Source of the DNA: Trichosphaerium sp. ATCC 40318 | Taxonomy: Eukaryota; Protista; Tubulinea | Reading direction: 5' to 3' | Length of the DNA stretch: 64,000 bases | NCBI GenBank assembly: GCA_038496445.1 | Contig: JALMLS010000315.1 | Span: forward strand, 62,001 to 126,000 | In this document: positions 1-64,000 of the stretch, in pieces | Layout: each line of letters opens with the position of its first letter | How positions within the stretch are numbered: the stretch's first letter is position 1 | Program-made: the position numbers and the translations under genes | The notes under the pieces: generated by a model | Database searches by the model: none | The model's input: only the letters and a program-made list of their open reading frames with translations | What the model was told of the DNA's origin: nothing

Positions 1-270
1 GATTTCGTAAAGATCATCCGGTAATTCGACAGAAGAAGCGAATGTCGGTTCAAGCCAAAGGTAGAAGGTTCTACCGTTGATGTTAGACACTCTGTACCTA
101 TAGACATCACTAGAACCGCCCATCTTGTCAATTGTCAACTGAACGAATGGATTTGCCAAGAATAATTGAATGTGGTTGACCCTCCTCGATTTGCTATTAT
201 CAACGGCCACACTGACAGTACTTTGTACAACTATTTTACGGGAGCCCTTAACCTTGAAGCAGCAATATTG
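1..270 (-). CDS. Partial hypothetical protein running off the left edge
   Basis: Stop-free minus-strand frame (RKIVVQSTVSVAVDNSKSRRVNHIQLFLANPFVQLTIDKMGGSSDVYRYRVSNINGRTFYLWLEPTFASSVELPDDLYEI) to position 1; no recognisable domain. Confidence 0.4.
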
Positions 271-512
271 TAATTACCAAGCAAAAAAATGGATTATCTG
301 TTTTGTCGATAATCAGTGTCAATTCCGTAGGCTTGTTGTTCTTCTTCAGTGTTATAAGGTTAAAGTACAACAAAGTACCGAGATAAGGTGACTGATAACA
401 ACAATGGAGGTTCTGCTAATTGTGATAGTATGAATAGTTGGTAAATTTCTGAAAGAAAAAAACGACTTAGCAGTGTTACACAAACTTATACAAACCAATT
501 GTAAGTACACCG

Positions 513-854
513 ATGACATCCATTTACGTAGTATTTCTCTATATAGACTACAGAAAGGACGTAACAATAAAACACTTGAAGGCATTCGGAGATAGAACAA
601 AGGCAATTCAGTTTGCACAAAAATTCAGTGAGAAAGCGGACAATGATGACGAAACATACCTTCCACCAGGCGCTATTGTTCAACCTGTAGCACCTCCTGA
701 GCCTAAACGAGCTGCATACGTTACAATTGACGACTTAGAGTTTGACGAGCCAACTGGAGGATCAAAACGATGTAAAACTGCTTTTCAAGGTACAAGCGGT
801 GAATACAGCTCATACAAAGCGCGTATTGGCGTTAAAAAAATACCTTTCGAATAA
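513..854 (+). CDS. Intronless 113-aa hypothetical protein
   Basis: ATG-to-stop ORF with natural globular composition; AATAAA overlaps the stop. Confidence 0.6.
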   Translation: MTSIYVVFLYIDYRKDVTIKHLKAFGDRTKAIQFAQKFSEKADNDDETYLPPGAIVQPVAPPEPKRAAYVTIDDLEFDEPTGGSKRCKTAFQGTSGEYSSYKARIGVKKIPFE

Positions 855-1021
855 AACCTGCCTATAACGTATCATCATGCTTCGTTGTAGCGAAGCGCGT
901 ACGGTACGGGTTTCCTAGAAACCTCAGAACAATACAATCTTGTTTACATTAGTTGACCATCTGCGTTCAGTACCGCGCTTTCTTTCAAGTAGAAAAACAT
1001 TTTCGGACCAGTATTGCACTC

Positions 1022-2900
1022 ATGTCTCGCAATCCTTCTCTAGATAAACTACAAAACCCAGAAGAAGCAACAAAGGCACCTTTTTTAAACCAAAACAGTA
1101 CCTGTTCATAATTAACACGTGACGAACGTTAGGTCATATCGTGGATGTGTAATGGGCCTGTTCCTGAGCCGAACATATCGAATACTGATACAGTAATAGT
1201 AAAAAGTGATAATGTGAAAGAGGTAACGTTCTACAGTGCTCTCTTGGAAGGTTTTAACGTAAGACATAGCTACATAATTTATTAACGTGCCACAGAGAAA
1301 TAACAGGAGCTGTTGCTCAATCAGCTCTTATTTGGCGTATAGTTTGTACATTAACTCTTCCTGGAGGTGATACGTATCTCAATTTCCTTAAAAGCATCTG
1401 TGAGGATATATACGTACGAATACACAGTTCGCTGCATTACGTTAATACTAGATATCCAGACTCCAGTTCTGGTTTTCGCACCAACGGAAAAAATTGATGA
1501 AGTCAAAAAAAAATTAGTGCACGTGATAAAGAAATAATTTAACCTTACACGTCTGAGAACCTCAACAACATTTACCGTATAATATTATCACCTTACACAT
1601 ATTTAAGGTCATTTCCTAATTGCCCATTTGTAGTTACTTCAGATAAAGCAGTGTTAGAAAGGCAAGTCAAGAGTGAAGTTTATTCAATTCTAAGATTTAA
1701 CAGGTTTTGTTCATTTGAAAGTGTTATATGGATATCATCGCCTCAGCATACAGTTCCTACCGTAAGTTTTGTTCTTGGTTTAACACTTGCTAAAGCAATG
1801 TTCCTTTTCTTTAAGAATATAGCGCTATCAATTAGAGATACTGGTGTGGCAGTTGCTGAGAACAAAGATGATGATTGTGATGAGTTTATTACAAGTAGCA
1901 TTTACGATTCAATAGGAAGAATCAAGAAGGCACCAGTATGTAAAATAGTAGTAGATACACGTACGCTTACACATTGTTGCAATAAATAAAGAAATAATAT
2001 ATTAACTTTAGAGCATGTTGACGAAGAAGAATTGGAACTAGTCGTATGTCTTCATAAATTTTTTTTTTTTTGGAATAAATCAAAGTGAATTGACCCTACT
2101 AGTACGAAAATATTGATACAGCACTTCATGAAGCCTTCTTGGAAGTACCTGTTCTAATATACGGTATATCTGAGAAACCAAGCTCAATTGAGTACGAACA
2201 TGTGGAGGTACAAGCAGTATAGTTCCTTGTATTAAGTACTGACTGTCTTAAGTGTACAGAAGACATTTCTCGCCTTGTTTCGTTTGCCATAGAACCTTTC
2301 AAGTCAAGTGCGAAGGCTACTATAGCATCAAGTGTTTTTAAAGCGGCTTCGAAGGCTATAGTTGACATCAAAGGCAAAGTTGTTTTATCACACTATTTGC
2401 TCAAAACACCACAAAAGTTAAAGCCTATGAATCTTGTTTTTCAGTTGAATGTTGATGGCATTGACAGCAAAAGAGTTCAGTATAAGTCATCTAAAACAAG
2501 GACTAGAACAGACAAAATACTTCTTAACAAAACAAAAATACAATGGTACACCACAACCACCTTCACAACTCACGTGATAAACTTTTTTTGCAGTAAATAT
2601 CATGAAGCTTCAGTTGTAACTCTTTGTATATCTGAAAGAAGGTAAGTTTTTTGTTTTTAAAACAACGTGTATTTTATCACGTGATACAACTAAAGATGAT
2701 AGCTTTATTGGATATGATAAAGTTCTGGGTGCAGCTACAGTAGATATGATGAGTAAAACAGTACAATCTTTAACATTAAAAGTACCTGAAGGAAGGAAAC
2801 AACATGACACTGTACGACCAATATATTTAAGGTATCTAATTTGTTAACCTTTTCCTTTTGATAGTATGCAGATGGGACACTGGTAATCGCTGTTGAATAA
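1022..2900 (+). CDS. Multi-exon hypothetical protein, possible C-terminal C2-like domain
   Basis: MSRNPSLDKLQNPEE start; GT-AG-bounded coding-like exons; C-terminal VVTLCISE..DDSFIGYDKVLGAATVDMM resembles a C2 domain. Confidence 0.4.
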
Positions 2901-3275
2901 AACAATGAGTAATTTGAGGATAAACCAAATAAACATCATAAATTGAAACGTAAATTAAAGTGCACCATGCGATTTTTTCAATAATATGTTTTTGCCATAA
3001 CATTATGCTTATCTCCGCTAAAAGCTACTTCTGTAAATCTATTGAATGCACACGTTTTTTGTTGATTTATACCATAATGTTAACACCTTTAAGTACCATC
3101 ATTTAAAAACTCGGATTTCGCTTGTAACATCTATTTTTTTGTACAAACAAAATCCAAAATGATGACGAGGAAAACTAAAAAAAAAAGGAAATTTAGCGAA
3201 ATTTCATTTAGCAGTTTTTTGATTAAAAATTGTGGCGCGTAGTTTGACCAACCCAACCCAAACGATTAAAACACG

Positions 3276-4275
3276 ATGACAACAGAAGAAGATAATATGC
3301 TTAAGCTATACTCAGTGGCAACACCAAACGGACAAAAAGTAGGCATAGCACTAAAAGAAATGGGTATTCCATTCATAGGTAACAAACAACACGCCAAAAC
3401 ACATTTTGGTGAAAAAGCGCACCGTTTTAAAAATAACCACTCGGTTGCTTCAACTCCCTCTTACTATTTTTTCAAGGCCATAGAGTTCATGTTGGCCGTG
3501 GAGAGCAGTATAAACCGGAATTCTTAAAAAAGAACCCGAATCACAAAATTCCAGTTATAATCGACCCGAATCTACCAGGTATGTACTTTTCTACGCGCAT
3601 TGTATTGTTTACGGATGTTTTAAACTATTTTGTGTCTAAAACGATAAAAACAGCATTTTTAGGTTCGTAGTTTGTATTCCGTATCCTTGACACTCTTTTA
3701 GATGGTCCAGAAGTAAAATTATACGAGTCTGGAGCGATTATGCTTTATTTAGCTGAAAAATCCGGAAAATTCCTTTCACAAGATCCAGTAAAGCGAAGCG
3801 ACACAATCAAGTGGTTATTTTGGCAAAACTCTCAGATGGGTCCAATATTCGGTGAGTTTCATAATTCCTCTTGGTTATTCACTTACTTTATTTTGCGATT
3901 CCAGCTCAATTTGTTCACTTTGTTACTTTCGCCAAAGAGAGAAAAGAGTACAGTATAGCTCGTTTTGGCAAGGAGACTCACCGGATTCTTGGTGTCTTGG
4001 ATAATCACCTTAAAGGTAGAAGGTATATAGTAGGTGATGAGTACTCTATTGCTGATATGTCGGTCATCCCGTGGTTGAACACAATGTCACTTAAGTATGG
4101 AAAAAAAAAAACCAATACAATCTGTTGTTTGTACTTACGTTGCTTAAGGCTCAAGAGAGTATTACAGAAAGAAACAGACAAAGGATGGGAATATCCAAAC
4201 ATAGACTCGTTCCTTGATCGTGTAATGGAGCGCCCAGAGACTCTTGAAGGCATCAGAGTATTGCCTTTCACTTAA
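3276..4275 (+). CDS. Glutathione S-transferase, Nu/Ure2-like class (YfcG/YghU-like)
   Basis: LYSVATPNGQKV (TPNG), NPNHKIPVIID, YESGAIMLYLAEK, WLFWQNSQMGP, YSIADM across 5 exons. Confidence 0.92.
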
Positions 4276-4472
4276 GTCACAACAGCCTTAAAATTTGTAC
4301 AGTTTGGTAAAAATCTGATGTTAAGTATTTGTGGGGCGTAACCTTGTCTAGTCATAGCCTCAATAAAAGCACCTTTTTATTTGTTTTTGTGAGCTACTGC
4401 TCCTTTGATTTAAAAGGTCATACAGAAAGGGTGAATAACATATGAAGTGACAAGTTATTTAATCAAGTATTG

Positions 4473-7400
4473 CTATTCCATGTTGGCTTGCATGTACCAG
4501 TAATTTTGTGTTGTCACCATGCTATAGAAATTAACAGCGGTGTGTTCTATACGCTTATCATGAATATCTATTATGAGCGCTAAACCCGGTGATTCAACAC
4601 AAAACTTGTGAAAACCTGGCATCTTTGAAAGTAACAATCCACCTCTAAAGCAAGAAAAGTAAGCTCTTGAAGGTTGTACCACCTCCATTAAAACATTCAC
4701 TTTAAAAAATTTTACCTTACGACATCATAAGGATCCTGCAATGAGTTTCTGATATTAAACGAAATGCCAGCCTTAAAAAACAATCAGTTTGAACGCAACA
4801 TTTTATGGATGTGACAGAAAAAAAAAAACGTTTACTTTTTTGAGATCTTGGGTTAGGCTGCTTCTCATTTCGCTGGTGATACCTCTGCCTATATAGATGT
4901 TATACATAGTAGGTTATATCAAAAGGATTTAACTCGTTACCTGAAAGGACTATCGCATTCCACAATTCTTCCTGAATTGATGATGCACATTTTTCTATTG
5001 CAGATTTAACAGCATTGGCATAATCTTCTCCCACTATTATTACAACTGCATCTTTAATAACGGCTCCACAATACACTAAATGGTGTTACTAAAAAAAGTT
5101 CCACAGATTACTTACCTGGTGCTACACACCGGACTTCGTGACCAAGAGATATGACAACACCTACATATTATTAAACATCTTTTTTTTTTTAGTTCAAGGC
5201 CAAAAGCACCATTTGTCAATCCATGATTTAGAAGTATGAGTGTGGCCGCATTAGCTATAGATATACTAGGAATATTACAAGTAATAAATAGGATATTCTT
5301 TATAGCCATTTTGTGTTTCTTCGACCAACCTAAATGAAGAGAGTAAGCATATTTGGTTAGTAACTTTTTCGTGTTTGTTTACCGGTTGGTGGCTCGGCAA
5401 TCAATAATGGATGATGGTTAGGTACTCTTTTCCATTCACAAAACATGCCAGCGATAAATTCTGGTAGTGTAGAGCTTTCAAAAACAAAACGTTAACAAAC
5501 AAGCAAGTTTTGGTTTTGATAAAAAAATCACACCCATCAACAACGTTTCCTTCTTTGGTGGTCCTAATAATAATTATTATTATGACTTTATAATAGGAAC
5601 CTTATTTTTAAAAAGGTGTCCATCTTGCCAGTTTTTTGAGGAAGGTAGAGGAGAGCCGTAAATATTTATCTCAGTTTTTTCCAAAAAAAATAAGAATGAA
5701 TCAGACTTCACGTGCCTGTGTTGAATTTCTTTTGGATGGTTTTGCTCAATATCTTCTCCTATATAGTATCTACTCCATTTTATCCTACGTGTGTGCAAAT
5801 CAAATATACTAGTACCAGTGAATTAGACAAAACATCTTTTCAAAAAAAAACTAGGAAAAGAAGTGCAATAAAAAACTGTACCGTGGCGCTTTTGCTACAA
5901 TTGCTTTTATTTCTTGGAATTGCTCTCTATCAGTTCTAGTTGTGCATAAACCACCTTTGATAGAATAGCTTCCAAGATCAAATACAGCTACAACAAGAAA
6001 AATAAATAACAAGCAACAATACAATTTCTGTACCAAATTCAAGGCCCTTGCTTTTGCTCAGACCTTCAACAATACTGCGTTGCTTGTAGACACTATACCA
6101 ATCTTTCACTGCAGGTTCAATCTAAACCAGTTAACATAAAGACCATTCAAAAGATCCGTGTGAGTACTTTAAGTTGCCCTTTAGCATTTATTGCTCTCAA
6201 ACCACCTACTGCATTATTCCATCTCTTCTTGTATTTATCACTCCATATACTGCCATCCCTTGCAATAATATAGTACACCTTGTACAAGTTTAGCAATAGT
6301 ATAAAATAAAGAAGTATAAAATAGCTAATACCCTTGAAGTAGCAAATACTGAAACAACTTCTTTCGGAGAAAGATATTCAAAGATCATACAATATAATTC
6401 TATGGGCAGAGGTAAACTATCAAGTTGTTCAAAGTCTATCATTTATCATAAGTATGTAAGGCAAGCTATTAAAAATAAGGTAGTAGCAGTATTAGTACCA
6501 GAAACATCAATGGCTTCATGTTGAAGTTTTATTGCTTTTCTGTAAGTTTCAATAAATCCTTTTGTGTCTCCTGCTTCTTCAAGATCATATGCCTATAACT
6601 TGTTTATTCTCGAGTCTCCCAGATATATTTCGTTCATACCTTGTTGTAATAGAAAACTGTCTTCAAATAACCTGGATCTTTTGTAAATCTATTGGACAAG
6701 GACGTGGCAGATTGGTCAACACGCATAAACATAATTTCCGTTCTGAAAATATATTTCACACCCTAAAAAAAAAAGTCACGTTGGTTACCACATAACTAAG
6801 ACGCTTGGGCGTTTTTTGTTTACGAATGTGTACCTTAATAACAGGATCTCCTTGATGTAATACATTGTGATTAAACACAAGTGCAGTACCTGCTTTAGGG
6901 CTAACTTTGACTGCTTCTTCATCACCATCATAAAACACAGTATTTCCCCCTTTTGAAGAATTGTTAACCCAGTTCTCAAATAAAGTACCAACCTTCGAAA
7001 TCATCGTTCAGGTAGACAACAACAGTAAAAACACTGCACTCGTCATGACGAGGAACCCAAGGGCCATCGATATGCTTGTTAAATGACCCACCTTTAGTGT
7101 ATTTTCCAAACTAATAAAAAAAGAAATTAAAACAAAGTCAATTGTAACCATTCTACCTTAAAACACTCGTTCAACCGAGATGGACGCCATAAACCACCAT
7201 TACCGAATCCCATTGGGCGAATTTGAACATCAGATCTGGTTAAAGTGCCCTGTAAAAAGTAAGGAAGTTAAGTTACGAATAAGCAAGAAAAACCAGAAAG
7301 CATAATTTAGTTAAATGACGTGACCACAACGTACTTCCAATCGTTTCCAAAGACTATTTGCTAAACTGTCAGATAGTATAATAAGCTGTTCATTGGATCT

Positions 7401-8478
7401 ATAGTCTTTAGGAAACTGTTTCTTCAAAGATTTCCAACCAATCTTCTCACACTTGTTTATGTAATAATCACACTCAGTCTTAGACATAATACCATCCACA
7501 GTGAAGCACTTTGCACCAGGTACTTTAAGAGATCTACGCTTTACTGTTGCCGGTTGTAAAAGAGATGCTGGAGTTTTTATACGCTTATACTTATTGCCAG
7601 AAGTAACAACCATGTCTTCAACAGTTATGTCCTTACAACACAACTTTTAATGAAATGCGAACAAAAAACCAATCAAAACAAAACTATACCTCTTCTAGTA
7701 CAGGAGGGTTTAAGAGTATTTCTCCAACAGTCTTCAGTTCATCTCCTTGTGGAATCCTATCAAAGAAAAAGGAGTAAATAAACGAACAAGCTCACAAGCA
7801 CACTCTGTTTTAAATCCAACATTAATTTTTGTTTCATCGACTTTTAGTCCTGATAGCTATTTAACGTACTGTTGGAGAGGTAACTGCCAAACGTGATACT
7901 TTCTACTGGATGCATTTGAACCTTCAAAAAATTAAACAACTTCTATTAACAACAACAAGCTTACCAGCTTTACGCAACAAACGCAGTGCATCCCATTGCT
8001 TTGCCAAGCATGCAACTATAATTATATTCAGTACTTTATTCAATATACTGTCACGTGCTTTCAAAAGGAAAAGGCCATAAACTCGAATGTAAATTGATAT
8101 CGGCACCACAACCAATAAGATAATCGATTACTTCTACATTGCCCTAAATTGCAGAAAAAAACTTGTTAGCTGTTTCTCGTTAACAGCGCATCAAATGCTT
8201 TTAAATTGACTCTCACCAGAGCACTTGCTATGTGAAGTAGCGTTGGGCACTGTTTGTCTTGCTTGTAGTCCAGTTTTAGCAAAGTACGGAGTTTGTTGTA
8301 TGCCGCTGGAAGACACGGATATGGCTGTATGTTTTTGGGCGTTACAACGCTGTTTACGCCATCTACATCGAAACTTAATGGTAGAAAACAAAAGAGACAC
8401 CACAGTACGTTTATTAACCCAAACAGTAGCTAAATCCACCGTAAATTTATCTAGCGGCTTTGAAGTAGCACTTCCCAT
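4473..8478 (-). CDS. Multidomain protein: N-myristoylation motif, ankyrin repeats, 2OG-Fe(II) oxygenase (P4H-like), F-box, divergent actin-like domain
   Basis: Phase-consistent exons: MGSATSK; TLLHIASALGNVEVIDYLIGCGADIN; FNKHIDG..VVYLNDDFEGG.T.F..LVFNHNVLHQGDPVIKGVKYIFRTEIMF; LPLPIELYCMIFEYLSPKEVV; AVFDLGSYSIKGG, HPLLIAEP, GVVISLGHEVRCVAPV, EELWNAIVLSG, VRGGLLLS. Confidence 0.85.
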
Positions 8479-8584
8479 TTTAAACGTACGCCGTTACCGT
8501 TGTCGAAAGTAACAGTCTTAAACAGCAACAATAACAGTACAATTAGCAGGCTTTAAGGCCAAGTAGTACGTTTAACTTCTAGGG

Positions 8585-8970
8585 TATATGCAAATTCCCA
8601 GCCAAATATCCACCCAAATTCTCCTACGCTTTTATCGCTTATTCTAATTGTAATGGGCCTGTGGCTTGACTGCGTAAATGACCCTGATTTTGATTTTAGC
8701 AGCATATTTGTAATTGCATCAAGACCTGACAGTTGTGGCAACAGACCAGAAACAATGAACGTTGGTATGGTGCTTGGTATTACTTTTGGTGTTCTTTCCT
8801 TGGTATGTTATTTTGTTTTTGGTGTGGTAGCAATTGTTGACTTGGTGATAGGTAGTCATTGGTCTTCTTGTTATTTTCTTTGTTCCAAGGTTTGAGACAT
8901 GCAATTGAACCATACTTTACATAAAGCAACATTTCTTCTATGCGCATTGTAACAAACAACAAGATTTAAG
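8585..8970 (+). pseudogene. Possible remnant of a single-pass membrane protein C-terminus
   Basis: Cys-containing segment then VGMVLGITFGVLSL|VVIGLLVIFFVP TM segment; frame disruptions and no upstream exons. Confidence 0.3.
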
Positions 8971-8992
8971 GCTCTTTGTTCATTTTAAATAA

Positions 8993-9216
8993 CCATTTAA
9001 TTGCTCGTTTTGTCACATCCCTATCGTACCATCGGCTCCTCTTAACAACATGATTTGTAAGCATCCTCTTTGCGCAAATGCAGCATTGGAACATGTGTTG
9101 AGGAGCAAATGTAACAAAACACACATTTATTGTCTGTGTTACTTTGAACTGCCATTTAATTTCTCGTTTTTTCACATCTATCGTACCATCGGCTCCTCAC
9201 AACAACACCTGATTTG
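8993..9216. repeat. Imperfect ~65-bp direct repeat, two copies, period 159 bp
   Basis: ccatttaattKctcgtttt.tcacatc..tatcgtaccatcggctcctc..aacaaca..tgatttg at 8993 and 9152. Confidence 0.9.
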
Positions 9217-9440
9217 AGGGAAGCTATCCCATGGCTTGTTTTACGGACCGGTTTGTTCAGCCATTATCTCTTGGAACCTTAAGACTAACTGTAACATTAC
9301 AAAGATGTTGTGGTTTGGCAATGAGCCAAAAGTCCGGGTTTGAAGCATAATTATAGTTGGTTGTCTGACTTGCTTTTTTTGGCGTTAAAGTCAAAAAAAT
9401 GTCAACTAGCCTGGCCTAGTGTCATTATCACTTTCGAAAC

Positions 9441-11547
9441 ATGGAGTACACGCGTGTTTTTCTGGTCCTTCTTCTTGCTGTAGTTACAGCTAGAACAGCC
9501 TTTGATTTTAACACTAATTCTGCGTCACTTCGAGCTGGCGCTGCTAAAGTGAATGCTACGATGCCTATCGGTGTACCTCTTGGTACGTAATTAACTTTTA
9601 GCATTTTTCCTGACACTTTTCTCTAGCTGGATACGTGCGTTCAAACATTAGAACCGTAGCCCTTATTAGCCTCCCTAGGGTGACCGTAGGGTAGAGTTTT
9701 GGCCTATACCGGATATTCTCCCTTACAGTAATTTTATGACTGGAAAGTACGGTCACGTGCTAAATGTTGTCCAAAACAATGTTTTTCTTCTTGTAGACGC
9801 ACATGCGCAATACTAAAACTGTGTTTATAGCGTTGGTCACATTGAACCTATTTGGGTCAAGGCTATTGTTATAGATGATGGTAAAGAAAAGCTTGCGTTC
9901 GTAACTATGGACGGAATAGGGTAATACATCTTTGTAGTCAAGAGAAACTGTTTTTTCAAATTTTAATGTTCTTCTTCAGAGCGGATGGTAACTTAGTAGA
10001 TATGGCTTGGAATATGGCCACCGATGATGGATTCACCGTACCGTTTTCAAACGTGATACTGTCTGCGTCTCATACGCATAGTGGCCCTGGTTTGTTCAAC
10101 AAAAACAATTTTGTTTTTTAACATTTTTTACAGGCGCAATCTCTCCTGAATTTCTGTGGTCTATAGCTCCTGCTACCGATCTTATGGTACCAGAGATACA
10201 AAGGATGTTTGCAGGATGTATTGCCGAAGCTATGGTACTTTATCGCCATGACAATGAAACCAGTTAGTCTGAACTAACTCGGCTAGGTAAAAGCTGAACA
10301 AAACCTTCAGGACGCAATGCTCGGCATTACAGTTGCCAATCTAACAGGCGTAACACGTAACAGACGCGCGAAGATTAGTAAATATGTCAATGTTGACACT
10401 ATCGATCCAAATCTGGCAGTGATTCGAGTGGACGATATGAAAGGTGGTGTCATTGGTACCGGTACGTAATAACAATTTTATATTGAACTTCAGTGTCTTA
10501 AACGCCTTTACCTTTAGTATGGAATTTTGCTATTCATGGTACTTGCTATGGTCCTAGTAATTTGAAATTTTCTGGAGATATAATGGGACACACAAATACA
10601 CTCATTGAGCAAAACATTGGTACGGTTCAATAAAATATATCAAACTCCTAAGTTTGCGATTCTTACTTTTTTCTTAAAGGTGGTGTATCGCTTTTTATCA
10701 ATGCAGATGCTGGAGATATTGATCCAAGTACGTTTAATGATACTTAATAATACTTATAGATCAACGTAGCTTCCGAATCATGTGCACAAGAGCCAAATTT
10801 TTCAGGATCAACAACAATTATGAACAAAGTTGTTCAAGTCCGAAACAGCATTAAAACATCTTCAATCGTTGCCCTCACAGCATACTCTGAGAATGTACCT
10901 TTCGGTTCAACCAACTTGAACGTTACACTAGAACGTTTTGCGAATTGCACAACAGGTACGCAATTCCGCATCAACAAGCATCCTAATGATCGTAATTTAT
11001 TTAGGAGGAGCATTGGATATATGCTCACTCTGCAAAGTCTTGGGTTGTGATATTAACGCTCACCTGGGTGATGCGTGGATAGAAAACAAACCTAAATTCA
11101 CAGCATTCAAAATAGTAGTTGATGATGTTTCAACTGTTGTTGTTACAGTCCCTGGTAAGGCACCTTTTGTTAAGACTTTTTCTGGCTTAGTTTTTTTTTT
11201 TTACCTTAAAGGTGAGGCTTTGATTGAGCTTGGTTGGCAAATTCGTAACGACACAGAAAAGCTTGGGTTTGATCAAACATTGTTCGCTGGATATAGTACG
11301 CCTTGTTAACACGTTTAGAGTAACTTTTGCTTACATCTTGTCAAAAGGTAACGCTCACATGGGATACTTTGCGACAGCAAATGAATACGAAATTGGCGGC
11401 TATGAGTCTCAGCTTACTTTGTGGGGTACTTTTAAAACACGTGTTGTACGATCGGCTAATATGTCTTTAATAGGTATAGACACTGCTAATATGATTCGCA
11501 ATGGTGCTTACAAAGTAGCTTCAAAGATATCCCAAATGTCTCCTTGA
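9441..11547 (+). CDS. Secreted neutral/alkaline ceramidase family protein
   Basis: Signal peptide, LRAGAAKVNATMPIGVPLAGY, ILSASHTHSGP, WNFAIHGTC, TVPGE, GYSNAHMGYFATANEYEIGGYES. Confidence 0.88.
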
Positions 11548-12168
11548 GAATTTTGTGACAGTTATTCCTACTTTTTTCTTTGTCCAAAGAAATTTATCAT
11601 TTCTATTTGTAAGGCTGTTTAATGAATTGACTCATATGTTCCTTATTCATGCTAATTTGCTATCAATTTGCCGTCTTCATCCCATGCTTTACACTCTCCA
11701 ATTTGTTTACCAAAAACATAGTTTCTTAGAAAGTTCAACTGACCATTAGAACACCACATATTGCTCTCTCCTTTTGACCATTGACATAATACTCAAGGTT
11801 CCATAATTAACCATTAGAAACACCTCTTGTAATCTCCTTTGAAGCAATCCTCCAGTGTAATAACATTGCATTTCCATTTGTCCATGTAAGCATGATCCAA
11901 CCTGTTGATGCTTCAATTGTGCTACAACACTTAGGTCAAGTAGTAACCAATGCTCACTCGGTAGAATTTATCAAAAACAAATCTTTTGTTGTTGAGCACT
12001 GAGTTTGGAAACTACTACAAATTAATTTATATTAGTGTTTTAGATAATACTACACTCCAGTTTCTGTTGTTTTAAGTTTAACTGAACCGGTTGAGGTTAA
12101 GTCACATGATTGGTAAGTTTGTTCAGTACAAAATGATTTTACAATATTGCTTCGAAATTCGATTTCTC

Positions 12169-14608
12169 TCAATGGTTGCTTCCACGTCGTTTACTTGATG
12201 ATTTCTTACCAGTACTTGACCTTCGCCCACTATTGCTATTTATTGAATCTGATTTAGACACTGCAGTTTGAAGGACGTTAACTGTGATGTTTGACACATA
12301 GTGTTTTTTTACTGAAGCCAATTTCTAGCAATAATAAGAATATGTTACGTCTTTTCAACACAACTGCTACGTACCCCAGGGCCTAAAGGTACACCTTTTT
12401 TATGTTTTTGTATTGCTGTTAGAACAGATATAAGTGTTTCAAGGCCATGAACATATCGCTAGTGAAAGTGTTAGTTAACACACAAAATCAAAGATAAACC
12501 TACGCTATCGATTTTGCCAGATGATGCAGTGTGAGCAAAGTCTACCATTCTCACATTGACATTAGGCTTACCACCACCTTCTATATAAGTGTTAAAGCGA
12601 CCATAGCGTATGTACAAGGGCGTACTTTCTGCTCCATCGTAACAAAACAATATACTACTTCCAACAAAAGTGAATTGTGTTTGTTTGTTAAACCATTCCA
12701 GTAATTCCTTAAGGATTGGTACAGCTTCATCAATAACCTACAAAGTATTACATCAATAACATAACATAAAGATTAACTGATAGCTCTTACATCATATCTA
12801 ATCTCATTACCATTATCAAAAAAGAGTTGAACAGCGCTTTCCTAGAAATTGGATCAGTTTTCAAACTTTTCAAAGAAATAGCAGCGACATACCACGTTCT
12901 TATTTTTTAAATGTACGCCCCAATCTTTGCCTCGTTTTATAAACTCTTTAGCAGCCACTTGCCAGGTTCTACGAACAGATAAGTAATCAGTATGTAAGCG
13001 ATAAGCAGAATGTGTACCTTATGCCAACTATTCTAAAGCCAACCGTAGAAGACGTAGACATGGTATCTAACGAACTCTGAACAGCCTTTTTTGTAAGATT
13101 TGCATCTTTTTCATATGTTCTTGAACCCATCTTTATATCACATACACAAGGTTGTTCCATGCCTATGAAACAAAAGGTAAGCGAGAAGATTGTTTACAAA
13201 TGTCATCTTTTGGTACCATGTGTCAAATCTTCAAGTAGAAGAAAATGATTATAACTGCCTGCTTGTGCTCCTTTAGCCCTTGTTCTACCATAGTACTAAA
13301 CCATATTGTTAGAATAATGTATACTACAAGAGTATAAAATGCAATCTAACCTTAGGAAAGAACTTGGCAATAGAAGGATATTCAGGAAGCTGCGTCAATT
13401 GTTCATAAAAATCAAACTCTTTTGCTACAATCAATAGTCAGTATAGAGCACCTGCTGATATCCCTTAAAATATCGCTTATACCTGAGAAGTGCTTCATCA
13501 CCATATTCCCTTGTTTCTTCATTCCTTTCTCCTCACCTGTGTGTCCACCAGTCTGAGAAGTAAACGCTTCAGTTTTAGTAACAACTGAGTTCTCTCCAAT
13601 TTCAATGGCTTGTACAACAACATCAGCTGTGCATCCCTTCATAACTTCAAGCAAGTATTTCTCCTTTTTACAAGCGTGAATGAACTCTTTCTGAGTCACC
13701 TTACCATCACCATCTAAAAACAAATCAAAAAAAAAACATCACCAAAACAAGGCTTTCTTTTTATACCTGAATCCATCCTTTTAGCTAAAGAAAGAAGCTC
13801 ATCTCTCTTAGACTTTGTTGGATCTCCAGAAATAAGGCTATTCGTGCTTTGTGTCAAACTTAAAAAGAAAAGTAAGCCGGTTTGTTTCAACAAAGTGAAA
13901 AAGACTGTTTTTGGATTCGTACTGATTTGATGCTTTCAATAAATGCTCTACAAAGTCATCAACCTCCTTGTTATCCAAATATCCGTTCCCATCAGTATCA
14001 AAGACGCGGAATGCAACTAATAAAACAAGTTTCAGACCTTTTTTTTGTTTTTATCGTTGAATCCCAATCAAAACACACGCACATTCTAGTTTTTCATCTG
14101 GTGTTTGCGTTTTGAGCATTGTACAACCCAAAATAAATTCCTGAGCAGTTTTAGAAATATTTTTAGGTTTTTTTTAATTAAAACCTTCCAAAGAGGCAGT
14201 TTACCTTAAAACATACTACGCCCTGCGTAGAAACGTTAGTTTTTATACATTAAAAGCGATTACGTACGGTATTGTCGCTGTCAAAAATATGAAACACCTA
14301 AAAATACTGTTATTGGCTTATATTGTACAGTTTGGTACGTACTTGGCGCCAGAATTGCTTGCTACCGCTATGCGTTGAAAGTTCCTTTAGAAAACTTAAA
14401 AATAACTTCAATAGACTATCCTACCTGACAGAACTCCTTTTCTGTCATTATCAAGTTCGGGTACTTTTTTTCGAAGTCACAAAACATCTTTTTCGCTTCT
14501 TGTTTGCTAACTACGCTTGATAAGCATAACCATAAAGCAATGAGGCGTACTATTTGGGTTTGCAGCCAATTCTTTTAGAACGGCAGACTTGTTTACTTTA
14601 TTTCCCAT
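12169..14608 (-). CDS. Recoverin/NCS-type EF-hand protein fused to an inositol polyphosphate kinase (IPK superfamily); 3' end uncertain
   Basis: MGNKVNK; EF loops DSDNTGVVCFKE, DTDGNGYLDNKE, DSDGDGKVTQKE; then QTGGH, LLLEDLT, PCVCDIKMG (PxxxDxKxG), SSILF, MVDFAH. Confidence 0.88.
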
Positions 14609-14863
14609 CCTTATACACTGACTCGTTCAAAACGTTATTTACGGGTAGTGTTAGATCACCTTGGGTCTACTTAAACTAATTAAGTCCACTTCCCTAAACA
14701 GGAATCAAAAACTTGGCAATCTCAAGCGGCAGATTGCTGCGTGAACAAAAAAACAGTTAAATAAAGATAAACCTTCTTATACGCTTTATAACTACATCAG
14801 CTCGCTTCGTTCCCTTTGGCATACACGTCTGAGATAACATCACAAAGTCAATTTTATTGTAGA

Positions 14864-16279
14864 CTACACCTTTGGACAAAATGCATTCATCAAAGCAGGT
14901 ACTTTTGTCTCAAAGTATTCACTTCCTTTTGACGGAGTATTCTTTTCGTCACCCCACATTATAACACCATCTGCGCCTGCTCTACTACTCTCTTCCCAAT
15001 ACATTGACATGTCAACATCCATCTAAAAATAACAGTTATAATTACGTAGTGCTTAAGAAGCTCGTGACTGCTAGTCAGAACTGCTACTTTAACAATATGC
15101 GTACCACAAAATCTATTCCATTGTGGTACCTATGCCAGGTATACGCAAATACTGGTTTCTTTACAGACGCCAGCTTTGCTGTTTAGAAACGGTTAGTCTT
15201 TTTTTTTTTGACTTTATAAACTGTTGTACTTACAGCATCGGACAGCTTCTTGTACATTGCTAAAGATATATTCTCTATCAAATATATTATGCTGATATCA
15301 CTTTGATTAATTATCATACCTGTTACGGTCTTCAATTGCCTTTGTTGTACTTGCATAAAACTGATAAACAGATGGACAAATAATATCCTCCAAATTCCAA
15401 AGCCAAATCAACTCGTTGTTTTTCTCTCTCAAGTAGTCTCCATGACTTGTGTTATAACCGTTATAGTATTCTCTAATAGGATAACCATAGCAACCAACTT
15501 TCCTACATACCAATAAGACTTAAAGAACACCGAAAACAAACATACAAATTAGGTCGTAATTTATGAATAGTTTCTATCGTTATTGAGAAAACATCACGTG
15601 CTGCCTTTGTGAAATCCACTTTTGCTTGCTCTTCTATTTCTGTAGCATTCTTTTCTGGGTATTGCTTACGAGCTAGTGCAAGTGACATATTTATATAAGG
15701 TGCCTCTATGAGAGAACATCAAACCTCGATAAGCAAAAAAAAAAAAATTATCCAAAACCATAACCTTTTTTTTCCTTACCTGTACTGTTTTCTTCCCAAA
15801 TTAGATTCCAGGCCTCATAATCAATACTGTAAAATTATTAACGGTCAAAATAAAGGATGTATCATACTCTATTTGGCTGACAGTGTCAACATTAGGGATG
15901 AATTTATCCAAATATTGTTTAATATACTCGACATGTAAGGAAAGGTTGCCTAACTGCGGGATACCACCGTTAATTATTTGGCCATTATCCACTCGCGGTA
16001 GTAAACCCAGTAGCCCTTCAGAACCCTCGTAAACTACGTAATAAGAGTGTAAGCCTTAGAATGCGATGAAAAAGTTTTTCAAAAATTCGAAACAAAATTA
16101 GTTAGTATTCGCACCAGGTTTAGGTGTCATTGTTATTTGTGGAACTGCTTTTTCGATAGAATCAGTGTCAACAAAAGATACATCGAATTTAAACTCGAAA
16201 GGGTAGCTACAGTCAAAACTGTGAGACGAAGCAAACGCACGTGCGTGAGTGTTCCAACTTGTAAAATACGACTTGCCAT
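14864..16279 (-). CDS. Hyaluronidase-like glycoside hydrolase (GH56)
   Basis: INGGIPQLGNLSLH, catalytic IDYEAW, KLRPN..GCYGYP, NNELIWLW..ICPSVY, GADGVIMWG; hydrophobic N-terminus; start approximate. Confidence 0.88.
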
Positions 16280-16351
16280 TTGTAACCTTTTGTGCCGTTG
16301 GCTATTGCTGAACCGAACAATACTAGAAATACACCACAAATGATAAAACGC

Positions 16352-17136
16352 ATGGCTAGAAAATGTCAAGCAGTAAAAGAAGTAGTCTTAACTCGATTAA
16401 GTTAGACTAGGACAAGCGAAGGTTTTGGAAGATTCTCAGTCGGTTGGTGGCTCTATTGCACCTGCAAGCTTATTCTTCTTGTAAGTACACTTGTTTCAGT
16501 TGAGCGAATGGATAAAGCAAGTGTATGCAACGAGAACAATACTTTATTTACGGAAACATGGCCATAAAATCTTGTCGATTGTATTGGTGGTATCAGACAA
16601 TCTATCACCTTATAGACTTGTTGTTATCGATACAAGAAGAGGTTTTTCAGATTCAGAGCGAAGCACTGAAACTTACGCCCAAAATAAAGGTCATTTATGG
16701 ATCGCTTCCGAAGCTGTCATTGTCGCTAAAGTAGTACCTAGCAAGAACTCCCTATTTGTTGCTTTTACAACACAATAAAATTGTGCCGCATAGGTACGTT
16801 TTTTTACCCTATTTAATGGATGACACTTGTTATTTTCTTCGTTGCAATGTATTTACATGCTACTCTTCTAGAAAGCTGCTCTGATAAGTATAATATGTTG
16901 TACTATAGTAGCGGTATTTGCAGTAGCGGTGGTAGTATCGTGTGAAGTTTTTGAATATCTGGAGGGTACGCTTCAAGCCTCCTCTAAAAGTAATGCTTTT
17001 AACACATCGTTGTATACTTCTACAAGACCAACCTATCCTAGTGATCATGCCAGACGTACAGGTATTCAAGACAAGAATGATACGTAAAATGTTCCGGAAC
17101 ACGGGGAATCTGAAGCGCTATCAACAATCAAAATGA
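16352..17136 (+). CDS. Possible multi-exon hypothetical gene; frame unresolved
   Basis: ATG plus GT-AG-bounded segments; no domain recognised. Confidence 0.2.
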
Positions 17137-18128
17137 AATAGACCTGACAATTGTTGAAACATCAGAGTTTTTGAACTCTACTTGACGACTAGACTCTTAT
17201 TTTCTAGCTGCGGAAATACGCGCTTGAAATACCTATCTAGTAATAAACTATAATAGTGTTTATGTGCAGCTATCGATTTCGTGCATGTTCAATCGTACTT
17301 TTGGTGAAAATGGTTAATAATATCCCGAAATATCACGTGACAAGCGTCAATACCCCGAAACGCGTTTTATGTACCCCCTTAAGCACCTGCCGCTGTCTTT
17401 TACGTTTTATTGCATACTTATGCTGTTTGGTGAATGTACTCTTAATAACTTCTTGCTGCAGTAGATTACGTCACGGTACAGTTAATACAGTCTAAAACAG
17501 CTGTATTTGACTATGCGTTCGTATGAACGCGACAGATTTCTGTTAAACTCTACATCACATACAATCACGGCGCGGAACTTATTTTTTCTCGAACGCGCGT
17601 TTAGAGATGGATTATTCGCTTGTGACTTAACTTCCATACTAATAATTCTTCCGCATTAACAGAGACGTCATCAGCTAGCGCCATTAATGGAGGTTATATC
17701 AAAGATAAAACGTAAGTCTCCGCATGAAAGTAAAAGAGTAAAACTCTGACCTTGTATAAAATACAGACGCGATTTCGAAGCGAAGGCCAGGTCACGGAGA
17801 CCATAACAAAACAGGACATAAAACACCGCATCCTCATGTAAGTAGATCAAGGTCGGCTTTTTCTCTTGGAAGCTATCAAGGGAAGATACATAAAGACAAA
17901 TACTTAAGGTAAATTTAAAAATCACGTGATTATTTGGTTTTCACGTGACGAAATTTGTTTTTCTATTGGCATTATTTTTTTTTATTTTTTCCCAAAACGA
18001 ATGTCATCGGGGCCATAACGGTTATGCGTATTGGTATCTATGGCTTGCTTCCTAAAAATATTAGATGTTACAAATAAGGTTCTATTTCATTTTGTTTTTG
18101 TTTATTTTTTTGTTCTAGGCGTTCGTCA

Positions 18129-18912
18129 ATGTCTCTACCAAAGGCTAAGTTACGGGCTGAGTGCTCTTGGGAGGATTTACTTGACAGTGATATAATGTTT
18201 TTACAATTCAGAGACTACGCTTACCAGCGTCTTGCTGGAGAGAGTCTTTCTTTTTTAATTGCGACAGGCACGTTTTTATTTTTGTTTAATTTTTGTTTTT
18301 TTGGTTCATTTTTTGTTTCATTTTTTGTACTGCAGTACTCTTTTCTCTCACATCAAACATAAGCGTTATTGTTTCTATTTAATATTTCATCTCTGAAATG
18401 ACATATTTATTCTTAATATAGAGCGGTATATGCTTATTAAAGATCATGCACTACGAAAGAATTTTGCAAAGCGTATTTTCAAGCTTTTTTTAAGCGATAC
18501 ATGTGAAGAACCTGTCAACATTGGATGGCAACAAACACAAGTAAGATTTCTTTTATTATTAAAAACATCTAACATTTAGCGCAGAATATCAAAAAGAGAT
18601 TAAAACAGGCGCCTCTAGACCTCTACGAAGGTACATGACGGTTTTTTTTTAAAAAAAAAAAATAGAATTATTGTTTCCTTCTCGTTGTTGGCGTTGTAAT
18701 CAACTTGTTTTTTAGAGGCACATAGAGATATTATGCGCATGGTTCGTTATGATGTATTCCCTGGATTTCAAGAGTCTAATAGCCCAGCACCTCATATACG
18801 CAAAGCGACATTACGTGGAACATTAGAAAATTTCCTACTCGTAAAGCAGCAAAAGCATAAGACTAAGAAAAATGATACTGAACATCCCACAAAAAAAAGA
18901 TCTTCCAAATGA
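18129..18912 (+). CDS. RGS (regulator of G-protein signalling) domain protein
   Basis: WEDLLD..FRDYAYQRLAGESLSF; AKRIFKLFLSDTCEEPVNI; LYEEAHRDIMRMVRYDVFPGF. Confidence 0.88.
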
Positions 18913-19240
18913 TTTAGAGCCACCCAGCCAATTTAAAAGAAGAGACATGTATTGTAAAATAGTAAAAAACAAATCACCAAAAATGATCATGGCACGTTCT
19001 AACATAACAAGGCCTTTGCATGATCAGCTGAGCCTTTTCCCGTTCGTTTTTTTTTTGACATTTTCAAGTTCAATTAGTGCTCGTAATGTTAAGCACGTGC
19101 TATACACAAGTCAAAGTTTTAATGCTTTTAGCCGACTTATTGTAGCCAAGCTACCTTTGCCGGGTTGTTTAACTCTTTAAGTAGTGGTGTAACAGTAACA
19201 ACTTAAGTTTAAGCGGGGAAACTAAATAACTCGAGTACTC

Positions 19241-20458
19241 ATGGAGAGATTGGCTTCAAAGTCTAAAGATACGTTTCCCCCAGTACCTTTCTTGCGTGAG
19301 CTTAGGCTCAGGAGGGATTTGGAGGAAATTAACAGCTCATATGACTTTCCCATCTTTCAAGACCCAGAAATAGCTAGAGTACGCTCCAAATGTTGATTTA
19401 CGCCTTTATTATTTTGAATTTCAGTACATTTGCTGTAAACACAAAAATAATTACTGCATACGCACGGATTCATGTTAATACAGCGTAATATCATACTTTT
19501 GAAGCTTCTAAATTATTATTTAGCTATTCGGTCGAAAAGGCACATTATTTGGTAAACAGATACAATACAAGCTCTTCTGGAACGAAACGAAGAAATCTAT
19601 CATTGGTGTAGTTTATTTTCCTTACACATGCGAGGTACGTCATACGTTTCATCTAAGAAACACTATAAGGGCATGGACTATTGTCTCCTCAAATTTCTAA
19701 GTGGGAAAATAGAGAATGCCAGTTATCAAATTCTGAACGGTTTTTATTTGACGCAAAGTCTCTAACGCCTTTATGTAAGGGTCCTCCTGGAAGTGTGCAT
19801 GGCGGTGCTCTAGCTACTGCGCTTGATAGTGTGCTCGGGTCTTACGTACGTTTACCACAAATTGGACCCAATTGGTAAAAAAAAAAACCAAACCTATTTG
19901 TTGAAATTCCACATTTTTTTTCAATTGAAAAAAAAGCCTCTTGCCCACTTATAAAACAGCCAGTGGCTACCTAAACTATCAACGGATAGAAAACAAAAAA
20001 ATTGACAAGAATAATGGTTTTTATTTTACATATTTGACATCTGGCGGCGTTTGCCAACGCCTACAGTAGGTCATTCATTGTTTTTGGTAAAACTACCAAA
20101 AAAAAAAAAAAACTGTTGGCTGATTATGTCTGTTTAGAGTTTTCGTATTGGTGGTCCTGCTTTTGTAACTGCAAGTCTAAATACTACGTATAAACAATTA
20201 GTACCTCTAGGAAGTGTTGTTCGTGCTGAATGCCATTGTGAAAAACGTGATGGTCGAAAGTTGTTCATCTCTGCAAAATTGACGAGTTTCAGTGGTTCCA
20301 AGTTACATACTATGGCTGACGCTATGTTCTATCAAGTTAACCCTGATGTTCCTGATTATGATACATTAAAGAAACTGTTTGGCCGTGATAGCGGCGTAAC
20401 AAAGCCTCAGGTGATCAGAATGATCAAAGCGAACAGACAAAAAAGAGCAAAACTGTAA
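19241..20458 (+). CDS. Hotdog-fold acyl-CoA thioesterase (THEM4/PaaI-like) with PTS1 signal
   Basis: GPPGSVHGGALATALD, VTASLNTTYKQLVPLG; C-terminal -AKL. Confidence 0.88.
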
Positions 20459-20727
20459 AAGAAGACAAAAAAAAAAACATTGGAACGTGCTGTTTCATAT
20501 CAGAAATCGTGGTACCCCAAGTACTTGTAATTAGTTAAAAAGCCAGTTGTTTAGAATAAAAAGACACTGAACATTAATACATTCGCCCTAAAGACATAGA
20601 TTAGACCCCAATAGCACTGGTGAGTCGGTTTTTGAGCCTTTAAAGAAATGTCAGTAGATAAACATTAAAATGAACTTCAAAAAACTAAACTGACAGCCAC
20701 GTACATAGCTTTCGTTGTGAGCTCTCT

Positions 20728-20760
20728 TGTTTTTGATGTTTTTGATGTTTTTGATGTTCT
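20728..20760. repeat. Short 9-bp tandem repeat (tgtttttga)x3+
   Basis: Directly visible. Confidence 0.75.
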
Positions 20761-21994
20761 TGCTGTCTATGGTTTCCTGGTGACTTCGAAATCAAAGGAA
20801 ACGCTAAGAACATTGATAATAGCGCCTCAGCGTTCTTTCAAAAAAAAAAACCACGTGATAAAACGGGATATAACTGTACGTCAACCGGTTTTGTTTGATG
20901 AGACTTTAAAGATTGTACAATCCGTCACAGGCGTGGATTAAAAAAATGGGGTTGTAGCGTACTATTATTATCACGTATCTTTTTTTTGGGATATGAGACT
21001 TTCGGCCGACGTTCTCGACTGATCTCACACAAAAATCTGGCCAGAATTTCTGTAACAACAAGACAATTCGCCTATGTGAACTACCAACTTATACAATACA
21101 TCCTTGCATTATATGAGTTGTTTTTTGAGGCGCAGTAGGGTGGTTATGATGTGAATAAAAAAGCACAAAAAAAGATCTTTCTTTTGCTGGCAGTTTTTTT
21201 GCTTAAATGTCTTTTTGTACAACCTGACAGCTTATACACTGCGAAGCGGACTTCATGTGCACTTCATCATACAACTGGAGAAATATTACATGTAAATACG
21301 TATGTAATTTCGTAATAATAAAACAGTTTTGTGGTTGTATTTTAAAAATTATTAAATTTCGAAAATACAAGAAGAACGCACAGTTGATTGAATTAAAATG
21401 TGTTCAAGATTTTAACAAGATAAAAAGCCACGTAATGGTTTCTGAAGTGCACAAAATGTCAAAGAAATAAAGCGGTCCGCCCGGACACAATCCGCTAGTT
21501 GTATGTGCATAACATTTGGTACATTGTGTTTAAAAATGTTCTATTTCTGTCGAGATCAAAAGAAGGAGAGGTATATTTAACTATAGATGAATACTACAAG
21601 AGTTTTGATCGAAAAAAAATATTAGGGGTTCGGGAAAACATGTTTAGCCGATTATTTTGTTGGGAACAATTCTTAGGTTTCCTGAAAACAAATTCCACGG
21701 GAAAACTTGCCTTTTCAATTGCAGTACTGCTACAAAAACATCGGAATAACAGTTTCTACGGAAAAGTTGAAAATACTAACCACCACGTGCCTGATTTCCA
21801 TTAGTGACCATACAATATACATCAGTGTCTTTTTCTAGAAATGTAATGGCCATTGACAGAAAAAGTTGCTTGAAAGGATCAAGTAATCCGTTACACCCCT
21901 TGGTCTTGTGAAAAATTGTTTATTCCTTAGAGGTGGTGGCTATAAGCAAATCCCGATGGCTAAGAACACCGGATAATTTCCGTTCATGATGAGT

Positions 21995-24519
21995 TTACAT
22001 TGCACTTTTTGCCTCCCGAATAAAATTTCTTATTTTGATCATGTCTTTTTTACCTTCTGTTTCAACTCCAGATGATACGTCTAAAGCAAAAGGACGTACT
22101 TGTGAAACAGCATTCGAAACATTAATAGGGTCTAAACCTCCCGCCAATATTATAGGCACTGGTAAAGAAGCAGCTATTGACCTACACAACCATTAAAACT
22201 TGAGAACTGATTGAAAAAAAGAGCAAGAAGTAGAGCTACAAACCAGTCGAATTTTTTTCCAGTGCCACCTTTAGCACTTGGGTCTCTAGTGTCCAGGAGT
22301 ACACAAGTAGCAGTAGAAGGCACAAAGCGCTTCAGGACATCATCTGGAGCATCATTACCAACGTGAACCGCCTGTGATAATTAAACTTGATTAAACTTCA
22401 TCTATTTTTTTTTGATGATGTTGTGTTGTTTTAGGTTACCTTCCATGCCGGTCTACATGCTTTTAGGCATACATCAAAAGGTTCATCCCCTTTAAAAAAA
22501 AGTGTTACTCCTAAGAATAGTTCGAGTCGGAGAGGAAATGAACTAGTAGTAACCTGAAAATTGAATCACATCTAGATCGACTTCAGCAGCTATCCGATTA
22601 ACCTCATCAATGTCTTGGTCCGCGAAAACTCCAACAACAAGTGGAGTTTTTACCTTTAATATTGCGTCCCATTTTTTAGCACACTCAGTGTACCAGGCAT
22701 CCTAATAGTTATGTAATGTTACAAACTCGAACGACATATTTTTACTTAATTTACATCAATAAAAAACTGCAAAAGTTTTTTTTCCCGCTGTAACGTACCG
22801 CCTTCATATCACTGGCGGAAGACTTCTCAAACGTGGGCGTATTACTCTGTTTTGCCGTAATTCCTACGTCGGATCGGGTGTGTATACGTTTAGTAATCTC
22901 TTTTGCGAGTTCTACGGATACGAGACGCTTCGATTTTGAGGCAAAAACAAGACCGATGAAGTCAGCACCTAATGATGTGATTTATTAATCACCCGTTTAA
23001 TCTCAAAACTGTTTACCTGCTTCAACAGTAGCTAGGGCGTCTTCTACATTCTTAATACCACATATCTTAACATACGTGATCGGTACACCTTACCACGTGA
23101 TTAGTTTAAAAAAGTTGAACAAGGCGGTTGTAAATTAACGAAAGGTTTGGGTTTTTTATTTATCCCATGGTACCTTTTAGCTCGTTTATCTTGTTCATTG
23201 GGTTAGGAGAACGCATTAATGCCTCTCCTACAAGTACGGCTCGAGCGCCTACTTTCTCGAACAACTCAACATCAGAACGTTTAGAAATTCCTAGCAAGAA
23301 GAAAGATGGTTTAGAAAGCGAAGGAGAAATTGCAAGGTGCTGTGTACCACTTAGTGCACATATTGTCTTTTCGTTCATGTCTACACCTTTAGTAACGCGT
23401 TCAGTAGTGCCGTTGTCGACTGTAAATGTATGCAAATTCCTGTTGTTAACACCAATAACTTTGGCTCCTACTTTGAGAGCTATTTTCATCTCTGACTCAT
23501 TTGCAACCTCCACCTAGGTTCCGATAATAAGAACTACATGTAAACTATGTGTCTTGTGTGGACAACGACTTTGGTGATAGTACGTACTAGTGGCTCCATG
23601 CCTAGTTCTCTAGACGTTTTGAGGTATGAAACCAAGTCCGCTTCTTCTAGAGACGCTACAATAAGAAGAAGTGTGTCTGCACCATAAGCTCTAGCCTCAT
23701 AAATTTGATATGGGTCAACAATAAACTCTTTGCGCAGTAACGCTGGCCTAAAGTCACATGACGTGTTAGTTAATTTCATAAACGTACTAGCGGTACAAAA
23801 AATTATGAAAAAAAAAAAATAATCGGAGTTCCATGTCGTATCACGTGTATGAATCGTAAACCACGTGCCTATTTTCCAAACCATCAATGGCATCCCTGAT
23901 ATCTCGCAAGTCTTGAATACTTCCTTTGAACCACTTTGGCTCTGTCAAGCATGATATTGCAGCGGCACCTACAACGATACAGTCATTTACACAAAATTTA
24001 CGACAAAAATACTGCAACAAAAAAAAAAGTTTCTTGCTTTTTCGCTGCCTTTTTGTCCCCTACTACAAAAACAAAAACGGCTCATACCTGCTCTAGCGTA
24101 TAGTAAACCCTATGTCGTATTAGGTTGTGTACCAAATGAAGCACGAAAGGTAAAAGGCGGTTTTTTTTTTGGTTGAAGTGTTGTGCTGTCACGACAGTCT
24201 TTGGAAAGTGGTTAGTAATAACGTACTTGCTTGGCAGCGTTGATATGAGGTGCTATATCTTTTTTTGAGGGTGATGCACGCTTAACCTCAGCCATTATGC
24301 TCATTTTAGACGCTCTTATGCGCTTTTCAAAGTCTACAAGTGTGTACTTGCCATTTGCGTCATTTTCCTGAATTATTTGTTTTAAAGCTTCCAAAGACAC
24401 TGTTTTCTAGAACTACATTAAAATAACACTCTTAAATCCATTTTTGACGGTACTTTCGCTTCAATAACATCTAACACGCGTTGTGTGTTTATTTCCTTCA
24501 AGATTGACGCTTTGGACAT
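21995..24519 (-). CDS. trpCF: Bifunctional indole-3-glycerol-phosphate synthase / phosphoribosylanthranilate isomerase
   Basis: [54 protein letters not shown]; then [34 protein letters not shown]. Confidence 0.95.
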
Positions 24520-24739
24520 GTTAATGTACACTAAAAGGCCAGTTTAACAAAGAAAAAAAAGAAGTCTGGCCGCTGTACCAGAAACCCAAAAAGTCAAACT
24601 GTTAAAAAACAAGGTTGTAATTCCTTACCATTGAAAAAATTAAAAGCCTAACCCACGCCCTTTCAAAAAATCTGTATTGTGATTGTATACTCCATTTTAA
24701 TACTGCATAGCTCGAGTTAAATTCTGAGGGTTGTAATTG

Positions 24740-25602
24740 TTTTAGCGGCTTCCTTTTTCTAGATATAATTCCAGCAGTTCCCTGGAATGCCTCTCTTGTT
24801 TTTGTTGTAATTCCACTGCACACTCTCCGCCACGAACGCAGATAATGTACACAATGTATGATATGGCGTAGTTATTTCGTCTGGCACGGTTTTAAACCAG
24901 TTTAAACAGGCCAACGGCCAATAGGGAAAGACCGAAACAAAATAAGTACGAAACAGGTTCGGGAGTCTCTGTAGAGGTTGTTGTTATCGTCAAGACTGCA
25001 CGACGTATACTAAAGGCGTCTAACTTTACTAAACGATTATACACTGGGATTATCTAAAATTAAACTGAAATAGAGAGACGACACTAAGAACAATAGAGAG
25101 AGCTTGAAAATTGCCTTGTATTTTTTTTTAAAAGTTGGTCGTTACATAGTTATTGTGATCTCACCTGGAGTGCAGATTCCTCCATGTTTCTGATAACCTT
25201 GAACATGAACTCCGGTTACCCCTCCTATATGGTTAAAAAAGCTGTAAATATGAGCTATAGCATGTTAATCCTCACCCCGAAATTTTGCTTGTGTTTACTT
25301 TTTTTCAATCAAAAATTAACGCAGCAAAAAATGTGACTGTGTGCAAAATGTCTTTGTGTGTTACATACTACAATTAATACAAAACAAAACATGAACAAAC
25401 ACTCATCTACGACAAACAACATGTCTCTATATAGATCCCCACAATACTCATTCGAGTACCTCTTAAACAAGACAACGCAACTTGTACGTATTGGTTCATA
25501 AATCTCTTTCAAAATCAAAAAAAAAAAAAGTCGGTCAATCTTCTTTTGTTTGTTGGTATACCAACAGCCAACATTAAGTACCAAACACCCAGCAAACACC
25601 AT
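24740..25602 (-). CDS. Possible small Cys-rich multi-exon hypothetical protein
   Basis: GT-AG-bounded segments (MVFAGCLVLNVGC; SCVVLFKRYSNEYCGDLY; GVTGVHVQGYQKHGGICTP); model unresolved. Confidence 0.25.
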
Positions 25603-25791
25603 CCGAGTTTTTCCGGCGCCGTTTACGCCCCGCCTTCTTTTCTTTTTTTTTCGAATCGTTTTTACTTCTTTTTTTTTTTGATTGATATCACGTGATCTCT
25701 GTATGACGCTGGAGGTTATAAAACAACCGCTTTCAAAAAAAGAATACGTTGTTCACCATTGATAACCGACTTTTTTGTGTGACGTTTAAAA

Positions 25792-26664
25792 ATGCAACAT
25801 TTTGGAAAAACAGCACCCAAACCATTTTTCTGACTTGCCTTTTGGCTTCATTCCTTACAATCATCTACCGCTGTAACTAACATAATGTTTTAGTGGCCTA
25901 CACACGAATCAAGGGAAGCTGTTCCCGAAGTTGTACGACCAAGCAGACAAGCGCAATACCCATCATTTAAGCTTGTTTTCCACCCTGGTGCTCAAAGAAT
26001 TTTTGGACGTACTAAGTCACCGATTCTACACGCTCTTTGTATGACAATAATGTACAAGCTTGGTATTACGCAAGAGAGGAAGGGTTTCTATCGCGTGGTG
26101 TACGTTATTTCGTTCGAGCCTGTGCACTGACTCTTGCGCTGAAGTACTCTTCTAAAAGCTAACCTTTCTCTGTAGGGACCACAACATGTTCATGTTCGCT
26201 ATACTACTCCTTACAGGAAGCAAGCCAAGTAAAGTTAAAAGTGAATACCATAGATACAAAGCAATGACAAGGTACAACCTTTTTTTCAAAACGAAACCCA
26301 GTTAGGCATTTCTAGATAAAAACAAAAAAGACAGCAATTTTGTTACGATAAAAAGATACTTTTTTTTTTTTATGGCGTTGTCCCTTCAATAAATACTTAC
26401 GGTTTTGTTACAAATAGATGGATAAAAGTTTATGGCAAGCGTAAGCAATACCGTCAATGGACTTTCACCCTACGAAACGATAGAGCATCAGACTGGAACA
26501 GGGCATACAGATCTATTGTCGAAACAATAACGTTTAGTAATTGTGAACCTATTCTTGGCTACAGGAGTGGCGAACACGTGTACCATTTTTCAGAACCTCA
26601 GGGGCTAGGTTCTCAAAGCGTTAAGACGTTAATACGCAAATTCTCGCGAACAGGGTATTGGTAA
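25792..26664 (+). CDS. Basic hypothetical protein, weakly ribosomal uS10-like
   Basis: Spliced frame SFKLVFHPGAQRIFG..GPQHVHVRYILLTGSKPSKVKSEYHRYKAMTRWIKV..FSRTGYW*; start uncertain. Confidence 0.4.
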
Positions 26665-26966
26665 CGGAGAAAAATCTCGGCCGAACTCAAACAACCCAAA
26701 AAAACGGAATGTATTATATAATCCGCTTATGTACAAAAAACAAACAAACAAAAATCTAAAATAAAACCAAATTTCCAACTGATTATCTTTCTTAACGCTC
26801 TCAAGAACGTCTTTCTCTTTTTCTGGGTTTTATGTATAAATAAAGCATTAAACAAGTAACGTCATAAAGTGTAACATGAATATGTACATACAATCTCTTT
26901 TGAAAACTAGGTTTACGGCACGAAGAAAAACTGCACAACTTTTTTTTTTGGTTCACAAAAACCGGT

Positions 26967-27683
26967 TTATTCTGATTTACCCGGTTGTTCTTCGTCTCCC
27001 TTTTCGCTTGTCTCCTCTCTATATACATCCTTCCTCTTTGCGTATAGCCCAGGAACCGGCAACAGCCATTTCATGGGATCATAACCCATACTTTGAGCGA
27101 TGTGTACAACAGGAGGTGTTAATATCATGCTAAGACCGAGACGAATAGGTGACGTCAGTTTGTGTGCAGCTATAGCAACACCCATTGTTCCTGCAGTCTC
27201 TAATCCCTAACCAAAAAAAAAACGTTATTAGAACACGTTTAGACACGTTTCGCATCGGAGATCTCATCCGAAAAAAACCAAAAACACATGTGACGTATTT
27301 TTCATTAACCAAATGTTTGGTTTTTTTTTCTTTTGGATGTGATAAACGAAGTGAAAACAGAGAAGCAGTTTCTTGTTTGTAAAAATAGTATTGTCGTAAT
27401 TGCAGTCTAATGTATTACTACAAGAGTCGGCCTCTGCTATAAAGGAGCAAAAAAGAGAGAGCTGTAAAGATAGCTTTTTTGAGTTGAAAAAGAAAGAACA
27501 CGTGATAATTGAAAAAAAGGAAAGTACCTGAGGTAACCCAATATAATCAAAAGCAGGCGTCAAATCAACACCGCTTGATAGTAGAACAAACCACCCAACC
27601 AAAAAAAAAAAGCCACTACCAAAGTGTACGAGAAAGTAAGTAGCGCCATATTTAGAGAATGCCCGTAATACTGTAGGATTCAT
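26967..27683 (-). CDS. FAM210/DUF1279 family membrane protein
   Basis: FSKYGATYFLVHF..LLSSGVD|AGTMGVAIAAHKLTSPIRLGLSMILTP; two exons. Confidence 0.88.
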
Positions 27684-28009
27684 CTTTGATCCCTATAATT
27701 TACGACATTAATACTACAAAAAAAAAAAATTGATGTGCAAACAAAAGAAGAAGTGTGTTGTATTATCGCACAAAAAAAAGATTTGTGTCACGTGAAATTG
27801 TGAAATATTATTCCGAGATGATTAAAAAAATGTTGGGTTGTGAGAAAGAGGAGGAATATTTAAGTAAGTTGTAATAGAAACAGAGCAAAAAAATGACACA
27901 TTTTTTTTTGAATTTCTTTCTCGAAATTTCTAGCGCACACAACGGAAAAAATAGTTTTGCCTTGACAACGTCATGGTAGCGCAAAATGACGTAATTTCCT
28001 CTAAAATGA

Positions 28010-28790
28010 TCAAACGCAAGTGTAAAATGGTAGAATTACAAAAAAAGAAAAAGTCCAAAGTTCCCATACCCTCGTCAAGTCATCAACAGATTGCCACATA
28101 CGAACTTGTATAGACTCTTTGTTTTCCATGGTAATTGACTGTCTGTACGTCACACGTACTAATTCTTCACCACGTAGGTCATCTTTTCGGCTTTCTAGAC
28201 TCGGTTCTGTCTTTCGTTCTGGTTTTAGTTCGTTCTGTGTTTTCTGTCCCTCTTCATCGCTAGAATCAAAGAAAGCGTATCGTCGCACCACAACGCGAGG
28301 TGTAAAAGCCGAGTTATGACGTTTGGTTTCTAGGCTCTAAATTAGTCTTTTACAGCACATATTACGCAGTCTGGCGATGAGAGCGGCTAAACGCTTTATT
28401 CAATAATAGCTTACGTACGTTTTTCGCTGTAATATCGCTTCCCACTCCCATGGACGCCTTAATTCCGCATTAGATTGGAATTTCGGTAATAGTAAATTAC
28501 TACAATGCAATAGACTCGCAAAACACTCTCACCATTGGCTACGTGTGCGCGAAGGAGCAATCTTGGCACTATCATAAGGCCTGTACTATTACCAGTCTTT
28601 CTTTCTTCGAGACTTAAAACCAAGCAGCTTAATACACGTATCTGCGCAGTACTTGCGTGAATAGATGAACCAGCACGTGGGCACTTCTTACACCTTACTA
28701 CAAGAAACCTACTTTTGATTGCTACGTTCTGATAAAGCTGGGCATCAAAAAATAGACGGCCAAGTGCACAATATATTGAGCAGAAGCATA
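28010..28790 (-). CDS. Hypothetical multi-exon protein
   Basis: Coding-like exon SLETKRHNSAFTPRVVVRRYAFFDSSDEEG..VRMWQSVDDL; upstream exons uncertain. Confidence 0.3.
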
Positions 28791-29040
28791 ACAACAAACC
28801 ATAAAGAAATAATGCAAAGAGCAAAAAAAAAGGTAAACTTGTTATTGAATACTACAACACAAATAAAGCGCTTCCAGAGCGAAAAATAACTGACGAAAAA
28901 ACTAGCTGACTTGGCCGATACGTACCGATACGGCAATAATAAGTCACGTGCGCGACCAGTTAAGTACGAACGTAAATCACTTTTTAAGCAACTTTCACTC
29001 ATACACAACAACAAACAACCTCGTACAAAACCCTATTGAG

Positions 29041-29906
29041 ATGTCCAACATTGTACGTGGCTAGTTTAAACTTTTTTACAACGCATGATGCAATTTCTAA
29101 ATAAGGCGTATCAACCTTATACGCTTTGTTAACAACTACATACGCGCTTTAAACCCTTTTTGTGCAGTTACATGCATTTTATAGGTTTCTTGTCTAAAAC
29201 GACCGTTTAGGGCCCAATTAAAGCATATTATGACGCTAAATCTATTCACGAAGTAGAGCCTCATCTAGAACGCATCAAATCTGGTTTATTCCAGGGATTC
29301 ATGCAAAGCCACCCAATCGGCTATTGGCAGTTCCACCAATTCAAGTACAAGCCTGGCATGTCGTTCGTTAAAGCTAGCTACGCCGAGTGCTTCATGCATC
29401 TTCTCGTTGAGTGTCAAGCAAATTGCCGACCGGAAACATGCTTTTTAGTGATTTACAGCGGACAAAGAGGTAAAAAAATCGCAAAGCAACATTCTTTGCT
29501 GCTAGTGGCTGACGATTCAATCTTTTTCTAGGTCCCTTCGGTAAACCTTCTCATTGTATTACGCTCATTTCAAAGGGAGATAAGTTGTACAACATGGGAC
29601 AAAAGAAAGCAACAGGACCAACTCAAAGAGATATGGTAAGTATAAAAAAGAGTTGGTTCATAAACCAAACTTTGTTCCTTTTTTTTTTTTAGTAATGCTG
29701 ACACATGTGTTTGTTAGGTTCGTATTATACCACGTGATAAGGGAGATGGTAAAAAAATACTGTGCTTTTCCGTAGGAAAAAAGAACATATCAGCGTTCGC
29801 CAAGTTGTTGAAGCCTTATGTCAAACTTATAGCCAAAGGAAAAAATCCTTTGACAGGTGCCACAATCGGTCCTTTTGATGACCCTGACTTGCAAGCATCT
29901 GATTAA
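29041..29906 (+). CDS. Hypothetical multi-exon protein
   Basis: Exons GPIKAYYDAKSIHEVEPHLERIKSG, GPFGKPSHCITLISKG, VRIIPRDKGDGKKILCF..PDLQASD* followed by AATAAA. Confidence 0.55.
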
Positions 29907-30049
29907 ATAAATCACCAGTGATTCTTATTTTCGAAGTTTGTTGAAACATACTTTCATTTGTTGGCAGTCGAATTCCGTTAGTCTAATTGGTAAAAAAAAT
30001 ATCAAACATTTTAATTAAGACAGTAGTACGGACTAGCGTTTTATTTATG

Positions 30050-31094
30050 TCAAGGTTCTTGAACAGATTTTATGGTCTTATGCATGTTAATAGAACGTGA
30101 TTTTATCAATACAGCGTTTGGTTTATCATTGTCATCTATTCTAAACTTTGCCTAAAGACCAGAGAAATTAGGGTGAAGCCAAACAACATTAAAAAAAGGC
30201 GCGTACCACTTCCTCAGTTTTACCTGTACCGATATGCCTTTTAAGTACACGGTTCATTGCAACGTCTATATCGCAATCTATACAAAACCATTACTACCTC
30301 TGTTGTGCGTGTACTCTTAGTGTACCTAAAAACCATCTGAAATCCATAAGAGCCGCAATATCAACCCAAATTGGTTCATCCAAAAGTAGGTAATTACCTT
30401 CCATTATTATCAACTTGTGACTACAACCCGAATTACAAAAACAGTAATAATCTTCTTTTCTACCTCTTTTGAATGACAATAGCGTCCGGTACAGGGTCAC
30501 CAATACTACCCCAACGATAAGAGAAAGCTCTGCGGATGAAAGAAAAAATAAAAGTACCCATGATCAAAAGAAGGCACTTTTCCTTCTCCAGTGCTCTTGA
30601 TTTCTTTTACAAGAGCCAAAAGAGCTAAGATTAATCTCTTAGAAATCACGTCGTAGCCCAATGTACCAACACGTGCCTTTGGCATTAAAGGTCCATGGAG
30701 CGCCTTGAGCTAATTTAAATGACTTCAACACGTGCTCAACGCACCTCTCTTGCGACGTGCAAGCTCTGGGTCCTTGTTTACACATGAGAATCTGAAATAT
30801 TTGAAATGGTTAGCGCCGTACGTCCATTTGTGCTAATTCTCGCTTGTAGTAGTGGAATCCATCCATTGGGAAGTACGCTGCGGCATTGGGAAGTTGGCTA
30901 TTTACCAAAGCTACCAATTGTTTTGCAGTGGTCGATTTACCACTTCCCGGACATCCGGCAATAGCTACGAATACTTGTTTCGTAGTTCTGTGGAAAACGT
31001 CAGAAATGTTACACCTACCTCGATCAATGACGCACGTAGAGCTAGACAGGTATTGTATTAACTCTTTAGACAACCTGTCGTAAGTTGCCTGCAT
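30050..31094 (-). CDS. P-loop kinase, YFH7/uridine kinase/phosphoribulokinase-like
   Basis: IAGCPGSGKST, PMDGFH, RGAPWTFN, PSFDH..GDP, IIMEGNYLLL. Confidence 0.92.
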
Positions 31095-31271
31095 TTTATC
31101 AAAAACGACCTTCGATCAACAACTGCCACACGTATCGCTACGCCACAACCAAATTGGGGAAATAGAAATAAAACTGCTGTCATAACTTAACGACACGATT
31201 TTTTTGTTTTTAGCTGTGAACTTGCTCCTTTGGTGTATGTAGTAAGTGACATCAAATCCTCACTGCGTAGT

Positions 31272-34200
31272 ATGGCAGATACTCCAAATAGACGAAGATT
31301 GGTTTCTCCAAAAAGGCGAGGCTCTAGACTACAAAAAGGCGGTAAAGATAACGTCGTTGATGGCAAATACGTAAGAGACCGGAATCTGGTTTAAATTTGT
31401 CATAATTGACATTACAACACGGCTCATTGAGCGTTGTATACTCTATATTGCGCTGATCTCTCCACCTCACTCAATATCGTAATTTTCTAACGTTTTTTAG
31501 AGCCTAGGCACTGTTCTTGGTAAAGGCGCATTTGGCACTGTATACGAAGGTGCTGAAAACGCATTATGAATTGTTTTTTTTCTAAACTGGCTTCATAGCC
31601 TTTAATTTAGCCAATGGGCAAACGGTAGCGATCAAACGCGTGGAACTGTCCTCAGTGCCAGAGGACTCAGTCGCAAGCACGGAGGCGGAACTGGTACGCA
31701 CAAAATAGCCGCAAACAAAGCAACAACCATCTCACGCGCTTGCAATATCAAAAAATATCCTCACCTAAAAGACAGCCAACTAACGCCCAAACAGGAAATA
31801 TTAAAATCTCTACGCCATGAGAACGTAGTAGGTTACATTGGCACTGTAAAGACAAGCACATTTTTGAACATAATCCTGGAATACATCGAGGGAGGTTCAC
31901 TTTTAACAGTTGTCAAAAAATTTGGTGAGCTATCAGAAACTCTAACGAGTGTATACATGCATCAAGTGTTGATGGGTCTGGTGTACTTGCATGACCAAGG
32001 CGTACGTTTTAATTTTTTTCACTTTTTTTTTCTTTTTTCGGTTTATGAAGACTCTGACGTTTGTATCTAGGTTATTCATCGCGATATTAAAGCAGCCAGT
32101 ATCTTTTTACCATTTTAGTTTATTTAGGATTTTGATTTCTTTTTTTTTCTGTGAATTTTGTTAAAAAATTTTAACTCAACGAGATATTCTTACGACAAAG
32201 TCTGGTATTGTGAAACTAGCCGATTTTGGTGCGTATTTGTGGTGTGAACGACTCTCTACTAACCTTTCACAGGTGTTGCAACACTCACAAATAATATTGA
32301 GAGCCAGGAGGTGCTTGGAAGTCCGTATTGGTACTCGCTTCAATACAACTATGTTTTTTAGCTCACCTTTGTTTAGGATGGCGCCAGAGATTATAGAAAT
32401 GAACGGAGCTACACCAAAATCTGACATATGGAGTCTAGGCGCCACCGTAATTGAGGTATTTTATGCACAACTTTTAGCACTGTTTCTAATGTCTTGCGTA
32501 GGTAATGACTGGCACTCCGCCGTACTGGGATATTCCTCCTTTGTCGGCAATGTACAAAATTGTAGAGTCAGAGGAGCCTCCACCTTTCCCTGAAGAGATT
32601 TCTACAGGTATTACAAAACTAATTATCTCAGTGTTGTTGTATTGACAACATGATAAGATCTGAACAATTTTTTGCTGGTTTGTTTTGAGAGGGATGAAGA
32701 GGATCGATTATCTGCCTCTGATTTATCGGGACACAAGTGGCTTGATGATTCATCAACTAAAGAAGATGACGGTTCAGTACGAGATCCAAATAGACTGGGG
32801 TTTTTTTGTTGCTAACATGGCGTAGACTACTCAACCTTATTTAAAGCGATCCCCTACAAAAAACAGCATTAAACCGTCTGGTACTGTTGAAATTAAAGTA
32901 TCAAAGTCACGTGGCAAGATGAGTGAATCAAGCGAGACTTGCTCGTCAATAGATACATCATCTCCGAGAATGAAAGAAGCTGGTGCTGTTGGTAGACTTA
33001 AGAGTAGAAGGGTACATGATTACTTGTTGGAGACCGTATCTTACGGTATATAGCGTGGCCATAAGCGACATAACTTGAGTATTTCATCTCAGGGCGTTTA
33101 CAAATTACTGGAGCAAGTTGATGCACTAGAAACGTTTGAAAAAGGTACTCTTCCATAAGTCATGCTATCTAGGTAACTTAATACTGATTCCTTCCATTTA
33201 GCTGTTAGAGATCTTGTACGCAGTATTATTATTGAAGTGAGAAAGAACAATGATTTGGAGGAAGATGTTAAAAGGCTTGACAAGAAGATTGAGCTTCTTA
33301 TTAGAAACCGAATCACACTCGAAGAACTCGTGAATTCGCCTAAACCTACGCGTATGCATCGCGCTATGAGCCAGCCTTTGACTAGCCGAGGTGGTGCTTG
33401 CGTTCTTTCTGACCCTGTCTGTGCTGCGGTACGCGAACTTTAGTTCTTAGCAGTCATTTATTGTGCTTACACCGTTTTTCTTGTAGGCTTACGGGAAGTT
33501 CTTTTATATTCTTCAAGCTAACCCTGATTATCTTGCAAACTTGATTTTTTACCAAGCTGGTAATGATAAATATAAGAGCATCATTAATCCAATTATTTTG
33601 ACTATGTATGGCTATGGTTATTCAACAAGGTACTTAGTTTTGCTTTGAAATCAAGGTTTGAGATCTCTGCCTTTTCTTTATTTCAGCGCTTTTACAAATG
33701 TTGGTGGTTTGGATAGATACCGTTGTTTGCGAGGCCATCAGTCAAATCTGAATGTTTTTTCAAACTTTTTTAGGGAGGAATACTTGCTTTTAGAGTTGTT
33801 TGATACAGCTATTCAGCGAGAAATAAATAATTTGAGCTCTTTGGGAGCTTTTCAAGAAGAAGGTGAAATTTTGCTACAAATGATTATGAGTTACAGCAGG
33901 TATGTTTGACACTCTTTATAAACAAAAAACCTTTTCATCTCGATTATGGGCTTACACGATTAAGGCGCATTCAAGAATACGAGTTTATTCGAGAGTTACA
34001 TGCGGAGAACATTGACAATGTTATTTCAAGCGATATTCAGCTTGAGATTAATCCTATCAAAGTGTGGAAGGCTATGATAAATAAACAAGAAGTTAAAACT
34101 GGCGGAAAGTCAAATCTTGATCCCAACGCAAAACTAGGTTAGTTTCTACGAAATATAAAGCCATTTTAGCCTTATTGAAACATTTAGATCATATTCTACA

Positions 34201-36155
34201 AGATGCAAGTCTCGTAAAAGAACTTGGTACACGTATAGATCAATTACTTGCTTGTGTTGGTTCCTTTCTTGAAAGGTTAGCTTATTATTCCTCTGTTTGT
34301 GTTGACTTTTCTTCTAACTTTAAAAAGGATGGTTGATGCTTTGACATCGTTCCCATATGGTATTCGCTGGATTATGCGCCGCATTCGTGCTAGTCTACAT
34401 AAAAGGTGAGCTACTTTGTTCCCGAGTAACACTCATGTGTCTACTTGTAGGTTCCCAGATGCCAGAGAAGCTTCTGTCATGCGTATATTAGGTTATATAG
34501 TATTCTATCGCTTCCTCGCTCCAGCGATTGTATCTCCAGAAGATTACGAGCTTGCAGCAAATGTACCATTGAAGGACAAACTTAACTTAATCACAGTAAG
34601 CAGTCCTTTTTGCTTAGAGTAAAAGCGAAGGTAAAAATCTTATTATGTTGTAGATTTCAAAATTCTTAACTACGATCATCAACAAAGTACCTGTAACAGA
34701 GTACTCGCCTCAATACAAAAAAGTAAACGAGTTCATCGAAGATTGCCACAAGAAATTCATGAAGTTTTTGGAAATACTAGTAGACGTGCCAAAACCATCA
34801 GAGCAACTTCAGGTACCGGCTGACATTAGTCTCAAAAGCGTATAAGACAATAACTGTTTTTTTTTTTTAAGGTTGACGGGAAATACTTAGAGTACCTGTG
34901 CCACCACCAACCTGTTATCTATATCTCACCTAATGAGATTTTCTTACTTCATAAACTTATACGTGAAGATATTGATAAGTTAGCACCAAAAAAGGATGAT
35001 AAGCTACGTAAAATCCTTAGTGCTCTTCCAGAGGAGGTTCCTTCTCTGCAAAAAGGTAAGAGATATGAGAACGAAGTAGCTTTGGCTTTAGTACAACCTC
35101 TTGAAGCACTAGAAGACACAACAAAGACAGGTACGTGTTTTTAAGTGTAAGAGCTGTTTGTCTTATTTTTTGTATTACAATAGAAGCACAGACGTTGACG
35201 AAATATGAAAAAGTTAAACGTCAACTCATGACTATTCTTCGTCAGGATCATGACGTTCATTTACGTGACTTGGATCTCTATGACTTTTTACAAGGTATCA
35301 TGAAGGTCAAATCATTTCTTCTTGGTTACTTTCTCGTTACTGACTATACCCTTTAAGATATGCAAAATTCTGAAGGCTCGTCTACTCGTAGATTGGCTGC
35401 TAAGATATGTACAGCCCTAGACGAGCTTACTGAAGCAGGTGTATTGGAGTCCTACGCTCAAGCGTTGGAGGATTTAAAGGTCGATATTCATAAACGTCTG
35501 CATCTCAAGCGTAAGCTTGATAAAGAGAAAGAACGCCTTGCAACAACACTTGAGCGCCTTCAAGAGAAGGAGGGATATCTCAAAGACCAATTAAGAGCTT
35601 ATAACTCTTATGTTAAGTCATGCTTGGAACAAACTGTTTTGAAGTACGTTTAAACCAAAGAAAGATAAATATTTTCTTGTGTTCACACCGAGGTTTAGGC
35701 GTAAAAAGAAGAAGAAGGGTAAGGACAAGAAACAAGCAAAGAAATTTGCTTGTAGTGAACTTGTAAAGAGGGGTGTGATTGTGTCAATTGATTGGCCAAA
35801 ATCTCAGTAAGATTCCTTTTTTTACGGTCTGTGGTTTTTTAACTTTTTGTTTTAAGGCATTCGACATTGACTTTTAAGATAAAACAAACATATAGACATG
35901 GTATCTTTGATGTATATGTATTATTGAAAGGAATACAAACAGCAAAAATTACTCTAGAAATGGATGATCTCTTAGAGAAACAGGTACTGTTTATTTTGTG
36001 TTATTGCCACTTTTTTTTTTTTGCTGACTGGTTTTTTTTTTTAGTACAAGGGAGATACGGAGATATCATTTATGGGCGGAAGATGTGTCTTACATGTCAA
36101 TCTAGTATTACATATGCTTAATCAAATGATTGTATCCTCAGTTAAGAAAAAGTAA
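31272..36155 (+). CDS. STE-group Ser/Thr kinase (Cdc15/SepA-like) fused to an IQGAP-type RasGAP-related domain and RasGAP_C region
   Basis: LGKGAFG, VAIK, HRDIKAANIL, DFG, GSPYWMAPE, SDIWSLG; then [68 protein letters not shown]. Confidence 0.9.
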
Positions 36156-37112
36156 GAGAGAAACAACTAATGACGAAAGTTACTTTTTTGAATTAGTTAA
36201 ATATCCAAACTCACGCAACTTCTTGGGGATTTTTCTTTTTGAGGGCGCGTCTAAATTGTGTGAGGAAACTGTACCAATAAATAAATAAACAAATAAAAAC
36301 ATTAAACAGTGTAACACGTGTGTTGCCACGTTGTATTTCTGAGACAATTACTAGTTCTTGAAATTGTGCGTGTAGTGTTTACTAACTTGTCATCAGCGTT
36401 ACGCCCAATTCAAAACGTACAGCAAATAGTCATCGTACAGTCAGCAAACTTTATTAACAGAATCTGTGTCTAAAACGTCAACGTTACAAACGTCTTTAAT
36501 ACGGAGAACTGCCTTAGCGAACTACGAAACTAATTGTGTACACAAATCCTGAAGCGTCTAAATATGTGTTTACAGGCTATCTGTGACGTATTCACGCTCG
36601 GCGCAGCTAAGTATCACTGCTCTAAACTGTTTTTTTTAATAAATGCGCGTGTACATCTTTAAAACGGTGTATATTTACCATGTTACCGCTCGTATAGTTG
36701 GGATACTTTATTGCGAAATTTCCACGGTGTAGAAGGTGATACGCAGTGAGGTAACATAAGAAGTGTTTTTTCTCTGAATTTTCGAAGTTTACTGGTGTCA
36801 CTTTAACAAAATTTTTTATGAGTATACAACACTACGTATCCAACATTCTATAATGCAATTTCAACAACAAAACAAGGTACTACACTAATAGCGATAGAAG
36901 AAAAAGCATGAATTACCCTTTATTTACGAAAAGCGTTAAAAATACGCTGTAGTCTGTTTATTTCATATAAACAACCCGATTACGGCGTTTAAAAATTATT
37001 TTGTAGTCATTGAAGCATTTTCTGTAGTTCGCATTTTGCTATTATGAAAAACTGAAATTATCCAACTTTCCCGATCAACGAATGGCGAAAATTTCTTTCT
37101 TTCAATCCCGCG

Positions 37113-37139
37113 TTCGCTGGTAGGTGACCTTCCAGCGAA
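37113..37139. promoter_or_regulatory. Imperfect palindrome/hairpin ~53 nt upstream of the transcription factor ATG
   Basis: TTCGCTGG-T-AGGT-G-ACCT-T-CCAGCGAA. Confidence 0.35.
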
Positions 37140-37192
37140 ATTAATAAATGTAGGCAAACCTAGAACTACACAAAGAAAAACAGAACGGAATT

Positions 37193-40100
37193 ATGAATTT
37201 GGAACAGATAAAGCAAGGATTGTTGGAGTTATTGTTTCTACTACAAAGTCTTGGGAATACACAAGTTGTTGGATTATGCCAGTTCGTAAATCCTGGTGCG
37301 AGCCCAGAGCTCGATGTAGGTTCTCTACACGACCTCGTACAACAATCAGGGGCACCACAAGTCGAGAAATTGATCACCGAAGCGAATCAGGCTCAGAGCC
37401 AACAGTATCCCGAGGGAGGCGCTAATTCACGTCAAATTGAACAATTTACGACGTTATGGCTCCTGTATCAGCTACAAGCTCTTTTATCCGGCCTTTCGTC
37501 TGTTCAACTGATGAAGCTGTTCGAAGTGGTACCTACTACGGCAGCTCCAGAAGCCCAACTCAACATTCTACAACAACTTCAACAATTGTTTGGCGATTTA
37601 CAGCCCGCGGCGTTGCAATCTCTTCAAGAACAGATTAGATCGTCTCCCGGTACGTTTTTTGGCTCTTTGTAGTAAAACAAAAAATGCACGCTTTAAAAAT
37701 TCGAAACGTCACCCAAAACTCTTTCTATCGAGTAGAAAACACACACAGAAGCGTAAAGCGTCAAAAAAAACACGAAAAAATTATTTTATGGCTAACACGA
37801 CGATTAGGGATGGAATTAAAGCGATTGAACGAGATAATGTTACTGGCCAGTCAAGTACGCAATAGTTTTCCATTTATTTAAAGGTGGAGCTAAAAATGAC
37901 GTCAAAACGTCTAATACGCGCTGAAAATACTTTCTCACAGTATATTCTGTTTTTTCCAAGTTTCTGGAATTCAACATTTTTTTTGAACGTTGCACACAAT
38001 TTCGGACACAATTAGTGAATTTTGAGTATAAGACTGCATTTTATTCATTGCATAACAGATACTGTTAATGACATGATAAGATTTTGTCTAAAAAATGGGT
38101 TTCAATCAACTTAGCGTTTTTTTGCTTTTTTTTTTTTTTTTTTTTCATGAGCGTGTTCTTGTTCTTACTGATTTTTCTTAGGACTTCCATTTGTACCAAC
38201 CTCTTCTTGGTGTTTTACAACTTGAGACACATGAATTACTTGGACTTAAGGAAGTTTTACCGACCTTGGAGTACATACAGCTGATTCAGCTTCTTCGTTT
38301 ATTTGCTGAAGGAAAAAATGGTACAAATTGGTTAAACCTTTTTTTTTGTTTTGGTAACGAAAATATGGACACAGTATTCGTAGCATGCTACGCATCATTG
38401 TTTCATATTAACTGTTAAAAAGTATTTTATTTGTTTTACTACTAGGATTGCTCTAATGATTGGTTATAGGGTCGTACTCCATGATGGAATATCGTTCATT
38501 GTTAGTGAAGGAGGATCCTCTTGATAACATTCAAACAGTACCAGCATTTGTGACACCACCATCAGATAGTATTGTTACCGATGCTCAAATTGCAAAAGTG
38601 TACGTTTTATTGCTCAAATACTAATTTGTTTTTTTTGTCATTGTTGACACGTGCCTGTCACGCCATGTTTAATTGGTTGATGATAAAAAAAAACCAATTG
38701 GTGATTGTGGTTTATTTTCTGACATCTAAATAGGCTTGATGAGGCATCAAATGCTCCTCCTCCCACCATTGCGTACGTTTTGTAATATTAGGTTTACACC
38801 CAAGTCTCTCAGAGAGTTCAATTTTTTGTTGTGGTTTTTTTTTTTTTCCATACTTTCTCTTCGTCTAACGTTTTCTTTTAGGGGTGAGAAACTTCGATTG
38901 GAAATAGTTGAGCAACCGCCAGATAAATGTGTTTACAAGAGAAATGTCAAACCAACACCAACTGTTATGATAGTTGGCGACAACTCAAAGTAAGTTTGGT
39001 TCATATCTTTTTTTTTTTTTTTTGTAAATCTGAAAAAACTTGTTAACACTAAGAACTCGTACTACTAAAAAGAAAAATATAGCCGTGTCAATTTTAATAC
39101 AAGTAACTAACGTGATTATAGCTTCGATGGAAATCTTTATGTCGTCCCAACATTATTGCGGTGTGATACTTTCGAGGAAGAACCTGAATTGATCACTGGT
39201 AACAAACCTGCAAAGTACGCAACCTCAATCGTAGATTGATCGTTATGACTTATTTTAATTGTTAAGGGTTACTACTGGTCGTGTTTTGCCCTTCAAGCGG
39301 TTGAAGATATTGTGTACCTCTCATCAGATGAAAGAGACGCTCTTTTCTATTAGATTTGAACTCCGAAAGTACAAAGGCGCCGAGTACACTGTACTTGGTG
39401 CATGCACTTCCAACCCCATCCAAGTATTATCTCACTCCACCCAACTTAAACCTGCCGCACATTCGAAACCTGTCGTACAAGAAGTGATTCCGTGCTCTGG
39501 GCCACCGTCTGGATTTACGCGAGTAGCTGTACTAGGTAAGCTTCAAAGAACCTTTTTTTTTTTTGTTCTTTATTGTCGCGTTTTTTACGTCTAAATGGTT
39601 TCTGATAATGATTAGGCAACAACTTTGTTGATTCTCCAACAACTAGGGTAAAGTTTGACAAGACAGAAGTCATGCCGATCTTTCATGGACCAAAAACGTT
39701 GATTTGCCATACACCACGACACGGCCCGGGCACTGTCACGGTACACGTGTGCAATGACGCCAAAAGATGGTCTGATACTGCTGGAACGTTTACCTATGAC
39801 GACAATATTCCTGAAGAAGATGGCAAGATCGCTACGTACATTGACAACCAGTTCAATTTAAATATTGGTAAGTAGCATATTTTTCTTCACCTTCTCCTTC
39901 TTCTTTTGGCTCATTTCTTTTTTAGCAAACTCTATTTGTGAAGCAGCTTTTGAAGGTGGCTTCGAAACTGTGCGTGCACTCCAAGAACAAGGCGCTGATG
40001 TAAATCATCAAGATGTAAGAGGTTATGCCCCTATTCATTACGCTGCAGCGAATGGAAAAGCAGATGTAGCCAAGGCCCTCGTGGATGCGGGCGCACGGCT

Positions 40101-41501
40101 TGATGTTCGCGACCGTTTTGGAAATACTGCATTGCATTATGCTGTTGAACAACGATGGAATGATATTGCCTCAGGTCTCTTGTCCAATGGGGCAATGGCG
40201 ATGCAAAATTTCCAAGGAAATACACCACTACATCTTGCTGCTATCAACGGAGACAGCCAAATGGCTCAGTGTCTTATTGACTATGGTGCAGGCCTCAATC
40301 AACAACAAATCGAAGGCTTCACCTGTTTGCATGCCGCAATCCAAAGTGGAAATGCTGATACTGTCAAAAGGTATGCCTTTCTCATTTCGCTTCTTTCTAG
40401 CCACTTTCTATTTTTATTCAATTAACATTCTTTGTAGACTAATAGACCATGGTGCTTTCACTGGAAGTCAAGACAATGAAGGAGAGACTCCATTGCATTG
40501 GGCGGTTCGCCAGCAGTCCGTGATGATGGTTGCGTACTTGCTCCAGAAAGGAGTGAATGCCAATGCACAAAACGCAGACGGGGAGACTCCTCTTCATTTG
40601 GCTGCGGCACTTGCTCAACCTAGCCTCTGTACATTGCTCATTGCTCACGTACGTGCCACAATTAAAAATGAAAGAACAAACGATTTCTCTTAAATTAAGC
40701 TGATTTTGTCGCTAATTTCTTTCAACAGGGCGCTCGTGTTGATGCGCGTACTGCCGATGGTAGCACACCTTTGCATGACGCAGTTTACTCTGCCAACGAG
40801 GCAGTTGTGAGGTCGCTTCTGCAACCTCGCGTGTTCCAACGTCAAGTCCAGGCTTTAGACAAACAGGTAAGCAATTGCCTTTTAAATTTTGTTTTTTACT
40901 CATATCTTTTTTTAAGGGTATCACTCCAATTGTACTTTCTCAACTTCTTGGAAAACCAGCCAATATGTACATGCACACTGCGTACAAGCAATTCAAGGCA
41001 GAAGGCCGTTTTGGTCAGGTGACTATGCAGCCGTCTGGCTCTGAGTCTGCTACCTCATGTAGGAATACAACATACGCAACTTTGCAAGGCAAAGGCCTGC
41101 AGGCTGCAACTGCATCCAGAGGCTTGAATGAAGACTCAGCACCTGGTGCTACCGCATGCAGAGCTGCGTTGAGGAGCACCTCACTGCTAGAGCAGATTGC
41201 CGGTGGCAAATTGGAAAGCATGCGAGGAACGCTGCGTTCGCAAATGCTGCCGAGCATGCCAGCAAATGGCTACGTGCTTGCTTCCTCCTCTTCTGTCACA
41301 CCTGGCACTACAACAACACTAAGTCGTACGACATTTGCTGGAAAGGTTCAAAAGTTATCTGGTGCAGCACCAAAAAGACCGTTATCTCCAACACGATTGA
41401 TGCCGTCATCTTGTGGGATGGAACGTGCATCCTCAAAAGCGTACACCAATGAGCTCAGGCGCCAATTCGCTGCCCTCGGCATCGGACGTGTTACGTTCTG
41501 A
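37193..41501 (+). CDS. Transcription factor: Q/L-rich N-terminus, CudA/STAT/Rel-like DNA-binding domain, IPT/TIG domain, ankyrin repeats
   Basis: LRLEIVEQPPDKCVYKRNV..FKRLKILCTSHQ..FSIRFEL..SNPIQVLSH; PVVQEVIPCSGPPSGFTRVAVLGNNF..LICHTP; ~7 ankyrin repeats (GNTPLHLAA, GETPLHWAV). Confidence 0.85.
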
Positions 41502-42656
41502 GACGGTTGTCCTCCACCAATTACAACTTTGTACGTGTCTCAAACTTCATATTTTTTTTTTTCGTCTTTACTCTTTGACATGTGTTGACTTTCTACGGCA
41601 GGTAAAAAAAAAAAAAAAAAGAAAAAAAAAAGCAAAAAAAAAAACCGATACCTGGTTGGGTCTTGGTCCAAGATCAATGGTCTTGTGTTGTGAACTACAA
41701 CACATGATAAAAAAAAATACAAAAAAAAATACAAAACGAGACAGCAATGTTTTTTTGGTTTGTTTGCTTGATGTTTATTGGCCAACAACATTCTTTCCAT
41801 GATGTCACTATCTATGGGTATCCCAGAAGAGACTCTAGAGAATTAAAATCACTACCTTTCCTGTATGGAGATACACGAGAGTGAACTTGGAAGAGGATTA
41901 TCTCCTTCTTGAAGGATTTATTTTCCTTTTGGAATCTCTCTCTTATTTTTTTTAATGATCATGTGTTTCATATCTTTAGTTGATACAATGATTGTTGGGT
42001 AGAAAAAAAAAGGGAGAAGATCTTTTGGATCAGAATGTTCATTGGCTTTTTGTTGATGAGGGATCAGAGGTCCTACATCATCAAAAAAAGATCAGCAAAA
42101 AAAAAAACCGGGAAAAAAAAAACACGAGATGTCTCACTTCAACATTCAAACCTGCATATCTCAATTTGACAACAAAAACCTCACATCAATTATTTTACCT
42201 GCATTTACAAAAAAAGAGCTTATAATAAAGAAGGGTCGTCCTCAGTTTATTATTGTTCAACAAAGTTGCACGTTTTCTTCCTTTCTTGGTACTCCGTTTG
42301 TACAAATCCCTAAATACTTCAGATGTTGCCTATTGGAGCGCGTATCTGATAGTTATTGACAAACAGGTCAACAATTATCCAAACAAAATAACTTGAGAAT
42401 GCCGTGAATTGTTTTTCGTTTTATTTAACGCTTAAGTTGAAGCTACAGGTACGACCTTGTACACTATGTAATCCACTCAGAATTATTAGTATACAAATTA
42501 CAGTAGTCTGATGGTTATGACACTTGTAACTAGAAAACTGTTTGTATGGTTCGCTGTCACTAATCGATGGCAGTCATTTTTATGCGAATTCAGTGATTCA
42601 ACGCTTGTAAAGTTGAAAAAAACGCACGTGGCTTCAAGCACTTCAATTCGAACAAA

Positions 42657-43490
42657 ATGATGAATATAGCTAAATTGGAGCAATGCAACCATTTGTTTCA
42701 CCTACCACTGGAGCTACAGCTCGATATTATGGATTTAGACGTACAAGTGTTTATAAAATGGCCTTTATTGTCTAAATACACAGCAACAACAACGAGGTTC
42801 GATACAGAGATGGAAAAACATGGGATATGGCGTAAATTTAAACGACGAACAGGTTTACTGTATGAACAGCGTTATTACGCCAACAACAAGCGAGAAGGAG
42901 TGTTAAAACGTTGGTACAATAATGGTCAACTTAGAGAACGGAGTGTGTTCAGCAATGACAACAGAGACGGTGAGTGTAAACGTTGGTACCTCAATGGAGA
43001 ATTAATGTGTCACCGTTATTTCAAGGATGGTTTACCTGAAGGAGAACATAAAACATGGCATTCCAATGGTCAGTTGGATTTACAGACCTATTATGTTAAT
43101 GGCAAAGAAGACTTGGTACACATAGAATGGTACCCTAATGGGAAACTGAAGACAAAGTATAACTTCATCAATTGTAAGCGAGAAGGAGAGTTTAAGCGAT
43201 GGTATTTAAGTGGAGATTTACAATATCGTTGTAACTATGTTGATGGTTTACGAGAAGGAGAGTATAAGGCTTGGCATGTAAATGGTCAATTGAAAACGAA
43301 GTGTATTTATGTTAATGATAGAGTACATGGAGAATATAAGGAGTGGTATAGTATTGGCCAGTTGCACGTGCAATGTGAATATGTCAATGGTAAAATAGAA
43401 GGAGATTACATGATTTGGAGCCCAACAGGACGATTACGTGATCGCAAGCAGTATGTTAATGGTGTACACAACAAGTATGCTTATATTTAA
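42657..43490 (+). CDS. Intronless F-box-like + MORN-variant (YwqK-like) repeat protein
   Basis: LFHLPLELQLDIM followed by ~9 24-aa repeats (EGEYKxWYxNGQL..Y.NG). Confidence 0.88.
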   Translation: MMNIAKLEQCNHLFHLPLELQLDIMDLDVQVFIKWPLLSKYTATTTRFDTEMEKHGIWRKFKRRTGLLYEQRYYANNKREGVLKRWYNNGQLRERSVFSNDNRDGECKRWYLNGELMCHRYFKDGLPEGEHKTWHSNGQLDLQTYYVNGKEDLVHIEWYPNGKLKTKYNFINCKREGEFKRWYLSGDLQYRCNYVDGLREGEYKAWHVNGQLKTKCIYVNDRVHGEYKEWYSIGQLHVQCEYVNGKIEGDYMIWSPTGRLRDRKQYVNGVHNKYAYI

Positions 43491-44170
43491 ACTAACATAA
43501 ACTTCGTGTTTGTGCTCAACAATGAGCCTAGCTGTTATGTGTAAACAAAGACACATAAGGTCATTATACGTAGACTTATTTTACCACAATACTAGCCCCA
43601 CAAAAATCTGAAAACTAGCATCCTTTTTTTCTTTGCTAGTTTGTTTGTTTGGTTTATTTGGCTATGTTTTACTTTAGTCGAGTGTAGGAGTTGGTATTGC
43701 AATGGAAACTTGTAAGCACAAAGTAAATTTATGTCAACTTTAAAATTGAGGACTAAGTATTTGATTTTCTATGTTTCCTATTTTTTTTGTGAAAGTCGTT
43801 AGATTGCCCAACATTGTCAATATAAGGGAGACGCGCTTGGGAGAAAAGACACTCAGTCTTTGGTGACTCTAGAGTAGTCACACGAGGGGATTTATTCTAC
43901 ATTTAAAAACACTCATGTGATTGCAAATGTGTTTGAAGGAAAAAATGAAGAAATAAGTTTGAAATCCAAAAAGAAAAAGGATTTTAGGGATGTTTTGATT
44001 GCTTAACTAACTCGCCATTGTTGTTGCCTATTGTGTCCTTTGATGTTGACAGTCTTGTTCAGTCTAACCAAACGCTTGAAATGTTCCACATCTTCATTCG
44101 AAATAATTTTAACTAATTCAAAGTATTTTAACTCCACCAACAAACAAAATCAAAGCCACACAAGCAAAAA

Positions 44171-45362
44171 ATGAATTATAATGACTCAAACCAGCAGCTA
44201 CCTAACCTGTTGGCGATGCCAGTTGAAATAATAGTTCATATTCTTCAATACGACAATCTCATTGTCCTTAATCTCAGAAATTGTAAATGATGATCATTTG
44301 ATGCTACTTAAAGGTGTTAAGACAATAAAGCTCTCAAAATGTAAAGGAATAACAGACGAGGGCATAAAACAACTAAAAGGCGTAAAATCAATCGATTTAC
44401 AACATACAAATGTGAGTAATGAAGGCATCAAGGCATTGGCTGGTGTACATACAATTGATCTATCAAAAACGAAAGTGGGTGATGATGGTATCTCAGCTTT
44501 GTCTGGAGTTCATGAGATTGATTTAAGTTACGGCCCAAATGTGACGGATGCAGGATTGAAGGCGATTTCTGGAGTACACACCATCAACTTGATGTGGTGT
44601 AATGGTATAACAAGTAACGGTCTTGAGGCTTTGAAAGTTGGTGTATACAGCATCAACTTGAGGCATTGTCTAGATATAACTGATAAAGGATTCAAGGCTT
44701 TGTCTGGTGTTCACCAAGTATCTGCTGCATTTACTGACATTACAGACGAAGCATTGAAGTCATTAGCAGGTGTACACACTATTGTGTTATGGAATTGTAA
44801 GAAAATAACAGATGAAGGCATAAAAGCTTTGGCTGGAGTTCACACAATCAATTTAGCAAGCACCAATGTGACAGATGATGGTATTAAAGCTTTGACTGGT
44901 GTTCATGAGATTCATTTAACAAGCACAAGCGTAACAGATGAAGGCGTAAAAGCTTTGGCTGGAGTTCACACAATCAATTTAGCAAGCACTAGTGTGACAG
45001 ATGATGGTATTAAAGCTTTGGCTGGTGTTCATGAGATTCATTTAATAAGCACAAGTGTAACAGATGAAGGCTTAAAGGCGTTGGCAGGCGTACACACTAT
45101 ATTGTTGTGGGATTGTAAACGTATAACAGATGAAGGTGTCAAAGCATTAGCTGGTGTACATCGTATTGATTTAGCAGAGACAAGCATAACAGATGAGGCA
45201 CTCAAAGGGTTGGGTAGTGCAACAGTAATTGATATCTCAGGTTCATCTATAACGGATGTTGGTATTACATCTCTTGTTTGTGTGAAAAAGCTTAGCATTG
45301 AAGGATGCCCAAATATAAATGGCGAAGGTACACTTAAACTGGTTGCTTTGAAAGAATTATAA
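44171..45362 (+). pseudogene. Intronless F-box-like + leucine-rich repeat gene with an apparent frameshift near 44286
   Basis: ATG 44171 MNYNDSNQQLPNLLAMPVEIIVHILQYDNLIVLNLRNCK** in one frame; ~16 LRRs (GVHTINLxxTxVTDEGxKAL) continue in another. Confidence 0.7.
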
Positions 45363-45599
45363 AGGCTTTGAAAAGGAAAGGCATCAAATTACATTAAAGT
45401 GACATCTAACTTCTTAACAATTAAAGTATCTGTCTGATGTTCAACTAACAACCAAAGAACAGTACTTTGCAACAAATACTGTACCAAGGCTATTTCTTTT
45501 TCCGTAGCTATTGAACACTGTAATACGAAAAGTACGAATTATAGCACATGAATTTATTTACTGGAAGGTTGTTTCAAGCTTGTTACAAATGTTTTGTTT

Positions 45600-48500
45600 T
45601 TAGTTCACAGCTTTCATGTCCTTCTCGCTCTGGTCTGTCATTAAGGTTGTACCGCTTGTTTTAACATCATCCCTAAGCATTCTTGAGCTACTTCAGAACA
45701 GATGAGTACCGTACGTTGATGAAGAATCTATGTTTACTCTAGAGGTAGTCATGCTCTCCACATAGTCACCCGCTCTTGTTTTATGCACGAAGAAAGAGTT
45801 GACTGTAATAGCTACGGAGAAGTGAGATGAGTATATTTTAATATGGTGGTCACGTGGGCGTACCGGTTCCAATTATAATAAATATAGAAACTAATAGAAA
45901 TCTTGTGAAGCGTTCAATTGAAGTAATTGAAAGAGCTACACTTAGTATGGAAAAGAAAGTGACGTTGTAGACAGCAAAGAAGATAAGTTTCGATTCATTA
46001 AATCTCTTGATAGGTATCGGTCTTATTCTGAATGCAACAACGCTACAAACAAACAAGAGTATACCCTGTTGTATGAATAAGAAAACTGAAACAAAAAAAA
46101 ATGGAAGACAGAATGTACGCACATTTGCTGCAACAATGATGTACAACATAATATTATGAGCTGTATTTGTTTCACATGTGTAGTAATTTCTAACAACACG
46201 TATTGGATCAACAACAACCGTTGATTGGTTTACATCCCCCACGATAGTCTATTAAAGCACGTGTGAGTGATTGTTAAGAAAAAAACAAGAAGCTACTGTT
46301 GTACCAGTATTGCAAGCATAATAACATGGCATCCTACGAGAGAAGCAACCCATAGTAATACCATCCTATCGCTTATACCGAATACTTCCGTAGATTTACT
46401 GTAGTATAGTCTATCAATACGAAGGGTTTTCGCAAATAAAGGTCTATAAACAAGTCAGAAAAAACCGCGAAAGTGATGGCACAAACCCAAAAAGAAGTAT
46501 GAACCCAATGTCTACTATCCATGGTAACAAGTTACACGTAAACGTTGTCACAACATTAGGGAGCATTGCGAACACTGATCCATACAATAAACAACTGCCG
46601 ACCAACATGAGACCCATGAACAAAGGAGAAGACGCCTTTTTGGTGTTTTTTAGTACAAAAAAAGCATAAAATATTGGTGCACACATTACCTTAACTTTTG
46701 GGCTCTCAAGATTAACTGGAAGAAAAACTGCCCATCCAATGTTTATGGCAAAAAAGAGAATAGCCAAAACAGTCACAAGAATCTCTGTCCAATGACCTTA
46801 AAAAGTTGTTAAAAAACACGTGTGGATAAGCGATATGATGTTGGTTATTTTACCATATTTAGGGTCAAATACGCGCTCATGCCACTTAGGCATTGGATAA
46901 ATCAAATCTGCTTGCTTGGTTGCTGGAGGACCTAAAATAACAAACAATAAGTCATTACCACTTATCTTCTAGAACTAAAAAGCACGTGTTTTCTCACCTA
47001 TTATTGTGTACGTCCCGAGTTCCTGCTGTTGCAAGTGTATCCATTCTCTGTAACATATGTATTAGTACAATGATTCTTGATAGTATTGTAGTTTGTAATT
47101 GTTTGTAAGTCATTTTGTTACCTTTGCTGGATGGCATTTATGTCCCAAGAATAACGACCAGATATTGTATCGATTTTATATCTAATAATTTCATCGTATA
47201 GTACGTCATAAATCTAAAAATACAGTTACAACACTTTGTTTAAAGCAGAAATGTAAAAAAAAAAAGACTGGTGATATCTTACATTGGCTGAGACGCAGGC
47301 ACTTGAATTAGAACCAACCAGTTCCAAAGCAGAATCATCGTTCAACTAACACATAATTACATAAAAATAAGTGATTCAAGTTGCATACAATAACGGCTTC
47401 TGTATGGATGCCTATAGCATCTTCAATGGATTGTTTGAAAATAATGAACATTGCCAAAAACGCGTTGTTTAAAGAAGGAAATGGTCTCCCACCACTAATA
47501 TTACGCCATGTTTCAAGAAACCCAATGTTTGTGCCAAGTAAGGAGGTGGTAGGAAAGTGCATTTGCTCGTCATACTACGCAAGACACGTTAGTATTGACA
47601 TTTAGAAGGTGTAATAATAACAGTACCTCTGATCCGATTGTGACGTATTGCCACTCCTTAGTAGTAAAGAAAGGACTCCCTACAGAAACACCAACATACC
47701 GAGGAGTGTAATCTATTTCGCGAAGAGACTTAAGAGCGTAGCTGGTTGCATCCAAATAAAACGAGCAAAACAACCTTAGTTAACAAAATGAGAAAACAAG
47801 TTCGCTGCCAATGGTAGGTACCACGCATCAGAGTCAACCGCTGCTGCGAGTTTTGCAGTAGCACTTATATTTGCTAACGTCTCTGGTGAGTATTCGTCGT
47901 ATGTCTTTAAAAAGTATCCGGCATGAGGAGCAGCTTTGTTGTGTTAAAAAACCCAAGTAATCTATAAAAGTGCGCACTCGGTATGACGAATTCCGCGTCT
48001 ATTGTAAATCCGCGCATGCGCATCTCATCTCTGACTTTGGGACTTGTACACCTACTAATTATTGAGCTTATCGTTACACTACGGTCTTTAAATTTATCAC
48101 GTGCCGCGAACCCAAACCGTCGTTGGAGTAAATCAATGTTATTGTCTTCGCACCCGCAACGCGAAGGGAAGGTAACGCAGTAGAGAAAGAAGCTTCCGAT
48201 GAAAGCCCTACAGATAAGGAGGATCTATTTTTCCCAATATATTCATTAAAGGCGTTACCCCACCCTACTAAACAACGTATAAGAGCCAAGCTCAGAATAC
48301 GGAGAAACCCTATAAAAAAAAACCGTACACATCAGCCTTTTGTTATTGTGCATCATTTCTATTATAGGTGCGGACAAAAAAGAGCTAGGTGATATAAAAA
48401 GAGATACCGATGGGTCCTCAAGCGCGTTTGTGTAAAGTTCATTTACTAAAGTTTGATTGAACTCGCCATTAACTAGCCTTTGAAAAAATAAAAGTTAGAA

Positions 48501-49010
48501 ATACCGGTTTTTCGCAAACAAATATCACGTGTCGTTTTTTCGTACTTGAACTTGAATCCTACTTTCTCTCCTGAATTTAATTCTATCAAATTACCAGACT
48601 CTACCATCCAGTCTTCTAAGTACCTAAATAGCAATCTACAACAATGTAAGACTTGATAAAGACGAATACGACTTAGAAAATGTCGAAACGATAAAAAATT
48701 ATCACGAACCTATTTCTCTCTACGTTGTCCAACCCATACCCAGGATTAGGATCATAGCTCAGAGACATAACTAAAAACAATCATCGAACTCCGTATTACG
48801 CAAATCAATCCCTTTTAATGTAGAGACCATTGAAGGCGTTAAAACGTACATATCGTTATGTTTCGGAACGAAAGTGAAGTTGTTACAAAAAACAACATGA
48901 TAAAGACAATACTCACGTTTGGAGACATCTTCTACGTATTCAACTCGGTTTAGATACTACATAGAGTTATAAGCATTAATACGAACTGTAGGTGTTCCAA
49001 AAGAACAAAT
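45600..49010 (-). CDS. Class C (family 3, GABA-B/Grl-like) GPCR with periplasmic-binding-protein ectodomain
   Basis: ASSPLFMGLMLVG, CNLLPW..IGFILLFG.LFAKTLRI, FNESKLIFFAVYN; IDTISGRYSWDING ectodomain; 5' end approximate. Confidence 0.88.
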
Positions 49011-49426
49011 ACAATATCACCCACGTGATAAAAAGGTAAAAGAGAAAACGTTATAGTTTGATTTGGGGGATTCAAAAAGATCCGTTATGTATTTTAAAAC
49101 ATCCACGTGGGTGTCACGTGAGTCTTTCGTACGTTAATATCTGCGATGCTGTTGTAAAATTAGTATTATGATGAGGACAAAAAGAGATGTGAACGAGAGA
49201 GACTCAAAATGTGCCTGATTTATGTAGACCTAAATAAAAACTGCCCAAAATAGTTTTATTTCTGTTTTGGGCAAATACAAACGTTTCAAGCCTGTATGAT
49301 ACGCAAACTGAACTCGTATAAGCAAATTCCTCGATCCATTGAAACTGAACTTGATACAATAGGGTCAAACAAATATCTGCTATGTACAAAACAAAGTTGC
49401 ATTGGAATCAAAAAAACTCCATGTTT

Positions 49427-51042
49427 TTAATCCTCTATTTCACTTTCTTTGGATTTTGCTGTAAGTAACATTGTTCCTTCCTAATAAAAGCATTTAATAC
49501 AAGTGAACCTAAGTCCATTATAATACCGTTATAGGATCAATACTGTTCCGTGGCCTATAGCAATGTCAGAACAAGTACATAATCTGTTAACAATTGTAGA
49601 CTTACTGCATAATACGCTTCGGAAAAACTAAACCATTATAAGGCGAGTTTTGTACAGGAATAAACCACAAGAATGGATTAGGTCCAAAAACTGCTTTCCA
49701 GTTCCTCTTCTTGCCAAGGTCGTACTGTCTATTATTGAAACCTACAAACGGGAATTCTGTCAATATTACCATTTGATGGAGTAGATGTCGTACTCTTTCG
49801 AGCGTCGTCTAGTGTTTCAATCGTGGATTTATTTGACAACACCAACCGTCTAAATTGTATTGTTAGTAAAAACTAACATTGATCTTTCTAGATGTACAAG
49901 TGGGCTGAGACAAAAGGAAGCAATCCTGTGCTAGTTTACAAATTAGTACCACTTTGTTTGAAGTTGCATACCTGCAGAAAAAAGAAAGGAAGCAAACCAC
50001 AAGTACTTGAATATCACCATGTTTCAATTCCTGTCAATTGTTAAAGTTGATAAGATTTTAATTTTCCAATGTTGGTTTTTTACATTAGTACCTTCCAGTC
50101 TATATTAACTACATAGGGTATAGAGGTACCTAAAAACTATTATTAAATAATAAAGAACGAGCTATGTACCTAGAAAGAACCAGCAAAGAATAATCAAGTG
50201 TAACATAAACAACAAGAAGAATTTATAGTTATTGAAACCTACGCTAAAAATATTATTTTAGCTCTTTTTGTTAAGACAACTGACTGTTCAGGCACGTGCC
50301 AGTTATTGACCCTACAAATATTTAAGGATATTTAAATTTAAGACAAATACCTCACCATGGACAGTGATGATCCATCTTGAGCACACAACGATTGCAAATA
50401 CGACAATGGTGGCTTCTAGTACAAAGTGTCAGCATTGTTTTTGTCGACAGCTTTCTTCCCAACACACCTCTCTGGCCGAACATTTTTACATTTTTTGCAC
50501 CAGGCTCTTTCCTCTGTAGAACCATCTTCAACATCTAGAGTAGCTAGATACTAGAAAACCCTTTTTATTCATACGAAACAATTGAAAAACTTTCGTACGT
50601 CGGCTGCTTTGTGTGGTACACTACCAGGATCTATTTCGTATTTTTTATAAATAATCACGTGCGTATAATTGACTTACCTGTAAAGCATACGCGTAGGTAT
50701 GCTATAGCCATCAAAAACCATACAATATGGAATATTGTAACGAAAATAACGCAGAGAGGTATTAAAATGTTCCTAAATAGATATTGTATGTATTTGACGC
50801 TTAAAAATCACGTGTTACCAATAATGTCGCGCTACATACGCCATGTATACGAAATATCCCCATGACACTAGCAATATGACGATAACTATCAAAGGCGAGG
50901 TAGCCCACCACCTTTGGTACGAAGTTAGCATTGTTTGTGCTAAACAAGACTACAACTGTTTTAAAGGCAATCACCTAGCTTTAGAGTAGTAACTACAATC
51001 ACGTAGATCGATGTTAAAGTGTGTTAATCGATCCATATCCAT
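49427..51042 (-). CDS. DHHC palmitoyltransferase
   Basis: [43 protein letters not shown]; STIE; [14 protein letters not shown]; likely start MDMDRL at 51042. Confidence 0.93.
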
Positions 51043-51060
51043 TTGAAATAAGGTTTTGGT

Positions 51061-51230
51061 TAAGTGGTGTTTGAGCCGCTGCTTGGTTCGAGGGATTGCT
51101 ACTACCTAACCCCATGTAAGAGGCGTGCTCTGCACGCCTTGGGAAAGGTACACGGCGGCTACCGCCGCCGTGACTTACGTGCGATCCAATTAAGGACTCT
51201 GAGGAACTTTGACTCGTCAAATACCACTTA
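51061..51230 (+). ncRNA. Candidate structured RNA element of unknown class
   Basis: 14-bp terminal stem, inner 7- and 8-bp helices, two perfect GC-rich hairpins and an alternative/pseudoknot helix; three G-U wobbles favour the + strand. Confidence 0.6.
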
Positions 51231-51399
51231 CACAAAAAAAAAAAAAAAAAGCTTGTAAATTTAGAATTAACATAAGTAAATCCTTCCTTGCTTTTTGCAA
51301 GTTTGCACAGGGAACCTTACAAGTATTACAACAACCAGTTTATTTTTTGCACAATAAATCTACTTTCACATAACGCCAAAGTACCTTCTGTCCTTTAAT

Positions 51400-51654
51400 T
51401 TACTTTATCGTGATACTTGTTCGCTCACCGACTAATGTTTTGGTGTTTGGATTAAATTCTACTTCGTATTCCGTTTTATGCTCCCATTCGTCGTAGGTTC
51501 CTGTAGTCAAGGTGTAATTTACCTTGTAGTTACCATTTGGCAACTGTTTTGAGTTATCAATTGCACATTCGTAAATATCGCAATCATCGTAGTCTATGAC
51601 CTCTTCTACGTCGAACATGCAGTTTTTGAACGCTTTTTGTTGTTCTTCGTTCAT
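51400..51654 (-). CDS. Intronless 84-aa acidic hypothetical protein
   Basis: ATG in A-rich context; globular beta-rich composition. Confidence 0.6.
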   Translation of the reverse strand: MNEEQQKAFKNCMFDVEEVIDYDDCDIYECAIDNSKQLPNGNYKVNYTLTTGTYDEWEHKTEYEVEFNPNTKTLVGERTSITIK

Positions 51655-51841
51655 TTTGGTTTTTTCTATTTGTTGAAGGCTGTTGCCTTGAAATCTACTC
51701 CGTTAAGCAATGTTTTTTAATATGTCACCCTCAGCTTACCCTAACGTATGTAGTACACTATTTATAGGCCCTTATTATAATTGGGGCGTTTGGAGTAGTT
51801 AAGCCACCTTCTTTTTTTGTCACAAAAAAAAAACCGGTACA

Positions 51842-53105
51842 ATGGCTGAAGCTAAAGATTTATCAGATATTCTTGCGCGTATGCGCAAAGATTGTAAAAC
51901 AAAAGCTGTATTTGCGTCTGCGTTATCTACGCTTGGCAAATTAATCGTTAATTTGCAGAAAGAGCCTAATAATAAGGCGTACACGTACGTTTACAAACGC
52001 CAACATCCAAATTTCAGCAAACGTCGCTTATTTTTCTCAGCAAGGTTATGTTCTCCAATAAGGCTATGAAACGAACATTGTACGGCGTAACACAAGTTTT
52101 TTGTGTAATTTGTAACCAACTTTAGGTTTTCAAAAGGCGAAACGCCACAAGAGGTGAGAATACAACACCTTTATGCGTAACTGACAACGAAATAGTTTCT
52201 AGAAGCAACTGGATGGGCTACGCGTGCCAAAGGTATTAAAACATCACCGTAGTACCTAACAGTACTAGGACTCGAGTTTGTTGGCTCTAAAGCGGACCTA
52301 CAGAGGGCTTTAAGGTAAGGCATCGTGTAATTTGGTTATGTAACGTAAAACAGCGCAATACAAGACGCTCAGAATAGCAAAGCGCCAGTGCCTAAGGTTA
52401 TACGCTTCTATGGTGAAAAAAACCAATGGGGATGCTTTTCTAACTTCAGGTACTTTGGAATATCCTTAAATCAATACCACGATTGACAATATACCGCGTT
52501 AGCCCTCACCCATTCCAATTAAAAGGCAAACATTGGCCTACAACCGAACACTATTTTCAAGGTACAAAAAAATAGAAAAACATTATTCAACCGCCTCATT
52601 TTATTATTAGCAATGAAATTTGAAGGTACAGAGCATGAAGAAACAGTGAGAACTTGTAACACAGCTTCAGAATCGAAAAAACTTGGAAGGTATACCTGAA
52701 CTCTCTTAGAGACTTGGCACAAAAAAAAGTTTGACTTACTTTGAATTTAAGGTCGTTTAAGCTTCGTCCTGATTGGGAAACGGTAAAGGTCGAAATTATG
52801 TATGAATGTTGTCTAGGTACGTTGTATTTGAAGAAGAAATGATTGCTAATAGTGATCTTTTTAGAGAAATTTAAACAAAACGCTTCTATACGCCGTATTC
52901 TTCTTGGAACAGAAAATGCAAAGTTAGTAGAACACACAAGAAATGATAGTTATTGGGGTAAGCTAGTGAAGTTGTTATTAAGGTCATGTAACTTATAATG
53001 ATTGTAGGCGATGGAGGTAATGGTAGCGGGCAAAATAAGCTTGGTATTGTGTTAATGAGAGTGCGTGATACAATACGAAAAGAGCAAGAACAAAAGAAAC
53101 CTTAA
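51842..53105 (+). CDS. PUB domain + NADAR (YbiA/DUF1768) fusion protein
   Basis: ALSTLGKLIVNLQKEPNNKAYTKVMFSNK..EFLEATGW; IRFY..FSNF..WPTTEHYFQAMKF..LRPDWETVK..KFKQN..LVEH..DSYWGDG..GQNKLGIVLMRVR. Confidence 0.9.
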
Positions 53106-53264
53106 ATCAACTTTGATCTACACAACAGAACAAACTGATGAAGAAAGCATTAAAAAAAAGAAACAGCTTTGTGTATTTACAGAATCAAACTTTTGATACT
53201 ACATGTGTACAATTATCTTATATTAAGCTTTAATGTTATCAGCAAGGCACAGCATGTGCAGGAT

Positions 53265-55262
53265 TCATAGGGTTGTACGAAAATCCTACAAATCATATGA
53301 GTCAGAATTGTTACAGTTTTTGTTAAAGAGCGTACGTTCTGATACAATTTCAGGCTTCAAAGCGAATGGTTTTGTGTTTGGATCAACATCTAATTTTAGC
53401 TCTGGTTTTACGCTGTTAATGGATGCTCTTAATGTTTGAGTGTCACCCTTCCACCAGTATGGAATGTGAACAATTGAAATACCTGTAAGAAAAAAACAAG
53501 AATTAGTTTACCTTTGTTTTTAAAGAAAAAGCTTGGCACCTAGCCCACTACAAAGGTCCATTTTCTCAGCATCTAATGCCTCTCTACTTATAACCCACAT
53601 TCCTTCTGGAAAAATATTATCATGGTAGTGTTGTTGCCCTACAGAGGGTCCTTTAGAAAGGGATTGACAACGTCAAAATTCTAACCTTGATATTCGAATG
53701 CGAGACTGTATTCTGGTACAAAAACATCCACACTTAAATGTTCTCCAGTAGCATGTCTTATGCCTACCACGTGTTCTTCAAGTATTGGTTTCTTTGGAAA
53801 TATTGCTTTGACGCATTTCAACACGACCCTTTTGAAAAATGACCTGTAAGTAATGCATTGCAAACGAAAGACTTGCCTTTGCTCCGATTTTTTGTATGAA
53901 AACTTAAATTTTTTCCAGTCCCATGAATAATTTGGATACGCAAGTTGTAATGCATTTGGTAACTTGTCTGAAAGTTTAGATCCTCCTTCATCATGCAACT
54001 GACGTAGAGATAATCGATACCTACATTCAATAAATTAAGCAAAATCTTCAAGCATTTTGAATAAACAAAGGAAGAAAAAGTGCCAAGTGTGTACTAACCA
54101 ATTCTCCAAAGCATTCACTGTGAATCTTTTTCTAACGCGATTTATAAGACGAACACTTCTTAAAGCATCAAGTGCATTTTTATTCGCTTCAAAGAAATTA
54201 GGATATACACTAGCGAGAGTCCTATTAAGATTTCCGCCATGACTTCACAAAGAAAAAAGTTAGATATTTCAGTTCGTTGTACAAAAGGTATCAGTGCGTA
54301 CAAGTTTATCATACCACCTATTTTAAATTGAAGTATATTCTCATGAGTCACGCCAAACCATCCAGTAACATCCTTGATATCAAGCTTCTCCCCAATGTAG
54401 TCAAACATCTTTCTTTGATTTTCACTATTTTGCCAATACCCCATAGGCGAATGCCTTATAGAACACCATTATTCCTCCCCAACAAAAGTCACAATTATAC
54501 ATACCTGAATTTCCATTTTTTCCAATCATGTTCTGGATATAACGCCTGAACAGCAGTCGAAATTGAATCGTTATAGTATCTAGAACAAACATTTAACTTC
54601 TAATCTAAAAACTGTTACAAATTTATTGTTCTCACTGTCTGATTATGCCTCCTCCTGCACCACTATGTATCTGATGATGTGTTACATCATACCAACCATC
54701 TAGTGTTTTGACAAGGGCAATCTCAGCGATATCATCGAATGCTTTGCGTTGATTTGAAACCTCGTCCCAGTAGTTCTTTGGCGCTGACCTAAAAAACCGT
54801 TATTATGCTGTAACACTCAGAAATTATCCTACCTGAAATGCCATGGTTTCCAATCGTGATTTGGATATAGTGCGCGCAAGCACTGAGACAAAGAGCCCGA
54901 GTGGCTATTGTATAAAGTTATTCACGTGCAACCACTGCTATTTTACTCTACGTACAATTTGAGCATGCTAGAGCCTCCCATGGCACGCACAGTCCTGCGT
55001 ACAGTGTTGTACCAGCCATCAAGGTCTTTGACGTTTAGAAGTTTAGCAAGTTCGTTCAGTTTTTTTCGCTGGAGTGTGCTGCTTTGTAGCTCTTCTCTTA
55101 TTTCACGTGATGAACGCCGTCGCCTTGGAATACGTGATTTAATGAGCCTAGGATCTTCTAGCGCTGCTTTTAACGTTTTCATTGTTGTTGACATATGGTC
55201 TTTTTAAAACAGCCCTTTTGTGCTTCTATACAGCGTCTAATACGCGAAAAGCGGTAAATCAT
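53265..55262 (-). CDS. Tandem W-rich repeat protein with C-terminal RAP/Vsr-like PD-(D/E)XK domain; probable mitochondrial presequence
   Basis: Repeats YW...NQRK.FD.I......GWY.VT..GG...Y...L...YP.HDWK.W.F; VDVFVPEYSLAFEYQGQQHY..GISIVHIPYWW; N-terminus MIYRFSRIRRYHMST. Confidence 0.8.
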
Positions 55263-55558
55263 CGCTGTAAATATGTACTGTAGCAAACCATCTCTAAATA
55301 CTATTAACTACGCTTCCAAATACAAAGCAATGATATTTTTATCGTTTTAAAGGCTTTAAACGGTATTTTACAGTTGGGAGGTTACATTATCAACTTTACC
55401 ACCAAACGACGACGAGTGCGCACCAGAGGCTGTTATAATACAATTCTTAACTATTAAATACACTTCTACCAACGACGTCCTACACAGAATACACTAAGGC
55501 ACGTCATTTGACTTAACGGTGCGCATTTTATTGCTACCGTTTTAGCTTTCCACAAGCT

Positions 55559-56902
55559 TTACCAACGTCTTGTGGTTTTTCAGCAACAATACTTTAGCTC
55601 CAATCGTAACCACTATCAAGGAGTCTGACACCCCTAACACATTTCAGTCATAACTGGTCGCAAAACAAGAATGTCAAACAATAATGATGTAACTCACCTA
55701 TATGAAACTTTGATTCAACGCTGAGGTTGAATTTGAGTTGGGTCTTTGGAAAATACTTGATTATTTTTCCAGGTTTTTCCGTTATAATCACGTGACCCTT
55801 ATTATCTATTCCGAATTTCACGTATCCTGACCCTTTACTACTTGAATGGATAACTTCGGAAAAACCGTTTGGGTAAATCCGACGAACACAAGGAAGTGGA
55901 TTGTCATCTTTAAAATAAACGCTTCCATCTTTTCCCCTTAGTGTGGTGTTAAGATCACACGTAAGCCTTGAATGAAACATTCTCAACGTACATTGTAATG
56001 TCTGAAGGGAAATATAAGCTGGCTGGATGATAAACCTTTGTTCTAGAAGGTTTGCCAGAAATAACTTGGGAAGTATTATCGCTCAATGAAATCTTATGTA
56101 CGCAATGATTAAGGCTATCTGTAGCAAACAGGATAGTCTCATTTTGAGAGAAGCAAAGTGATTTAAATCTCACGCCTTTAAGAGGAGCATGGTTGATAAC
56201 TATGGTAGACACTGTTCTCTTTGTAGTGTCGATGAACCTCACTTTACGATTATCCACATCTGTTATCTATCATTTGATGTTAATAAAACAACACATTATT
56301 TCTAACGTGTACATATAGGTTATCATCTTTGTCAACAGCACAATGGTAAGGGCTTTTGAACTTGGCAACTTCAAATGAACCGTCAGCAAATCCTTTTTCT
56401 CCTCTGGCGATAGGTAAGCGAATAAACGAGTTGGCAGAGTTAATAAAGTACCCAAGGTTTATGTCCAATGTATTGTTGTCTGTGTCGTATCTGACAATCT
56501 TGTTAGTATTCAATGACACCCCTATTATCTATGCATTCATGTTTAGAAGTTAGTAGTGGCGTTGCGTACTCTTCCTTTTGAATCGGTTGTAATTGTGTTT
56601 GGTTTTATAGCTGTAACGGCTTTAGGTAACTTCCCTACCTTCTCAGTGCGATATACACGGTAAATAGCCTTTTTTTGTTATTAGTGGCAGTAAAGAGGAT
56701 CGAACAGTACCTTACCTTCGTCTGTCGCTTTAATTATGTCGCTAAACCGTTTACACACGTAAGTTGGCGTTAAAAAGTCTTTCCCTTGAATGAATTGAAA
56801 TACGCTCGTAAGCACTTCATTGGGAAGATCCCACAATGGAGAGTTTGAATTCTCAATACTAGGATAGCTAAAATAGCCTGTAATTTGCTTCACCACATTC
56901 AT
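55559..56902 (-). CDS. F-box + NHL-repeat protein
   Basis: LWDLPNEVLTSVFQFI..VCKRF; GFADGSFEVAKFKSPYHCAVDKDDNLYITDVDNRKVR; LFATDSLNHCVHKI. Confidence 0.82.
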
Positions 56903-57019
56903 TCGGTTATGCTACGAGTGCGTTGGTTCAATTATACTGGTAATCGCTTTAATTTAAGTAAGTATCCATGGCTGTTAAGACAATTTAAGAAAAAAGGGTA
57001 ACTGCCGGCGCCTTCGCCT

Positions 57020-64000
<6,981 letters not shown>

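Follow-up and report, generated by a model that had tools for sequence, protein, structure and literature searches.

Oxygen-linked protein degradation, as known so far, uses a hydroxylase and an adaptor that are separate proteins, PHD working with VHL and PhyA with Skp1. In the PHDs, an arginine rather than a lysine binds 2-oxoglutarate (2OG). In human KDM2A and KDM2B (FBXL11 and FBXL10), an F-box and a 2OG oxygenase are fused, while Arabidopsis ARP8 is reportedly a nucleolar protein composed of an F-box and an actin-related part. In Dictyostelium, JcdI/Fbxo13 combines an F-box, through which it binds Skp1, with a JmjC dioxygenase whose Km for O2 lies within the physiological range (PMC9485057). 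Recombinant JcdI was soluble only with Skp1 and its levels were dependent on Skp1 modification; the O2 phenotype did not require its F-box, an F-box mutant still moving the O2 set-point (PMC9485057). An F-box beside an oxygenase therefore need not mean coupled ubiquitination. An oxygenase within an F-box protein is not in itself a new idea: JcdI/Fbxo13 (PMC9485057) and KDM2A/B are characterised cases.

The locus described here lies in a window of 64,000 nucleotides of genomic DNA from the amoeba Trichosphaerium sp. ATCC 40318, the whole stretch that was analysed. All coordinates are those of the window.

Gene structure and transcript

L001 (JGI), an intronless transcript contig of 2,710 nt with its coding sequence at 80-2593, aligns to the minus strand of the window at 8557-4357 in 25 exons, with eight SNPs and one 3-nt indel. 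Its protein, P0001, has 837 amino acids. The window allele encodes 838 in an open frame whose only stop is the terminal one, and its protein and P0001 differ by V19I, an extra Q61, N721D and L774S. P0001 starts with MGSATSK; L001 has an in-frame TAA 18 nt upstream of this start, so that the mRNA settles the start codon. The features of the gene are:

4357..8557, minus strand: mRNA, 25 exons from the L001 alignment, joints seen in run X1
Within 4357..8557, minus strand: 24 introns of 40-152 nt, 22 GT-AG and 2 GC-AG
4473..8478, minus strand: coding region, ATG at 8478, TAG at 4475-4473
8478-8409, 8362-8217, 8143-8059, 8015-7965, 7921-7870, minus strand: coding exons 1-5
7756-7690, 7631-7335, 7249-7157, 7110-6993, 6949-6834, minus strand: coding exons 6-10
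6762-6640, 6592-6499, 6435-6332, 6278-6168, 6121-6034, minus strand: coding exons 11-15
5987-5882, 5808-5716, 5563-5534, 5474-5383, 5329-5210, minus strand: coding exons 16-20
5160-5116, 5075-4941, 4888-4836, 4771-4716, 4644-4473, minus strand: coding exons 21-25
8016..8058, minus strand: intron 3, GC-AG, donor GCACGTGA (L001 alignment)
5564..5715, minus strand: intron 17, GC-AG, with the same donor octamer GCACGTGA as intron 3

A GT-AG gene model was built by hand and then compared with the RNA. The exons proposed in the preliminary description agree with the RNA except for exon 3, which extends to 8059, uses a GC donor and contributes eight more residues. The joint of the longest intron, intron 17 (152 nt), is supported by both X1 and L001. 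A spliced X1 contig running from 6952 to 4469 joins the C-terminal oxygenase half to both the F-box and the actin-like segment and contains the critical joint 6435|6499; another X1 contig spans about 7756-6990. SNPs are common to L001 and X1, which are therefore probably not independent RNA sources.

The proposal of five modules in one frame is borne out, as they are present on the minus strand and joined by splicing (L001, X1). Transcripts do not end between the oxygenase, F-box and actin parts; a single transcript encodes all modules. Two or three adjacent genes, or an assembly chimera, might have been misread as one protein, for example if an F-box-actin gene started at the in-frame ATG 6442: were the intron 6498-6436 read through, a stop would be met at 6448-6446, followed by this ATG in the same frame. 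However, that intron is removed exactly in two RNA assemblies, and dozens of proteins of other species have the three-domain order too, several being known from assembled transcriptomes. An artefact of this kind is exceedingly improbable, and the anatomy of the fusion protein almost certain. A separate F-box-actin gene from ATG 6442 was rejected, the RNA being spliced across the site.

The modules of the protein are encoded as follows:

8458..8478, minus strand: MGSATSK, fitting the N-myristoylation consensus (Gly2, Ser6, Lys7) by pattern test, with the start fixed by mRNA
7914..8285, minus strand: two ankyrin repeats, residues about 50-120, exons 2-5 (Pfam)
6715..7562, minus strand: P4H-type oxygenase domain (Pfam PF13640)
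7066..7074, minus strand: codons of the putative iron ligands His300-x-Asp302, invariant in 38 of 38 homologues
6855..6857, minus strand: codon of the putative distal iron ligand His358, invariant in 38 of 38
6754..6756, minus strand: codon of Lys368, predicted to bind the 2OG C5-carboxylate, invariant in 38 of 38
6515..6702, minus strand: conserved TPR-like helical hairpin in the oxygenase-F-box linker, residues about 386-432
6231..6409, minus strand: F-box, residues about 447-488, interrupted by the intron 6331-6279
4563..6052, minus strand: divergent actin-fold domain, residues about 533-809 (Pfam Actin)

Pfam matches were scored on the whole of P0001 against curated cut-offs. On single exons, Pfam gave sub-threshold matches only for the oxygenase, F-box and ankyrin repeats and no match for the actin-like exons, and one such exon searched against the PDB returned noise only. 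The AF2 model of the protein has a pTM of 0.73 and is confident for residues 171-800.

Oxygenase and family

P0001 matches 2OG-FeII_Oxy_3 (PF13640) with 46.2 bits, against a cut-off of 27. In the AF2 model the pLDDT is mostly 86-98 over the oxygenase (residues 180-380), which adopts a double-stranded beta-helix fold. The catalytic motifs noticed earlier, an HxD, a distal His and a basic 2OG-binding residue, are real. They correspond to H300-I-D302, H358 and K368 in window-protein numbering (H299, D301, H357 and K367 in P0001), and Arg372 is nearly invariant among the same 38 homologues. Lys368 sits ten residues past the distal His, and in collagen prolyl 4-hydroxylase (P4H) a lysine is also located ten residues after this histidine. 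Judging from these residues, the oxygenase is probably catalytically active. The fold and motifs leave its target residue and substrate undefined.

The modelled oxygenase fold is nearest to algal, viral and collagen-type P4Hs, with VIA Z values of 16.8 for Chlamydomonas P4H-1 (2jij), 16.3 for PBCV-1 vCPH (5c5t) and 16.1 for P4H-TM (6tp5), at 23-28% identity, and not to the Skp1 hydroxylase PhyA. For Dictyostelium PhyA (6t8m) and human PHD2 (2y33) the values are 14.7 and 14.3, at 16-17% identity (17% for PhyA); a PhyA-type enzyme would be expected to be most similar to PhyA/PHD, and the fusion oxygenase is not. Skp1 had been named as a possible substrate, and this closer relation to the collagen, algal and viral enzymes means that there is no specific support for it.

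A search with the 99-aa exon 7335-7631 returned full-length P0001. The 38 long homologues have the oxygenase core in common: 2OG-FeII_Oxy_3 is matched in all of them, F-box-like in 29 and Actin in 22 (nine and 16, respectively, being without a match at E 1e-3). The invariant columns of the family fall almost all in the oxygenase, by far its best-conserved part. The C-terminal half is highly divergent, and a word-based search with residues 437-837, too insensitive for this half, retrieved only the query itself.

Amoebozoa, Heterolobosea, chytrid fungi, a choanoflagellate and a sponge are represented, with members in Ephydatia, Choanoeca, Naegleria, Willaertia, chytrids, Physarum, Dracoamoeba and dictyostelids. 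Those of Choanoeca, Dracoamoeba and Physarum are fused transcripts from transcriptome assemblies, and the D. discoideum orthologue, P0168 (ACTFIR_000488), is above all three Pfam cut-offs. All homologues are annotated as hypothetical. Read from these sequences, the core order of P4H-type 2OG/Fe(II) oxygenase, TPR-like hairpin, F-box and predicted actin fold is that of a conserved, uncharacterised family. The preliminary description knew of no characterised protein with this architecture, and literature searches on the three-domain arrangement found no paper describing it. The protein is not unique: its oxygenase-F-box-actin core is conserved across several eukaryotic supergroups. The paper on the Dictyostelium actinome makes no mention of an oxygenase or hydroxylase, and an ESM Atlas feature search gave only ankyrin look-alikes below 0.8. 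A search of viral contigs with P0001 found no relative, which is weak evidence against a recent giant-virus origin; the 24 introns and the eukaryote-wide homologues speak against it as well.

N-terminal extension, F-box and actin fold

The myristoylation consensus claimed for MGSATSK (PROSITE PS00008) is matched: the peptide begins with Met-Gly, its third position is permissive and its sixth holds a small residue, and its start codon is set by mRNA with an upstream in-frame stop. The N-terminal Gly is also present in the nearest relatives P0002, P0005, P0007, P0151 and P0152, and sponge relatives also carry the motif. A Met-Gly start occurs in only 17 of the 157 matches that begin with Met; lipidation is therefore not family-wide. 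Ankyrin repeats are present as described before and above the Pfam cut-off (Ank_3 24.9 bits, cut-off 22.3; Ank 22.9 bits, cut-off 21.1; residues 63-89), but there are just two, the second visible only in a sub-threshold Ank_2 match to residues 49-119. The AF2 model has low confidence in the ankyrin region, and is poor for the first 170 residues. The predicted N-myristoylation signal and the two ankyrin repeats would form an N-terminal extension specific to the lineage of this amoeba, which would probably put the complex on a membrane.

The hairpin between oxygenase and F-box matches consensus TPR designs, is modelled by AF2 as helices at 385-431, and has a consensus conserved in the family alignment A1. 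An F-box is indeed present downstream of it: F-box-like (PF12937) is matched with 28.9 bits (cut-off 24.3) at residues 446-487 of P0001, and the segment can be aligned to the F-boxes of FBXW7, FBXL5, FBXW8 and SKP2, all of which are SKP1 partners. Its W483 (P0001 numbering) is invariant among the homologues. From these similarities, the protein is probably a Skp1-binding F-box protein.

The actin-fold domain is located C-terminal to the F-box, the position where F-box proteins have their substrate-binding domain; after it comes a tail of about 30 amino acids that is specific to the lineage. P0001 matches Actin (PF00022) with 75.7 bits (cut-off 27), and the domain matches PDB actins with E about 1e-13 and actin in Foldseek with E 6e-14. 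The description of this part as actin-like holds for family and fold, but subdomain 4 is absent, about 88 actin residues (roughly 192-279) having no counterpart, and the phosphate-2 loop reads SLGHE in place of DSGDG. The loop is degenerate in all family members, and subdomain 4 is missing in about half, including that of Trichosphaerium. The domain does not have the four subdomains and intact phosphate loop of an ATPase-competent actin; with subdomain 4 and the ATPase loop lost, it would most likely serve as a non-polymerising module for binding a partner or substrate. Identity to actin or Arp4 is 15-20%, and the VIA Z values are 18.3 and 17.4 for Arp4 (about 260 residues aligned) and 14.6 for conventional actin. 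The top Arp4 matches come from INO80/NuA4 modules.

In the preliminary description, the actin fold was regarded as a bait that mimics G-actin, capturing actin-binding proteins for hydroxylation and degradation. Sequence searches do reach conventional actins first, and the hydrophobic pattern of the C-terminal helix, read directly from the sequence, is partly kept. A mimic would, however, be expected to retain the actin surface; with its low identity, nearest relation to Arp4, missing subdomain 4 and family-wide degenerate phosphate-2 loop, the domain is a poor candidate, and we consider the bait idea highly improbable.

The Arp4-like domain might alternatively bind a helical partner in a non-SCF Skp1 complex or Arp-type scaffold, with the oxygenase modifying a component of the complex and the F-box/Skp1 pair serving as a cullin-free assembly module, of which KDM2B-PRC1.1 and CBF3 are examples. 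The model for the helical partner is the binding of HSA helices by Arp4 and Arp8. The higher Z values for Arp4 than for conventional actin, the degenerate ATP site and the reported nucleolar F-box-Arp protein of plants, ARP8, are in line with this explanation. Against it, the Z gap is modest for a diverged domain, and the N-myristoylation motif of the Trichosphaerium member and the sponge relatives points to a membrane, not to chromatin; we consider it unlikely.

Possible function and comparison with known systems

The best explanation overall, to which we give moderate confidence, is an expressed single 25-exon gene for an F-box protein with a built-in oxygenase tied to an SCF-type ligase. 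The F-box would bind Skp1, and the oxygenase, whose activity would require O2, Fe and 2-oxoglutarate and be linked to the SCF-type ubiquitin ligase, would hydroxylate a protein bound within the complex. The functional part of this explanation we infer; no experiment on any family member was found. O2 sensing by the protein is a tentative proposal, and a functional coupling of hydroxylation to ubiquitination is less likely than not.

As with JcdI, the oxygenase may do the work while the F-box mainly keeps it soluble by attachment to Skp1 or sets its level; the protein would then be an enzyme under regulation and not an adaptor bringing hydroxylated substrates to SCF. The requirement of JcdI for Skp1, the activity of its F-box mutant on the O2 set-point and the dependence of its levels on Skp1 modification (PMC9485057) are precedents, and the concentration of nearly all invariant columns in the oxygenase agrees with them. 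On the other hand, an actin fold has been kept C-terminal to the F-box in very distant lineages, a substrate-receptor position for which pure self-regulation has no need. This alternative is possible, though doubtful.

A bolder version of the SCF-linked explanation, and an unlikely one, is that the family represents an ancient counterpart of PHD/VHL on one polypeptide. An O2-, Fe- and 2OG-dependent prolyl hydroxylase would be housed in the SCF substrate receptor, and hydroxylation of a client on the pseudo-actin domain would license its ubiquitination, in some lineages at a membrane through N-myristoylation. If true, an O2- or metabolite-gated degradation switch would be older than animal HIF signalling and would occur in Dictyostelium, Naegleria, chytrids, choanoflagellates and sponges. 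To our knowledge, some of the lineages carrying the family have no animal HIF pathway. The coupling hypothesis is directly testable, since D. discoideum has an orthologue, and both Skp1 interactomics and assays of O2-dependent development are in place there (PMC9485057). The naturally reduced actin fold of the family, devoid of subdomain 4, is also of interest for what this fold can do without polymerisation or ATP hydrolysis.

Like the fusion family, JcdI/Fbxo13 and KDM2A/B combine an F-box and a 2OG/Fe(II) oxygenase on one polypeptide. Their oxygenases are of the JmjC type, whereas that of the fusion family is P4H-type (PF13640) with a predicted H-x-D...H...K site, and they have no actin fold; JcdI carries its oxygenase C-terminal to the F-box, the fusion family N-terminal to it. 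ARP8 resembles the family in having an F-box directly N-terminal to a divergent actin-family domain; we know of no oxygenase, ankyrin repeat or myristoylation motif in it. Arp4 is the best structural match of the actin domain, which differs from it in being fused to an F-box and in lacking subdomain 4. Collagen-type, algal and viral P4Hs, the best fold matches, share with the fusion oxygenase the His-x-Asp...His triad and the lysine located ten residues past the distal His. These enzymes are secretory or ER-lumenal, or stand-alone, whereas the fusion oxygenase would be cytoplasmic by context (N-myristoylation motif, F-box). PhyA and the PHDs belong to the same fold superfamily and are conceptually tied to ubiquitin ligases and O2 sensing, but there the hydroxylase and the ligase adaptor (VHL or Skp1) are separate proteins. 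In the present family, a P4H-type oxygenase with an intact predicted site is permanently joined to both an F-box and a pseudo-actin domain.

Gene structure and RNA support

The studied gene, on the minus strand at window positions 8478-4473, is broken up into short exons flanked by GT-AG splice sites; it lacks a long open reading frame, and an ORF track hides it, as the preliminary description remarked. The gene model was built by hand and then checked against RNA, the sample over the gene being run X1 alone, as assembled contigs placed on window positions 4300-8700. A spliced X1 contig of 1,559 nt spans 6952 to 4469 with all predicted introns removed, including 6498-6436, where the C-terminal end of the oxygenase meets the F-box, and those at every junction into and through the actin-like part. 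A second X1 contig spans about 7756-6990, its 11 terminal loose letters matching the 3' end of exon 7921-7870; the first four exons are absent from the X1 coverage.

The 99-residue exon 7335-7631, searched without a profile against 1.8 billion representatives, retrieved a 100% identical protein of 837 residues (P0001), encoded without introns by L001, a 2,710-nt transcript contig from JGI sample 3300016894 (coding sequence 80-2593). Against the window, L001 resolves into 25 exons over 8557-4357. It bears out the proposed start at MGSATSK, which an in-frame TAA precedes by 18 nt, as well as the ankyrin exons. The predicted exon model stood throughout 6952-4469 but required one splice correction, exon 3 reaching 8059 with a GC donor. 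L001 spans the joints between all the modules, and the spliced X1 contig those from the oxygenase to the actin-like part, with no transcript end between them, in agreement with the single transcript proposed earlier.

Over 4357-8557, L001 and the window differ by eight single bases and one 3-nt indel (about 0.3%), three of the differences altering amino acids; the window allele has 838 residues and departs from P0001 by V19I, one additional Gln, N721D and L774S. The RNA therefore comes from another haplotype or strain than the assembly. Since four SNPs are common to L001 and X1, the assembly differing from both, these two are probably from the same strain and not mutually independent.

Introns 8016-8058 and 5564-5715 (minus strand), both GC-AG and confirmed by L001, are the sole non-GT introns of the gene and open with the same octamer, GCACGTGA. 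Upstream, an 81-codon open frame (8553-8798, minus strand), for which Pfam gave zero matches, has its stop at 8555-8553, 2 nt from the first base of L001 (8557); were this the terminal exon of a gene lying upstream, that gene and the studied one would nearly abut. On the plus strand, a convergent gene (3276-4275) matches the C-terminal domain of glutathione S-transferases (PF00043, 42 bits); with its last ORF finishing at 4275 and L001 at 4357, the two 3' ends are within about 80 nt of each other.

Domains and predicted fold

Pfam was run on the whole protein with curated cut-offs; all five calls lie above them, upholding each of the ankyrin, oxygenase, F-box and actin modules first recognized from the sequence alone.

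Pfam domains of the studied protein (score against curated cut-off)
Residues 63-88, Ank_3: 24.9 bits, cut-off 22.3
Residues 63-89, Ank: 22.9 bits, cut-off 21.1
Residues 287-370, 2OG-FeII_Oxy_3: 46.2 bits, cut-off 27
Residues 446-487, F-box-like: 28.9 bits, cut-off 24.3
Residues 538-711 (best stretch), Actin: 75.7 bits, cut-off 27

The AlphaFold2 model, made with 38 homologues (pTM 0.73), is confident for residues 171-800 and poor for 1-170 and 803-837. Compared with 48,161 PDB representatives, residues 180-380 resemble Chlamydomonas P4H-1 (Z 16.8, 23% identity), OGFOD1 (Z 16.6), PBCV-1 collagen P4H (Z 16.3, 28%) and P4H-TM (Z 16.1), with Dictyostelium PhyA (Z 14.7, 17%) and PHD2 (Z 14.3) below these. 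The oxygenase is followed by a conserved TPR-like helical hairpin and then by the F-box, which can be aligned to the F-boxes of FBXW7, FBXL5, FBXW8 and SKP2.

For residues 532-808, Arp4 ranks top (Z 18.3 and 17.4), followed by actin (14.6) and Arp3 of the Arp2/3 complex (13.8); Foldseek and sequence searches likewise assign it to the actin family, with E about 1e-13. The fold is reduced: actin residues 192-279 or so (subdomain 4) have no counterpart, and the studied protein shares with the whole family a degenerate phosphate-2 loop. At the position of subdomain 4, about half of the family has a short connection and the other half a segment of about 100-120 residues. The preliminary suggestion that the actin fold serves as bait for actin-binding proteins is weak, because the domain is just 15-20% identical to actin and nearer to Arp4.

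The homologue family

The same domain order recurs in many long matches. In an alignment of 38 long homologues, 2OG-FeII_Oxy_3 is matched by all, F-box-like by 29 and Actin by 22 at E <= 1e-3. The His-x-Asp motif, the distal His and a Lys 10 residues downstream are invariant (38/38), extending to the family the intact HxD, distal His and basic 2OG-binding strand described before. Invariant iron ligands and lysine mark an enzyme that has stayed active, and from its sequence the oxygenase is predicted to be active.

Family members occur in the dictyostelids Cavenderia, Tieghemostelium, Acytostelium, Polysphondylium, Heterostelium, Dictyostelium citrinum, D. firmibasis and D. discoideum, whose member P0168 lies above all three Pfam cut-offs; in Physarum and Dracoamoeba; in Naegleria lovaniensis and Willaertia magna; in the chytrids Nowakowskiella and Rhizophlyctis; and, among animals and choanoflagellates, in Ephydatia muelleri (three genes) and Choanoeca flexa. 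They are annotated as hypothetical or named after one domain. Acrasis kona P0177 (516 residues), with Pfam F-box, 2OG-FeII_Oxy_3 and Actin matches, is labelled 'actin', a name that probably reflects just one of its three domains. Local clusters are seen in Ephydatia muelleri (P0151, P0152 and P0155; G019450, G019456 and G019478, on an 8.2-Mb contig) and in Dictyostelium cf. discoideum, where P0072 and P0169 have neighbouring locus tags (ACTFIZ_002477 and ACTFIZ_002478).

In the oxygenase-domain tree, the studied protein groups with the choanoflagellate and sponge members (99/94), outside the dictyostelid clade, a placement that suggests ancient paralogy or else transfer. In bacteria, the proteins most closely related to this domain are myxobacterial ones of about 750 residues (P0157-P0160, e.g. 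from Stigmatella erecta), annotated as nucleoside monophosphate kinase and combining the oxygenase with adenylate-kinase and aminoglycoside-phosphotransferase-type domains.

The N-terminal extension is variable, containing ankyrin repeats in the studied protein and WWE or rhodanese domains in others. Met-Gly starts are found in 17 of the 157 matches beginning with Met; nine fit the myristoylation pattern, several of the nearest relatives among them. Judged by these motifs, lipidation looks recurrent in the subfamily of the studied protein, not universal.

Proposed function and known systems

Within a single protein, the oxygenase site is intact, the F-box is canonical, and a pseudo-actin domain occupies the position of a substrate receptor. 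Most likely, the F-box would bind Skp1, the oxygenase would act on a protein within the same complex, the actin fold would bind a partner, and N-myristoylation would tether the protein to a membrane in Trichosphaerium. Hydroxylation might further be coupled to ubiquitination. The main rival to such coupling is that the F-box, next to the oxygenase, controls the level of the enzyme itself, as may happen in JcdI (Fbxo13), the sole characterised amoebal F-box dioxygenase: the JcdI F-box binds Skp1, is dispensable for the O2 phenotype and may set the enzyme's own level (PMC9485057).

What makes the family interesting is mainly its conservation, its apparent activity and its occurrence in a tractable model organism. 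No account of a P4H-type oxygenase combined with both an F-box and an actin fold came up in the literature searches, in line with the preliminary remark on the architecture. The parts have precedents: F-box/2OG oxygenase and F-box-Arp fusions are each known. KDM2A/B have an F-box fused to a JmjC-type 2OG oxygenase, and plant ARP8 is an F-box-Arp fusion. JcdI likewise joins an F-box to a 2OG oxygenase; its oxygenase is a JmjC domain, whereas that of the studied protein is P4H-type.

What the first reader, a model, noticed from the sequence alone, without database searches (positions are those of the whole stretch)
4942..5160. Actin fold with subdomain 4 cleanly deleted
Seen within a single exon: VYCGAVIKDAVVIIVG (aligns by eye to actin IYEGYALPHAILRLDLAG) runs directly into EDYANAVKSAIEKC..EELWNAIVLSG (actin GIHETTFNSIMKC..KDLYANTVLSG). 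About 90 residues, i.e. subdomain 4, are missing. The phosphate-1 loop is kept (DLGSYSIKGG) and phosphate-2 is degenerate (SLGHE vs DSGDG). Inference: a non-polymerising mini-actin that keeps the subdomain 1/3 cleft used by WH2, gelsolin and profilin-type ligands.
Basis: partly seen in the sequence, partly recalled or inferred. Interest (0 to 1): 0.7.

Follow-up and report, generated by a model that had tools for sequence, protein, structure and literature searches.

The report
F-box protein's actin domain lacking subdomain 4
This amoeba gene really does encode an actin-type domain that has lost one of actin's four lobes; it sits at the tail of a large ubiquitin-ligase adaptor (F-box) protein, and a sponge and a choanoflagellate carry the same stripped-down domain, so it is an old, apparently undescribed protein family and not an error.

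Summary
Observation confirmed. Exon 4941-5075 (minus strand) runs from the third beta-strand of actin subdomain 3 straight into the helices that follow subdomain 4 in actin. About 88-91 actin residues (c. 180/198 to 273/285) have no counterpart.

It is neither an assembly deletion nor a skipped exon. A full-length transcript contig from a slightly different isolate (L001) splices identically, and the flanking introns are only 40 and 52 nt.

The domain is not a free mini-actin. It is the C-terminal module of an 838-aa, 25-exon protein: MG start, ankyrin, 2OG-Fe(II) oxygenase, TPR-like linker, F-box, actin-like domain.

Homologues with the same layout and the same missing subdomain occur in the sponge Ephydatia muelleri (tandem array), the choanoflagellate Choanoeca flexa and an environmental contig. 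The loss is therefore an old family trait.

Catalytic and adenine-pocket residues are replaced. Only 4 of 13 residues of actin's ligand cleft are kept, none across the family.

Best reading: a nucleotide-free pseudo-actin serving as the substrate-binding module of an SCF-type ubiquitin ligase (inferred).

Precedents are plant ARP8/SUSA2 (F-box plus actin) and bacterial AlfA (no IIb). Unchecked notes of this scan report similar F-box/actin genes elsewhere in this genome.

The parts
4357..8557 (-). Whole transcribed gene: 25 exons and 24 introns of 40-152 nt (23 GT..AG, one GC..AG)
   Evidence: Transcript contig L001 aligns collinearly with the window. Run X1's spliced contig gives the same junctions for the 3' half.
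4473..8478 (-). Coding sequence for 838 aa, stop codon included. Layout: MGSATSK start, ankyrin, 2OG-Fe(II) oxygenase, TPR-like linker, F-box, subdomain-4-less actin fold.
   Evidence: The open frame runs through all exons. Pfam on the near-identical P0001 gives Ank, 2OG-FeII_Oxy_3, F-box-like and Actin.
4941..5075 (-). The finding's exon: last strand of the subdomain-3 sheet, a short junction, two helices and the next strand (VYCGAV...IVLSG)
   Evidence: In the AF2 model this stretch has pLDDT 88-96.
5017..5043 (-). Junction residues (VIIVGEDYA) that stand where actin has about 100 profile positions of subdomain 4
   Evidence: HMM nodes 177-276 face query residues 182-190. Coordinates were worked out from the exon phase.
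5116..5160 (-). Exon with the degenerate phosphate-2 loop (GVVISLGHEVRCVAP)
5882..5987 (-). Exon with the phosphate-1 loop (AVFDLGSYSIKGG); start of the actin-like domain
4476..5987 (-). Actin-like domain, about 300 aa in 10 exons: subdomains 1, 2 and 3 plus a roughly 40-aa non-actin C-terminal tail
   Evidence: Pfam Actin E 3.5e-21. PDB actins E about 1e-13. VIA-align Z 21-23 to Arp4, actin and crenactin over 250-260 residues.
6168..6435 (-). F-box (two exons: LPLPIELYCMIFEYLSPKEVVSVFATSRVYYIIARDGSIW)
   Evidence: Pfam F-box-like 28.9 bits against a cut-off of 24.3 in P0001. Homologues score 47-55 bits.
6640..7631 (-). 2OG-Fe(II) oxygenase (prolyl-hydroxylase-like) region, with HxD and downstream His/Arg
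   Evidence: Pfam PF13640 E 9e-12. H299 and D301 are invariant in alignment A2. There are weak PDB matches to PiuC and prolyl 4-hydroxylases.
6499..6720 (-). Conserved TPR-like linker between oxygenase and F-box (GYLKTVFYYNKAYDLEEAGDTKGFIETYRKAIKLQ)
   Evidence: Conserved across the family. It matches designed TPR proteins.
7965..8362 (-). Ankyrin repeat region (three exons)
   Evidence: Pfam Ank/Ank_3/Ank_2 at residues 49-119. Exon map.

Best explanation
The exon encodes the core of a strongly diverged actin/Arp-type domain from which subdomain 4 (IIb) has been lost. The third strand of the subdomain-3 sheet connects through about 5-9 residues directly to the helices that follow subdomain 4 in actin.

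The domain is the C-terminal module of an 838-aa protein that also has an MG (myristoylation-like) start, ankyrin repeats, a probably active 2OG-Fe(II) oxygenase, a TPR-like linker and an F-box. The loss is ancestral to a family shared with a sponge and a choanoflagellate.

Most likely mechanism (inferred, not shown): the F-box docks the protein on Skp1 of an SCF ubiquitin ligase. The subdomain-4-less actin fold no longer binds or hydrolyses ATP in the actin manner and serves as the protein-binding (substrate or partner) module. The fused oxygenase may add oxygen-dependent control.
For: Shown:
- Exon continuity and expression in transcript contigs from an isolate that differs by 8 coding substitutions and one codion-length indel (one codon) from the window.
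- Membership of the actin family by sequence.
- No counterpart for about 88-100 actin positions.
- AF2 with an actin-family alignment gives pTM 0.76 and pLDDT 86-96 across residues 110-260, junction included.
- The nearest solved folds are Arp4, actin and crenactin, Z 21-23 over 250-260 residues.
- F-box scores above the Pfam cut-off.
- Homologues P0003 and P0004 (Ephydatia), P0005 (Choanoeca) and P0009 share the oxygenase/linker/F-box/short-actin layout.
- The actin-like domains alone align collinearly across the junction: E 7e-25 to the sponge protein and E 4e-16 to the choanoflagellate protein.
- The sponge genomic block has no room for a hidden subdomain-4 exon.
- Four of the five family members form one clade, support 100/99.
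- Key catalytic residues are changed: G15Y, Q137A, D154S, D157H, G158E, H161C. The subdomain-4 half of the adenine pocket is absent.

From the literature:
- Arabidopsis ARP8/SUSA2 is an F-box plus actin-domain protein that binds the Skp1 homologue ASK1. Its actin domain is thought to bind the substrate (PMC7562919).
- Dictyostelium JcdI is an F-box protein that is also an O2-dependent dioxygenase (PMC9485057).
Against: - No binding, ligase or nucleotide experiment exists for any member.
- The AF2 model was built with an alignment of ordinary actins and Arps, so its actin-like shape is partly built in. A single-sequence run failed (pLDDT 34).
- Phosphate-1 residues D11, G13, S14 and K18 are conserved across four of the five members. 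Phosphate-2 is conserved in an altered form (D/S-x-G-R/H-E/D). Some ligand in the cleft therefore cannot be excluded.
- AlfA shows that an actin without IIb can still bind ATP and polymerise.
- The clade rests on very long branches, and P0009 is unplaced.
Confidence: 0.65

Rival explanations
1. One reading: a mini-actin that keeps the hydrophobic cleft between subdomains 1 and 3 and so binds WH2, gelsolin or profilin-type actin ligands. As part of an F-box protein, it might deliver them for ubiquitination.
For: Subdomains 1 and 3 are predicted to be present and are packed as in actin. G146, T148, G168 and L346 are kept in this protein.
Against: - Nine of the 13 cleft residues are changed: Y143L, A144N, Y/F169A, I341R, I345L (conservative), L349M (conservative), T351G, and M355 and F375 unmatched. 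None is conserved across the family.
- Profilin/gelsolin contact residues at 284-290 and 354-375 are changed or absent.
- The C-terminal 40 residues are unrelated to actin and have pLDDT below 50.
Confidence: 0.1
2. A polymerising, ATP-binding simplified actin like bacterial AlfA, here tethered to an F-box.
For: AlfA lacks IIb, replaced by a five-residue loop, yet binds ATP and forms filaments. The phosphate-1 motif DLGS..K is conserved in the family.
Against: - The catalytic Gln137, His161 and Asp154 are lost. Gly15 and Gly158 are replaced by bulky or acidic residues across the family. The adenosine motif is degenerate.
- The D-loop region is replaced by a conserved basic motif.
- Structurally the model is nearer to Arp4 and actin (Z 22) than to AlfA (Z 14.7).
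Confidence: 0.05
3. An artefact or a decaying gene: an assembly deletion, a missed exon, or a pseudogene remnant of an actin.
For: None was found. The exons are very short and the sequence is far from actin (about 23% identity).
Against: - Genome and transcript contigs from a slightly different isolate agree.
- The 838-codon frame is intact.
- The flanking introns are 40 and 52 nt, too short to hide 90 codons.
- The same short domain occurs in sponge genomic DNA and in a choanoflagellate transcriptome.
Confidence: 0.02
4. The short actin fold is not a substrate receptor. It would instead be a partner or regulator of the fused oxygenase, for example by holding actin or an Arp as the hydroxylation target, or by acting as an intramolecular pseudo-substrate.
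For: - The oxygenase, linker, F-box and short actin are inherited together in amoeba, choanoflagellate and sponge.
- The oxygenase metal-binding residues are invariant.
- JcdI's dioxygenase function did not need its F-box.
Against: - Nothing direct.
- P0006 and P0007 keep the oxygenase and F-box without a recognisable actin part.
- Unchecked notes of this scan list F-box/actin genes with a different oxygenase or none. The two modules are therefore separable.
Confidence: 0.15

Closest known systems
Arabidopsis ARP8 / SUSA2 (F-box plus actin-related domain)
   Same: An F-box lies N-terminal to a diverged actin-family domain. ARP8 binds the Skp1 homologue ASK1, and its actin domain is proposed to bind the SCF substrate (PMC7562919).
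   Different: - ARP8 is reported as plant-only and has no oxygenase, ankyrin or TPR-like parts.
- Nothing in the text read says its actin domain lacks subdomain 4.
- Common descent with the present family could not be tested, because no ARP8 sequence was on hand.
Bacterial plasmid-segregation actin AlfA and its IIb-less relatives
   Same: An actin fold in which subdomain IIb (actin subdomain 4) is replaced by a loop of a few residues (10.1101/186080, 10.1101/190744).
   Different: - AlfA keeps the ATP-binding motifs, binds nucleotide and polymerises.
- It is bacterial or phage-borne and stands alone.
- The present domain is clearly of the eukaryotic actin/Arp type by sequence, has lost catalytic residues and is fused to an F-box.
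- The model matches AlfA less well (Z 14.7) than Arp4 or actin (Z about 22).
Conventional actin and the classical Arps (Arp1-Arp11)
   Same: - Pfam Actin match.
- Recognisable motifs DLGS..K, YIGED, LLIAEPP, NIPS, GVV.
- Subdomains 1, 2 and 3.
   Different: - Subdomain 4 is absent.
- Identity is about 23%.
- It falls outside the actin, Arp1, Arp2 and Arp3 groups, on a long branch.
- The Arps read about here differ from actin by insertions (Arp8, abstract; Alp1), not by loss of a whole subdomain.
Dictyostelium JcdI (F-box plus JmjC dioxygenase)
   Same: A protist F-box protein that also carries an O2-dependent non-haem dioxygenase and binds Skp1 (PMC9485057).
   Different: It has a JmjC domain rather than a prolyl-hydroxylase-like oxygenase, and no actin-like domain.

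Membership tests
Actin / actin-related protein family (Pfam PF00022) | Significant sequence match to the family profile | tested here: met
   75.7 bits against a cut-off of 27, E 3.5e-21. PDB actins at E about 1e-13. Profile-profile Prob 99.3%.
Actin / actin-related protein family (Pfam PF00022) | Four-subdomain architecture (1, 2, 3, 4) | tested here: not met
   Subdomain 4 has no counterpart: HMM nodes 177-276 face 9 residues, and MAFFT puts the gap at actin 198-285.
Actin / actin-related protein family (Pfam PF00022) | Nucleotide-binding and hydrolysis residues (phosphate-1, phosphate-2, adenosine motifs, Q137, H161) | tested here: not met
   D11, G13, S14 and K18 are kept. G15Y, Q137A, D154S, D157H, G158E and H161C are changed. 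K213 and E214 are absent. Residues 302-306 are changed. Actual binding was not assayed.
F-box proteins (SCF substrate receptors) | F-box motif above the curated threshold | tested here: met
   PF12937 scores 28.9 bits against 24.3 in P0001 and 47-55 bits in the sponge homologues.
F-box proteins (SCF substrate receptors) | Binding to Skp1 and assembly into an SCF ligase | not testable with these tools
   Needs co-expression or co-immunoprecipitation.
Plant ARP8/SUSA2 class | F-box N-terminal to an actin-family domain | tested here: met
Plant ARP8/SUSA2 class | Common descent (grouping with plant ARP8 in a tree) | not tested
The published statement is that the combination is plant-only.
AlfA-type IIb-less bacterial actins | Subdomain IIb replaced by a short loop | tested here: met
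   the AlfA description is.
AlfA-type IIb-less bacterial actins | Closest similarity to AlfA and retained ATP motifs | tested here: not met
   VIA Z is 14.7 to AlfA against 21-23 to Arp4, actin and crenactin. The top 60 PDB sequence hits are all eukaryotic actins. The ATP motifs are degenerate.
2OG-Fe(II) oxygenases (PF13640), for the N-terminal half of the same protein | Profile match and HxD...H metal triad with a 2OG-binding Arg/Lys | tested here: met
   PF13640 scores 46.2 bits against 27. H299 and D301 are invariant, and the LH.G...Y[IV].RT motif is conserved in all complete members. Activity was not assayed.

The most novel reading that the evidence does not exclude
An ancient class of F-box proteins, predating animals and shared by amoebae, choanoflagellates and sponges, uses a nucleotide-free actin fold without subdomain 4 as its target-binding module. 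Through the fused 2OG oxygenase it would couple oxygen or metabolite sensing to ubiquitination of actin-cytoskeleton components. This would be a eukaryotic, independently evolved counterpart of the IIb-less bacterial actins, and a non-plant counterpart of ARP8.
Probability: 0.2. Interest if true: 0.8.

Novelty: new variant of a known kind. Interest (0 to 1): 0.62.

Why it matters
Every eukaryotic actin and Arp described in the papers I could search differs from actin by insertions or substitutions. None lacks a whole subdomain. The only described actin without IIb is bacterial AlfA.

The F-box plus actin combination has been reported as confined to plants. This gene shows an expressed, conserved eukaryotic actin-family domain reduced to three subdomains and wired into the ubiquitin system in amoeba, choanoflagellate and sponge.

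It offers a natural minimal actin core for structural work. It is also a new candidate substrate-receptor type for SCF ligases, and it gives an annotation for a set of sponge 'hypothetical proteins' that Pfam's threshold misses.

Tried and rejected
- **Pfam and PDB searches with single exons** gave almost nothing, because the exons are too short. My first PDB call used the wrong frame.
- **Exhaustive HMMER search with the 45-aa exon** found only the protein's own near-identical transcript product, plus one spurious ankyrin-repeat match, P0002.
- **Word-index searches with the actin-like domain** found no relatives, either alone or as a region of the whole protein. A JGI metagenome scan also found none. 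Relatives appeared only when the whole protein was used, through its oxygenase and F-box words.
- **Single-sequence AF2** failed, pLDDT 34.
- **hmmalign in glocal mode** mis-handled the second half, so I replaced it with local and MAFFT mappings.
- **Canonical actin in the window:** none found.
- **Literature phrases for 'lacking subdomain 4'** gave no hit. The Alp1 preprint concerns an insertion, not a loss.
- **McKinney 2002 on ARP8** is not held.
- **The ESM Atlas shape search** returned only ordinary actin clusters.
- **Model coordinates** are not readable in scripts, so I could not measure distances at the junction or inspect the cleft.
- **Rejected:** assembly deletion, hidden exon, pseudogene, and a non-actin ASKHA origin. 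Hsp70, MreB, ParM and sugar kinases all score lower than actin and the Arps.

Full report
**What is in the sequence**

The finding lies in a minus-strand, intron-rich eukaryotic gene. Notes of this scan describe the genome as an amoeba-like protist.

Laying public contigs on 4250-6650 showed that a 1559-nt contig of run X1 is spliced at 13 junctions with GT..AG ends on the minus strand. It crosses 4940-5076 without interruption. From these junctions I built a 15-exon model of the 3' half with one open frame.

The ATG at 6442 that a simple ORF list suggests as a start is intronic. The frame continues upstream.

**Recovering the full protein**

An exhaustive HMMER search with the 45-aa exon found one true hit, P0001 (837 aa, 96% identical over the exon). 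Its source is a 2710-nt JGI transcript contig, L001.

L001 aligns collinearly with the window in 25 exons, from 8557 down to 4357. The window's own frame is intact and gives 838 aa.

L001 differs from the window by five synonymous and three non-synonymous changes and one extra codon. The transcript therefore comes from a slightly different isolate and is independent of the genome assembly. X1 carries the same variants as L001 at the places seen, so I count X1 and L001 as one source.

The introns flanking the exon are 40 and 52 nt. An assembly deletion or a hidden exon can be set aside.

**Is subdomain 4 really missing?**

- Pfam places the Actin profile on P0001 538-711 (profile 7-170 of 410), with a second stretch further on; 75.7 bits against a cut-off of 27.
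- phmmer against solved structures returns only actins among the best 60 (E about 1e-13). There are two collinear pieces, actin 92-191 and actin 273-357.
- I fetched 130 actin-family loci with two degenerate DNA patterns and extracted 47 full-length actin, Arp1, Arp2, Arp3 and viral actin ORFs.
- An HMM built from them matches the domain at nodes 6-176 and 277-361. That leaves 100 nodes facing nine residues.
- MAFFT with representatives puts the gap at actin 198-285.
- The helix EDYA[N/D]AVKSAIEK can be aligned either with actin's 182-194 helix or with its 274-284 helix. That is why the two methods place the edges differently. The size of the loss, 88-91 residues, is the same.
- Global profile-profile alignment of the family against the actin family gives Prob 99.3% and E 1.7e-19, with the subdomain-4 columns unmatched.
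- The roughly 40 residues after the last actin-like helix are too few to be a displaced subdomain 4.

**Structure**

A single-sequence prediction failed, pLDDT 34. With an alignment of 44 actins and Arps (A1), AF2 gave pLDDT 72.7 and pTM 0.76. Residues 110-260 score 86-96, including the junction.

The predicted order there is strand, strand, short strand, five-to-nine-residue link, helix 189-198, helix 202-209, strand 212-215. This is the bare beta-beta-beta-alpha-beta core of the fold.

Foldseek and VIA-align put Arp4, actin, crenactin, Arp8 and Arp3 on top (Z 21-23, 250-260 residues aligned). MreB scores 17, Hsp70 15 and AlfA 14.7.

This model leans on the actin alignment. It shows compatibility and is not independent proof.

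**Context**

The protein is a fusion: MGSATSK start, ankyrin repeats, 2OG-Fe(II) oxygenase, a TPR-like linker, F-box, then the actin-like domain. A separate first-reader note on this window had proposed this layout. I confirm it from the transcript.

**Relatives**

Searches with the actin-like part alone found nothing. The whole protein found:
- Ephydatia muelleri proteins P0003, P0004 and P0008;
- Choanoeca flexa P0005;
- Cochliopodium minus P0006;
- two environmental proteins, P0007 and P0009.

P0003, P0004, P0005 and P0009 share the order oxygenase, linker, F-box, a KDWY..YKQR motif, then an actin-like domain beginning xxDLGS. All lack subdomain 4.

Their actin hits are below Pfam's threshold (E 3e-5 to 3e-3), which explains why they are annotated as hypothetical. 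P0001 is the member that links them to actin.

The actin-like domains alone are significantly similar and collinear through the junction:
- 25% identity and E 7e-25 to the sponge protein;
- 23% identity and E 4e-16 to the choanoflagellate protein, which has a roughly 30-residue insert at the junction.

In the sponge the genes form a tandem array on one chromosome-scale record. The genomic block encoding residues 454-640 has only about 57 spare bases.

In a maximum-likelihood tree, P0001, P0005, P0003 and P0004 form one clade (100/99) outside actin, Arp1, Arp2 and Arp3. The branches are very long, however, and P0009 is unplaced.

Unchecked notes of this scan report four more F-box/degenerate-actin genes elsewhere in this genome, some with a different oxygenase. 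I could not reach that DNA.

**Function**

Mapped on standard actin numbering:
- D11, G13, S14 and K18 are kept in four of five members.
- G15 is an aromatic residue.
- Q137 is Ala or Ser.
- D157 is His or Arg.
- G158 is Glu or Asp.
- H161 is lost.
- D154 is Ser in this protein.
- The adenine-pocket residues of subdomain 4 are absent, and those of 302-306 are changed.

I infer that the cleft does not bind or hydrolyse ATP as actin does.

Of 13 residues of actin's target-binding cleft, four are kept here and none is kept family-wide. Profilin and gelsolin contacts are mostly changed or missing, and the C-terminal tail is unrelated.

The most conserved family-specific feature is a basic motif, D-x-H-x-R-R-x-x-x-x-R-Y, where actin has its D-loop. 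I suggest it as the binding surface. This is speculation.

The domain sits C-terminal to an F-box, where F-box proteins carry their substrate-binding module. By that position, and by analogy with ARP8/SUSA2, the most likely role is target binding in an SCF ligase.

JcdI of Dictyostelium is a precedent for an F-box protein that is also an oxygen-dependent dioxygenase.

**Comparison and novelty**

AlfA is the described actin without IIb. It still binds ATP and polymerises, so loss of the subdomain does not by itself prove that the protein cannot polymerise.

The F-box/actin combination is stated to be plant-only. I found no paper describing a eukaryotic actin-family domain without subdomain 4. 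The library searched is incomplete, though.

I rate it a new variant of a known kind.

**Limits**

- No ARP8 sequence was available for a tree.
- Model coordinates were not readable.

Noticed in passing
window 5564-5715 (minus strand): The longest intron of the gene (152 nt) appears to be GC..AG, not GT..AG. The junction is seen in contigs of two runs (X1 and X4).
   Followed up: partly
window 3276-4275 (plus strand): A convergent neighbouring gene with glutathione-S-transferase-like peptides (MLKLYSVATPNGQKVGIALKEMGIPF...). Its end lies about 80 nt from the 3' end of the F-box/actin transcript.
   Followed up: no
P0001 residues about 567-583; window exon 5716-5808: A basic motif, D-x-H-x-RR-x-x-x-x-RY, replaces actin's D-loop region. 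It is the best-conserved family-specific feature in amoeba, sponge and choanoflagellate members.
   Followed up: partly
L132 (Ephydatia muelleri CM110744.1, 4.40-4.42 Mb) and cluster members P0014-P0021: The sponge carries many paralogues of this oxygenase/F-box/short-actin gene in a tandem array. All are annotated as hypothetical proteins.
   Followed up: partly
P0006 (Cochliopodium minus), P0007 (ENA contig): These relatives keep the oxygenase, linker and F-box but have no recognisable actin part. P0007 has a WWE domain in front. They may be truncated models or true variants.
   Followed up: no
P0010-P0013 (Myxococcota): The nearest bacterial relatives of the oxygenase domain are fused to adenylate-kinase and phosphotransferase domains.
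   Followed up: no
window 8478 (start codon) and the N-termini of P0003, P0004 and P0008: The amoeba protein and three sponge homologues start with MG followed by small residues and Ser (MGSATSK, MGNISSRS). This looks like an N-myristoylation signal and suggests membrane anchoring.
   Followed up: no
other pieces of the same genome (notes s1-390485, s1-390618, s1-372637, s1-397465): Unchecked notes of this scan list further F-box plus degenerate or truncated actin genes in this genome, one with an AlkB-type oxygenase. This suggests a lineage-specific expansion.
   Followed up: no

Follow-up and report, generated by a model that had tools for sequence, protein, structure and literature searches.

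The window, a stretch of 64,000 nucleotides from Trichosphaerium sp. ATCC 40318, carries on its minus strand a single gene whose 535-aa product joins an NCS/recoverin-type sensor to an IPMK-like kinase in one chain (Table 1). The gene model was built by hand and its splicing is predicted. It comprises 17 exons and 16 introns of 40-66 nt, all 16 of which have GT-AG borders. Translation starts at the ATG at 14608, 18 nt downstream of an in-frame stop, and ends with the stop codon at 12171-12169. The same span had been given in the earlier note, and the hand-built model reproduces it to the nucleotide. For intron 2, alignment with related proteins favoured a length of 40 nt (14424-14385), which leads to 'EFCQELSTHSG', similar to 'EFIQELSAISG' in the relatives; a 19-nt version of this intron, which yields '...CQLFLSFLKEL', was dropped after this alignment. 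The model is least certain at its last intron and in exon 17, which encodes a 51-aa tail. Retention of intron 16 would give an alternative protein end, '...GPGVRSSCVEKT'.

Table 1. Features of the sensor-IPK gene, in positions of the window
Feature	Position	Strand	Basis or remark
Whole sensor-IPK gene	12169..14608	minus	Hand-built model, colinear with relatives P0001-P0007
Exons 1-6	14608-14551, 14510-14425, 14384-14343, 14297-14268, 14222-14205, 14140-14083	minus
Exons 7-12	14016-13923, 13858-13767, 13713-13483, 13424-13351, 13295-13217, 13162-13018	minus
Exons 13-17	12968-12893, 12841-12791, 12737-12504, 12458-12375, 12324-12169	minus
Start MGNKVNK, Gly2 in N-myristoylation consensus	14588..14608	minus	PROSITE PS00008-type pattern
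EF-hand 1, degenerate, EKKYPNLIMTEKE	14434..14472	minus	Direct reading
EF-hand 2 loop, DSDNTGVVCFKE	14138..14282	minus	Split over exons 4-6; PS00018-type pattern fits
EF-hand 3 loop, canonical, DTDGNGYLDNKE	13964..13999	minus	Pfam EF-hand_1 on exon 7
EF-hand 4 loop, canonical, DSDGDGKVTQKE	13685..13773	minus	Spans intron 8
Exon 9, fusion exon	13483..13713	minus	Open frame; tblastn segment to P0001
NCS-type C-terminal helix ADVVVQAIEIG	13627-13595	minus	In exon 9
IPK start QTGGH	13555-13541	minus	In exon 9
ATP-site strand MVMKHF	13504-13487	minus	In exon 9
Remainder of IPK catalytic domain, exons 10-16	12375..13424	minus	Pfam PF03770, PDB matches, motifs
LLLEDLT	13241-13221	minus	IPK domain
PCVCDIKMG	13151-13125	minus	IPK motif PxxxDxKxG
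SSILFCYDG	12659-12633	minus	IPK motif
VRMVDFAH	12554-12531	minus	IPK motif
Exon 17, 51-aa tail ending GRRSSTGKKSSSKRRGSNH	12169..12324	minus	Least certain exon

The fusion exon and related proteins in amoebae

The connection between sensor and kinase can be read directly from the genomic sequence. The minus-strand frame from 13723 to 13412 is free of stop codons through '...DGDGKVTQKEF...SQTGGHTGEEKG...'. EF-hand 4 and the QTGGH motif therefore lie in one exon whatever the splicing elsewhere, just as had been claimed before. This exon, exon 9 of the model, encodes most of the EF-hand 4 loop, the exiting helix, the NCS-type C-terminal helix, a connector of about 13 aa and the start of the IPK domain. 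Residues 156-223 of the related protein P0001 align over it as a single unbroken tblastn segment. A search with exon 9 against 1.84 billion representatives returned one cluster at E<=0.001, a protein with this same sensor-IPK layout; the exhaustive search is too insensitive for counting family members and served as an entry point. Every family member has about 43 aa between EF-hand 4 and QxxGH, and the hydrophobic helix is conserved.

Residues 1 to about 480 of the model are colinear with seven database proteins that share its architecture, with BLASTP E values between 1e-125 (P0001) and 1e-64 (P0007). Colinearity from residue 1 onwards was found for P0001/P0021 (MMETSP, a marine protist transcriptome), P0002 (Flabellula), P0003 (Dermamoeba), P0004/P0022 (Acanthamoeba transcripts), P0006 (Balamuthia) and P0007 (A. 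castellanii Neff). In P0035 (Rhizamoeba) and P0036 (Difflugia) the sensor is reduced to remnants. The sensor-kinase junction is common to at least eight other species, spliced transcripts among them. Fused mRNA in the relatives is represented by Trinity 'complete' ORFs, and four Logan contigs from different runs contain an unbroken fusion ORF of 567 aa. In the Acanthamoeba genome, introns lie inside the fusion ORF, one of them at the QVAGH junction. Judged by these sequences, the sensor-IPK family is spread through the lobose amoebae, in Discosea as well as Tubulinea. As the design is conserved across amoebae, selection keeps sensor and kinase together. No sensor-IPK fusion from outside Amoebozoa came up when P0001, the family profile or the kinase region served as query in word-index searches; since these need shared words and a length window, independent fusions may exist elsewhere. 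The ESM Atlas gave no usable feature match.

The architecture is already present in the databases, as XP_004337146 (UniProt L8GR65) of A. castellanii and KAL6058532 of Balamuthia, but no paper that we found describes an EF-hand/NCS-IPK fusion. The earlier note had counted an already described architecture as a refutation; novelty holds for the literature and not for the sequence record. Mis-annotations hide the family: Balamuthia KAL6058532 is named 'GCAP1', and the A. castellanii Neff gene model is likewise affected. A Balamuthia paralogue in the same kinase clade has been auto-named IP6K1.

Relatives often carry a C-terminal C1, C2 or weak dysferlin/Pex24p-like domain, whereas the window copy has a basic tail only, and tblastn found none of the C1, C2 or dysferlin-like parts downstream of the window gene. 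The exon 17 tail is basic and Ser-rich (11 K/R, 1 D/E and 16 S/T), and no Pfam domain was recognised in it. It could be a nuclear signal instead of a membrane patch. IPMKs are usually soluble or nuclear proteins.

Sensor and kinase domains

An MG[NQ] start together with an NMT-type pattern is present in all nine sequences with intact N-termini, i.e. eight relatives and the window protein. In EF-hand 1 of the window protein the loop contains a proline, resembling the CPxG of NCS proteins, and the aligned relatives read K(Y/F)P(D/S)G at this position. EF-hands 2, 3 and 4 all fit the PS00018-type EF-loop pattern; two residues of the EF-hand 2 loop are unusual, Thr in position 5 and Cys in position 9. 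Exon 7 matches Pfam EF-hand_1 at 3e-6, over the gathering score, and the loop residues D, D, G and E of EF-hand 3 are invariant in an alignment of six relatives. EF-hand 2 and/or EF-hand 4 are degenerate in P0001 and P0002 according to the alignment, and full Ca2+ sensing therefore does not extend to the whole family.

Residues 1-179 of the Balamuthia orthologue align end to end with hippocalcin, HPCAL1 and neurocalcin (1e-37 to 1e-34), compared to 1e-16 for calcineurin B and 1e-12 for calmodulin. The sensor of the closest relative, P0021, has a CaM-CnB chimera as its top match and reaches 1e-15 with recoverin/NCS-1 versus 5e-12 with calcineurin B, so that in the subclade of the window protein the separation from calcineurin B is less clear. 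The spliced N-domain of the window protein matches the relatives at 2e-32 to 3e-29. Its NCS membership is thus transitive, since it was matched to relatives that were in turn matched to NCS proteins. In Foldseek, the N-domain of the model matches myristoylated apo-NCS1. Exon-level matches of the EF-hands to the PDB were rejected as a diagnostic, as they are generic (calbindin, calmodulin). By sequence comparison of the relatives, the sensor probably stands nearest to hippocalcin, recoverin and NCS-1.

Pfam recognises the IPK domain (PF03770) in exon 12 (9e-14, 52.2 bits) and in exon 15 (1.5e-12, 48.3 bits) at a cut-off of 22.2, and the relatives score 159-174 bits against the full profile. Across the family alignments, the motif columns D, K, G, SS and DFAH do not vary. 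In sequence searches, the kinase of the relatives matches human IPMK at 2e-33, Entamoeba IP6K (EhIP6KA) at 6e-18 and IP3K at 4e-6, which places human IPMK about 50 bits above EhIP6KA. Foldseek also ranks human IPMK first (TM 0.83-0.86, 31% identity), with Entamoeba IP6KA at 0.84-0.85 and IP3K at 0.60-0.72. Against the PDB, exon 15 of the window gene matched IPMK chains only; for exon 12, IP3K-B/C was slightly better than IPMK. The distance from DxKxG to SSLL is about 105 aa and is aligned gap-free with the IPMK-like relatives. Membership of the IP3 3-kinase subfamily was rejected: the large alpha-helical IP3-binding insert is lacking, the IP3K matches are weak and the TM is lower. In a kinase-domain tree the window kinase is sister to P0001 inside the fusion clade (SH-aLRT 93 and 97). 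The amoebozoan clade lies apart from the Kcs1 clade and not inside any named subfamily; with its few named references, the tree recovers the amoebozoan clade but does not discriminate between IPMK and IP6K. Taken together, the sequence matches and the predicted structures support a kinase that is IPMK-like rather than IP3K-like, in the order IPMK > IP6K >> IP3K.

These results agree with the earlier note in its reading of a recoverin/NCS-type sensor with a myristoylation consensus, given the MGNKVNK start, the dead EF-hand 1, the canonical EF-hands 2-4 and the NCS matches of the relatives. The catalytic motifs that it had reported as complete (QTGGH, PCVCDIKMG, SSILFCYDG and VRMVDFAH) can all be read in the window protein. 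Its kinase assignment, given as IP3K/IPMK/IP6K, can be narrowed: an IPMK-like kinase is favoured over an IP3K-like one.

Proposed function and comparison with known systems

It seems fairly likely that in this fusion a myristoylated Ca2+ sensor controls or anchors an IPMK-like kinase in cis, and that the kinase acts on inositol phosphates. For the window protein we infer Ca2+ dependence, a myristoyl switch, cis-autoinhibition and the substrate. The protein would be N-myristoylated at Gly2, and Ca2+ binding to EF-hands 2-4 would change the conformation of the sensor. This change would switch the kinase on by relieving autoinhibition, hold it at the membrane, or both. Because the last sensor helix runs almost without a break into the first N-lobe strand, a change in the sensor should act on the kinase. 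At the membrane, the substrate of the kinase would be Ins(1,4,5)P3 or higher inositol phosphates that are made after activation of phospholipase C. One chain would thereby do the job of the separate Ca2+/calmodulin on animal IP3 3-kinases, and type I diacylglycerol kinases would be a parallel on the other phospholipase C product. In the AlphaFold model of the closest relative, docking of the sensor on the kinase is not predicted, as the pTM is 0.53 and the linker has low confidence.

A wider proposal, which we make tentatively, is that lobose amoebae independently evolved a one-chain coincidence detector of phospholipase C output: Ca2+ would be sensed via the NCS domain, DAG or acidic lipid via the C-terminal module, and an IPMK-type kinase would act on IP3. 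In the window copy the basic tail would take the role of the C1, C2 or lipid module, and the activated kinase would remove or convert IP3 at the membrane of its synthesis. If true, this would be a convergent one-chain counterpart of the metazoan calmodulin/IP3 3-kinase loop and of DGK-alpha, and an example of Ca2+-coupled IP3 metabolism outside animals.

Alternatively, the myristoylated sensor might always tether the kinase and contain no switch; Ca2+ would then have at most a modest effect, and the EF-hands might be structural. NCS-1/Frq1 tethers Pik1 to membranes in this way, and many NCS proteins, among them NCS-1/Frq1, KChIP1 and the GCAPs, lack a Ca2+-myristoyl switch. The fusion has been kept in P0001 and P0002 despite the lost EF-hand 2 and/or 4, the relatives bear constitutive or lipid-gated membrane modules (C1, C2, dysferlin-like), and the missing interdomain packing in the AlphaFold model of the closest relative points in the same direction. 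However, the ligand residues of EF-hand 3 are invariant in the aligned members, the window protein has kept three canonical loops, and the best solved matches of the Balamuthia orthologue belong to the switch-competent hippocalcin/neurocalcin class. We regard such a permanent anchor as rather unlikely, with a chance that is worth keeping in mind.

The membrane modules also bear on the substrate. If the IPMK-like domain acted mainly on membrane PtdIns(4,5)P2, which would be compatible with Ca2+ control, this would account for the build-up of membrane-targeting modules. The pairing of the myristoyl consensus with C1, C2 or dysferlin-like modules in the family fits this role, as does the fact that the closest solved relative is human IPMK, including 5w2i, which was soaked with a PtdIns(4,5)P2 analogue. 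On the other hand, PI 3-kinase activity is to our knowledge limited to mammalian IPMK, and placement at the membrane is equally suited to capture of IP3 at the site of phospholipase C. A lipid kinase is an unlikely reading. An enzyme of the IP6K type, which makes IP7 (inositol pyrophosphates) from IP6 and would tie Ca2+ to phosphate and energy signalling and not to IP3 removal, seems improbable. Among solved relatives, Entamoeba IP6KA ranks second (6e-18, TM 0.84-0.85), the Balamuthia paralogue of the same clade carries its automatic IP6K1 name, and fungal Kcs1-type proteins are among the search matches. Against this stand the lead of about 50 bits for human IPMK over EhIP6KA, the exon 15 matches to IPMK chains alone, and the separation of the amoebozoan from the Kcs1 clade in a tree with few named references. 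That neighbouring sensor and kinase genes, or a pseudogene, were misread as one gene is highly improbable: the exon joins of the Trichosphaerium gene are predicted, but neither a stop codon nor an intron nor space for a promoter separates EF-hand 4 from QTGGH, the 16 introns are without exception canonical, with a frame that stays open, and the junction recurs in the at least eight other species, including spliced transcripts.

Returning to the preferred reading, a sensor that controls or anchors the kinase in cis, the protein can be compared to several known systems. With the NCS family (hippocalcin, neurocalcin delta, recoverin, NCS-1/frequenin) it shares a four-EF-hand domain of about 190 aa that begins with MG and a myristoylation consensus, an EF-hand 1 disabled by Pro, a canonical EF-hand 3 and a C-terminal helix of the '...VVQAI...' type. 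NCS proteins, however, are free-standing and have separate targets, whereas the amoeba sensor is covalently joined to an enzyme, and the similarity in the window subclade is weaker (1e-15). With human IPMK (IPMK/Ipk2/Arg82; 5w2g/5w2h/6m88), the kinase of the relatives shares QxxGH, PxxxDxKxG, SSLL and DFxH as well as an inositol-phosphate-binding segment that is short and lacks the IP3K insert. We know of no IPMK with an EF-hand domain, a myristoylation signal, a C1 or a C2 domain, whereas the amoebozoan fusion has the EF-hand domain and the myristoylation consensus, and some relatives also have C1 or C2. CDPK and CCaMK, which have a Ca2+ sensor in cis with a kinase and are often N-acylated, are similar in the concept of a cis sensor-kinase fusion. 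They are protein kinases, though, in which the calmodulin-like domain is C-terminal and an autoinhibitory junction is present, and the catalytic parts share no homology past a distant protein-kinase-like fold.

In Apicomplexa, PfPI4P5K (PF3D7_0110600) carries an N-terminal NCS-EF domain on a PI4P 5-kinase, which has been read as Ca2+ control in cis (PMC10543664). Like the amoeba protein, it has an NCS-like EF-hand domain N-terminal to a kinase of the phosphoinositide/inositol pathway, but its catalytic domain, a PIP5K lipid kinase, has an unrelated fold, and it comes from another lineage. The association of PIP5K and NCS-EF was called unique to Apicomplexa, with IPK fusions unmentioned (PMC10543664). 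The type I DGKs (alpha/beta/gamma) combine recoverin homology, EF-hands and C1 with a kinase for a phospholipase C product, and in DGK-alpha Ca2+ frees an intramolecular lock between EF-hands and C1 (PMC4050180). The relatives with sensor, IPK and C1 share these module types; in contrast, the DGKs have a DAG kinase catalytic domain with C1 before the kinase, and the window protein lacks C1.

The animal IP3 3-kinases A/B/C belong to the same IPK superfamily and have their calmodulin site N-terminal of the catalytic core (PMC11000326; PDB 2aqx). The Ca2+ input of the amoeba protein likewise lies just N-terminal of the catalytic core, and Ca2+ is proposed to speed IP3 phosphorylation there as well. 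Unlike the animal enzymes, which use separate calmodulin and have a large IP3-specific insert, the amoeba protein has a fused NCS-type sensor and no such insert. IP3-3K arose late, together with metazoan IP3/Ca2+ signalling (PMC8024741), and reviews describe Ca2+-regulated IP3 phosphorylation as late, animal-specific and calmodulin-based (PMC8024741, PMC11000326). Our analysis suggests that amoebae wire calcium to inositol-phosphate signalling inside one protein, where animals use separate calmodulin. If this is true, a further major lineage besides the animals arrived at this feedback by domain fusion. With an orthologue in Acanthamoeba, the family is a compact and genetically tractable system in which NCS control of an enzyme in cis could be studied.

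Gene structure and the fusion exon

A minus-strand reading of positions 14700-12000 gave exactly the coordinates that an earlier note had assigned to a gene for an EF-hand sensor fused to an inositol polyphosphate kinase (IPK). The frame that spans the fusion point is open and encodes, in order, the EF-hand 4 loop residues DGDGKVTQKE, the exiting helix, a helix with the sequence ADVVVQAIEIG, about 13 residues and SQTGGHTGEEKGMKKQGNMVMKHF, which is the start of the IPK domain. Because EF-hand 4 and the QTGGH motif at the kinase start share one open frame, and also one exon, the fusion is independent of any splice call, as had been claimed. The ADVVVQAIEIG helix in exon 9 resembles the C-terminal helix of neuronal calcium sensor (NCS) proteins, and the spacer of about 43 aa between EF4 and QxxGH is constant across the family. 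Pfam matches over the curated thresholds were obtained for exon 7 (EF-hand_1, 3e-6) and for exons 12 and 15 (IPK, PF03770, 9e-14 and 1.5e-12). The catalytic motifs PCVCDIKMG, SSILFCYDG and VRMVDFAH are all intact, in agreement with the earlier note. At its C-terminus the predicted protein carries a basic tail of 51 residues that is rich in Ser and includes 11 K/R; this tail could bind acidic lipids or act as a nuclear signal. A search of the window copy with the relatives' C-terminal C1, C2 and dysferlin-like modules found none.

Coordinates of the fusion gene and its neighbours
Feature	Position in window	Strand	Remarks
Fusion gene	14608-12169	minus	predicted splicing: 17 exons, 16 introns, 535 aa
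Start codon ATG	14608	minus	in-frame stop 18 nt upstream
Stop codon TGA	12171-12169	minus
Introns	14550-12325	minus	16/16 GT..AG; 40-66 nt, mean 52
Intron 2	14424-14385	minus	40 nt
Open frame across fusion	13723-13412	minus	no stop
Exon 9 (fusion exon)	13713-13483	minus	EF-hand 4 end, QTGGH
Upstream neighbour	14864-16000	minus	GH56 hyaluronidase-like; last ORF ends 14864
Downstream neighbour	~9900-11750	plus	neutral-ceramidase-like; convergent with fusion gene

Intron length varies very little. GTACG opens five of the 16 introns (GTACGT/GTACGC in four, GTACGA in one) and is apparently a donor consensus specific to this genome. A 19-nt version of intron 2 was dropped, since the alignment with relatives shows the 40-nt version to be correct; it yields EFCQELSTHSG compared to EFIQELSAISG in relatives. 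Distinct genes flank the fusion gene on both sides. The upstream neighbour is split by introns, and its ORF pieces match positions 64-227 of the Pfam Glyco_hydro_56 (hyaluronidase) profile with E 2e-5 to 3e-4, one piece lying slightly over and the other two slightly under the gathering score of 23.2 bits. GH56 is found chiefly in animals and venoms, and a copy in an amoeba is therefore unexpected. The downstream neighbour showed weak matches to both ends of the neutral/alkaline ceramidase profile (PF04734, E about 0.01) and is probably an ordinary ceramidase gene.

Sensor and kinase halves

All nine intact N-termini, including that of the window protein, share an MG[N/Q] start and conform to the N-myristoylation pattern. 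The EF1 loop contains a proline (KKYPNL in the window protein, K[YF]P[DS]G in relatives), a feature common to NCS proteins and the sensor-IPK family. In the window protein, three loops match the canonical EF pattern (residues 68-79, 104-115 and 158-169). The EF3 ligand residues are invariant family-wide, and EF4 is lost in P0001 and in P0002 from Flabellula baltica. The alternative that the sensor is a permanent anchor with no switch seems unlikely to us, if worth keeping in mind. Residues 1-179 of the Balamuthia sensor matched residues 1-179 of hippocalcin, HPCAL1 and neurocalcin delta with 1e-37 to 1e-34, whereas matches to calcineurin B (1e-16) and calmodulin (1e-12) were far weaker. For the sensor of P0021, the relative closest to the window protein, matches to recoverin, NCS-1 and hippocalcin reached about 1e-15, with calcineurin B not much weaker. 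The window N-domain in turn matched these relatives at 2e-32 to 3e-29, which argues, by transitive inference and together with the directly read features, that it is NCS-type.

Kinase domains of the relatives matched the human IPMK core at 2e-33, followed by Entamoeba IP6KA (6e-18), plant IPMK (4e-16), yeast IPMK (3e-10) and IP3K-A (4e-6). In the AlphaFold model of P0021, pLDDT is 80-95 across the kinase, and Foldseek placed human IPMK on top (E 3e-21, TM 0.83-0.86) with EhIP6KA and yeast Ipk2 next; TM values against IP3Ks were 0.60-0.72. Exon 15 of the window gene matches IPMK chains only, exon 12 weakly matches IP3K-B/C and IPMK, and in the alignment with relatives the segment joining DxKxG to SSLL carries no insert of the IP3K kind. 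By sequence and by the modelled fold of a relative, the window kinase is called IPMK-like; the earlier reading as IP3K/IPMK/IP6K stands in its IPMK part, but the kinase is not IP3K-like. Activity as a PtdIns(4,5)P2 3-kinase, as in mammalian IPMK, appears improbable, and we give even less credence to an IP6K-type pyrophosphate synthase. A rapid ML tree built from 47 kinase domains places the window protein as sister to P0001 (SH-aLRT 93), and both sit within a fusion-rich amoebozoan clade (SH-aLRT 97) that includes C1-IPK paralogues and is separate from the fungal Kcs1-type clade. With its few named references, the tree assigns the window kinase to no subfamily.

An amoebozoan family of sensor-IPK proteins

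When exon 9 by itself was searched exhaustively with HMMER against 1.84 billion representatives, just one protein came back: P0001 (502 aa), whose residues 157-223 match the exon and which has EF-hands, an IPK and a partial C1 domain. Further members came from word-index searches starting at P0001 and at the family profile. The order sensor-IPK-C1 is found in MMETSP transcripts (P0001/P0021), F. baltica (P0002) and Dermamoeba algensis (P0003), and sensor-IPK-C2 in an N-truncated metatranscriptome sequence (P0005). Acanthamoeba Logan contigs (P0004/P0022) carry sensor-IPK plus a C-terminal region, A. castellanii Neff (P0007; XP_004337146, UniProt L8GR65) carries sensor-IPK, and Balamuthia mandrillaris (P0006; KAL6058532) adds a weak dysferlin/Pex24p-like end (2.5e-4, below threshold). 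Only the last sensor helices are kept in Rhizamoeba (P0035), and the sensor is degenerate in Difflugia (P0036). The family spreads over Discosea and Tubulinea; no member from Dictyostelium, Entamoeba or non-amoebozoans was seen in word-index and profile searches, by which absence is not provable. The window model is colinear with relatives from residue 1 to about 480 (E 1e-125 to 1e-64). Of the earlier interpretation, the fused architecture and a sensor of probable NCS/recoverin type are upheld. The Acanthamoeba genome copy is interrupted by introns, one exactly at QVAGH, and an uninterrupted 567-aa ORF is present in four Logan contigs, each from a different run, so these contigs are spliced transcripts of the fused mRNA. 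Trinity ORFs of relatives are flagged 'complete', and an annotation artefact is essentially excluded.

The database name of P0006 (JAVKOQ020000162.1, 3001-5505), 'Guanylyl cyclase-activating protein 1', conceals the IPK domain of the protein; the last 100 aa of P0006, with the Pex24p/dysferlin-like match, have the motif GW.YS...VRRRKW in common with Acanthamoeba. In the Neff model (KB008036.1, 3001-8126), two retained introns are translated, one as a poly-Val stretch and the other as 'GKRSYLFTLHW...'; the model also ends early, and the transcript-derived P0022 (567 aa) extends into the annotated next gene (6665-8129). Within one kinase clade (P0001-P0009, P0035) the membrane module is swapped: C1 follows the kinase in Flabellula, Dermamoeba, Rhizamoeba and the MMETSP sequence, C2 follows it in P0005, and C1 precedes it in the sensor-less Balamuthia P0008 and Dracoamoeba P0009. 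The relatives' C-terminal C1, C2 and dysferlin-like modules suggest membranes as targets, and C1 in addition suggests DAG, the second product of PLC.

The earlier note had allowed that the architecture might already be described. It is present in databases, where L8GR65 goes back to the Neff genome, but no paper describing an EF-hand/NCS-IPK fusion was found by keyword and accession literature searches, and the fusion is unmentioned in an IPK survey (PMC8024741), an IP3K evolution paper (PMC11000326) and a giant-virus IPK paper (PMC10897400). The new element is that the fusion of an NCS sensor in cis to an IPK is seen as a family, not as a one-off.

Proposed mechanism and known systems

The window protein would be N-myristoylated, and Ca2+ would shift the conformation of its sensor. 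This shift might travel along the last sensor helix to the N-lobe of the kinase, entering at its first strand and resulting in kinase activation, membrane capture or both, and the kinase could then phosphorylate IP3 or higher inositol phosphates near the PLC site of production. The P0021 model (pTM 0.53, linker pLDDT <50) gives no confident interdomain geometry, so the allosteric step from sensor to kinase is pure inference. The route from Ca2+ to kinase is reasonable in view of two precedents. In animal IP3Ks, the Ca2+/calmodulin site lies immediately N-terminal to the catalytic core (PMC11000326; PDB 2aqx), and in DGK-alpha, Ca2+ binding makes the recoverin-homology/EF-hand unit release the C1 domains (PMC4050180). 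Additionally, a PIP5K with a fused NCS-EF domain is known from Apicomplexa (PMC10543664).

Follow-up and report, generated by a model that had tools for sequence, protein, structure and literature searches.

We found that positions 51061-51230 of the window, the whole stretch of 64,000 nucleotides (64 kb) analysed here, are a real, unusual and unique structured island within it, with an exceptional structure that adjoins the start codon of a spliced minus-strand gene for a DHHC palmitoyltransferase. As judged from searches against Rfam, the element fits no catalogued RNA family, and we tentatively read it as the body of a structured orphan RNA, ~170-190 nt long, on the + strand.

A structured G+C island in the window

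The + strand of 51061-51230 folds at -74.5 kcal/mol in RNAfold (z -5.57), none of 200 shuffles folds as well, and no other 170-nt window across the 64 kb has a folding energy as low. The minus strand reaches -65.7 kcal/mol (z -4.77), leaving the + strand fold better by 8.8 kcal/mol. Five stems of at least 8 bp are present in the element, where 0.44 are expected and 300 shuffles gave three at most, and the window has just two perfect hairpins whose stems reach 7 bp or more and 60% GC or more, both of which lie inside it. With 53-57% GC against 37% in its surroundings, the element is a G+C island. It is present in one copy in the window: searches of the 64 kb with a 31-mer allowing three mismatches, with the terminal repeat and with covariance model R1 (filters off) returned no second copy, a result that covers the copy-number check proposed by the first-pass annotation for the window.

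Window-wide there are 79 perfect hairpins whose stems have 7 bp or more, against ~33 in shuffles, and nearly all of them are A+T-rich. Elsewhere, the A+T-rich intergenic stretch 41545-41960 has a folding-energy residual as extreme as that of the element, but its sequence is of low complexity, with dense long A and T runs that pair together (A17 at 41604-20).

All the helices drawn by the first-pass annotation are present where it had placed them (Table 1). The terminal stem has one G-U pair, at 51069/51222, and each of the three non-Watson-Crick pairs in the long-range helices is a G-U wobble when read on the + strand but A-C when read on the minus strand, as had been noted. Chance alone would give such an asymmetry in roughly one case out of four, and for this reason it backs the + strand only moderately. 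The alternative helix CAUGUAAG/CUUACGUG is likewise real. It and the 51103-12 helix cross and so do not nest, which makes a pseudoknot possible in geometric terms, and enforcing the alternative helix gives -69.2 kcal/mol against -74.5 kcal/mol for the minimum-energy fold, a cost of ~5 kcal/mol. However, 36% of shuffles also contain one additional 8-bp helix, which leaves the pseudoknot potential without significance by itself.

The complementarity sits in discrete helices, and the spacers between them differ in length (18 against 29 nt; 13 against 0 nt) and carry no residual palindromy (score -8; shuffle mean -6.5). An origin as a decayed DNA palindrome or decayed foldback is thereby rejected, the spacers being non-palindromic and the helices discrete as in an RNA fold. 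Neither end of the element is followed by a T-run of four or more.

Table 1. Coordinates of the element, its parts and the neighbouring features (positions in the window)
Feature	Position	Strand	Remarks
DHHC intron 1	50912-50974	-	63 nt, GT..AG; confirmed by spliced contig (joint 50904>50968, cut +7)
DHHC exon 1	50975-51042	-	ATG 51042-51040; spliced RNA contig 50818-50904 joined to 50968-51044
A-box-like TGGTTAAGTGG, 10/11	51057-51067	+	10 in window against 14 expected
Structured G+C-rich element	51061-51230	+	fold energy, stem counts, single copy in window
Terminal stem, 5' arm	51061-51074	+	14 bp with 51217-51230; mean pair probability 0.89
B-box-like GGTTCGAGGGA	51085-51095	+	87 in window against 77 expected
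GGAUUGC / GCGAUCC	51093-51099 / 51181-51187	+	one U-G; pair probability 0.99
UACCUAACCC	51103-51112	+	pairs with 51141-51150, UACCU/AGGUA (0.92) plus CCC/GGG (0.63)
Upstream ATG	51113-51115	-	only one between T17 and DHHC ATG; out of frame
Alternative helix CAUGUAAG / CUUACGUG	51113-51120 / 51174-51181	+	crosses 51103-12/51141-50 helix
Hairpin 1	51120-51140	+	8 perfect bp plus closing G-U, UCU loop; probability 0.97
Hairpin 2	51151-51172	+	perfect 9-bp stem, 89% GC, UACC loop; probability 1.0
GTAAGT consensus splice donor	51173-51178	-	AG acceptors 51107-06, 51103-02, 51100-099
Terminal stem, 3' arm	51217-51230	+	partner of 51061-51074
A17 run (T17 on minus, directly upstream of element)	51234-51250	+	one of 20 A/T runs of at least 12 in window
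84-aa ORF	51403-51654	-	doubtful gene; no RNA depth, no Pfam match, no homologue, no record

The DHHC gene start and its surroundings

The neighbouring gene encodes a DHHC domain (Pfam PF01529, E 1.4e-10), and its 280-aa model was built from observed RNA joints together with the sequence. Upstream of the DHHC ATG, the element occupies nt 19 to 188, with 18 nt lying between. An N-terminal extension of the protein into the element is ruled out, the frame of the ATG being closed upstream. The upstream ATG within the element opens a uORF of 33 codons that overlaps the DHHC start codon. The gene itself (49555-51042, minus strand) is densely interrupted, with 12-13 introns of 40-63 nt in ~280 codons, and includes a 12-nt micro-exon (50311-50300), backed by an RNA contig and followed by a GC-AG intron (50299-50244).

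The expression data consist of the contigs of one RNA run, examined over 5,001 nt, where their coverage is patchy. These contigs show the spliced mRNA of DHHC and of a PUB-NADAR-type gene. In this run, no contig aligned at 80% identity or more over 51045-51137, and the bin 51138-51304, taken as a whole, has a small depth of 0.62. The deepest contig of the DHHC gene (11.3) is spliced and stops at 51044, and no splice joint was seen inside the element, a region that is without coverage in the same run. The DHHC coding exons at 50470-50803 are likewise at depth 0, and the missing reads over the element are therefore weak evidence either way. That the deepest DHHC contig ends a few bases from the ATG suggests a short leader starting at or just inside the left edge of the element.

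On the far side of the element, the 84-aa ORF, a doubtful gene, is either an orphan or a chance ORF; it is acidic and has an AATAAA 55 nt past its stop codon. The next sure gene beyond it is the PUB-NADAR-type gene on the + strand, with a start near 51842-51881. Its RNA contig begins at 51850, joined to Illumina adapter, 8 nt past the first ATG (51842). With the contig starting 8 nt inside the ORF, translation may in truth begin at the ATG at 51881, and very short leaders may be usual in this organism.

Of the palindromic hexamer CACGTG the window has 55 copies, where 9.8 +/- 3.0 are expected (for example at 50293, 50656, 50809, 49022, 49104, 49115 and 42625). It has some copies in the tiny DHHC introns, just downstream of DHHC and 32 nt upstream of a MORN-repeat ORF, and is probably a widespread factor-binding motif. 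The search for relatives of this MORN-repeat ORF returned no protein above 44% identity, which indicates that a sister genome is absent from the protein collection. Searches with 22-24-mers of the element against metagenomes and prokaryote genomes gave no match.

Readings of the element

Several observations favour an orphan RNA on the + strand. Its z of -5.57, its lowest 170-nt energy in the 64 kb and its five stems of at least 8 bp speak for it as far as structure goes, and the discrete helices with non-palindromic spacers have the layout of an RNA fold. The pairs that are G-U on the + strand are A-C on the minus strand, and the + strand folds better by 8.8 kcal/mol. The element is a G+C island in an A+T-rich genome, and such islands are the usual look of RNA genes in genomes of this composition. 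It is single-copy in the window and lacks a target-site duplication, and the DHHC contig stops at 51044 with no sign of the element in the mRNA. Several points count against this reading. In the patchy contigs of the one RNA run, a transcript of the element was seen on neither strand. No promoter box, TATA or T-run terminator was found, so that of the novel ncRNA proposed in the first-pass annotation the exceptional structure and the lack of a catalogued family stand, whereas the signals of a gene do not accompany them. A + strand start near 51061 would place the promoter inside DHHC exon 1. Finally, the stems are free of mismatches, which is unusual for an old RNA gene.

In such an RNA, the 14-bp closing stem and the internal 7-bp helix would lead into a three-way junction with two perfect G+C-rich hairpins. 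We infer both that the element is transcribed and that RNA, not DNA, is its functional form. Given its head-to-head arrangement with the start of the DHHC gene, our best guess is that it would be a local, promoter-embedded or antisense regulatory RNA and not a housekeeping RNA of the snRNA type.

An unlikely but credible alternative is that the element is read from the minus strand as a cis-acting DHHC leader, a structured 5' UTR of ~190 nt with transcription starting just after the T17. The order of features on that strand (TATA-like TAAATTTA, T17, GTG, element, 18 nt, ATG) suits such a leader, T-runs on the coding strand precede several further likely gene starts of the window by 24-125 nt, and the minus strand retains a fold of -65.7 kcal/mol with a z of -4.8. 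Given the patchy coverage, with the exons 50470-50803 at depth 0, the missing reads over the element weigh little. The deepest DHHC contig (11.3) nevertheless ends at 51044 and no joint is seen in the element. All three long-range wobbles become A-C mismatches on this strand. Through its structure and its uORF such a leader would throttle or gate translation of DHHC, but a fold of -66 kcal/mol combined with an out-of-frame, overlapping uORF would nearly abolish scanning. In a variant of this reading, an intron of 73-80 nt could run from the GTAAGT at 51178 to an AG at 51106-51099, its removal deleting the sole upstream ATG, and the leader has no further ATG outside this putative intron. However, it would be the longest of ~22 local introns, and its GC content is ~62%, whereas the others, in the spliced mRNAs on both sides, measure 36-63 nt and are A+T-rich.

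Fungal and algal leaders of the TPP-riboswitch type offer a likeness in that, on the minus strand, the element is a structured block between promoter and ATG, and in that its consensus donor pairs with the segment bearing the sole upstream ATG. They differ in that the element matches no riboswitch family, its minus strand folds worse than its + strand, and leader and splicing are without reads.

It is fairly improbable that the element is a mobile or inserted sequence without a function of its own, lodged between the T-run of the DHHC promoter and the start codon. One form it could take is that of a MITE-like element or other small foldback DNA, having terminal inverted repeats of 14 bp and a duplicated TA target; another is that of a structured RNA retroposed together with an A tail. 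Consistent with an insertion, the terminal inverted repeat is perfect at 13 of 14 positions and has TA on either side, the base composition is unlike that of the surroundings, a pure A17 follows directly, and the perfect stems suggest youth; with the element taken out, the T17 would stand ~22 nt from the ATG, similar to a neighbouring gene. Yet neither sequence nor model searches found a second copy or a solo terminal repeat in the 64 kb, no transcriptome contig matches 51045-51137 at 80% or more, and the inter-helix spacers are not palindromic. The flanks have no common word of 6 nt or more, and thus no duplication of the retroposition type, and the A-tract that the first-pass annotation had correctly recorded after the element, the A17, is no mark of retroposition, because long A and T runs are common in the window. 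The element resembles MITE and foldback elements in being small, placed beside a gene start and bounded by TA outside 14-bp terminal inverted repeats; it differs from them in its single copy within 64 kb, its G+C-rich composition and its discrete helices in place of a palindrome.

We give little credence to the possibility that the element acts as DNA, as a proximal DHHC promoter with G+C-rich palindromic factor-binding sites. It does lie at roughly -10 to -190 from the likely start of the DHHC mRNA and contains CGTG/CACG cores, five of them inside 58 bp, and window-wide the related CACGTG shows 5.6-fold enrichment; the full CACGTG, however, is absent from the element, and the 14-bp and 7-bp long-range complementarity and the nesting of five helices would be left unexplained.

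An orphan RNA on the + strand thus remains our preferred, if tentative, reading. We see only a slim chance that it represents a new type of small structured RNA, one with neither an outside promoter nor a T-run terminator, placed head to head in a gene start and built as a compact junction, possibly with a double pseudoknot, which would be self-processing or serve as a switch setting DHHC expression.

Catalogued RNA families and the telomere-like 8-mer

Rfam gave no match at the gathering threshold across the whole 64-kb window, and across 50900-51400 matches with E up to 10 were noise only, with no ribozyme, riboswitch or snoRNA family in the element. A scan of the sequence for tRNAs with ARAGORN found none. 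The Infernal/Rfam check suggested in the first-pass annotation thus bears out its view that no known family is present.

The same annotation had raised a compact telomerase RNA with CCUAACCC as template for TTAGGG repeats, and we regard 51061-51230 as very unlikely to be one. The 8-nt CCUAACCC, which is indeed present at 51105-51112 within UACCUAACCC, would supply one repeat plus 2 nt for realignment, and a stable helix ends ~5 nt upstream of it in the fashion of a template boundary. Telomerase RNAs bind TERT and have a single-stranded template, agreeing with the telomere repeat of the organism, of at least one repeat plus realignment bases, and a pseudoknot with a U-rich/A-rich triple helix 3' of the template. 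In the element, by contrast, CCUAACCC is base-paired in both the minimum-energy fold and the ensemble (probability 0.63-0.92), a pairing that the annotation had itself counted against telomerase. The element has no run of four or more U and no U-rich or A-rich strands for a triple-helix pseudoknot; its sole possible pseudoknot uses the template itself, and there is no T-run, Sm site or 3' end of the H/ACA type. Moreover, 8-mers of the CCUAACCC class (CCTAACCC-type) occur eight times in the 64 kb against 9.8 expected, which is chance frequency.

The layout of ciliate-type telomerase RNAs (150-200 nt) comprises a closing stem, a boundary helix, the template, a pseudoknot and stem IV. The element shares with them its size, its long-range closing stem, its single copy in the window and a helix just 5' of the telomere-like 8-mer, and differs in its paired template, in having no triple-helix pseudoknot and in having no U-run at the 3' end. 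In the literature searched, no telomerase RNA was described for heteroloboseans.

That the element is an HDV-like ribozyme is hardly credible, even though its helix order had been correctly likened to these ribozymes. From 51103 to 51181 the order is P1(5'), P2(5'), P3 hairpin, P1(3'), P4 hairpin and P2(3'), which matches their nested double-pseudoknot topology. However, the P3 of HDV-like ribozymes has 3 bp and a loop of ~7 nt, whereas that of the element would have 8-9 bp and a 3-nt UCU loop; its P1 is broken by an internal loop, 0 nt separate P1(3') from P4, and no P1.1 is possible. The J4/2 of these ribozymes carries the catalytic C, and in the element J4/2 is a single A at 51173. The annotation, too, had seen conserved nucleotides to be absent. 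HDV-like ribozymes also cleave themselves at the 5' end of P1.

The remaining identities fail as well. RNase P and MRP RNAs are defined by the conserved regions CR-I and CR-V, which form P4. The likeness to them drawn earlier was not borne out, RF00009, RF00030 and RF00373 being unmatched at the gathering threshold and, within 50900-51400, at E up to 10. A tRNA-type SINE or Pol III type-2 gene, another of the earlier suggestions, is rejected as well: the B-box-like motif reported at 51085 exists, but both it and the A-box-like motif occur at chance level, and their starts are merely 28 nt apart, which makes the pair unfit as a type-2 promoter, the starts of the A and B boxes being ~44 nt apart in tRNAs; the element is also single-copy in the window and its flanks show no target-site duplication. 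The element also lacks the putative signals of an snRNA-type gene of this genome, the DUSE-like box CCCAYAA being absent within 5 kb and a T4+ run absent after either end.

Box C/D snoRNAs carry box C (RUGAUGA) and box D (CUGA) beside a terminal stem. The element has no UGAUGA, its CUGA lies 14 nt from the terminal stem, and this identity is rejected. H/ACA snoRNAs are built as hairpin-hinge-hairpin; their ACA stands 3 nt before the end, and a guide pocket lies 14-16 nt upstream. In the element an ACA does come after the stem (51230-34), but with a lower stem of 14 bp there is no space for the guide pocket.

The result is thus mostly negative with regard to known RNAs: the telomerase idea rests on an 8-mer of chance frequency, and the likenesses to HDV, RNase P and SINEs fail tests of their features. 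If the element is transcribed, it would add a structured RNA without a family to a poorly studied amoeba lineage, and its location right at a gene start would point to a role in local regulation.
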